A DNA stretch of 63,848 bases, the filler included, from Octopus bimaculoides (Eukaryota): the NCBI RefSeq assembly GCF_001194135.2. It is 5 parts of 4 records of this genome, joined end to end, with 100 filler letters (N's around TTAATTAATTAA, not from the genome) between each part and the next. Parts side by side here need not be neighbours in the genome. Positions count along the whole stretch, not along the records: positions 14,615 to 38,570 come from NC_069003.1; 4 more parts are not named here. One strand, written 5' to 3'. The translations under genes and the position numbers were made by a program. The notes under the pieces are model-generated. The model was not told the DNA's origin. It worked only from the letters and a program-made list of their open reading frames with translations, and ran no database searches. Positions 1 through 63,848 of this stretch are shown here, one piece after another. Position 1 is the first letter of the stretch. Every line of letters begins with the position of its first letter.

Positions 1-32
<32 letters not shown>

Positions 33-80
33 CATATATACATACATACATACATACATACATACATACATACATACATA

Positions 81-212
81 CGACAGGCTTCTTTCAGTTT
101 CCGTCTTTCAAAGCCATTCACAAGGCTTTGGTAGGCCTGAAGCTATAATAAAAGACACTTGACAAGGTGTCATGCAGTGGACTCGGAACCAGTTGGGAAG
201 CAAGGTAGCCTG
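81..212 (-). mobile_element. tRNA-derived SINE family B, 5' part
   Basis: Matches other family B copies (e.g. 25734-25897): gacaggcttctttcagtttccgtc...cacaaggctttgg...gacacttg. Confidence 0.75.
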
Positions 213-301
213 CGCATATATATATATATAATTAAGACATAGATAATTATACTGATTGGTAAACAAACAAAAGGAGACAGATAAATAGACAGACAGACTG
301 G

Positions 302-333
<32 letters not shown>

Positions 334-720
334 AACACAGACTCAAAATCTTGTAAATCTATGAATAATTGCAGAAAAAAGTTTAAACAAAACAAAGAAA
401 GCAAAGACAAACAAAAACACGTTGAGAATGTCTCAAAGCCCGGCTAATGAGTATGAATATGAATGAAGCAGCTTGTCAAACTACTTCCTTATCAAAATTG
501 TAAATAATCAATAGTGAAAGATAAAGCGTCACTTGCAAACGAAATATGACATTGGAAATCTCAGGAGAAACTAAAATACTAATGTTACTGTTGAGACAGA
601 TGTAAATAATGAATTCGTCCAATTATGAGCAGAATGTATTGATTTTAATTTAGAGCGGGGTTTGTTTCGTTTCTGAAATCTGTCTCCCAGAATATAGATA
701 TGTTGCTACTTGGAATTAGA

Positions 721-1064
721 GGAGGCGCAATGGCCCAGTGGTTAGGGCAGCGGACTCGTGGTCATAGGATCGCGGTTTCGATTCCCAGTCCGGGCGTTGT
801 GAGTTTTTATTGAGCGAAAACCCCTAAAGCGCCACGAGGCTCCGGCAGGGGATGGTGGCGAACCCTGTTGTACTCTTTCACCACAACTTTCTCTCACTCT
901 TATTTCCTGTTTCTGTTGTGCCTGTAATTCAAAGGGTCACCCTTGTCACGCTGAATATCCCCGAGAACTACGTTAAGGGTACACGTGTCCGTGGAGTACT
1001 TAGCCACTTGCACGTTAATTTCCCGAGCAGGCTGTTCCATTGATCGGATCAACTGGAACCCTCG
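721..1064 (+). mobile_element. tRNA-derived SINE family A, near full length
   Basis: A-box TGGCCCAGTGG and B-box GGTTTCGATTCCC; body and tail shared with 19201-19844 and 23525-23739. Confidence 0.85.
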
Positions 1065-1469
1065 AGTCTTAAGAAGAGTCTTATGAGAAAACCTTTATAT
1101 AATTGCTCGACTCTATATCGTTGCTAGAAAGAGCAGTTAAATTTCTTTTAAATGACATACATTACCGTGTTTGAATCAAGTATACGTAGGATGTCACCCA
1201 GGATACAGAGTAAGACAGGATTGTTAGGGATGGAAAATCATTGATAAACTGTTTTCTCCATCAGGCTTGACCAATGACGAAACAACAACAATAATGGCGT
1301 TGTTAAAGTCACTTTTGATGCTCCTACGTGTTTGTTGTTATACCCTAGTTTTAGGTCTGCTGTGATGTCGCTGGCCAATGCTCAAAGACATTCCAGCTAT
1401 GACCACTTCATCAGAATTTCAGACACGTTTGACGTGTGTGCTACTTTATCACCCCCTCCTTCTCCCCTC

Positions 1470-1676
1470 CTCCTCCTGCTTCTCTTCTTCTTCTTCTTCT
1501 TCTTCTTCTTCTTCTTCTTCTTCTTCTTCTTCTTCTTCTTCTTCTTCTTCTTCTTCTTCTTCTTCTTCTTCTGCTGCTGCTACTGCCATCACCACCTCCA
1601 CCACCAACACCACCAACACCACCATAACAACATCATCATAAACAACAATAAAAACAACTACTACCACTGCTGCTGT

Positions 1677-1713
<37 letters not shown>

Positions 1714-1740
1714 GCTACTACTACTACTACTACTACCAAG
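1470..1740. repeat. Compound trinucleotide microsatellite (CTT)n-(CAC/CAA)n-(TAC)n
   Basis: Directly visible. Confidence 0.95.
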
Positions 1741-2268
1741 CTAGATGGTCTCCTCCAAGCTAGATGGTCTCATACTACTTCAACTCAAGCGCCCTTCCTT
1801 GGCAGGTATCTCCTATTCTTGACACCCATATTGTCTATCTTGGCCCCACACGCCTGCACTAACCATTCCTCCCTCCACCGATCGTGCACCCCAGAGGGTA
1901 GGCCGTCTGAAACTCTCTTCCTACTTGTTTTCTTTCTCTCTCTCTCTCTTTTTTCTTTTTGCTGCTGCCATCAGTTTGTAGCCACTTAGATGAAACATTA
2001 ACCTCATCTCTGTCCCCTGTATTGGAGGTTCTGCGAAGCTCATGAAAACAACCTTTTCTGCCAGACCTTGTTTAAATAAGAATAGTTTGTAAGTTCTGTC
2101 TGTTAGTTCTAGCAAATCGAGCTACCACGTATGATCAGTAGAAATTTAGAGAAAACGACGAAATTATTTTCTTGTATCATTGGTAGGGTCATTACATCAA
2201 TAAGAAACACGCACTGATTCTCTTTCATTTCTTTTGTTATTATTATTCAACGAGTTAATCATTTAACC

Positions 2269-2506
2269 CAGTGGTTCTCATCCGGGCTCCATATAAGATT
2301 TTTCTTGTTAAAATTTATTCTTCTACAGATTGGTTTTATACTTCTATAATACAAAAAAAATATTTTAATAATTTCTTAAATACAATTCTTAATAATATTT
2401 AATTATAAATATATGATTGTTTTAAACTTCAAATGACTAGGAGGGTCCTTCCAAGTAAAATTGGAATCAAAGGGGTCCATAAGCGGAAAGTGGTTGAGAA
2501 ATACTG
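2269..2506. mobile_element. hAT-like MITE
   Basis: Terminal inverted repeats CAGTGGTTCTCA / TGAGAAATACTG; flanks atttaacc and attaacc resemble a decayed 8-bp TSD. Confidence 0.65.
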
Positions 2507-2834
2507 ATTAACCAATTAACTAACCGATACTTTGATGAATATAGTAAGTGAAAACTGGTAGACAAACAGTCTTTTAGTAGCGAAGGAATACCATTGAAAA
2601 TTCGTAAATGATGATGAAAGGACTCTGATGTACCTCAAATAGTTCACTGACTGACGAACGATTACTGAAAGTTAATTGAAGTTAATTAGTTAATTGATGA
2701 AACGGTTAACTAGTTCACTAATCATAATAAGAGAAGCGAAACAGATACAGTCCATGTGATTTGTATTGGTTTAATAACCATCCCACGATATTACAAAAAA
2801 ATAACAATTTTGCAAACTAAATACGAAAACGTAA

Positions 2835-3265
2835 TTATTAACTCCGCCTTAGCGAAGGCGGAGGTATTGTTCTCAGTCGTGTTTGTTCGTGTGTTTGTTT
2901 GTCCGTGGACAAGATATCTCAAGAACCGCTGGATGGATTCGGATGAAACTTTCGGGGATGTTTCGCCTTGTAACTGGCACGAACTGATTAGATTTTGGGA
3001 TCGATTTGGTACCGGGCAGGGATTCTGGATTATTTTTTCCTGTTTTTCACTTAATTTTTGAGAATGTTCGGGTTCACTTTTAGTATTCTTGTTTGTGAGA
3101 ACAGTCAAGTTTATTTCAGATATTCTCATTTTAAAAATCATCTCTGGCTAATCGTTGAGACGGCGTTGGCGGCGTTGCCTTTGCGGAAGTTTGCTCTCTC
3201 TCTCTCACTCTCTCTCTCTCAACTCTCTCTCTCTCACTCTCTCTCTTTCTCTGAGTGCTCTTGTT
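2835..3265 (+). mobile_element. Non-autonomous Helentron/HINE (DINE-1-like) element
   Basis: 5' ttattaaCTCCGCC-ttagcgaa-GGCGGAG hairpin (2842-2863), tgtttgt microsatellite, gatatctcaagaaccgctggatggatt block, 3' gcggaagtttgctctc...ctgagtgctcttgtt. Layout recalled from Helentron-associated elements. Confidence 0.6.
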
Positions 3266-3504
3266 CTTTGTTGCATTTATATTTTTATTCCTTTCATTCA
3301 TTGGACTGCAACCAAGCTGGAGTATCAACTTCAAAGGCTTCATCAATCAAACCCCAGTTGCAGTACAGTGTTTATCTTCTTTGAGTATCGAACCGCTATG
3401 TTTCGTTTCTGACATGCAGAGTCTCGACTCGATGAACTGGCCTATTTCAGTCATGCCAGCTCATACACATTTACCATACATACATACATACATACATACA
3501 TACA

Positions 3505-4345
3505 CAAAAAGGACAGAGATGCATGAAAAGCAGTAAAATGTGACAACCGATGCAGACTTTGTGGCGTTAATACCGAAGATATCTTCTACATCATAAGCAG
3601 TTGTCCGAAAATGTCATCACAGTATTATCTACCGATGAGACATGATGTACTAGCTAGGACACTCTAAAATGAAAGCCGTCGGAAGGCTAACCCCGAGGAC
3701 AAAGAAATAAGAACCCACAGTATGGTAGAAGACATAGCTACTCATAATAAAAAGGAGTACTGGTAGAATGACCCAGTGAAGACCTCAACAGATCTGATGT
3801 AATGATTTAGGATAGAGAAGAGAAACTGTGTACAGTTGTGGAAATTAGCTATCCAGCGAATGTTAACATAAAGCTGAAGATCGGTGTAAAAGAGAATACC
3901 TACACTGAACTATTGAGAAATCTGCTGTTACTCGATCCAGATTACAAGTTCAGATTTATACCTGTAATTATTGGGGCGCTGGGATATGTAACACAATGCT
4001 CAAATACCAATCTTGAGAAATTAGGCTTCTCAAAACCAGAAAGGAGCAAGCTAATTCGAAGACTACAAACCCAAGGAATCACTGGAACTGTAAAAATCTG
4101 TAAAACTTTCCAGAAGTTAATCATTTAAATATATATGAGCATGTCTAGATATGCAACTACATGCATGAGGATACGTACATAAAACAGAACATACAAATCT
4201 GCATACATACATTCATACATACAAACAAACATACCCTGTTGTTGATGTTGAAATTCCAATCAAGGAGCCTTGAATCTAGGTTAGAAACAGGCTCTTTCTC
4301 TATTGGTAAGAAATCTTGAAATAAACAGAACAATGACAAACATAC
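3505..4345 (+). mobile_element. 3' fragment of an R4/Dong-like non-LTR retrotransposon (zinc knuckle, restriction-like endonuclease, 3' UTR), degenerate
   Basis: CRLCGVNTEDIFYIISSCPKMSSQYYLPMRHD from 3551, then EISYPANVNIKLKI...FIPVIIGALG...GTVKICKTF (3838-4128); stops and frameshifts. Confidence 0.8.
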
Positions 4346-5270
4346 ATACATAGATACATACATACATACATACATGTGCTACAAACGGTCACGACTCCAA
4401 GGCCTATAGAAATCTGCAAGACCTTAGGACTTAAAGGATGATGGTTATAACAAGATACTTTCCTTCACAGCGTTGCTACCAAGTCGGTGGGCGGTCAAAA
4501 TTTACTCTAAAATTAAAAAGAAGTACATATACACATGAACCAATACATACATACGTGCATCAATACATACGTGCATCAATACATACATACATACATACAC
4601 ACATACATACATACATACATACATACATGCATACATACAAGCATACGTACATACTTACGTAAATACATATATACATTACATATTATAGTGTGTGTGAATG
4701 TGTGTCAATGTGTCTTGGTGCTCGTATGTAATTATTAAGGGAAGACGAGAGGAAAGTGGGCGTGACAGAAATGCATGAAAGTGTATGGGTGAGAGATGCT
4801 GTAATGTGAAAGAGACATGGTCAAGAGAAGGTATATGTATATCTATCTATGTATCTATCTATACATACTTATATACATACATGCATGCATGCATACATGA
4901 ATACATACATACATGCATACATACATACATACAACTGATGCGTTTATTTGAAAATATGGTAGGCATATTTCATGACCACGAAACGCCGGGTTCGATCCCA
5001 CTGTTGTGCCATTTTGGTCAAATATAATTTCCTCTAGTTTCTAAACGAGACATACATTCTGAGTAAAATTGGGAAAAAGAAGAAATTGGGAAAAAGGAAG
5101 AAATTGGGAAAAAGGAAGAAATTTATCCATCGGGTAAATTGTACCTGAATTTAAAATATACAACAAGGTTGTATCTTTTCAATACAGGTAAAAATCTACC
5201 TAATCAGGTACACATTCTGTACCACGCTGATACTACCTGAGAAATACATTAAGGGTAAATGTAACTCTAA

Positions 5271-5668
5271 AGGCGATGATCTGGCAGAGTCGCTAGCACG
5301 TCGGGCAAAATGCTTCGCAACATTACGTCCGTCTTTACGTTCTGAGTTCAAACTCCGCCAAGGAGCACTGGGGTCAATGAAATCGATTTACTCCTCCTCC
5401 CAAAATTGCTGTCCTTGTGCTGAAATTTGATATCAATATTTAATTAATTCGAGGCGGGCGAGCTACCAGAGTCGTTAGTATACCGGTCAAAATATTTCAC
5501 GGCATTGTACCTGTCTTAACGTTCTGAGTTCAAACTCCACCGAGGTCGACTTGTTTTTTTTTTTTTTCATCTTTTCGGAATAAAATAAGTATCAGCTGAG
5601 CAACAATGTCGATGAAAACGACTTAGCCCTCATCCCCAAATTGCTGTCCTTGTGCCAAACTTTGAAGT
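5271..5668 (+). mobile_element. Two tandem SINE family C copies (5271-5435, 5451-5668)
   Basis: Both carry gttctgagttcaaactcc(g/a)cc and a ccaaaattgctgtccttgtg tail; similar to 40821-41035. Confidence 0.75.
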
Positions 5669-5779
5669 CTGTATGTAATTCGTTCTGGAGTAGATAATTC
5701 AGTTGATCCAACCTCTGAATCATCATCGTCAAACGACAAAGATTCACCAAAGTAAACGCAACTCAGTTCTAGATGCTTT

Positions 5780-5910
5780 TTAATAAATATTATCTTTCTC
5801 TCTTTCTCTATTTCTTTCTTAATTTCTTCCTATCATTCTTTCTTTTCCTTTACTCTCTTACACCTTTTGTTCCTTTCTTTTTTCCTTCTTTGTTTGTTTG
5901 TTTGTTTGTT

Positions 5911-5945
<35 letters not shown>

Positions 5946-6005
5946 GTCTTGCTTTCTCTTTTTCTTTCTCTGTTTCTTTCTTGCTTTCTTTTTTTCTTTC
6001 TTTCT
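5780..6005. repeat. (TTTC)n/(TTTG)n pyrimidine-rich simple repeat
   Basis: Directly visible. Confidence 0.9.
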
Positions 6006-7938
6006 CCACAAATTTCGTTGCAGTTTGTTTCCTGAGTTCGTTGCAGTTTGTTTGGAACAGTGAGGCACTTAAGTCTACCATCAACCCTTTTAGACCTTCG
6101 AGTTGAAATAATGTTGGCATATGAAAAACCTTCATAAAATGTATAATTCTCGGAAGCAGTTGTGTTTCTCATACAAAAGATACATTTNNNNNNNNNNNNN
6201 NNNNNNNNNNNNNNNNNNNNNNNNNNNNNNNNNNNNNNNNNNNNNNNNNNNNNNNNNNNNNNNNNNNNNNNNNNNNNNNNNNNNNNNNNNNNNNNNNNNN
6301 NNNNNNNNNNNNNNNNNNNNNNNNNNNNNNNNNNNNNNNNNNNNNNNNNNNNNNNNNNNNNNNNNNNNNNNNNNNNNNNNNNNNNNNNNNNNNNNNNNNN
6401 NNNNNNNNNNNNNNNNNNNNNNNNNNNNNNNNNNNNNNNNNNNNNNNNNNNNNNNNNNNNNNNNNNNNNNNNNNNNNNNNNNNNNNNNNNNNNNNNNNNN
6501 NNNNNNNNNNNNNNNNNNNNNNNNNNNNNNNNNNNNNNNNNNNNNNNNNNNNNNNNNNNNNNNNNNNNNNNNNNNNATATATATATGTCTATATGTAAAT
6601 GTATATATACATATATGTGTATACAATTTGCTGTACCCGGTAATTCCCAGGGGTAAAGATATCCTATTGAAATGCCTTATTACTCTAATAAAAGAAAGTA
6701 ATTTCGTTATAACTGCCACAAAAGTTGTATTTTCCGCCACGAAAAAGTACAAAATAAAAAACTGCCAGCTGGAGGAGGGAGCGATTGTTGGAGGTAGGCG
6801 AGAGGCAAAGACATTATTCTGCTTAGCGAAGGCATCTGGGAAATGTATCACTGCTGTCATTCACAGAAGAACTATTGTTTTACCGTGAGAAAAGCGCTGT
6901 GGAAGTGTTAAGTGAAGTTTGGCGATCAAGGATCGAATCTACGCTATGCCTGCATGAAGCCACTACAAATGTGTAACTGTAAATATGCAGAATTATCAGA
7001 GTAATGGGCATTCAAAAAAGTATGTATGTATAGAAATGTATGAATGAAGTCTTTAATGTTTAAGATTCAAATTAAGGAAGTGCAATAATAATGTTTAGCA
7101 GTTCAAAACTGTGACTAGTGAAATGCAGAATTAGGTCGGCTAATCGAGAGAATCAAATATTGATCGCTTCGCTAAAATCTGCAGGTGGTACGGGTTATTT
7201 CCCTTGGGTTGTTTAATAAATATATTAATAATATGTAATATATAGAAGGATCCATTAGAAGGGCCCTATTATCGATTTGTTTCAACAATCTAAGTATGTC
7301 ACGAAGTTTCCAGGCATGAGTTCTGCTCACGTGTCAAATAAAGTATAAAAGAGATATTGTCTGCAAAATTTAGAAATAGGACCCACAAAAAATCAATATT
7401 CAAAGTAATCGAACATAAACAATGAAATGGGTTATTTCCCTTGAGTGCTTAAGAAACATTGTACAGATGCTATGGGTTATTCCCCTTGGGTGTTTAAAAA
7501 ATTAGTCATATGCGGTAGATATGAAGGTTCCTTCCAGGGGCCTATTATCGATTTTTTTCAACAATCTAAGTATGTCACGAGGTTTCCAGACATGAGTTCT
7601 ACACGCGTTTCAAGTTTCATCAAAATCAATAAAACGACGTAAGAGTAAAAGAATAAAAGAATATCCGTAGATATATATTTTTTTTAAATACAACGAAAAA
7701 TACAACTGAATTTGTTGAACTTTGTTTTAAAAGTTAAATCATATACTTAATGGCTAAGATCATNNNNNNNNNNNNNNNNNNNNNNNNNNNNNNNNNNNNN
7801 NNNNNNNNNNNNNNNNNNNNNNNNNNNNNNNNNNNNNNNNNNNNNNNNNNNNNNNNNNNNNNNNNNNNNNNNNNNNNNNNNNNNNNNNNNNNNNNNNNNN
7901 NNNNNNNNNNNNNNNNNNNNNNNNNNNNNNNNNNNNNN

Positions 7939-7985
<47 letters not shown>

Positions 7986-8104
7986 AAGCAATACTTACGG
8001 ACACATACACTCTCACGCACATGTACACACACGTGCACACATATATACACTTATACACATCTATAAAATCTAATATACGTGTATGAATAATGTGTATGAA
8101 ATGG

Positions 8105-8260
8105 AATTCAGCACAGCACAGTTTCTATTAACCAAATTCAATTCACAAGGTACTAGTTAACTATTGTCTTCAGTAAAAAACACTTATCCAAACTGTCACG
8201 CAGTGGCATCGAGTTCGGAAGCACACGCTTGAGGTGGAAGCTTCTTGACGAAAATGTTAC
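8105..8260 (-). mobile_element. Degenerate SINE family B head
   Basis: cacaagg...aaacactt...cacgcagtggcatcgagttcggaa...aagcttcttgac. Confidence 0.5.
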
Positions 8261-9108
8261 GTTTGGCTATAAATGTTCTTCTGGCTTCAAACGATACCTA
8301 GACTAACTTTACTTTTAAATCCATAAAAAGCAGAAAATACTTGACTTTTGGACATTCTATTATAGTACAACGTCTAAAAGAGAAATATTAATATTGCTTG
8401 CAATATAATTTTTATTGAAAAGTGCCACGGGCTCAAAATTTTCGGTACCTTTGGCCTATTTGTGTATTCTGTGTAATACCTAAAGTACCATTTCAGTAAA
8501 ACTTTGGTTTTTTATTCGATATAAGTTAATCTGCACCAAAGATTCGTTCAAGAGAAAACTATTAGCTGCCTTCTCGTCAAAAATATTTTTTCATTCTTCG
8601 ATTTCAGATTTTTCTCTATCTTCTTCAATGTTATTTCACTTGTAACATTGGCCCCTGATATACTGAGCAGAACAAATCAATACTTCTGTGAGAGACAACC
8701 ACCCTGAACCAGCAAGATACAGTGGATATAGCACAGTAGATATTCGGAAAAGTGTCTGTCAATCAAATACACTAAGTTACCCTTGCAAATAGTTTTTTTA
8801 TGAATCAAATATTTTACAATAAAATGCTGTTTAAATAACCAGAAAATGCTCCAACTGTGAACAGTAAGCTAACCACTAGATCCATCGCTAGTGTACTGCT
8901 AGAGTACTGCTAACACACCTAAGGCAACGTGTTCTTTTTGTGTACAGCAGTGCATTAGGATGAGAAAGAAGTCTGCTTCACACACAATCTGTATGTCAAT
9001 ATATCGATTCAGTTTACAGACGATCGATAATGTTATCTATCTCTGTGGGTACTGCAGTGGGGATCTCTAACACATGTAAGTAAAGTATGCAAAAATGTAT
9101 GATATACA

Positions 9109-9142
<34 letters not shown>

Positions 9143-9587
9143 AATATATGTATACAAACCTATATGCATAATACATACAAATACATGCATATATATATAT
9201 ATATATATATANNNNNNNNNNNNNNNNNNNNNNNNNNNNNNNNNNNNNNNNNNNNNNNNNNNNNNNNNNNNNNNNNNNNNNNNNNNNNNNNNNNNNNNNN
9301 NNNNNNNNNNNNNNNNNNNNNNNNNNNNNNNNNNNNNNNNNNNNNNNNNNNNNNNNNNNNNNNNNNNNNNNNNNNNNNNNNNNNNNNNNNNNNNNNNNNN
9401 NNNNNNNNNNNNNNNNNNNNNNNNNNNNNNNNNNNNNNNNNNNNNNNNNNNNNNNNNNNNNNNNNNNNNNNNNNNNNNNNNNNNNNNNNNNNNNNNNNNN
9501 NNNNNNNNNNNNNNNNNNNNNNNNNNNNNNNNNNNNNNNNNNNNNNNNNNNNNNNNNNNNNNNNNNNNNNNNNNNNNNNNNNNNNNN

Positions 9588-9626
<39 letters not shown>

Positions 9627-10260
9627 TATACGGAACTAGGAAAATAGGAAAAGAATAAAATCGGTAAAACAAATTTAAAACAAAGTAATGTTGAGTATTA
9701 ATTAGAGAACGAACGGCCAAACATGGTAAAGCGTACTCCTGACTGCCTTTTCCAATGTGTGCTCAAATCATATATATAGTTTAGTATGTTTGGTAGGTAT
9801 TTTTACGAGGTTGGAGTATCACATAGAAGTCTCTCTGCAGCTGATTGTTGCTTAAACCAGCATTTGTCCCCACATGAAATTTGTACATCCACACATGTCG
9901 AAATTTATGAATTTGGTTATCGTTGTTATGTAGTCTAGATTAATCTGTCTACTGACAGTATCAATATACATCAAGTTGAGTCAAGTTATTTAAATGAAGG
10001 ACTTGAAGATATGCTAGATACAAGGTATAAACAGCAAAGGCAAAAATGAAAAAAAGTAGGAAAGAAGTAGCCTCAACGTGCAAGAAATATTAGCAAGTGA
10101 GAAATGACAACATAATGTCTTAGAAACGTGTGCTTGAAATGCTGAAATCAGTGAAAGCGCTTACATAGAAATTTACTCCTATTGAGTCTGTATATCTTAA
10201 AGATATTTGAAATATAATTTTTAATTTTTAATTTAAGAAAACATTTTTCAAATACACACA

Positions 10261-10323
<63 letters not shown>

Positions 10324-11164
10324 NNNNNNNNNNNNNNNNNNNNNNNNNNNNNNNNNNNNNNNNNNNNNNNNNNNNNNNNNNNNNNNNNNNNNNNNNNNNN
10401 NNNNNNNNNNNNNNNNNNNNNNNNNNNNNNNNNNNNNNNNNNNNNNNNNNNNNNNNNNNNNNNNNNNNNNNNNNNNNNNNNNNNNNNNNNNNNNNNNNNN
10501 NNNNNNNNNNNNNNNNNNNNNNNNNNNNNNNNNNNNNNNNNNNNNNNNNNNNNNNNNNNNNNNNNNNNNNNNNNNNNNNNNNNNNNNNNNNNNNNNNNNN
10601 NNNNNNNNNNNNNNNNNNNNNNNNNNNNNNNNNNNNNNNNNNNNNNNNNNNNNNNNNNNNNNNNNNNNNNNNNNNNNNNNNNNNNNNNNNNNNNNNNNNN
10701 NNNNNNNNNNNNNNNNNNNNNNNNNNNNNNNNNNNNNNNNNNNNNNNNNNNNNNNNNNNNNNNNNNNNNNNNNNNNNNNNNNNNNNNNNNNNNNNNNNNN
10801 NNNNNNNNNNNNNNNNNNNNNNNNNNNNNNNNNNNNNNNNNNNNNNNNNNNNNNNNNNNNNNNNNNNNNNNNNNNNNNNNNNNNNNNNNNNNNNNNNNNN
10901 NNNNNNNNNNNNNNNNNNNNNNNNNNNNNNNNNNNNNNNNNNNNNNNNNNNNNNNNNNNNNNNNNNNNNNNNNNNNNNNNNNNNNNNNNNNNNNNNNNNN
11001 NNNNNNNNNNNNNNNNNNNNNNNNNNNNNNNNNNNNNNNNNNNNNNNNNNNNNNNNNNNNNNNNNNNNNNNNNNNNNNNNNNNNNNNNNNNNNNNNNNNN
11101 NNNNNNNNCTAAAAAAGATCCAAAGCTCCATGTTTAGAATGTAGATAAAAAAAATACAGTTTCA

Positions 11165-12335
11165 CATTTTAAACCTGAGAAAAGTATTCCATAGGTCTAC
11201 TGTCCCGTTTGCAGATTGTATTTGTAATGTGCGAATCTGTCAGTTGATTTCTTTTTCTGAAAATCCAAGCTTATCCAAACTGACAGTTTGGAATTTGCTT
11301 ACAAAACCAAGTGCTCCAGTTATTATAGGTACAAATGTAAACTTGTAATCCGGATATGGAAGCTGAAGGTTTCAAAGCCGTTGTCCATAGTTGTCTTCTT
11401 TCTCTTTGATTTTTAAAGAGATATTTACATCAGCAAGACAGCTGATCTCTTTGACGCTACAGGTTTTTCTTGTCTGTCCCAAATAACAATATCCAGCCTG
11501 TTACCCTTACACTTGTTAGATGTTTTGATGTGAATGCTCCACCAGTATTCCTTGAGCTGATATTTGTGTAGGTTTACAATAACTGGGGGATTCTGTATAC
11601 TTATTCCAGAACAGTCTTTTTTTCCCGAATGGCATTGTGTATTATTTTTGTGACAACGTCATGTCCCATAGATAGGTAGTACCTTAATGACATTTGGGGC
11701 AGCTGCTAATCATATGTGTTATTTCCTCCACAGAAATATGACAATCTACATTTACAGTTACATCTTGAAACTCCAAGGACTTCACTGTCTCTTTCGTTGA
11801 TTATGTATTTAGTAGCAATCTTCTGTTCTTAGCCTTCGAAATGTGACGTGATGTAGCACTCACGAATCCAGAGAGGCTTCGCTTCATGTCACTATTACTA
11901 TCTTCTTCAAGTCTTCGAGAGTAGTTTTCGAGGAGCTCACTTCAAACATATACGATATTGTTTTCTTCACTTTTCAGTACTAAGTTAATGTATTATTTTT
12001 GCTGCTATTGTTTAGCAAGTGCTTTCTAAGAGAGACTATGCGACGTGTGAAAGCTGACTTCACTGATCTCAAGCTCCTACCTCCTCTATCTCTTCTTAGA
12101 TAAAGCCTGTCGATATCAACATTTTTGTGGTGATTTCCAGTTGATGTTAGAATCTTGTGGGTTTCAATGTCTATGGAGTGGATTTCTACAGACCAGTCGA
12201 GTATCTCAAATGTTGGAATCAGCACTGGGACTGTAAATGCATTGTGGGATATTGCCTTGTTGTAAAAGGAAAGTTCAGACTGCCATATTTTTCTTAGTAT
12301 AGTGCAATATTCTTGGGTCACTCTGTCTTTATTTC
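11165..12335 (-). mobile_element. R4/Dong-like non-LTR retrotransposon remnant (RT thumb to REL endonuclease)
   Basis: ILRKIWQSELSFYNKAISHNAFTVPVL...DIDRLYLRRDRGGRSL (12321-11980); EITHMISSCPK; NRLDIVIWDRQEK...EISC.ADVNISLKIKEKEDNY...YPDYKFTFVPIITGALG; many stops. Related to 3505-4345. Confidence 0.8.
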
Positions 12336-13585
12336 CAATACCTTGATATGATATGTATGCATGTATGTGTGCGTTCGTATGTGTGTGCTTTTTATGTGTG
12401 TGTAAATGTATATGTATGTGTATGCGTGTGTGTCTATATGTGTGTGTCTTAAATCGTGGCTACTTAAAAGTAATTTTAACAATAAAAAACACAACATTTA
12501 TTGTTATCAAAAAAATTCAAAACTGTGTGTGTGTGTATTCAAATTATTGCAAAATTCATATTGCCCGGAACTTTATGTTTCTCCCTGGCGGCTTAAAAGG
12601 TTTCAGTTTATATAAGGAAACAAGAGAGATTCATTGGATTTTTTTTTTTTGTGGGTAGTGATTTACATATATTTTTAAAACTCATAAATACAAAAATTTT
12701 AATATTTTAGCTGTAGAGAACTGATAAACGAGTCAAAGGCCAGACAACATATTTAAAAGTTGAAACCAGAAGTCAAGCAGATTAAGAAAAGTTACATATG
12801 AGGAAGGAAAATTAAAAAAAAACGTATATAAAATGTATAAAATATTCAAAACATAATCAAACTAGTAAATAAAGGGTAATATGAGATAAAAATTAGGAAC
12901 ACAAAAGTAAAATAAAAAATAAAAGTATGAATGAATTAAAAATATTAATGTAAAGATATCTGAAAACAGGCCAGTAATTGGTCATGTGTGAAAATGAACT
13001 GAAGAAGCAATCAATCAATTAGTTACATGGGTAATTCAAATAAAAGCTAAAAAATGTTTTTCTTACAATGAGTTAAAGTATAAGCTGCATTGGGTATGGT
13101 GCTATAAATGTGTGTATATGGATGTGTGTGTGTGTGTATGTGTGCATGTGTGAGTGTGCGTGTGTGTGTGTGTGAGGTGTTTGTGTAAATGTGCGTAAAT
13201 GAGAGTTGTTTAAAAATATGGCTTGTAATTATGGCCCAATAAAAATGATTTTTTAGATGATAACTTTCTAAAAAAATTGACTTGATATAATGTTTTATGT
13301 GGAAACAAAGTTAACCATCTATAACAGTTTGTTAAAAGAAATTTAATTTCTGGTATATGTATGTGTTTGTTTTTATATGTCTATGTACGTGTTTATAAGC
13401 GAAAAGGTAGTTTTTATTTTATATGCTTTTGTGAGATTTATTGAATTTACTAATTGACGTAAAATATAAAAAAACACAAAGAAATTAAATTGAATGAACT
13501 AAAAATTCTAATGTTGTTCGCAAGTATAAAATTGACAGTAAAGATATAAGTCCACACGAAATAGGGAAATTATAAGTTATGTATG

Positions 13586-13818
13586 AAGGCGCGTGGCTAA
13601 GTGGTTACGATATTCGGCTCACGATCGTGAGGTGGTGAGTTCAATTCCCGGTGACACCTGTACCCTTGAGCAAGACACTTTATTTTACTTTACTCTAGTC
13701 CACTCAGCTAGAAAAAATGAGTACTACTTGTATTTTTCTATCACGCTGAATCCCCTCGAGAACTACGTTAAGGGTACACGTGCCTGTCTGCAGAGTGCTC
13801 AGCCACTTCCACGTTAAT
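13586..13818 (+). mobile_element. tRNA-derived SINE variant A2 (different head and body, family A tail)
   Basis: A-box TGGCTAAGTGG, B-box GAGTTCAATTCCC, cccttgagcaagacactt core, then cacgctgaat...gagaactacgttaagggtacacg tail as in 721-1064. Confidence 0.75.
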
Positions 13819-14614
13819 ATAAATTTGTAATGTTATAAAAAAATTGTCTGCTAGTCGTATAGTCACAGATTGAATCATGTTTTTAAGAGGACAGGAAATT
13901 ATGATGATCCTCTAGAGGACATTTGTCCTCAACCATCGAGATTATTGCTCTCAGTTGAGGTCTTTACATAATGCAAAATTAACGGCGAAACTTGAAAAAA
14001 CTGGCCTGCTAGTAGAGAAAACCCCCCACCTATAGTAGTTTGTCACTAAACCCTAAGAAATTTTATAACTATATCATCCATGTTTGCTGTCTATACTGTT
14101 TACCCCTTTCCCTTCCCTACAAAGAAAATGCCAGTGTCCCCTTAAGCTTTGAATAACTAGGTTTCATAAGATGATCCATAAATCAGAAATAAAAAAACAA
14201 ATGAAATCAGTGACAGTTAATAATCTGCTTAGAATTATTTACTAGCCTGCATGGTCTGGCTAAGTCAAAATGTCTTTTTGTATTCTTCTTTTCTACTTGG
14301 AGAGTTTAAATGTAGTTATAAAAATATGTCCTTCTGTTGAAATGTAATTTCAGTAAATTTCTATATCTTTGTGCAACTGAGGATTGCTCTGCATTTTACA
14401 TTTGATGTAATGTTCACATTGCTTAATTAAATGGAGTCACATGAAACGATCGTACTGCATTAACTTTGGATATCCTTGCTGCTTATTTTTACTTTAATCA
14501 CCTTATTTTGAAACNNNNNNNNNNNNNNNNNNNNNNNNNNNNNNNNNNNNNNNNNNNNTTAATTAATTAANNNNNNNNNNNNNNNNNNNNNNNNNNNNNN
14601 NNNNNNNNNNNNNN

Positions 14615-14879
14615 CCTTTATATTTCAGGCTTTACCTTAGGGACCCCCTTATAAACGCTTATGAAATTTACACATAAATATTTGCTTCAAATAACATATA
14701 TTTTTACATTTATTTATTTAACAGTATTTAACAAATAGATTTATTGTCAATTAAAAGATTTCGATTAAAAGACATATATAAAATCAAATTGCCCATAAAA
14801 AGTATTTGCTGTCCACGGACCCCCTGTCTTGTCCTTGCGGACCCCCTGTGGTCCGCGGGCCACAGTTTGGAAACCCCTG
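14615..14879. mobile_element. hAT (Charlie-like) MITE, one end hidden in a gap
   Basis: Ends gtttggaaacccCTG (TIR CAGGGGTTTCCAAAC), with GC-rich subterminal ggaccccc repeats, followed by gtccagag (close to the NTCTAGAN target). Confidence 0.65.
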
Positions 14880-15061
14880 GTCCAGAGTCTCTTGCAGACA
14901 GCATCTCTGAATTTATCTGGAGAGAATATCAACAGCTGTTGGAGGCTGAAATGTTTTCTGGCCCAAATTTAGGATTTACGGAGGGTCAAAGTTGGGAACA
15001 AAAACATGAGAGCGGAGACATCCAAGGAAACTGAACGAAGCAAATATATATATAATACATA

Positions 15062-15215
15062 CCAACTGACTTCTGTCAGTTTCTGTCTACCAAATCCTCT
15101 CAAAGAGCTTTGGTTGGCCTAAGGTTATAGTAGAAGACACTTGCTCAAGGTGACATACAGTGGGACTGTATCCAGAACCATATGGTTGGGAAGCAAACTT
15201 CTTACCACACAGCCA
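15062..15215 (-). mobile_element. SINE family B head
   Basis: ctgacttctgtcagtttctgtctaccaaatcc...gacacttgctcaagg...cttaccacacagcc. Confidence 0.75.
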
Positions 15216-15227
15216 TGTCTGCACCTA

Positions 15228-15302
<75 letters not shown>

Positions 15303-15829
15303 NNNNNNNNNNTTATTTATTTATTTTTTGTATTCAGTCTCTTCACATCTATCTATCTATCTGCTCCCCTTCTCTCCTCTTCCTCTCTCTCTCTCTCTCT
15401 CTTCTCTCCCTCCCCCTCTCTATCTATTCACATCAATCTATTTATCTATATCTCTAAATCTATCATTATATCTTATTCCCACCTTCTCTATATTTCTTAC
15501 TCTCCCCACTTTCGTCCTTACCAGTTCTCTCTGTATCGTCTGCTTTTCTATCTCACCTCTATCTATCTTTCTCCTCCCCCTCTTATCTCTGTATTTGTCT
15601 CATTCACTCCACCTATAACCCTTCCCCTACTACATCTTCTACCCTTTCTCTCTCCCCCCTCTCTCTCACTTTCTCTATCCATCGCTCTATCTGCTACAAA
15701 AGAAACTCCATCAGTCTGTACCTTCTCCGTGTTCTTGTGTGTGTTTGCGTGCATGTGTGTGTGAGTATACACTGTATGCCTATGTGTATGTGTATTGCGT
15801 GTATGTGTACTGTTCAATAAAAACCGTCC

Positions 15830-16010
15830 AACAAAGCACCATCATCCTGCCCTACATTTCCATCAATGGCAGTTGCTGCTTCTTTCAAGTCAATATCGAT
15901 GCCAACAACACAATAACGACGATGACGACGGCGACATGAATAAACGGCTGCTGCTGTTGCTGTGGCCGCCATAATGGCGTCACTGACAACAGAGGAAAGG
16001 AGAAACACAG
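15830..16010. promoter_or_regulatory. CpG-containing non-repeat island with back-to-back YY1-like motifs
   Basis: GCCGCCATAATGGCG at 15965-15979 carries YY1-like cores on both strands, each overlapping an ATGGCG. Confidence 0.2.
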
Positions 16011-16744
16011 TTACCTCCCTTCTGCTAGATTTATCTTTATTTTTGAGTGGCTTCTTAACTTCCCAACCCGTCGTTTGATAAACTAATTAGCTTAATGGCA
16101 AACCATATATGTGGGTGTACCACCTTTATAATATGTGCACGTATATATGTAAATACATATGTGTATAGGCATATATATATATATATATCATACACATACA
16201 TACATACATATATATATATATTTATATTTATATACATACATATATATATATATANNNNNNNNNNNNNNNNNNNNNNNNNNNNNNNNNNNNNNNNNNNNNN
16301 NNNNNNNNNNNNNNNNNNNNNNNNNNNNNNNNNNNNNNNNNNNNNNNNNNNNNNNNNNNNNNNNNNNNNNNNNNNNNNNNNNNNNNNNNNNNNNNNNNNN
16401 NNNNNNNNNNNNNNNNNNNNNNNNNNNNNNNNNNNNNNNNNNNNNNNNNNNNNNNNNNNNNNNNNNNNNNNNNNNNNNNNNNNNNNNNNNNNNNNNNNNN
16501 NNNNNNNNNNNNNNNNNNNNNNNNNNNNNNNNNNNNNNNNNNNNNNNNNNNNNNNNNNNNNNNNNNNNNNNNNNNNNNNNNNNNNNNNNNNNNNNNNNNN
16601 NNNNNNNNNNNNNNNNNNNNNNNNNNNNNNNNNNNNNNNNNNNNNNNNNNNNNNNNNNNNNNNNNNNNNNNNNNNNNNNNNNNNNNNNNNNNNNNNNNNN
16701 NNNNNNNNNNNNNNNNNNNNNNNNNNNNNNNNNNTATATATATA

Positions 16745-18200
16745 TCATCATCATCATCATCGTTTAATGTCCGCCTTCCATGCTGGGATATATATATATA
16801 TATAACATCATCATCATTCAATGTCCTTTTTTAATGCTGGCATGGGTTTTACAGTTTGATAAGAACAGAGAAGCCAGAGGGTTCTGCCAGGTTGTATGTC
16901 TGGTTTGGCCTTGTTTCTACAGCTGGATGCCATTCCTAAACACCAACCACTTAACAGGGTGTACGGGGTGCTGTCTATGTAGCACCAACACCAGTGGGAT
17001 CACCAGGTACCCATAAAATAAGACCCCTCAACTGAGTGGGGTATAAACTGGAGAAAGAAACTATGATTGAGTGAGAGGAGTGGGTGTCTTGCTTAAGATG
17101 TGAATACGTGGCTTGTCCACCTGGAAAGTAAGGGAAAGAAAGAAAGAGAGAGAGAGAGGGAGATGTGAGGTCCAAGTACAACATGAGTATGAGAGAGAGT
17201 GAAAAGTGCACTTTGTTGAAATAGTGTGACAAATGATTAAAGATAGAGAATAAGTTGGATGCAGAGAGATATCAGTTCAGTATTGTTGGAAGTGCAGAGA
17301 ATAGAAGATAAATTGTGGGGGAAGGCTTGAAAAAGCCTCAATTCTGCTGAAATGGATGGGTCTTCTCAAGCACAGTGTAACACCATTGACCTTGATCCTT
17401 CATCATCTCCTCAAACAGGTTCAACATCTTGAGGTCAGTCTTCACCACTTCATCTCATATCTTCCTAGGTCTACCTCTTCTATATACTCCATCTGTATTT
17501 AGTAACTGACACTTATTTATAGAGTTGTCTTCATCCATTTGCATCACATGACCATACCAGTGCAATCTTCTCTCTTGTACACCACATCTGATGCCCCTTA
17601 TGCCCAATTTTTCTATATATATATACTTTGTTGTGCATGCACACTAACATTGCACATCCATCACAACATAGTTGTTTAATTTCTTTCAAGTTTTCACTTG
17701 TCCTTTGCATTTACAGCCCAAGTTTCACAGCCATGTAGCATTGCTGTTCACACAGCAGCATCATACGATCTGCCTTTCATTCTGAGAGAGAGGACTTTTG
17801 TTACCAACAGAGTTAAAAGTTCTCTGAATTTTCTTCAGCCAATTTGTATTCTGGCAACTTTCAGAGCAACCTCTTTCACTGTTAATTAAGCTACTTGGAT
17901 AACAAAAACTATCGACTACTTCTAGGGATCCTCCTGAGCATTTCAGAATGTCCTCTTATCATTTATTACTCCTGCACATCTGTTACAAACAAATTCTTTC
18001 TATATTAGTTTTCTTTTGATTCCACTGCACCTTTTATGTGTCCATAATTTGCACCGAGCACACTGTATGGAATTTCTACCAGCACCTTGTCTACATATGG
18101 AACAGGGCCATTTACCTAAAGGGATTAGTGTTTTGTCTGTCCTCCTGCTAATTAGAGCTTTATACTGTTCCTTGCTGTGGTCTTCATCTGTTAATCATAA
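16745..18200 (-). mobile_element. RTE-clade LINE 3' remnant with Cys-rich insertion and (GAT)n tail
   Basis: Minus-strand translation gives GKWPCSICRQG.GRNSIQC..CKLWTHKRCSGI, then RIQIG.RKFRELL, AMLHGCETWAV, WYGHVM, RGRPRK with stops; tail catcatcatcgtttaatgtccg on +. Confidence 0.8.
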
Positions 18201-18214
18201 TATTAAGAAAGGAG

Positions 18215-19995
18215 GCCCTTCCTAATACCAACCCCTTTGCAAAGTGTACTGGGTGCTTTTTTTTATTATGGTTCTGGCTAAAGCGAAGCTACCAAGTTAA
18301 CTTGCAAGGCAAGGGAAGAAAGGAACAGGAAAAGAAAAAGAAAAGACAGGTAAAAGGAAAAGAAGGGAAAGCCTCCTTGACTATACGGTGGTAGTGGTGG
18401 TGGGGGAGTGATGGTTCTATGCCAGGGGTTGAGAGGTGAGAGTGTGATGGAAGAACAAGCCTAGATGGCTTGTAATAAAGATACAAGATTGAGTAGTTGG
18501 AAAGCAGGAAAGAAGAGGGAAGTGATGCTGGGATGCTGGAGCATCTCAAGATACAGTGGAACATCAGGTGGGGGAAGGATAAAGGAAGGGAAAGATGTGA
18601 GGTAGAAATGCATGATGGGAGATAAAGGAGTAGCTTGGTGGTGGGGGCCTATGGTCTCAGTGGAGTGAGAGGGCAACGATAGTGGCTGCATGTAAGAGAG
18701 GTGATAAGAATGGAGTGTAACAGAGGAGAGCAATAACTGGAGGTACAAAAATGAAGTGACTGGTGTGATTGGTAGAATTAGTGTGGACAGAGAGGATAAT
18801 GAGAAATAGATGTGATTCTGGGGAGAGGAGGATGTAATGTACTTATTCTGTTCTCAAGTGATTGCAGTAGCCAAGTAATAACATAGATAGAGAAGTGATG
18901 GGTGTTAGGGCATGTGATGTGAGAGAAATGCTTGATGGGGCAAAGGGACAGAGCCCTACATATACAAGCATAACCAAGATGGTTTTAGGAACTCATCTAT
19001 GTTGTGATGGATGTGTCTTCTTGAGCAGAGCAAATTATCAGTCATCTCAGTCCTTTGTCATCTCTTTCATAAGGTTCAGCATTTTGAGATCGGCCTTCGT
19101 TACTTCATCCCATATCTTCCTGGGTCTCTCTCTTCCACAAGTTTAATCCACTTTAAGTGATCAGTGCTTCTTTATACAGCTGTCTTCATTCCCCATCCAT
19201 GTTGTTGTTGGCACTCCGTCGCTTACGACGTCGAGGATTCCAGTTGATCTGATCAACGGAACAGCCTGCTCGTGAAATTAACGTGCAAGTGGCTGAGCAC
19301 TCCACAGATACGTGTACCCTTAACATAGTTCTCGGGGATATTCAGCGTGACACTGTGAAAAGGCTGGCCCTTTGAATTACAGGCACAACAGAAACAGGAA
19401 GTAAGAGTGAGAGAAAGTTGTGGTGGAAGAGTACAGCAGGGTTCGCCACCCTCCTCTGCCGGAGCCTCGTGGAGGTTTAGGTGTTTTCGCTCAATNNNNN
19501 NNNNNATCTGATCAACGGAACAGCCTGCTCGTGAAATTAACGTGCAAGTGGCTGAGCACTCCACAGATACGTGTACCCTTAACATAGTTCTCGGGGATAT
19601 TCAGCGTGACACTGTGAAAAGGCTGGCCCTTTGAATTACAGGCACAACAGAAACAGGAAGTAAGAGTGAGAGAAAGTTGTGGTGGAAGAGTACAGCAGGG
19701 TTCGCCACCCTCCTCTGCCGGAGCCTCGTGGAGGTTTAGGTGTTTTCGCTCAATAAACACTCACAACGCCCGGTCTGGGAATCGAAACCACGATCTTATG
19801 ACCTCGAGTTCGCTGCCCTAACCACTGGGCCATTGTGCCTCCACTCCCCATCCATACGCATCCCATGATGAAACCAGTGCAGTCTTCTCGTTTGCACACT
19901 ACATCTATTTCCTCTAATGTCTAACTTTTCTCTCATTACATTTGCATGTTATACATGCACATTGACGCTGCACATCCAATGAAGCATACCATCTT
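18215..19995 (-). mobile_element. Second RTE-clade LINE 3' remnant, interrupted by a SINE
   Basis: 19020-19200 and 19856-19990 align with 17350-17700 (aaccagtgcagtcttctc, cccatatcttcctgggtct); purine-rich 3' UTR. Confidence 0.7.
19201..19844 (-). mobile_element. SINE family A, full length with 11-bp TSD
   Basis: TSD tccccatccat at 19190-19200 and 19845-19855; the internal 250-bp duplication across an 11-N gap is probably an assembly overlap. Confidence 0.9.
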
Positions 19996-20288
19996 GAAAT
20001 CGTAGTTGTGGCCAGTGCTGGTGTCATGTAACTGGCACCCGTGCCAGTGGTACGTATAAGCACCCATGCTGGTGGCACATAGAAGCACCTGTACCAGTGG
20101 CACATAAAAAACACCCATTGGCATTAGGTGAGGCATCCAGCTGTGGAAACCAAGCCAAATCAGACTGGAACCTGGTGCAGCTCTCTGGTTTACCAGTTCC
20201 AGTTCCAGTCAAACTGTCTAACCCATGCCAGCATGGAAAGCATACGTTAAATGATGATGGTGATGATAATGATGATGATGATGATGAT
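19996..20288 (+). mobile_element. RTE-tail repeat (SINE or 5'-truncated RTE) ending in (GAT)n
   Basis: Reverse complement of the 16745-17020 tail (gcatccagctgt...aacccatgccagcatggaaag...ttaaatgatgat). Confidence 0.75.
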
Positions 20289-20367
20289 GTAAAATATAAA
20301 ATAAAAAAATACAAATTTGTTGTTGCCTCAAAGTCAGACATTTGTTGGAAATAGCTGTTGTTGAAAC

Positions 20368-20409
<42 letters not shown>

Positions 20410-20969
20410 TGGTATGCGTAGATGAAACTTGTATTCTCTGTCAAGGTCAACTTTACCTTATCTGTTGTCTTCTGCAGGCTCTTTTGCCACCACCCTCATC
20501 ATTACCCCCTCCCCACCACCACCACCACCACCACCATTTTCATTGTTTTCTTTCTCCTCCTCTTCAATCTATTTAGTCTCTGCCGATCAGCTGAGTTTAC
20601 TTACCTTCATCATCATCAGAGTCCCCACCGTCCCTCCACCAGGTAACTCCCTTCCCTCCATCTACCCCACCTCCACATATAGGAAAATGATTGTGTGTGT
20701 GCCTATGCGTGTGTTGAAACCTGGTGGGGGGTTGGTGATGACACTAATAAAACAACGGAACCCCTCAACCTTGTAGGAAAGGGATTATTTTTCTGTGGCA
20801 CATTATGAAGGGATTATAGAAACTAGTTACTAAAATTGGACATTTGTTGTTAATCCAACATCAATGGATGAAGTTAGTCCACACATAATCCTGGTCAAGT
20901 CTGGTCTTGCACTAATATTTCTGCGCCAATGTTGTTAACCTTAATTCACTCCAATATTCACACATCTTT

Positions 20970-21179
20970 TATGTTTTACTTGTTTCAGTCATTGGACTAT
21001 GACCATGCCGGAGCACTGTATTCAAAAAGTTTTAGCTGAATGAATCAACACTTAAAAAAATTTTTTTTAAGCCTAGCACTTATTTTATTGGTCGCTTCTG
21101 CTAAACCACTGAGTTACAGGGATGTAAACACACCAACACCTGTTGTCAAGGGGTAGTGGGGGACAAATACAGATGCAAA

Positions 21180-21220
<41 letters not shown>

Positions 21221-21368
21221 GACAGGCTTCTTTCAGTTTCCATGTACTGAATCCACTCACAAGGCTTTGGTTGGACCAAGGGTACAGTAGAAGTCACTTG
21301 CCCAAGGTACCATGGAGTGGGACTGAACCTGGAACTATGTGATCAGGAAGCAAGCTTCTTATCGCAGT
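20970..21368 (-). mobile_element. SINE family B, full length with internal (CA)n
   Basis: cttgtttcagtcatt tail, ggacaaa-(CA)n, gacaggcttctttcagtttcc head block. Confidence 0.8.
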
Positions 21369-21698
21369 GAATTACAGGATTTGTAAATAAATTGTTTAAT
21401 TTAATCTTTTGAAATAATTTAAGAGTCTTTGAGATAAGATTTCTCAGAATATTTTCAACCATCTTCTGTGGAGAATTACTTTTATTGTCTCATTTCACAG
21501 CATCATTGGCAGTATGGGAAGCATTGATGTTTAGACAGGGAGGCTAACGTCCTTTGTCCACACAGCCAGCAGTAAACTCTCTGACATGGATCAAATAAAA
21601 TGCACACACACACACACGCACGCACACACACACACACACAGACATACAGAGAGACACACATACACACTGGATGCACACATGCATGCACACACTACATT

Positions 21699-21771
<73 letters not shown>

Positions 21772-21919
21772 ATGCTTGTGCATTTTGTACAAAAATGTCT
21801 AAATCTTCAATGCACTCTGTATACCCATATACAAGATGATACATATTAATCTTCTTGTGTATGTATTCATGTGTATATATGTGTATTCAAAGGTGTATAT
21901 GTGTACATGCAAGGCTGGA

Positions 21920-21967
<48 letters not shown>

Positions 21968-22252
21968 CTGTCATAATAGTAAAGGATAAAACCATTAAAG
22001 ATTTTATCAGTGGCTGGCATATAATATAGACCTATTAAGGTGAATCCATATATAGAGATTTATGATAGTATAAAATACTATAAAGTATGATTTGACATCT
22101 ATTTTCAGCATAAGCATAGCCTCTTCTATGCCCTTAATTATAATTGTATTTTATACTATTATAAATCTATCTATCTGTCTATCTATCTATCTATCTATCT
22201 ATCTATATGTGTATATACATATATATATATACGTATATATATATATATATAT

Positions 22253-22314
<62 letters not shown>

Positions 22315-22644
22315 CTTCTATCTTTTCTCTTTTCAAAGAAAATATTTCTTCCAGCATTCACTATTTTCCCCCTCGTCTGGCTTAATGACCCTCCATGTTT
22401 GTTTTCGTTAGGTTTCCTTATATGTCTCCACTGTCCTGTTTTTGTTCCCGACTTTGACCCTCCATAAAATCCAAAATTTATTTTGGAAGTTATGGGAGCA
22501 ACTGTCTTTGAAGAATCATATTGTCATTGAATGCTCAAAATGAGGAGCTGATAGACAGCCGACAACTGATGAGGGGTCTCTCCTTGTGTTACTTGTCCCA
22601 TTTTCAATTTTTTGCCTCTTGTTTGCGTACTTTATGTTGTTTAC

Positions 22645-22900
22645 AGTTGGTGACGTCCTGTACCCATATATGCCAAAAGGTTTGCAAATCCAACGGGGGC
22701 CTCAAAAGGCATTCTAAGATCCACAAAGAGCAGAACTTATCTGCAGCTCTTGGTGGTCCAAATCGGAGGTGCAATCTATGTGGGTGTCTTTTCAAAACAT
22801 TGTCTGGTTTAAAAAGCCACATCAGATGCCATGATGGTGCTAAGGTGTAGGTACAGGAGGTGGTCAAACTCTGCGTAAGGAGTAGACAACCACCATATAT
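22645..22900 (+). mobile_element. LINE (RTE-like) 3' end encoding two C2H2 zinc fingers
   Basis: CTHICQKVCKSNGGLKRHSKIH and CNLCGCLFKTLSGLKSHIRCH, stop at 22848-22850, short tail ggagtagacaaccaccat-(AT)n. LINE assignment is from recalled RTE architecture; a host ZNF exon is not excluded. Confidence 0.5.
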
Positions 22901-23524
22901 ACATATANNNNNNNNNNNNNNNNNNNNNNNNNNNNNNNNNNNNNNNNNNNNNNNNNNNNNNNNNNNNNNNNNNNNNNNNNNNNNNNNNNNNNNNNNNNNN
23001 NNNNNNNNNNNNNNNNNNNNNNNNNNNNNNNNNNNNNNNNNNNNNNNNNNNNNNNNNNNNNNNNNNNNNNNNNNNNNNNNNNNNNNNNNNNNNNNNNNNN
23101 NNNNNNNNNNNNNNNNNNNNNNNNNNNNNNNNNNNNNNNNNNNNNNNNNNNNNNNNNNNNNNNNNNNNNNNNNNNNNNNNNNNNNNNNNNNNNNNNNNNN
23201 NNNNNNNNNNNNNNNNNNNNNNNNNNNNNNNNNNNNNNNNNNNNNNNNNNNNNNNNNNNNNNNNNNNNNNNNNNNNNNNNNNNNNNNNNNNNNNNNNNNN
23301 NNNNNNNNNNNNNNNNNNNNNNNNNNNNNNNNNNNNNNNNNNNNNNNNNNNNNNNNNNNNNNNNNNNNNNNNNNNNNNNNNNNNNNNNNNNNNNNNNNNN
23401 NNNNNNNNNNNNNNNNNNNNNNNNNNNNNNNNNNNNNNNNNNNNNNNNNNNNNNNNNNNNNNNNNNNNNNNNNNNNNNNNNNNNNNNNNNNNNNNNNNNN
23501 NNNNNNNNNNNNNNNNNNNNNNNA

Positions 23525-23739
23525 TTCCCTCACTCTTACTTCCTGTTTCTGTTGTGCCTGTAATTCAAAGGGTCAGCCTTGTCACACTGTGTCACGCTGA
23601 ATATCTCCGAGAACTACGTTAAGGGTACACATGTCTGTGGAGTGCTCAGCCACTTTCACGTTAATTTCACGAGCAGGCTGTTCCATCGATTGGATCAACT
23701 GGAACCCTCGACGTCATAAGCGATGGAGTGCCAACAACA
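23525..23739 (+). mobile_element. SINE family A, 3' half
   Basis: Near-identical to the body and tail of 721-1064; ends gtgccaacaac. Confidence 0.85.
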
Positions 23740-23939
23740 TATATATATATATATTGGGTTGCCTATGTTTAGCCCACTGAAGGACGAAGGCCTCAGCATG
23801 TTCTCTCCATCAACCTCAGTCTGATGTGGAGGCTGTGAATTTGAGTTTGAGATCATACTGGTTTGATGAGCCTACTCTTCCACACTGGCTCGACATGTTT
23901 TGGCAGAGGGATGGCAGTTCTTATACTCTTTCTCAGGAG

Positions 23940-24083
23940 TAGTTAAATTGATTACATTGACCCCAGCGCTCAACTGGTACTTACTTTATTGACCCTCGAA
24001 AGAATGAAAGGCAGAGTTGGTCTCGGCAGAATTTGAACTCAGAATATAAGAGCCTGGCATGCTAATGATTCTGCCAGCTCACC
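23940..24083 (-). mobile_element. SINE family C
   Basis: attacattgaccccag...gaatttgaactcagaa...ctgccagctcacc. Confidence 0.75.
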
Positions 24084-24096
24084 ACTTGTATATATA

Positions 24097-24127
<31 letters not shown>

Positions 24128-25733
24128 NNNNNNNNNNNNNNNNNNNNNNNNNNNNNNNNNNNNNNNNNNNNNNNNNNNNNNNNNNNNNNNNNNNNNNNNN
24201 NNNNNNNNNNNNNNNNNNNNNNNNNNNNNNNNNNNNNNNNNNNNNNNNNNNNNNNNNNNNNNNNNNNNNNNNNNNNNNNNNNNNNNNNNNNNNNNNNNNN
24301 NNNNNNNNNNNNNNNNNNNNNNNNNNNNNNNNNNNNNNNNNNNNNNNNNNNNNNNNNNNNNNNNNNNNNNNNNNNNNNNNNNNNNNNNNNNNNNNNNNNN
24401 NNNNNNNNNNNNNNNNNNNNNNNNNNNNNNNNNNNNNNNNNNNNNNNNNNNNNNNNNNNNNNNNTATATACATACATGCTAATACATGACCTACATTGGA
24501 CTCCTCATTCATATCATTATTGAACCTGGAGCTTAACTATGGTCTGTCCATAGCACTTACTCAGCATTACCTGACACCTTTGGGTCTTTTTGACACCCCA
24601 ATACCTCTCATACCCTTGATTTCTCACTATGTATTTATTTATTTATTTATGTATGTATGTAATTGGAACTTAACTGAGAGCTAATACGATATCTGACGGG
24701 ATAATATATCCCTCCAAACTCACTTTTATGTTTACACACTCACACACACACACACAAGTATACATATAGTTGTATAGTGTATGTGTATAAGAATAATGCT
24801 TCTATAAATTGTGTGTGTGAGTGTACATGGCACACTGCTTGTACAAATGTTGTGTGCCGTTCAGACAGTAAGTGAGAGACATTACGTGAAAAGAGAGAAG
24901 TGTTGAGATTTTGATAAGAGAATCATTGGATGTTGAAAATGAGATGAAAAAGCTGCATTAGTTTAATTTATGGAGTGAAATGGTTGAAGTCGTGTCACGG
25001 TTCGGTGATTTCAGGCTGAGAGGGAGAGAGAGACGCATCATTGCATCTTCAACTGATGTTTGAAAGACAAACAAAAACAAAAAAAAAAAGAGAGAGAGAA
25101 AGAACAAGATTTTCAATTCATTTTGAAATGATGAAAGAATCAACCGCTTGTGCATCAGTTGCTGTTATGGTATTGGTGCTCATTAAAATGCACATTAAAT
25201 GCACTTTTATCATTCTGATGCAAATCTTTTGACATGTGATAGGGTCTTAAGAGTTATGATTATGAATATAATTAGATTTTTCATTAAATACAATTACACT
25301 AATTAAATCAACTATTTCTCTTTTTTACTGGTTTAAATTGATTTTCTTCATCACTATGTTGTTGCTGTTGTCATCATTGTCATTGTTGTTGTAGCAATAG
25401 GTTTTTACAACTTATTATGACATAATTGCATCTGACTACTCAACCATTACACAGGAGTGGAGACCCTGTATTCCTGCTTCACTCAGTCAAAGTGCTCAGT
25501 TATGTACCTTGGTCACTGTCTAGCTACAATGAAGTTTGAACTCACAAACATTTGGTCAATAATCTTTTGTATGAACCCCACTGTTTCTAGCCTTTCCCAT
25601 AATCTCATAGCAAGTTGTAAAATATTTATTAAAAGATAATTGCCTGAAAAAATGGTGTGTGTGTGTGTGGGTGGGTGGGGGGAATGTATGTATGTGTGTG
25701 TGTGTGTGTGTGTATTTATATATATATGTTGTT

Positions 25734-26775
25734 TAGGCGCAGGAGTGGCTGTGTGGTAAGTAGCTTGCTTACCAACCCCATGGTTCTGAATTCAGTCCCA
25801 CTGCGTGGCTCCTTGGGCAAGTGTCTTCTTCTATAGCCTCAGGCTGACCAAAGCCTTGTGAGTGGATTTGGTAGATGGAAACTGAAAGAAGCCCATCATA
25901 TATATATATATATATATGTGTATGTGTGTGTGTGTGTGTGTGTATTTATATATATATGTTGTTTAGGCGCAGGAGTGGCTGTGTGNNNNNNNNNNNNNNN
26001 NNNNNNNNNNNNNNNNNNNNNNNNNNNNNNNNNNNNNNNNNNNNNNNNNNNNNNNNNNNNNNNNNNNNNNNNNNNNNNNNNNNNNNNNNNNNNNNNNNNN
26101 NNNNNNNNNNNNNNNNNNNNNNNNNNNNNNNNNNNNNNNNNNNNNNNNNNNNNNNNNNNNNNNNNNNNNNNNNNNNNNNNNNNNNNNNNNNNNNNNNNNN
26201 NNNNNNNNNNNNNNNNNNNNNNNNNNNNNNNNNNNNNNNNNNNNNNNNNNNNNNNNNNNNNNNNNNNNNNNNNNNNNNNNNNNNNNNNNNNNNNNNNNNN
26301 NNNNNNNNNNNNNNNNNNNNNNNNNNNNNNNNNNNNNNNNNNNNNNNNNNNNNNNNNNNNNNNNNNNNNNNNNNNNNNNNNNNNNNNNNNNNNNNNNNNN
26401 NNNNNNNNNNNNNNNNNNNNNNNNNNNNNNNNNNNNNNNNNNNNNNNNNNNNNNNNNNNNNNNNNNNNNNNNNNNNNNNNNNNNNNNNNNNNNNNNNNNN
26501 NNNNNNNNNNNNNNNNNNNNNNNNNNNNNNNNNNNNNNNNNNNNNNNNNNNNNNNNNNNNNNNNNNNNNNNNNNNNNNNNNNNNNNNNNNNNNNNNNNNN
26601 NNNNNNNNNNNNNNNNNNNNNNNNNNNNNNNNNNNNNNNNNNNNNNNCTTAGAATAAATGCTAGGCTTACAAAAAATAAGCCTTGGGGTTGATTTGTTCG
26701 ACTAAAAGCTCTTTGAAATGGCGCTTTCAGCATGGCTGCAGTTAATTGACTGAAACAAGTAAAAGAATAAAAGAA
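25734..26775 (+). mobile_element. SINE family B spanning a gap (head 25734-25897, tail 26650-26775)
   Basis: ggcgcaggagtggctgtgtggtaag...ttcagtcccactgcg head; gactgaaacaagtaaaaagaataaaag tail. Confidence 0.8.
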
Positions 26776-26907
26776 AGATCAATCTGAAGAATTTGACAGA
26801 GTAATGCAAAAGCTAAGGGCTTAAATACTTTTACTGATTTTTACTTTGAAAAACGGGCCCTATCTAAAATAACTCACCCCCTCTTTGTAGTACACAGCTG
26901 TGTCTTA

Positions 26908-27303
26908 TTTTAGCACATACTCTTTTACTCTTTCATTTGTTTCAGTCATTTGACTGCTGCCATGCTGGAGCACCACCTTTAGTCGAACAAATCACTGTAA
27001 GCCTAGTACTTATTCTATCGGTCTCTTTTGCTGAACCGCTAAGTTACAAGGATGTAAACAGACCAGCATCAGTTGTCAAGCAATGGTGGGTGGGTGGGAC
27101 AAACACAGACACACAAACACACACACACACGCATGTATATACATGTATATATATGATGGGCTTCTTTCAGTTGCCATCTACCAAATCTACTCACAAAGCT
27201 TTGGTCAGCCCAAGGCTATATCAGTAGACACTTGCCCAAGGTGCCACACAGTGAGACTGAACCAGGAACCATGTGGTTGGTAAGCAAGCTACCTACCACA
27301 CAG
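26908..27303 (-). mobile_element. SINE family B, full length, about 200 bp upstream of the transposase-derived exon
   Basis: cttttactctttt...gtttcagtcatt tail to ctacctaccacacagcc head. Confidence 0.85.
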
Positions 27304-27503
27304 CCTACCATCATTAATTTCATCAAAGTCTACTTGTTCCTTAAAATTTCAAAATCTTGGCTAATTAACAAATTTCTGTAAAAGACTTTGTTTTTCTTTG
27401 TTTTACGTTTTGTGTTTTCATTTCAATTGTTTTCCCCAAAGTTAACCTTTTTTTTTATTTATTTATTTTATATTCTTTTTATGTTTTTTGTTTTTCTTTC
27501 TAG

Positions 27504-27775
27504 TTCAAGATAACATCAACATGTTTCCAGTTTTCAATCCTGTGCTGCAGTCACCGGCGACCAACCATGTATCATCTCCAGTCTCTCTTGCACCATCATT
27601 CACTCGTCCTAGCCGTGGAGTCGCTACAGCTTTTCCATTACCCCAGCTGCAGTCACTCAACCAAACATCGGTGCCACAAGTTGCTGCCAAACTTCGCCAT
27701 TCTCAACCTCAACATTCTTATTATCACCATCAAATGCAGCATTTTCCCAAATCATCCCAGCAGCAGCATCAACAA

Positions 27776-27807
<32 letters not shown>

Positions 27808-28042
27808 GCAGCACCTCCAGCATCACAGACAACAGCAACAGCAGCAGCAGATACAGTTGCCACAAATACATCATCTACAGCAGTTGAAGCAGCAACAACA
27901 GCAGCATCATCTGCAGCAGCAGAAACATCAACAAGAAGAACATAAGCTACTCTCACAGTCACCCCATCATGTGTCACTACCATCACAACATCATCAACAA
28001 CATCATCATCATCAACAACAACAACAACAACATCACCATCAC

Positions 28043-28073
<31 letters not shown>

Positions 28074-29320
28074 AACAACAACAGCAGCAGCAGCAGCCAA
28101 TGTTTCGAGTGTACTCTCCTATTCAAGAACCAGGTGAAATACTGTTACCTCCCCTGCAGCCAGTCAACCAGAAACATCTGTTATCATCGGTGCATGAAAA
28201 TGTATTGATGCCTCACCAAGACCAGCCACAGCAATGTCAAGATGGCCAGAAGAAAGCTATACCTCAGCCAAACCCCGAACCACAATCAAAAGAAATTGAG
28301 AAGGACCACAAAAGTACCCAGGTACAATCCCATGTCAATACAACAGTTGGCTATCAGAAGGTGGAGAAAACATGTCCAATGCGATTCATTGATTTATTGA
28401 AGAATTTAAGCCACGTTGAAGGTACAATTGCTTGGTGCATGGACCTAGGCCTGATTCCGTCATCTCATACATGTCACCGGTGTGGTGCAATGATGCAACT
28501 AAAACCTTGTCCAGCTACTGTGACAAGTGATGGTTACATATGGCAGTGTAACAAACAAAAATCTGGTGTCAAATGTGACACTTCTCGGTCACTGCGAGCA
28601 GGCAGCTGGTTCTCCCAGAGCAATCTGACTCTTGAAGAAGTTTTACAGATCACATATTGGTGGACACAATGTGTTTCTGAAGACTTCCTTGTTTACCAAA
28701 CTGCAGTTAGTAAACCGTCTGTTCTTGATTGGTGCAATTATTGCCAGGAACTCTGTTTGACCTACTTGATGAAACAGAGCCAATCCATCGGAGGACCAGG
28801 AACAGTTGTAGAAATCGATGAAGCCATGTTTTATGGTCGGAATGGTCACCGTTTGTCTGGTCAGTGGATTTTCAGTGGCATTCAACAGAAAAGTAACTGG
28901 TCTTGCTTTATCTTCCCAGTTGGAGAAAAAACAGATGGAACTGGTCTTATAGAGGTTATTGAACGCTGGGTGAAACCTGGCACGACAGTCCTGTGTAACT
29001 GGAACCCTACTGATCGTCTCACCGACGATGGACATACATACCTGAAGTTTACATACAATATGACCTTCAAGTGTGTTGAGGATATGGAGGTGAATGATGG
29101 AAGCATCAATGAGAATGGTGATTTGTCTCTGAAGGACACCCCTGTGATTGCAAAGAATTTCTGGAAGGAAATTCGTGCATCTTCCACGTCAACAGATAAT
29201 GTGACCTGTGAAACTATAACATTTGATAGTGCAATGGCAGAAAGTATCTGGCGTAAACAACAGGGAGAAGAAGATATCTTTCTTTCATTTATCAAAGCTG
29301 TTAAATTTGCCTATAGTTAG
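27504..29320 (+). CDS. Terminal coding exon: polyQ/His-rich region fused to a Merlin/ISXO2 (DDE_Tnp_IS1595)-like transposase-derived domain; probably catalytically inactive and domesticated
   Basis: Stop-free frame of about 600 codons. Polypyrimidine tract plus TAG acceptor at 27491-27503 (phase 1); first in-frame ATG at 27521. From M298 (28379; numbering on ORF 27488) it follows Merlin motifs in order: WCMDLGLIP, CHRC...WQC-x8-C, SLRAGSWFSQSNL, DWCNYCQELC, IGGPGTVVEIDEA, GQWIFSGI, WVKPGTTV, FDSAMAESIWRK...DIFLSFIKAV. Confidence 0.85.
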
Positions 29321-29831
29321 TGACTAGGTTAGGCTGGATAGTCCTTCCAAAGGTGAGACTTTGAGGTCAGTTGTGAGGAAAAAGAACAAATTTAAAAAAA
29401 TATATTGCACAAATTGGTCATGGTTTGAGGGGAACATTGATGAGAAAGTGACGTTTGGCATCGTGTGATGGAAGAAAGAAATAGAAGGAATTCATCAAAG
29501 ATTCCCGCTTCTTAGCCATTGATGCTACTGTCTGTCGGCATTCCCCACCCCCAGGAAATGTCATCATGTGTCCCCCCTCCCCCACTACTCTCAATATTGG
29601 TGGAAAGGCATGTTCATCACCAGACATTCTTCACATATTGTTTTGGAAACAAAAGAAAAATATTACATAAACTTACCAAATCTCTATGATTTCTTCAAAC
29701 TTTCCATTACCTGACATTTTATGAAGAGAATGGTAGATTTATGAAGAGAATGGTAGATTTATGAAGATAGATGAATAATGAAGAGGAGACAGACATCCTT
29801 GCCAAATTCATTATCAAGGTCATTCAGTACA

Positions 29832-29891
<60 letters not shown>

Positions 29892-30440
29892 TTTTCTCTC
29901 CCTCTCTCTTTCTTTCTCTCTCTTTTATCATGCACAGAAACATTCCAAGTGCATGCACTGGTGAAAAAAATGGATAAAAGCACACATTTACACATGTATG
30001 TATATATGTACAAACACAAACATCTATACAAACACACTCACATTCACACAGACACATACACACACTCATATATATGTACATACATACATACATACNNNNN
30101 NNNNNNNNNNNNNNNNNNNNNNNNNNNNNNNNNNNNNNNNNNNNNNNNNNNNNNNNNNNNNNNNNNNNNNNNNNNNNNNNNNNNNNNNNNNNNNNNNNNN
30201 NNNNNNNNNNNNNNNNNNNNNNNNNNNNNNNNNNNNNNNNNNNNNNNNNNNNNNNNNNNNNNNNNNNNNNNNNNNNNNNNNNNNNNNNNNNNNNNNNNNN
30301 NNNNNNNNNNNNNNNNNNNNNNNNNNNNNNNNNNNNNNNNNNNNNNNNNNNNNNNNNNNNNNNNNNNNNNNNNNNNNNNNNNNNNNNNNNNNNNNNNNNN
30401 NNNNNNNNNNNNNNNNNNNNNNNNNNNNNNNNNNNNNNNN

Positions 30441-30472
<32 letters not shown>

Positions 30473-31069
30473 GCACACATACATACACACACACACATAC
30501 ATATATTAATATATTTATCCCTGGAGTCATAATAGATTTGAACGTATCGCAATATTGTGTTTGAATAAAAGTATTGCGTGCATGTGTGTTTGTGTGTGTG
30601 TATATGTGTATGTGTGTGTTTGTGTGTGCGTGTGTATATTTGTGTGTGTATGTGCTTGTGTGTATGTGTACTGTCTGTGTGTCTGTTCTGTACATATCTT
30701 CCAATGACAATAAATTACTCCATTCTAATAGGGCAGCAATGTTACTGCTGTGAATGTTTCCACTGTCTACAGTAACAGCAGCAGTAACAACAACAATAAC
30801 AACAACAACAACAGCACCAACAAATACAACAACAACAACAACAACAACAACAGTAAAAACTACAACAAAAACATCAATAACAACACTAAAAATTGAAACA
30901 GATCAGTTTGATGAGGGCTGACCAGGCATGAAACAACAACACCACCACCACCAACAACAACAACAACAACAACACAAACAACTATGACAATAAAATAAAA
31001 TAAAAAACTATTGAAAAACAAAATAAAGAAACCAAATATAATTGTTGTTATGTATTGGATTTAATTATT

Positions 31070-31210
31070 GTTGTGGACTGGCAGAATGATTAGAGTTCTT
31101 GCTCTAAATATTCTGGGTTCAATTTCCTGCTGAGGTTAGTGTTGTCTTTCGTTTTTCTGAGGTTCATAAAATTAAGTACCAGTTATATACTGGGTCAATT
31201 TCCTGGACTA
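31070..31210 (+). mobile_element. Degenerate SINE family C
   Basis: ctggcagaatg...ttctgggttcaattt...attaagtaccagtt. Confidence 0.55.
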
Positions 31211-31804
31211 TGTAAGAAATAAATTGTTGTTGTTGTCTTTTGGTTTTGCCTGCAAAATATTTAAATAAGACATACTAATATGTTATATATGTGTGTGTGT
31301 GTTTGTAAGGGTGTGTATTGTTTAGCTTTGTTATGAAGAAAGTTTGTTGTAAAATACCCTGGGCTGCCTATTCATAAAATATTAATAGTTAAGTGGTTGG
31401 TAACATACTTAATGTAGTGAACCAATAAATGTAAGTTCATTAAAATTACTTTGCTTGTGATGAGATCAAATGATTATATTAGTGCTCAATAATTGTCATC
31501 TATGAAAACATGGAGAGGCAACCATATAAATTAAATCTAGAATCTAATGATGTGTTGGTCTAAGGTTCAGATGTAGGAACGCTGTTTGTCCCGAAATACT
31601 CATTGCCACTCATTGGTTATTGGTTATTCCATATATCTCTTCTCTAGTCATTATATTTGAAGCTATCAGGTTAGTCTTCACTGAGGAGGCTTAATTTGCC
31701 TGAAACATGTCCAGAGTTATCATCAGTACATGGCCAAAGATCATTGTATTCTATATGGGATTTATTTCATTTTTAGAATTGCTTGCCTTGTCTTTGTTGA
31801 CCAG

Positions 31805-31882
31805 AACTAATCATTGCGATAGCAGCAATCTTCATTAGTGTGGGATATGAATTATTTAAGATAACTCCGCTCCCAACATCAG
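31805..31882 (+). CDS. Candidate internal coding exon (hydrophobic, (E)LIIAIAAIFISVGYELFKITPLPTS)
   Basis: tgtctttgttgaccAG acceptor, CAG|GTATGT donor, 78 nt, phase 1 to phase 1, open frame; protein not recognised. Confidence 0.35.
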
Positions 31883-32036
31883 GTATGTTATAATCATACT
31901 GTTGGTGGTGGTGGCGATGTTGCTGTTGTTAGGGCTAATGAGGAAAGTTTATAACGAATTTTTGTTTTCTAATGAGAGGATGAAAGAGAGAGTGTGGGTG
32001 CTAGAGAGAGGGAGGGTGGTGTTGGTGCTGGTGGTG

Positions 32037-32086
<50 letters not shown>

Positions 32087-32755
32087 ATTTAATGACAAAT
32101 AATACTTCATTGTTTTATTCTTGTTTTCGTCTTTTATTGAATATTTTTCTATTTTCCATCATTTGCCCCNNNNNNNNNNNNNNNNNNNNNNNNNNNNNNN
32201 NNNNNNNNNNNNNNNNNNNNNNNNNNNNNNNNNNNNNNNNNNNNNNNNNNNNNNNNNNNNNNNNNNNNNNNNNNNNNNNNNNNNNNNNNNNNNNNNNNNN
32301 NNNNNNNNNNNNNNNNNNNNNNNNNNNNNNNNNNNNNNNNNNNNNNNNNNNNNNNNNNNNNNNNNNNNNNNNNNNNNNNNNNNNNNNNNNNNNNNNNNNN
32401 NNNNNNNNNNNNNNNNNNNNNNNNNNNNNNNNNNNNNNNNNNNNNNNNNNNNNNNNNNNNNNNNNNNNNNNNNNNNNNNNNNNNNNNNNNNNNNNNNNNN
32501 NNNNNNNNNNNNNNNNNNNNNNNNNNNNNNNNNNNNNNNNNNNNNNNNNNNNNNNNNNNNNNNNNNNNNNNNNNNNNNNNNNNNNNNNNNNNNNNNNNNN
32601 NNNNNNNNNNNNNNNNNNNNNNNNNNNNNNNNNNNNNNNNNNNNNNNNNNNNNNNNNNNNNNNNNNNNNNNNNNNNNNNNNNNNNNNNNNTATGTGTGTG
32701 TGTGTGGGGTGTGTGTGCATGTGGTGGGGTGTAGTTAATGTAACTTTGATTCCAG

Positions 32756-32798
32756 CAGTCTTGATTCTGTTTCCTTCCACCCATTTCAGCCTGTCTTG
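32756..32798 (+). CDS. Candidate small exon ((A)VLILFPSTHFSLS(W))
   Basis: ttccAG acceptor (NAGNAG), TG|GTGAGA donor; phase 1 to phase 2 joins the two neighbouring candidates in frame. The segment could instead be the polypyrimidine tract of a shorter microexon. Confidence 0.2.
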
Positions 32799-32870
32799 GT
32801 GAGAGTAAGAGTGGGAAGTGGAGGGAGGGGGTGCAACTGTTGATGTTAAATTTACATTAAATATTGTGTG

Positions 32871-32920
<50 letters not shown>

Positions 32921-33046
32921 TATGTATACATGTATATGTGTGCATGCACTTCTTGAAATTTATCCAAATATTTTTTCTCTTTCTGCACACACAGATATGC
33001 AAACACATATGTATATCAGATTAATGATTCTAAACATGCACATAGG

Positions 33047-33082
<36 letters not shown>

Positions 33083-33213
33083 TAAACATATACACATATA
33101 GACATCTGTACATATACAAATACAAATATGCATGTGTGTGTGTAAATGTTTATACACTTATACATGCACATGTACATACACATATGCACACATATATGTA
33201 TATATACATATAC

Positions 33214-33245
<32 letters not shown>

Positions 33246-33499
33246 GCATACAGTCATTTATGCGTGTGTGTGTGTACATATATACGTATGTATACGCACA
33301 CACACAAATCTTAATTATTTTCCACTCTGTTTTTTTCTTGATCTCATGGGTGACAAAAGAGTCTATTATGTATGCAAGTTAATAAAGCATTTCTCTTACA
33401 TCAACAGAAACCTTTTCTGTATTTCATTTTCTCATGCAAATCAATTTTATTTCTTGCAGCAAAATAAATTTCTGTTTACCTTCTGTTCACCCTTATCAG

Positions 33500-33622
33500 G
33501 TATGATGCCCAACACTGGTTGTACCCTGTAGCTAGGGGTCTCCGCTGTTCTTCATATGGACTACCATGGTCATTCCAGCTCATACCCACACCTACCGTCG
33601 AAAGAACTGACATTATTTGGAA
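33500..33622 (+). CDS. Candidate internal coding exon (YDAQHWLYPVARGLRCSSYGLPWSFQLIPTPTVERTDIIW)
   Basis: ttctgttcacccttatcAG acceptor, AA|GTGAGA donor, 123 nt, phase 2 to phase 2, only one frame open; complex, protein-like sequence; family not recognised. Confidence 0.45.
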
Positions 33623-33704
33623 GTGAGATTTTCAAACAGTGAAGAGTGACTCATTCAACTCAACACCTTTCTCCTTAAGCGTTTGATATTGAACCAATCT
33701 TAGG

Positions 33705-33862
33705 AATAATAATAATCCTTTCTACTATAGGCACAAGGCCTGAGACTTTTGGGGAGGGGACTAGTCGATTACAGCAACACCAGTGCTTCATTGATTCTTA
33801 ATTTATCGACCCCAAAAAATGAAAAGCAAAGTCGACCTCAGTGGATTGAACTCAGAACATTC
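33705..33862 (-). mobile_element. SINE family C, 3' part
   Basis: aataatcctttctactataggcacaaggcctg...aaagtcgacctc...gaactcagaac. Confidence 0.75.
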
Positions 33863-34259
33863 AAATTCTGCCAAGATGGGCGACAGCAAATATTCTGTTC
33901 AATATCACAGATTTGCTTCTCAGTTGCTTGACCATAACCATTTGAGCATATCCCTTAGTGGCTGACGATATGTGCATGTCTAATCACGAGCAGTAGTAGG
34001 GGAGCATCATAGGAATTCTTTGGGGTTTGAATAATTCACTTTTGGAAACATGAGTATTTTGTTCAACATCCTTGAACAAATCTTATTCAGGGACCTTTTG
34101 AACAGGATGGGCTACTTGACCTGAAGAAAATTCTAACTGGGCCCCACCTGCAAGTTTATGCGCTGTTTATCTTGATATGAGGTCACCATGTCACATACAT
34201 ATGGTTGTGATGCATGTGCCTAGTGTACCCTTACCAGACAGGTAGTCAAGATGGGTATA

Positions 34260-34495
34260 CTGGGTTGGCCCAAAAGAAAGTTTACAGTTATCATGTAGGC
34301 ACTTTAAATTTCCTTTAAAACATTTTAATACATTTAAATTTCCATCTTACAAACTGAAAAGGGAGCTTGACCAAATTAACTAAATTAGCATAGAATAATG
34401 GTTTCATATGTTTTTATAATTAAGACCTAAACTGTTAATATATGAATGTGAAAGAAATAGTTGAATAACTGTAAACCTACTTTTGGGCCACCCTG
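34260..34495. mobile_element. Tc1/mariner-type MITE nested in another repeat
   Basis: TIRs ctgggttggcccaaaagaaagtttacagtt / aactgtaaacctacttttgggccaccctg; TA on both sides (34258-34259, 34496-34497). Confidence 0.8.
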
Positions 34496-34547
34496 TATTT
34501 GTACCTCATGTCACTTTGAAGGCGTGTGCTGCTCTTTTACTCAGTTA

Positions 34548-35182
34548 TAATAATCATAATAGTTTCAAATTTTGGCACCAGGCCAGCAATTTCAGGGGAG
34601 GGGTTAAGTTGATTACATCGACCCCTGTGTTTGACTGGTATTTATTTTATCAACCCCAAAAGAATGAGAAGTAAAGTTGACCTTGGTGGCAGTTGAACTC
34701 AGAATGTAAAGATGAACAAAAATCACTAAGCGTTTCATCCAGTGTGCTGACAATTCTGCCAGCTCACCGCCTTAATAATAATAATAATAATGGTTTTAAA
34801 TTTTGGCACAAGGCCAGCAATTTCAGGGGAAGGGGTAAGTCGATTTCACAACCCTGCTATCCCCATGCTCAACTGGTAAAGTCAACCTTGGTGCTATTTG
34901 AACTCAGAATGTAAAAATGGACAAAATACCTCTAAGCATTTTGCCCAGCATGCATACAGTTATGCCATCTTGCCACCTGAATAATAACAGTAATAATAAT
35001 CCTTTCTATTATAGGCACAAGGCCTGAAATTAGTTGATAAAATCAACCCCAGTGCATAACTGGTACTTATTTAATTGACCCCGAAAAGATGAAAGGCAAA
35101 GTCAACCTTGGTGGAATTTGAACACAGAAGTAGACAAAATACTAAGCATTTTGCTTGGAATGCTAACGATTCTGCCAGCTCA
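34548..35182 (-). mobile_element. Three head-to-tail SINE family C copies
   Basis: Units of about 34548-34772, 34773-34980 and 34981-35182, each separated by (AAT)n. Confidence 0.8.
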
Positions 35183-35214
35183 ATAATAATAATAAGAAGA
35201 AGAAGAAGAAGAGA

Positions 35215-36140
35215 AAGAATGTTTTCTTTATTAACCATTAAGGGTTCACAAAAAATATTGGGTGTGGTACAGGACAATACAATGTGGGGCTATATGAAAG
35301 TTGTGTAAAAAGTAAAAAAATAAAAAAAGAGTAATAATATAAAATTATAACAATGAATAATTCCTCAAAAGAAGGAGACTTTCTAGAGCTGCTCATGGAG
35401 ACCGTACAAAACCATGGTCACCCTGACCACTAGGGAAAGCGCCCTCTCCACATTATCCTCCTTCAACCTACAGGTGCATGTTTAGTGTAGGTCTGTTTAC
35501 TTAGACCATTCTTGTAACATTCACCCACCTCTCAACAAAATTCCTGGGAGGCAACACTTCCCTCTTTACTCTCACTTTCCTTTTCAAGTGAAACTTGAAA
35601 AAGTTGATGAGGGCTTGGCCAAAGAGGAAAGANNNNNNNNNNNNNNNNNNNNNNNNNNNNNNNNNNNNNNNNNNNNNNNNNNNNNNNNNNNNNNNNNNNN
35701 NNNNNNNNNNNNNNNNNNNNNNNNNNNNNNNNNNNNNNNNNNNNNNNNNNNNNNNNNNNNNNNNNNNNNNNNNNNNNNNNNNNNNNNNNNNNNNNNNNNN
35801 NNNNNNNNNNNNNNNNNNNNNNNNNNNNNNNCTGTTTACTTAGACCATTCTTGTAACATTCACCCACCTCTCAACAAAATTCCTGGGAGGCAACACTTCC
35901 CTCTTTACTCTCACTTTCCTTTTCAAGTGAAACTTGAAAAAGTTGATGAGGGCTTGGCCAAAGAGGAAAGATATCTGTCTTCAGCCCTTTCAGTCTGGTC
36001 CACCACACAACCTCTTCTGCTTAGGCCACCGGGCAAAGAAACACTACCTGCCCTTCCTGGCCAAAGGAAAGTGGCAGGACGATCTTCATGATGGACTTAG
36101 CTGATAGCCAAATCTGTCCTACATGTGACAGGAGGTGTTC
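35215..36140 (-). mobile_element. Tx1/L1-like LINE 3' fragment
   Basis: Minus strand reads YVEHLLSHVGQIWLSAKSIMKI...EEVVWWTRLKGL...QALINFFKFHLKRKVRVKRE...FVERWVNVTRM with stops and a frameshift; 35492-35632 repeats across the gap. Confidence 0.6.
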
Positions 36141-36167
36141 AACATAATCTTGATAATAATAATATTC

Positions 36168-36957
36168 TTTTACTCTTTACTCTTTTACTTGTTTCAGTCA
36201 TTTGACTGCTGCCATGTTGGAGCACCACCTTTAGTCGAGCAAATCAACCCCAGGACTTATTCTTTGTAAGCCTAGCACTTATTCTATCAGTCTCTCTTGC
36301 CGAACTGCTAGTTTATGGTGACGTAAACACACCACCATCGGTTGTCAAGCAATGGTGGGAGGGGGGACAAAGACAGACATATACATATATACGACGGACT
36401 TCCTTCAGTTTCCGTCTAGTAAACCCACTCACAAGGCATTGGTCGGTCCGAGGCTATAGTAGAAGACACTTACTCAAGGTGCNNNNNNNNNNNNNNNNNN
36501 NNNNNNNNNNNNNNNNNNNNNNNNNNNNNNNNNNNNNNNNNNNNNNNNNNNNNNNNNNNNNNNNNNNNNNNNNNNNNNNNNNNNNNNNNNNNNNNNNNNN
36601 NNNNNNNNNNNNNNNNNNNNNNNNNNNNNNNNNNNNNNNNNNNNNNNNNNNNNNNNNNNNNNNNNNNNNNNNNNNNNNNNNNNNNNNNNNNNNNNNNNNN
36701 NNNNNNNNNNNNNNNNNNNNNNNNNNNNNNNNNNNNNNNNNNNNNNNNNNNNNNNNNNNNNNNNNNNNNNNNNNNNNNNNNNNNNNNNNNNNNNNNNNNN
36801 NNNNNNNNNNNNNNNNNNNNNNNNNNNNNNNNNNNCACAAGGCATTGGTCGGTCCGAGGCTATAGTAGAAGACACTTACTCAAGGTGCCACGCCGTGGGA
36901 ATGAACCTGGAACCATGTGGTCGGTAAGCAAGCTACTTACCACACAGCCACTCCTGA
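36168..36957 (-). mobile_element. SINE family B spanning a gap with duplicated overlap
   Basis: Tail at 36168, head ends gctacttaccacacagccactcctg at about 36957. Confidence 0.8.
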
Positions 36958-50468: not shown

Positions 50469-51399
50469 ATATATATAGTGTATTTATTGATCTGCCTAAT
50501 CTGTGTATATGCGTGTATATAAATGTGATGGTTGTGTGAATAGATGTAGAAATAGACCGATGTATATGTGCATTGCGAATGCGAGATTCAGTTGGTGAGT
50601 TTAGTATTTAGAGAAAAGAAATCTCTCTAAATATATTACTAATTGAACACAAAGTAGCATTTATTAATAGAAACCAGAAATAGGAAATACGGGTTAAATT
50701 AAGATTTTATGTTTTCCTTCTTGAGATATCATTAATGTCACTGTATTGGTTCCTATTAATTTATTTTAGAAATAAGATCATTTCAAGTTCATTACTAATT
50801 TAACAGGAAGTCCTATTTGAACAGAAAACGAAAACTAAAATTAACAGTAGAAATATCATCAGCAGTTGTGATTCCATGTCACTCCTTTTCAGATGTCATG
50901 AAACTTTCCAAGCAATTAATGTTTTGAAGTAGTTAATGCAGAGATGAATTTTCTGCGCCTATTTTGGTTTGATGTTTCAGAAGAAAGACTATTCAAAGAG
51001 TATCATTAGTTATAAATTGATACTTTATCTCGAAGATTCTATTTAATAATATGCGGAGCATTCTTAGGCTTCAGAAAGCAGACGCATGTTACTAGTTTTG
51101 AGTCAACTCTATGCAACGTCTAAATATCTAATTACGTAGATGAAACCATTTTCTAAATTGGTTCTCGTCATACTTATATATTATATAATGTTTTCGTTAA
51201 GCAAGATTTAAAATGGCTGCATATATAACTGCTTTTCCGAGTAGTTTAGTTTTGGGAGTGACGTTTTTATTTGCGTGTTCTATCGGCTCTGCTATGGTGA
51301 TATTAAATTCTTCTTTGCTTCCTTATAACTACTGGGCACCGAAATTTTGAGGAAGACAGTATTTTGTTTTGTTTTCGGCAGCGAATATATAACAGATAT

Positions 51400-51700
51400 T
51401 TTCCTCTTCTTATGTCCGGGAAGAAAATTAGTTCTTACAAGACGTGATAGGGTTTTGCCTATATTCGATTAGATCTATCAAATGAGGTGGATTATACCTC
51501 CTGTTCTTTTGCAACACTTCCTCCTAAGAGGTTGAGTGTTCTTGCTGTTAAAGATGAATTCTTTCAAACGAATAGATGCCAGTGTAACGTTGCATAGACT
51601 CTATCGATCAAGGATCCATATTAAGGCATTGTCAAGATTCTTTTGGTCATCTTGTTGAATATATTTCCAAGAATAAATTTAGATTTGTACAAATTTTGCT
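51400..51700 (-). mobile_element. Decayed R4-like LINE fragment
   Basis: KRILTM...IDRVYA...RTGGIIHL resembles the RKILTM...DRLY...GGRGL motif of the other copies. Confidence 0.3.
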
Positions 51701-51711
51701 TCCCGACTACA

Positions 51712-51828
51712 TGTTTTCTGGTTCAGTCACACTGCGTGGCACCTTACGATAGTGTCTCCTACTATAGCCTCGGGCCGACCACAGGCTCGTAAGTGGATTT
51801 TCTTGACGGAAACTGAAAGAAGAGCATA
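51712..51828 (+). mobile_element. SINE family B head
   Basis: ggttcagtcacactgcgtggcacc...tatagcctcgggccgacc...gacggaaactgaaagaag. Confidence 0.75.
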
Positions 51829-51948
51829 CTAGAACAAACACAACTTGTGTATGTGTTTCATTTTGTTTATATACCTCGCACTCCTTCTAATTCATATTTG
51901 AATATATATATATATATGAATATGTGTGTGTGTTTACATACACACACA

Positions 51949-51993
<45 letters not shown>

Positions 51994-52019
51994 TATATAC
52001 CTTTGTCCAACCAGTCGTT

Positions 52020-52212
52020 AAATTGGCCGCTAAATACGGCCAATTTAAGTCGATTACATTGACCCCAGTGTTCACCTTGTACCTATTTTACCAACCCCGA
52101 AAAAGCGTGAAAGGCAAAGCTGACACCGGTGTAATTCGAACTCTGACATGAAGACGGACCAAATACTGCTAATCATTTTGGCCCGTGTGCTAACGTCTCT
52201 GCCATCGCGACG
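52020..52212 (-). mobile_element. SINE family C
   Basis: gtcgattacattgaccccagtg...gtgaaaggcaaag...tgctaacgtctctgcc. Confidence 0.7.
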
Positions 52213-52667
52213 CTTTATAAACGACAAACATAACAACACTATCAACCCTCTCACCTCTACAAAAGCAACTACAATCGTCCTTATTGACTTCAACGACACC
52301 TCACTAACATCAACATCAAAACTACAACGACCAACACTACTAAAATCGCCAACAAATTTACAACTACCGTCCCCAACAGCAAAATGGCTACCATTACCAT
52401 GACAATCATCACCGTCTTCCCTTCTCCCTCTTCACTATGACACCCACCGCCATCACCGCATCCTCCAGTGCCATCTCGTCTCAATAGACAGAGTGTTATT
52501 ATTTCCCCACATATTGATGTTGTTTTATGAGTTAGCAGCAACAAAATCTATATCTGTACAATGGCAGAACTATTGTCGATATGCATGGAGGGGGAGGGGC
52601 AGGAGGGGGCGACCAGATGAGAGTACAACACAGGCAAGCACTTACACTCAGGCACAAAACGAAACAG

Positions 52668-52706
<39 letters not shown>

Positions 52707-52741
52707 TAACCACATAGATACGTGCATATATATACATATAC

Positions 52742-52784
<43 letters not shown>

Positions 52785-52857
52785 TATATATACAGGCATC
52801 AATAAATTTATTCATACATAGACGTTTACATATTAATATATACCTATATAAATATCA

Positions 52858-52892
<35 letters not shown>

Positions 52893-53338
52893 CATAAATN
52901 NNNNNNNNNNNNNNNNNNNNNNNNNNNNNNNNNNNNNNNNNNNNNNNNNNNNNNNNNNNNNNNNNNNNNNNNNNNNNNNNNNNNNNNNNNNNNNNNNNNN
53001 NNNNNNNNNNNNNNNNNNNNNNNNNNNNNNNNNNNNNNNNNNNNNNNNNNNNNNNNNNNNNNNNNNNNNNNNNNNNNNNNNNNNNNNNNNNNNNNNNNNN
53101 NNNNNNNNNNNNNNNNNNNNNNNNNNNNNNNNNNNNNNNNNNNNNNNNNNNNNNNNNNNNNNNNNNNNNNNNNNNNNNNNNNNNNNNNNNNNNNNNNNNN
53201 NNNNNNNNNNNNNNNNNNNNNNNNNNNNNNNNNNNNNNNNNNNNNNNNNNNNNNNNNNNNNNNNNNNNNNNNNNNNNNNNNNNNNNNNNNNNNNNNNNNN
53301 NNNNNNNNNNNNNNNNNNNNNNNNNNNNNNNNNNNNNN

Positions 53339-53387
<49 letters not shown>

Positions 53388-53822
53388 ATATCAATAATTA
53401 CTGACATTCGCACACACATGCACAGGGAGACACACGCACATATACATTCATACATATGCACACACACACACACACTCACACAAACACACGCGCACACATA
53501 TATTTCAGTGTGCAACGAGACATGTGCATGCGCATGTATGTAATTATTTTTCCCTATCTATACACATACATATACACACATGTACGAACAAACGCTGGTG
53601 CACTTGCACACACGCACATTCATCAGACTAGCTCCAACGCTGCTATGAATGTATCTCCGCATGCGAGCAGCCATTTTGCATACAGATGTTTTTATTAAAA
53701 ACTTCACAGGTAACATACCATACTTAAAAAAATGCACTCTTCTACCTGTATTACGCGTCATCTTCTGGCATCAATCGATACACTCATATAGGTGTGTGAT
53801 TTCATAAATGCGTATTAGTGCA

Positions 53823-53891
<69 letters not shown>

Positions 53892-54537
53892 NNNNNNNNN
53901 NNNNNNNNNNNNNNNNNNNNNNNNNNNNNNNNNNNNNNNNNNNNNNNNNNNNNNNNNNNNNNNNNNNNNNNNNNNNNNNNNNNNNNNNNNNNNNNNNNNN
54001 NNNNNNNNNNNNNNNNNNNNNNNNNNNNNNNNNNNNNNNNNNNNNNNNNNNNNNNNNNNNNNNNNNNNNNNNNNNNNNNNNNNNNNNNNNNNNNNNNNNN
54101 NNNNNNNNNNNNNNNNNNNNNNNNNNNNNNNNNNNNNNNNNNNNNNNNNNNNNNNNNNNNNNNNNNNNNNNNNNNNNNNNNNNNNNNNNNNNNNNNNNNN
54201 NNNNNNNNNNNNNNNNNNNNNNNNNNNNNNNNNNNNNNNNNNNNNNNNNNNNNNNNNNNNNNNNNNNNNNNNNNNNNNNNNNNNNNNNNNNNNNNNNNNN
54301 NNNNNNNNNNNNNNNNNNNNNNNNNNNNNNNNNNNNNNNNNNNNNNNNNNNNNNNNNNNNNNNNNNNNNNNNNNNNNNNNNNNNNNNNNNNNNNNNNNNN
54401 NNNNNNNNNNNNNNNNNNNNNNNNNNNNNNNNNNNNNNNNNNNNTATGCTTTATTTAAAAGCAGCAGAAATATAATAAAAGACTGTTACTCTGAGTTTCA
54501 CGCTCCCGTTCATCGGACAGTTTTGTTAGCACATCAC

Positions 54538-54575
<38 letters not shown>

Positions 54576-54684
54576 TTGTTTGTGTTTGTCCCCTCACCAT
54601 TCCTTGACAGCCAATGCTGGTGTGGTTGTGTCCCTGTAACCTAGTGGTTCGACCTAGTGGTCCAACACATGTGCATGTGAATGG

Positions 54685-54729
<45 letters not shown>

Positions 54730-54789
54730 GAGAGAGAGAGAGAGAGAGAGTGAGAGAGAGTGAGAGAGCGGGAGAGAGAACATATTCGT

Positions 54790-55240
54790 GTTGTTATTGT
54801 TACTGTTTAACCCCAGGTCAGCCCTGATCCACTAGAATCAATGACAAAACAGGCTTCCCGTCTTTTATTTTAGACATTGTGTATCTAGGACTACATTATC
54901 TAATGTATAGTATAGGTGTTGCCATTGGTAGTTATAGTTGTCGTTTAAACCCAGGGCTGTCTGGATCCAGTAGACTTATGATCACTGATGTTCCAGCCGT
55001 GACCATCCCATCCTATTCCTACGTCTCTGCTTGAAGTAGTTNNNNNNNNNNAGCCGTGACCATCCCATCCTATTCCTACGTCTCTGCTTGAAGTAGTTGT
55101 GTGGGATTTTAAGTGAGATTTGGTTACTACTTCTAGCAGTTCGAGCCAAAACGTATAAGCCAGTTGTTGTTGTTTAACCCCAGGTCAGTCCTGATCCAGG
55201 CAGCTCTACAATCAAAGACGTTCCAGCAATGACCATCCTA
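54790..55240 (+). mobile_element. Cluster of short repeats (gtttaaccccaggtcagccctgatc...ttccagccgtgaccatcc family), three partial copies
   Basis: The motif recurs at about 54805, 54945 and 55170; related fragments near 1200-1290, 1370-1400 and 30905. Confidence 0.55.
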
Positions 55241-56089
55241 ACATCACTTGACAAACAATACTGGTGTGTTTGCGTCCCTGTGGCCTGGCGGTTCGGCAAG
55301 CGAGACCGATGGAATAGGAGGAGGCGGTGGTGGTGGTTGCGGCAGAGGCAGTTGACGGTGAACCTGTGGTGGTGGTGGTGGTGGTGGGGTTTGAACATTC
55401 AGATCCTGAACGTTCCGAGCTCTCTCCATAAGAACAGGAGAAAAGAAAATGCGCGCACGCGCATATATATATCTGCGTGTGTATGTGTGTCTGTCTTTGT
55501 NNNNNNNNNNNNNNNNNNNNNNNNNNNNNNNNNNNNNNNNNNNNNNNNNNNNNNNNNNNNNNNNNNNNNNNNNNNNNNNNNNNNNNNNNNNNNNNNNNNN
55601 NNNNNNNNNNNNNNNNNNNNNNNNNNNNNNNNNNNNNNNNNNGCGAAGAAAAGCCGTAAATAATATTAGATAATATCGGCAAATTCGCCACAAAGGGCAG
55701 GTTTCCCGTGCAAACAAATTGCACAAGAAATGCATGAGTTGTTGCACAACTTCTACATAGAAAAATATAATCCCCAAAACAACGTTTTAAGGCAATAAAA
55801 GGGTGTTAAAACTATGAATGTTTGAAGCTGAATTCAAAAACAAATAAAAAAAATTTTGTGTCAAAAAACTGGGAACGAATTGGAAGGCAAAAAGAGAAAA
55901 CTGCACGCGCTGGCGAACGGGAGTGGTGGTGGTGGTGGTGGTGGGGTTTGAACATTCAGATCCTGAACGTTCCGAGCTCTCTCCATAAGAACAGGAGAAA
56001 AGAAAATGCGCGCACGCGCATATATATATCTGCGTGTGTATGTGTGTCTGTCTTTGTATCTGTGCTTGCCCCCCTGTAACTTAGCAACT

Positions 56090-56200
56090 ATCTATCTATC
56101 TGTCTGTCTGTTTGCCTGCCTGCCTGCCTGTCTGTCTGTCTGTTTATCTGTATGTCTGTCTGTCTATCTGTCTGTCTGTCTGTCTCTGTCTATCTATCTA

Positions 56201-56231
<31 letters not shown>

Positions 56232-56439
56232 GTCTGTCTGTCTGTCTGTCTATCTGTCTGTCTGTCTGTCTGTCTCTGTCTATCTGTCTGTCTGTCTGTC
56301 TATCTTTCTGTCTGTCTGTCTCTCTATCTGTCTGTCTGTCTGTCTGTCTGTCTCTGTCTATCTGTCTGTCTGTCTGTGTGTCTGTCTGTCTATCTGTCTG
56401 TCTGTCTGTCTGTCTATCTGTCTGTCTGTCTGTCTGTCT
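56090..56439. repeat. (TCTG)n/(TCTA)n tetranucleotide array
   Basis: Directly visible; runs into a gap. Confidence 0.95.
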
Positions 56440-57509
56440 NNNNNNNNNNNNNNNNNNNNNNNNNNNNNNNNNNNNNNNNNNNNNNNNNNNNNNNNNNNNN
56501 NNNNNNNNNNNNNNNNNNNNNNNNNNNNNNNNNNNNNNNNNNNNNNNNNNNNNNNNNNNNNNNNNNNNNNNNNNNNNNNNNNNNNNNNNNNNNNNNNNNN
56601 NNNNNNNNNNNNNNNNNNNNNNNNNNNNNNNNNNNNNNNNNNNNNNNNNNNNNNNNNNNNNNNNNNNNNNNNNNNNNNNNNNNNNNNNNNNNNNNNNNNN
56701 NNNNNNNNNNNNNNNNNNNNNNNNNNNNNNNNNNNNNNNNNNNNNNNNNNNNNNNNNNNNNNNNNNNNNNNNNNNNNNNNNNNNNNNNNNNNNNNNNNNN
56801 NNNNNNNNNNNNNNNNNNNNNNNNNNNNNNNNNNNNNNNNNNNNNNNNNNNNNNNNNNNNNNNNNNNNNNNNNNNNNNNNNNNNNNNNNNNNNNNNNNNN
56901 NNNNNNNNNNNNNNNNNNNNNNNNNNNNNNNNNNNNNNNNNNNNNNNNNNNNNNNNNNNNNNNNNNNNNNNNNNNNNNNNNNNNNNNNNNNNNNNNNNNN
57001 NNNNNNNNNNNNNNNNNNNNNNNNNNNNNNNNNNNNNNNNNNNNNNNNNNNNNNNNNNNNNNNNNNNNNNNNNNNNNNNNNNNNNNNNNNNNNNNNNNNN
57101 NNNNNNNNNNNNNNNNNNNNNNNNNNNNNNNNNNNNNNNNNNNNNNNNNNNNNNNNNNNNNNNNNNNNNNNNNNNNNNNNNNNNNNNNNNNNNNNNNNNN
57201 NNNNNNNNNNNNNNNNNNNNNNNNNNNNNNNNNNNNNNNNNNNNNNNNNNNNNNNNNNNNNNNNNNNNNNNNNNNNNNNNNNNNNNNNNNNNNNNNNNNN
57301 NNNNNNNNNNNNNNNNNNNNNNNNNNNNNNNNNNNNNNNNNNNNNNNNNNNNNNNNNNNNNNNNNNNNNNNNNNNNNNNNNNNNCTCCACCCATCTAGCC
57401 CCACACCCACCCCTCCAACTGCCTGTACCTTGATCACCATCGATTATCACAAAATGTCGTCTCTATCACCGTCAATATTATTCAGTCTGGGTCTTCTTCT
57501 TCATCTCTA

Positions 57510-57646
57510 GCGTCGATATCATCATCATCATCAACATCATCGTATTGTCATCATCATCAATATTATTATCATCATCCTCATCTACACCATCAGCGGCATC
57601 CTCATCATCATCATCATCATTGTCATCGTCGTCGTCGTCGCAGTCG

Positions 57647-57697
<51 letters not shown>

Positions 57698-57813
57698 CCA
57701 CATCTCCTACCACAGCCAGGAAAATATGCGCATTAACATTTATAATTAACATTTTTAGTAACACTTCCATCCACATGACTACTACTACTACTACTACTAC
57801 CACTACTACTACT

Positions 57814-57849
<36 letters not shown>

Positions 57850-57944
57850 TGATGATGATAATGGTGATGACGTGCGCCATCATCACTATGACCACCACCG
57901 TCAGCTTCGTCATCACACCACCCTCATCATAATAATAATAACAA

Positions 57945-57985
<41 letters not shown>

Positions 57986-58003
57986 GTAGTAGTAGTAGTT
58001 GTT

Positions 58004-58047
<44 letters not shown>

Positions 58048-58070
58048 TGTTGTAGTGGTAGTAGTAGTAA
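57510..58070. repeat. Compound trinucleotide array (CAT)n,(TAC)n,(GAC)n,(TAT)n,(TAG)n
   Basis: Directly visible. Confidence 0.95.
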
Positions 58071-58601
58071 TGCTGAAGACTATCGGATAATCGATGCATG
58101 GTAACATTGAACGGGAGGTGGGCCAGGTCTGTACAGGTGGGTTTCTACGCAGCAATGATCAAAGGTAGAAAGGTGTACGAGGTAAGTAGGACTAGGAAGT
58201 GTTGTGGCGGCGGTGGTGGTGGTGGCGGTGGCGGTGGTGGNNNNNNNNNNNNNNNNNNNNNNNNNNNNNNNNNNNNNNNNNNNNNNNNNNNNNNNNNNNN
58301 NNNNNNNNNNNNNNNNNNNNNNNNNNNNNNNNNNNNNNNNNNNNNNNNNNNNNNNNNNNNNNNNNNNNNNNNNNNNNNNNNNNNNNNNNNNNNNNNNNNN
58401 NNNNNNNNNNNNNNNNNNNNNNNNNNNNNNNNNNNNNNNNNNNNNNNNNNNNNNNNNNNNNNNNNNNNNNNNNNNNNNNNNNNNNNNNNNNNNNNNNNNN
58501 NNNNNNNNNNNNNNNNNNNNNNNNNNNNNNNNNNNNNNNNNNNNNNNNNNNNNNNNNNNNNNNNNNNNNNNNNNNNNNNNNNNNNNNNNNNNNNNNNNNN
58601 N

Positions 58602-58678
<77 letters not shown>

Positions 58679-59251
58679 AATATACGAGAGTGTGTGTGTA
58701 TTCATTACATGCATATTCCTATAGACTCTCTCACTTCATCTCTGTCTTTCCTCCCTTGTTCTCTAAGTCTCTATCGAACTTATCTGTCTGTCTCTCTTTG
58801 TTATCTCACTCGTCTCTCGCACCCAACCAACCAAATATATAAGTGAAGCTGTGAATATGTGTGCATGTGTATCTATATATAAACACGTGAAGATATATAT
58901 ACGAAAAAATATTTTTATGTGTATGTATGTACGTATGTATTTTTGTATGTATATATATATATATAATTATAATTACGAGTATCTAAGAGCTACCGCCACA
59001 GTGGTGGTATGTCTTAGATGCCCTTAATTATAATTTAAATAATAATTATTACCTTTGAGGTTTTTATTCCCATGCTGGCCACCTGATAAGGTCGGTATTT
59101 TAAATAATGATCTTATCCTTATATATATATATANNNNNNNNNNNNNNNNNNNNNNNNNNNNNNNNNNNNNNNNNNNNTTAATTAATTAANNNNNNNNNNN
59201 NNNNNNNNNNNNNNNNNNNNNNNNNNNNNNNNNCTACTACTACTGCAACTC

Positions 59252-59283
<32 letters not shown>

Positions 59284-59661
59284 GCAACTCCTCCTCCTAC
59301 TACTACTACTACTATTAATAACAATAATAATAATAAAAATAATAATAATAATAAAAAATAATAATGATGATGATGATAGTAATTATAATAAAAATGGTAA
59401 TAAGGAAGTAAGCAAATAGAAAGATATGAACCTTATCAAATACTTCCATTCTAGCTACATAACAATTACTACTACTACTACTCCTCATCTATTCTCTTTT
59501 TTAATGAATTTATTTTCTGATATATGTTGAGTCATAATATATTGTTTTTTTTTCTCTCACGATGCGATTGCTCATAGATATACACACACGCACACACATA
59601 CATATATATATACATACAAATACATACATAATACATAGACAAACATGTATATATGTGCGCT

Positions 59662-59695
<34 letters not shown>

Positions 59696-59752
59696 TATAC
59701 ACAAATATATACATAATACGTAGACAAACATGTATATATATGCGCTTATATA

Positions 59753-59823
<71 letters not shown>

Positions 59824-60179
59824 ATATATGCACATTACATACAAACTTAGATAATATACACACACATATATGCACACATTTGCATTCATACACATACATG
59901 CCCGCATCCGTACAAGCACATACATCAAGCAAATATACCTAAATACGTACATATTTGCACACGCATATATATACACATATACATAATACACACTCATTAG
60001 ATACATACTTAGATACACACACATGCACACACATGCATTCATACACATACATGCACGCATACATACATGGAGAAATACATACATCATTGGCCCTGTATCC
60101 AAAAGTTATACACAGGAAATGATTGTATTGTCACTGATAGAATAAACTGCCACAGGGGAATATTTTAAGGAAACATTCT

Positions 60180-60430
60180 CACTCTGGTGCTGTTTATTCA
60201 TGCAGCGAACCTCTTATCTATTGAGGACATCTGAAGGTTATATAATTGATGCACAGGATGAGAGATCTCAACGAGACACGTAGCTACTTTGCTGGACAAC
60301 CTGAAAGTATATGACAAAAATATGAACAATACGATGATATTTGATTTCTATTAGACATTTCTAATGAACATATGGAGGGAGTTTGGTGAAGATAAATGCA
60401 TCTGCATGATTTCAAAAGGGGGGCATACTA
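60180..60430 (+). mobile_element. Decayed R4-like reverse transcriptase core fragment
   Basis: GIF*GNILTLVLF, ctggacaacctgaaagtatat (about DDLKVY), gagtttggtgaagataaatgc (EFGEDKC). Confidence 0.55.
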
Positions 60431-62400
60431 GAAGCCTGTCAAGCAACATCTTTATTCATAGACGGACTATTTCTATGATAAACGTGGAAGAATAAAATAC
60501 TTTACAGCACATATTTTTACTTACCATGCAAACACTTTTTAGACGATAACAGATGAACATTTCCCCACCATACACAAATATAGGCAATTATTCAATTGGT
60601 ACAAACGTAACTGAAGTTGAAATTGCACTATTAAAAGTCTGTATTATCTCATGCACTCATAAGATAGCTGCTGCCAAATGTTTCTGCAGAAATGCAAAGG
60701 CAAGATTGTTAAATAAGTTATGCGATGCAAAATGCATCATATATAATTCAGATATTTCGTACACCAGACTTAACCATCGTGTGCTGCTTAAAGGTGGTAT
60801 AGGTATGACTAACAAAATGTTAACAAAAAAAAAAAAAGAATTTAACCATGCTAAATTTTAAAGACATCTCCATGACAGAAATATAACATAAGTAGCCGGC
60901 TACATCTAGCAATTAATATAAAATTTCTGACATAATTTAAATATATACTTTAACCATGTAACACAAGCCTTCTGTAGTTTTTTCACTCTTATTATCTTTT
61001 ATACATCCAACCACGTGCTTTCACATACCAACTTTCTCACCTATATATATATATATATNNNNNNNNNNNNNNNNNNNNNNNNNNNNNNNNNNNNNNNNNN
61101 NNNNNNNNNNNNNNNNNNNNNNNNNNNNNNNNNNNNNNNNNNNNNNNNNNNNNNNNNNNNNNNNNNNNNNNNNNNNNNNNNNNNNNNNNNNNNNNNNNNN
61201 NNNNNNNNNNNNNNNNNNNNNNNNNNNNNNNNNNNNNNNNNNNNNNNNNNNNNNNNNNNNNNNNNNNNNNNNNNNNNNNNNNNNNNNNNNNNNNNNNNNN
61301 NNNNNNNNNNNNNNNNNNNNNNNNNNNNNNNNNNNNNNNNNNNNNNNNNNNNNNNNNNNNNNNNNNNNNNNNNNNNNNNNNNNNNNNNNNNNNNNNNNNN
61401 NNNNNNNNNNNNNNNNNNNNNNNNNNNNNNNNNNNNNNNNNNNNNNNNNNNNNNNNNNNNNNNNNNNNNNNNNNNNNNNNNNNNNNNNNNNNNNNNNNNN
61501 NNNNNNNNNNNNNNNNNNNNNNNNNNNNNNNNNNNNNNNNNNNNNNNNNNNNNNNNNNNNNNNNNNNNNNNNNNNNNNNNNNNNNNNNNNNNNNNNNNNN
61601 NNNNNNNNNNNNNNNNNNNNNNNNNNNNNNNNNNNNNNNNNNNNNNNNNNNNNNNNNNNNNNNNNNNNNNNNNNNNNNNNNNNNNNNNNNNNNNNNNNNN
61701 NNNNNNNNNNNNNNNNNNNNNNNNNNNNNNNNNNNNNNNNNNNNNNNNNNNNNNNNNNNNNNNNNNNNNNNNNNNNNNNNNNNNNNNNNNNNNNNNNNNN
61801 NNNNNNNNNNNNNNNNNNNNNNNNNNNNNNNNNNNNNNNNNNNNNNNNNNNNNNNNNNNNAGCTAGATATATGTATTATGTATTAAACGTACATACGCAG
61901 AAATATGTACTACGTGGCAACATATATTTACAAACACAAACACATAGATTCAAATAGACACGCACACACACACACACATACGAACTCACACACGTATATA
62001 TATATACAAATACAGGTTTGCACAGTTGGTTTTCTTTCCTATTCCCCATTTTGCTTTTATTTTCATACCAAGTTTGTTTTTAACATCCAACTGTCCTTTT
62101 TCGTGATTTCTCAAAGACTAACGTCTTTTCTCGTTTTGTTATTTCTTATAAGAAGCCAGCCATGTCCTGTATTTGGTTATGTCATTCTGAATGATTGCTT
62201 GGAATCACAAAGCTCGATCCATAAGCTTGCCAGTTTCATTTTTCCTCACAGCATGAAACTAGTAATAACTCGAATTTCAATACTGTGTATTTTAAATAAC
62301 TATCTCTCACAGGATGGAATACTTTCTTGTTGATCTTACTAACAACGGAACAGTAAAATGTTATGTGTGTATATATATATATGTATATATAGGTTTATAC

Positions 62401-62435
<35 letters not shown>

Positions 62436-62882
62436 GGTCCTGTTTATACAATAGTCAGTTGCGACAAAACACCTGATTTCGCTCACTAAATGTATACATA
62501 TATACATACACACACATATATATAAACCTATATACTCCTTTCCCGAGCGTCTAATAACACTATCCGTATCACGTCCTCACTTTGTTGTTGTTTTTGTTAT
62601 TGTATTTTGTGTTTTTTTACGAACATAAAAATCATACAAACACACATATGTAAACATGCATATGTATATCTAGATATAAACGTGCATATATACATATATA
62701 NNNNNNNNNNNNNNNNNNNNNNNNNNNNNNNNNNNNNNNNNNNNTTAATTAATTAANNNNNNNNNNNNNNNNNNNNNNNNNNNNNNNNNNNNNNNNNNNN
62801 TATATATATGCATATGTATATATATATATATATATATAATATATATATATATGTGTGTCACCCTGCCTCTCGGCCTCTCGGC

Positions 62883-62930
<48 letters not shown>

Positions 62931-63848
62931 GTATATAGGGAGAGAGAGAGACAGAGACAGAGACACAGAGAGACTGAGACATATATATATATATATATAT
63001 ATACGAGTGTTTGTGTTTTTGTTTATGTTTATCTACTTCAAATACATACATATATGCATAGGCAGACATGTATACATATACGTGTGTATACCTATATGTG
63101 CATGTGCATATATACAATGATATTAACACATGTATATAAATATACACAGGAGATAGTATAATAACACAAATGTATTTTTCATTTCGTCAGCAATATCGGA
63201 CATCCATTGACCAAGTATCAGCGAATCTTATCCGTCACAGTAACGCGATCTTGCGTAACGGTCATTGAAAAGGCATTATATTATGCCTGACTCCAACACA
63301 TATTAATGCTTGCCTTCTAATCATCACCACTGATGGTTGTCTCTGTTGGATGCTTGACTGCAATCGCTCTGTGATGGTGTCATAATTAGATGAGTAGAGC
63401 TTGTTTGATAAAAGAACAGATACAGATGGACAATGAAGGGTGTAATGGCAGTGAGTGTGGTGTGAGGCAGAGCGGTGAAAGTGATAGTGAAAGTGAAAGT
63501 GACACATAGCGATTTAGATAGAAAGACAAATATAGGTGCCTGTCTGAGGTTTGAGTAGATGTTTTGATAAAGCAGTAGTCTATTATATAGGTAGATGTGT
63601 AGGAAGGTGAATAGATAGGCAGATAGGTAAATATATAGGCAGCAGACGCATAGGGCTAAAGGAACAAACACACATGTGTTCATGTGTGTGCATCTGTGTA
63701 GTATGTATGAGTACATACATATCTGGACATATACATATACATATATATGTATGAATTTTTATGTATATTTTTTTTCATTTTTTTGCCTTATGAATATACA
63801 TCACATACATATACTTACATGGAAGCACACACACACACACACACACAC

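What the first reader, a model, noticed from the sequence alone, without database searches (positions are those of the whole stretch)
28379..29320. Apparently domesticated, catalytically dead Merlin/ISXO2-type transposase gene
Seen: an intact frame with every Merlin-like block from the N-terminal zinc ribbon (C329, C332, C354, C363; numbering on ORF 27488) to the C-terminal DS...E.IWR helix. The first acidic motif is kept (VEIDE, D444). By manual alignment to the remembered family consensus, the second Asp (TTIISDCW) is N504 (TTVLCNW) and the Glu (NIESLW) is K556 (IAKNFW). The basic KRKYNRGR loop and VNHS motif are also lost, and an acidic insertion (EDMEVNDGSINENGD) is present. No terminal inverted repeats or TSD were found by eye. 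Every other TE coding remnant in the window except two short fragments is broken by stops, whereas this heavily diverged one is intact. Inference: purifying selection on a host-recruited DNA/chromatin-binding protein. Domestication is well known for hAT, piggyBac, Harbinger, mariner and Transib, much less so for Merlin; I am not aware of a described cephalopod case.
Basis: partly seen in the sequence, partly recalled or inferred. Interest (0 to 1): 0.85.

Follow-up and report, generated by a model that had tools for sequence, protein, structure and literature searches.

The report
Domesticated dead Merlin transposase gene
A cephalopod host gene built from an ancient Merlin/ISXO2-type "jumping gene" enzyme has lost two of its three DNA-cutting residues but kept its DNA-binding part under strong selection, and it appears to be the first animal example reported for this transposon superfamily.

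Summary
Window 27488..29320 (+) is one intact 610-codon frame. Its last 313 codons (from 28379) are homologous to Merlin/ISXO2 (PF12762) transposases: phmmer E of about 1e-41 to PF12762-positive proteins, although the protein itself fails the Pfam model. Proper alignment and a confident AlphaFold model confirm D444 kept, second Asp now N504, and Glu now K556. The KRKY loop and the VNHS motif are gone, and a variable acidic loop is inserted.

Intact orthologues (74-76% amino-acid identity) occur in four other cephalopod lineages, including Sepia esculenta. All share Asp-to-Asn and the loop deletion. The former Glu site is K, C or Y.

Domain dN/dS is 0.03-0.04. In Sepia RNA-seq the frame is the last exon of a spliced mRNA, joined to a 34-codon upstream exon exactly at the acceptor conserved in the window (27503|27504).

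No terminal inverted repeats, no paralogues and no extra copies were found.

The likely function is inferred: a DNA-binding regulator using the zinc-ribbon/helix-turn-helix module, with a dead RNase H scaffold and a Q-rich disordered tail.

Not tested: synteny, expression in the window's own species, and its exon 1. This is a new member of a known kind (domesticated transposases), of moderate interest.

The parts
27447..27503 (+). End of an intron: polypyrimidine tract and AG splice acceptor (…ttgtttttctttctag|)
   Evidence: Sequence read. The same acceptor sits at the same codon position in the cuttlefish-type genomic and unspliced contigs L001, L019 and L008. The Sepia esculenta mRNA L010 joins exon 1 exactly here.
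27504..29320 (+). Last coding exon of the gene (605 codons plus the TAG stop at 29318-29320). It starts in phase 1: the first base of the Val codon comes from the upstream exon.
   Evidence: The C-terminus KFAYS* aligns with KFVYS* and the stop is at the same position in all orthologues.
27504..28333 (+). Fast-evolving low-complexity N-terminal region (Q/H-rich, with CAG/CAA arrays at 27758-27850 and 27985-28097). Predicted disordered tail.
   Evidence: Tandem repeats. Only 20% identity to Sepia. dN/dS is 0.36 between two decapodiform lineages.
28334..28777 (+). Most conserved block: short linker, CxxC…C…C zinc ribbon (Cys codons 28472-74, 28481-83, 28547-49, 28574-76) and three helices (helix-turn-helix-like). 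This is the transposase's presumed DNA-binding module.
   Evidence: 78% identical to Sepia. C32, C35 and C57 (domain numbering) are invariant across 20 family members. The AF2 model has strands 40-43, 53-56 and 69-71, then helices 85-96, 101-108 and 112-132, with pLDDT 94-98. The tandem Merlin protein P0003 hits HTH and Zn_ribbon_IS1595 models in Pfam.
28778..29317 (+). RNase H-like (DDE transposase/integrase) fold, catalytically degenerate
   Evidence: AF2 gives the canonical β1-β2-β3-α1-β4…α4 topology. Foldseek matches retroviral integrases, ISCth4 transposase and Mos1. The closest homologues carry PF12762.
28817..28819 (+). D444: first catalytic Asp, retained (VEIDE on β1)
28997..28999 (+). 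N504: replaces the second catalytic Asp (just after β4). Shared by all orthologues.
29153..29155 (+). K556: replaces the catalytic Glu. The same position is Cys or Tyr in the decapodiform orthologues.
29078..29149 (+). Lineage-specific acidic insertion / variable loop (EDMEVNDGSINENGDLSLKDTPVI)
   Evidence: The alignment shows a 12-aa excess over Sepia and a 16-aa excess over the TE consensus. pLDDT is about 55. Residues 511-570 are only 35% identical to Sepia.
29222..29317 (+). Conserved C-terminal helices (FDSAMAESIWRKQQ…FIKAVKFAYS)
   Evidence: 72% identical to Sepia. AF2 helices 282-295 and 300-311. Matches the family's FDSYLAEFxWR block.

Best explanation
This is the terminal exon of a host gene derived from a Merlin/ISXO2 (IS1595-type) DDE transposase.

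Shown:
- Merlin ancestry.
- Loss of two of the three catalytic carboxylates and of the basic loop.
- Strong purifying selection on the zinc-ribbon/HTH module and on the structural core of the RNase H fold.
- Relaxed evolution of the former active-site loop.
- Splicing to an upstream 34-codon exon from a distant promoter in Sepia.

Inferred: the protein no longer cuts or joins DNA. It works as a sequence-specific DNA-binding factor. The zinc ribbon plus HTH binds DNA, possibly sequences descended from Merlin terminal repeats. The dead RNase H-like domain acts as a folding and dimerisation scaffold. The long Q-rich disordered N-terminal region recruits partners, in the manner of an activation or condensate-forming domain. 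The basic exon-1 peptide may aid nuclear import.
For: - Ancestry: phmmer finds 3977 homologues. The best non-orthologues score E 3e-41 to 1e-30 at 30-39% identity. All ten of the near relatives scanned hit PF12762 above threshold.
- Catalytic loss: the triad reads D-N-K in the window and D-N-C or D-N-Y in the orthologues. 59 homologues read D-D-E; the remaining full-length ones are individually degraded in different ways.
- Fold: AF2 pLDDT 88.4, pTM 0.85, with RNase H topology. Foldseek matches integrases, ISCth4 and Mos1.
- Host-gene status: there are intact orthologues P0001, P0152-P0155 and L007.
- Selection: domain omega is 0.03-0.04, bootstrap 95% range 0.014-0.073, at dS 0.39-1.45.
- Splicing: mRNA L010 and unspliced L019 are identical over 1800 nt downstream of the junction and unrelated upstream. 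The acceptor is conserved in the window.
- Expression: the spliced form was found in 25 sequencing runs (24 contigs read). Three of these runs are S. esculenta RNA-seq from three published studies.
- Copy number: no TIRs, no paralogues of intermediate identity, and one locus on a 114-kb genomic contig.
- Pattern of constraint: Zn/HTH block 78%, RNase H N-half 75%, former active-site loop 35%, disordered N-terminal region 20% identity to Sepia.
Against: - No functional data of any kind exist. DNA binding, nuclear localisation and dimerisation are all inferred.
- The protein itself does not reach the Pfam PF12762 threshold. The Sepia orthologue scores only 16.8 bits against a 27-bit cut-off.
- Exon 1 was not found in the 12.9 kb upstream that is available in the piece, which contains several N gaps.
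- Transcription in the window's own species could not be checked, and no protein from that species is in the databases.
- Synteny could not be assessed, because there are no conserved markers in the flanks.
- The window's species identity is not verified.
- D444 and the neighbouring glutamates are conserved, so residual metal binding is not excluded.
Confidence: 0.8

Rival explanations
1. Same domesticated gene, but retained as a transposon-control factor. A catalytically dead, DNA-binding-competent transposase would occupy Merlin terminal repeats or poison active transposase multimers, as a dominant-negative repressor in the manner of P-element KP-type repressors. On this reading it is not a regulator of host genes.
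For: The DNA-binding module and the multimerisation-capable core are the conserved parts, while the active site is dead. Merlin elements are still annotated in Octopus vulgaris: 2 families with 11 recently active insertions (PMC13282606).
Against: A gene held under omega of about 0.03 across deeply diverged lineages (saturated dS) would have to track TE families that turn over much faster. The long Q-rich tail and the dedicated upstream exon and promoter are more typical of transcription factors. There is no direct evidence either way.
Confidence: 0.12
2. It is an ordinary inactive Merlin transposon copy (or a member of a non-autonomous family) whose open frame survived by chance or by recent insertion.
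For: Clear Merlin homology. Many Merlin-like ORFs in databases also carry degraded triads.
Against: - A 610-codon frame stays open despite saturated synonymous divergence from its orthologues.
- Inactivating changes and indels are shared across lineages.
- Omega is 0.03-0.04.
- The intron acceptor is conserved and the gene is spliced to a non-TE exon.
- There are no TIRs.
- There are no additional copies.
Confidence: 0.02
3. The protein is still an active nuclease or recombinase that uses non-canonical acidic residues, as was proposed for PGBD5. Candidates are the retained D444 with E441/E445 and the conserved D509.
For: D444 and the flanking EIDE glutamates are invariant among orthologues, and D509 is conserved. 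The RNase H core is well folded in the model.
Against: The second Asp is Asn in every orthologue. The third position varies (K, C, Y) even among close Sepia relatives. The surrounding loop is the least conserved and lowest-confidence part. The basic KRKY loop and the VNHS motif, conserved in the intact relatives aligned here, are deleted or replaced.
Confidence: 0.05

Closest known systems
Merlin / ISXO2-like (IS1595-family, Pfam PF12762 DDE_Tnp_IS1595) transposases of animals
   Same: Homologous over the whole 313-aa domain at 30-39% identity, E down to 3e-41. It has the same CxxC…C…C/H zinc ribbon, helical DNA-binding region, RNase H-like core and C-terminal FDS…W(R) helix.
   Different: - The triad is D-N-K instead of D-D-E.
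- The KRKY basic loop and the VNHS motif are lost.
- An acidic variable loop is inserted.
- There are no TIRs or TSDs.
- It is single copy.
- It carries a roughly 280-aa Q-rich N-terminal extension and an upstream spliced exon.
- It is below the Pfam threshold.
Animal domesticated DDE transposases with dead active sites that act as DNA-binding proteins (e.g. pogo-derived CENP-B/Jerky/POGZ, hAT-derived ZBED genes). Cited from general knowledge.
   Same: The architecture and evolutionary logic match. The transposase DNA-binding domain is conserved, the RNase H fold is retained without the catalytic triad, there is strong purifying selection, and the gene is driven by a host promoter and exon.
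   Different: The source superfamily is different (Merlin). It is restricted, as far as sampled, to coleoid cephalopods. No function, binding site or phenotype is known.
Proposed domesticated Merlin/IS1595-type transposases in protists (Stentor, Symbiodinium, Perkinsela in PMC8101967; ciliate genome-editing candidates in Oxytricha, Blepharisma and Loxodes papers)
   Same: The same superfamily, preserved as ORFs without TIRs or TSDs. [quoted passage not shown]
   Different: Those cases are in unicellular eukaryotes. They are often multi-copy through segmental duplication, mostly lack orthology and selection tests, and in ciliates are discussed as possible active excisases. The present gene is metazoan, single copy, spliced, and catalytically dead.
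Host-transposase fusion genes formed by exon capture (Cosby et al. 2021, tetrapods). Cited from general knowledge; the paper was not opened here.
   Same: A transposase ORF used as the terminal exon behind a splice acceptor, joined to an upstream host exon and promoter.
   Different: The captured upstream exon encodes only 34 residues with no recognisable domain such as KRAB or SCAN. The effector-like part, the Q-rich region, lies in the same exon as the transposase.

Membership tests
Merlin/IS1595 transposase superfamily (homology) | Significant sequence similarity to proteins carrying PF12762 DDE_Tnp_IS1595 | tested here: met
   phmmer E 3e-41 to 1e-30 against P0005-P0040. All 10 homologues scanned hit PF12762 at 52-81 bits against a 27-bit cut-off.
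Merlin/IS1595 transposase superfamily (homology) | Direct match of the protein itself to the PF12762 model above the gathering score | tested here: not met
   No PF12762 hit at E<=1 for the window protein. The Sepia orthologue scores 16.8 bits against a 27-bit cut-off.
Merlin/IS1595 transposase superfamily (homology) | RNase H-like catalytic fold preceded by a zinc-ribbon/helical DNA-binding region | tested here: met
   AF2 pLDDT 88.4 with β1-β2-β3-α1-β4 topology. Foldseek matches integrases, ISCth4 and Mos1 at probability 0.97-1.0. Conserved Cys ligands.
Active Merlin transposon | Intact DDE catalytic triad | tested here: not met
   D444 / N504 / K556. Orthologues read D-N-C or D-N-Y.
Active Merlin transposon | Terminal inverted repeats (5'-GG…CC-3') and 8-9 bp target-site duplications flanking the ORF | tested here: not met
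   No inverted-repeat pair brackets the ORF within 26660-30060. The criteria are taken from PMC8101967.
Active Merlin transposon | Multiple similar copies per genome | tested here: not met
   No second copy in the piece. Only two 90% clusters with six sequences exist in 15 billion proteins, and nothing lies between 39% and 68% identity. There is one contig in the ENA assembly. Whole cephalopod genomes could not be searched directly.
Domesticated (host-recruited) transposase gene | Intact orthologues in divergent species under purifying selection | tested here: met
   Four other lineages at 74-76% aa identity to the window. Omega is 0.03-0.06, bootstrap upper bound 0.073.
Domesticated (host-recruited) transposase gene | Transcribed as part of a host gene structure (promoter, exon, splicing) | tested here: met
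   Met in Sepia esculenta: spliced 587-aa mRNA found in 25 sequencing runs, three of them confirmed as published RNA-seq. In the window only the conserved acceptor is seen. Exon 1 and expression in that species were not testable.
Domesticated (host-recruited) transposase gene | Orthologous (syntenic) genomic position across species | tested here: inconclusive
   tblastx of the 16-kb decapodiform locus L008 against the piece finds only the gene itself. There are no flanking markers.
Domesticated (host-recruited) transposase gene | Demonstrated cellular function | not testable with these tools
   Requires experiments.

The most novel reading that the evidence does not exclude
This is the first Merlin-superfamily transposase domestication in an animal. 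It would be a coleoid-cephalopod-specific, single-copy transcription-factor-like gene that predates the octopus-cuttlefish split. It pairs a deeply conserved transposase DNA-binding module with a rapidly evolving Q-rich effector tail, and it may have wired ancient Merlin-derived sites into cephalopod-specific regulatory networks.
Probability: 0.45. Interest if true: 0.65.

Novelty: new member of a known kind. Interest (0 to 1): 0.55.

Why it matters
Transposase domestication is a recurrent source of new DNA-binding regulators. Merlin is missing from the usual animal lists, and in the paper library searched here it has been proposed as domesticated only in protists.

A Merlin-derived gene held under strong constraint across coleoid cephalopods would add a superfamily to the animal catalogue. 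It would also give a dated, lineage-specific candidate regulator in a clade whose genome evolution is dominated by TE expansion and regulatory novelty.

The idea is directly testable. The conserved zinc-ribbon/HTH module predicts a specific binding motif. The dead active site predicts no cleavage.

Tried and rejected
- Pfam, NCBIfam and PDB sequence searches with the window protein itself gave nothing useful. Homology had to be established through intermediates.
- The search for exon 1 in the window found no credible match. I tried a 22-nt pattern with 3 mismatches, tblastn of the Sepia exon-1 peptide, and short-word blastn of the Sepia 5' end. The exon lies further upstream, in an N gap, or is too diverged.
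- Exact-protein look-up of the window's product starting from M12 found nothing on record, so the source species could not be named from the databases.
- tblastx for synteny markers between L008 and the piece found none.
- Homologues with a D-N-x triad (P0048, P0054, P0100, P0130) were considered as possible deeper orthologues and rejected. They keep the KRKY loop and lack the shared indels.
It was rerun with alignment A3.
- The poly-A end of contig L001 was considered as proof of polyadenylation. It is ambiguous, because the Sepia mRNA has an encoded A-run at that site.
- Accession searches identified only the S. esculenta runs. The ERR/ERZ runs and SRR27666070 remain unnamed.

Full report
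**1. What is in the sequence**

Window 27488..29320 (+) is a single open frame of 610 codons. It is the only long uninterrupted frame in the piece 14615-38570; every other listed ORF of 110 aa or more is low-complexity, runs through N gaps, or lies antisense within this gene.

The frame does not start at 27488. A polypyrimidine tract ends in ...ttctttctag at 27503, and the exon begins at 27504 with TTCAAGATAAC.

The finding's start, 28379, is the ATG of MRFIDLL (residue 298).

The N-terminal 280 residues are Q/H-rich and encoded by CAG/CAA arrays.

**2. Family assignment**

The protein itself matches nothing in Pfam, NCBIfam or PDB sequences. An exhaustive phmmer search of 1.84 billion cluster representatives returns 3977 homologues. 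Apart from an orthologue, the best single-domain hits are proteins of about 300 aa at 30-39% identity, with E from 3e-41 to 1e-30. All ten of these that I scanned match PF12762 (DDE_Tnp_IS1595, 'ISXO2-like transposase') well above threshold.

The Merlin/ISXO2 ancestry is therefore established through intermediates. The gene has diverged beyond the Pfam model. Its cuttlefish orthologue scores 16.8 bits against a 27-bit cut-off.

**3. Catalytic residues**

A 20-sequence MAFFT alignment and an hmmalign of 144 sequences agree on the following:
- The first Asp is kept (VEIDE).
- The second Asp is Asn, with a one-residue deletion (PGTTVLCN-W against PGTTIISDCW).
- The Glu is Lys (IAKNFW against IExxW).
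- The basic FGKRKYxRG loop is shortened by three residues.
- VNHS is replaced.
- The stretch before the conserved Trp is 16 residues longer than the family consensus, and acidic.

59 of the homologues carry an intact D-D-E. The remaining full-length ones are individually degraded in different ways, as expected for decaying transposon copies.

An AlphaFold2 model built on the 144-sequence alignment is confident (pLDDT 88.4, pTM 0.85). It has the canonical RNase H-like order of elements:
- D444 lies on β1.
- N504 lies immediately after β4.
- K556 lies just before the helix that normally carries the Glu.
- The inserted loop has pLDDT of about 55.

Foldseek against the PDB returns retroviral integrases, the ISCth4 transposase and Mos1.

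**4. Is it a transposon copy or a host gene?**

Six lines of evidence bear on this.

(a) Orthologues. The 5.8-billion-protein search finds just two clusters, with six sequences in total, at 68-70% identity over the aligned part. Nothing lies between 39% and 68% identity. There are therefore no paralogues or dispersed copies in the sampled data.

(b) Shared lesions. All orthologues share the Asp-to-Asn change, the one-residue deletion next to it and the three-residue loop deletion. Other database proteins with Asn at that site lack these indels and are unrelated decays. The former Glu position is K in the window and C in three lineages. It is Y in Sepia esculenta, differing from the Cys of a very close relative (dS 0.05). 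That site is no longer constrained.

(c) Selection. For the 299-313-codon domain, dN/dS is 0.03-0.06 at dS of 0.39-1.45 among the decapodiform lineages. Bootstrap 95% ranges are 0.014-0.073. Against the window, dS is saturated and dN is 0.15-0.17. The disordered N-terminal region evolves faster, at omega 0.36 with a range of 0.21-0.61.

(d) Pattern of constraint, as identity between the window and Sepia:

| Region | Identity |
|---|---|
| Zinc-ribbon/helical block | 78% |
| N-terminal half of the RNase H fold | 75% |
| C-terminal helices | 72% |
| Former active-site loop (residues 511-570) | 35% |
| Q-rich tail | 20% |

(e) Gene structure and expression. P0152 (587 aa) comes from contigs of 3.8-4.9 kb found in 25 sequencing runs, of which 24 contigs were read. 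Three of these runs are Sepia esculenta RNA-seq from three published studies: SRR20545809 in PMC9538352, SRR25097171 in PMC10571815 and SRR31864757 in PMC11917092. In the ten contigs retrieved, a 5' UTR and 34 codons (MVEPAKEKEFLRKKFRVEEVLKKKFKLCDASLFE) are joined to VQENNKF....

An unspliced contig with an identical protein (L019) is identical to the mRNA for 1800 nt downstream of the junction. Upstream of it, L019 carries an unrelated polypyrimidine/AG acceptor. The same acceptor at the same codon position is present in two further genomic or unspliced contigs and in the window. A more divergent lineage (L007) shows the spliced form. In the 114-kb genomic contig the intron exceeds 4.5 kb.

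(f) Transposon ends. No inverted repeats bracket the ORF.

Together these exclude an ordinary transposon remnant and support a host gene of ancient origin.

**5. What could not be shown**

- Exon 1 was not found in the 12.9 kb of upstream sequence available, which is interrupted by N gaps.
- No protein or transcript from the window's own species is in the databases. Expression there rests only on the conserved acceptor and the intact frame.
- The flanks contain no conserved markers, so synteny is untested.
- The window's species is not verified. The age of the domestication therefore depends on that assignment.

**6. Mechanism**

Shown: the protein keeps a well-folded zinc ribbon, a three-helix DNA-binding-type region and an RNase H-like core. 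It lacks two of three catalytic carboxylates and the basic loop, and it carries a long low-complexity tail.

Inferred (about 0.55 for this function, given domestication): it is a sequence-specific DNA-binding regulator. The transposase DNA-binding module would recognise a defined motif, possibly descended from Merlin terminal repeats. The dead catalytic domain would serve as scaffold or dimerisation surface. The Q-rich region would recruit co-factors.

Rivals:
- The same protein acts as a repressor of Merlin elements. Such elements are still present in Octopus vulgaris.
- It has residual non-canonical nuclease activity. This is unlikely given the variable third site.
- It is a chance-preserved transposon copy. 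This is essentially excluded.

**7. Comparison with the known, and novelty**

It is homologous to Merlin/IS1595 transposases but fails the defining features of an active element: triad, TIRs/TSDs and copy number.

It works like other animal domesticated transposases with dead active sites, such as the CENP-B/POGZ/ZBED types (from general knowledge). Its exon arrangement resembles host-transposase fusions.

In the searchable literature, Merlin/IS1595 domestication is proposed only for protists: Stentor, Symbiodinium and Perkinsela in PMC8101967, and several ciliates. No cephalopod or other animal case turned up, although subscription journals are not covered.

I rate it a new member of a known kind. 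It is of moderate interest (0.55): a clean, testable, lineage-specific domestication from an unusual superfamily, not a new principle.

Noticed in passing
window 26690-26994: Nested inverted repeat. A perfect 17-nt pair (26690-26706 / 26978-26994) encloses a 47-nt pair at 87% complementarity (26728-26774 / 26921-26967). It looks like a MITE-like or foldback element, and it sits in the intron about 500 bp upstream of the exon.
   Followed up: no
window 38238-38570 (+): An open frame (MTGYRMHHPKSDIERLYIQRTEGGRGLIQLENYY…) runs into the piece's edge. It has no Pfam hit. From memory it resembles the tail of a retroelement ORF.
   Followed up: partly
window about 19253-19330 (-) and about 23540-23600 (+): The same peptide string (SLTLTSCFCCACNSKGQP.H.V) appears in ORFs on opposite strands about 4 kb apart. 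This suggests two copies of a repeat in inverted orientation. A related pattern, HKALV.PRL, appears near 27200 and 36850.
   Followed up: no
P0003 / P0004 (database proteins, not in the window): These proteins are 1611 and 1750 aa long, with 10-12 matched stretches to the query. P0003 carries five PF12762 domains plus repeated HTH and Zn_ribbon_IS1595 hits. This looks like tandemly concatenated Merlin transposase units predicted as one protein in some other genome.
   Followed up: partly
L007 near nt 225 (SRR27666070 contig): There is a one-base frameshift in the Q-rich region relative to the other orthologues, while the domain stays intact. This is either an assembly error in low-complexity sequence or a real lineage-specific change of the N-terminal tail.
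   Followed up: no
L010 nt 150-200 (Sepia esculenta mRNA 5' end): The 5' UTR/promoter-proximal sequence contains a palindromic TGACGTCA (CRE-like) site in a GC-rich stretch. It is unlike the AT-rich surroundings of the coding exon.
   Followed up: no
window 27758-27850 and 27985-28097: Long, nearly pure CAG/CAA arrays encode runs of about 20 Gln and His/Gln. The cuttlefish orthologues instead have a Q/S/T/A/P-rich region with no homopolymer runs. The polyQ expansion is therefore specific to the window's lineage and may be length-polymorphic.
   Followed up: partly
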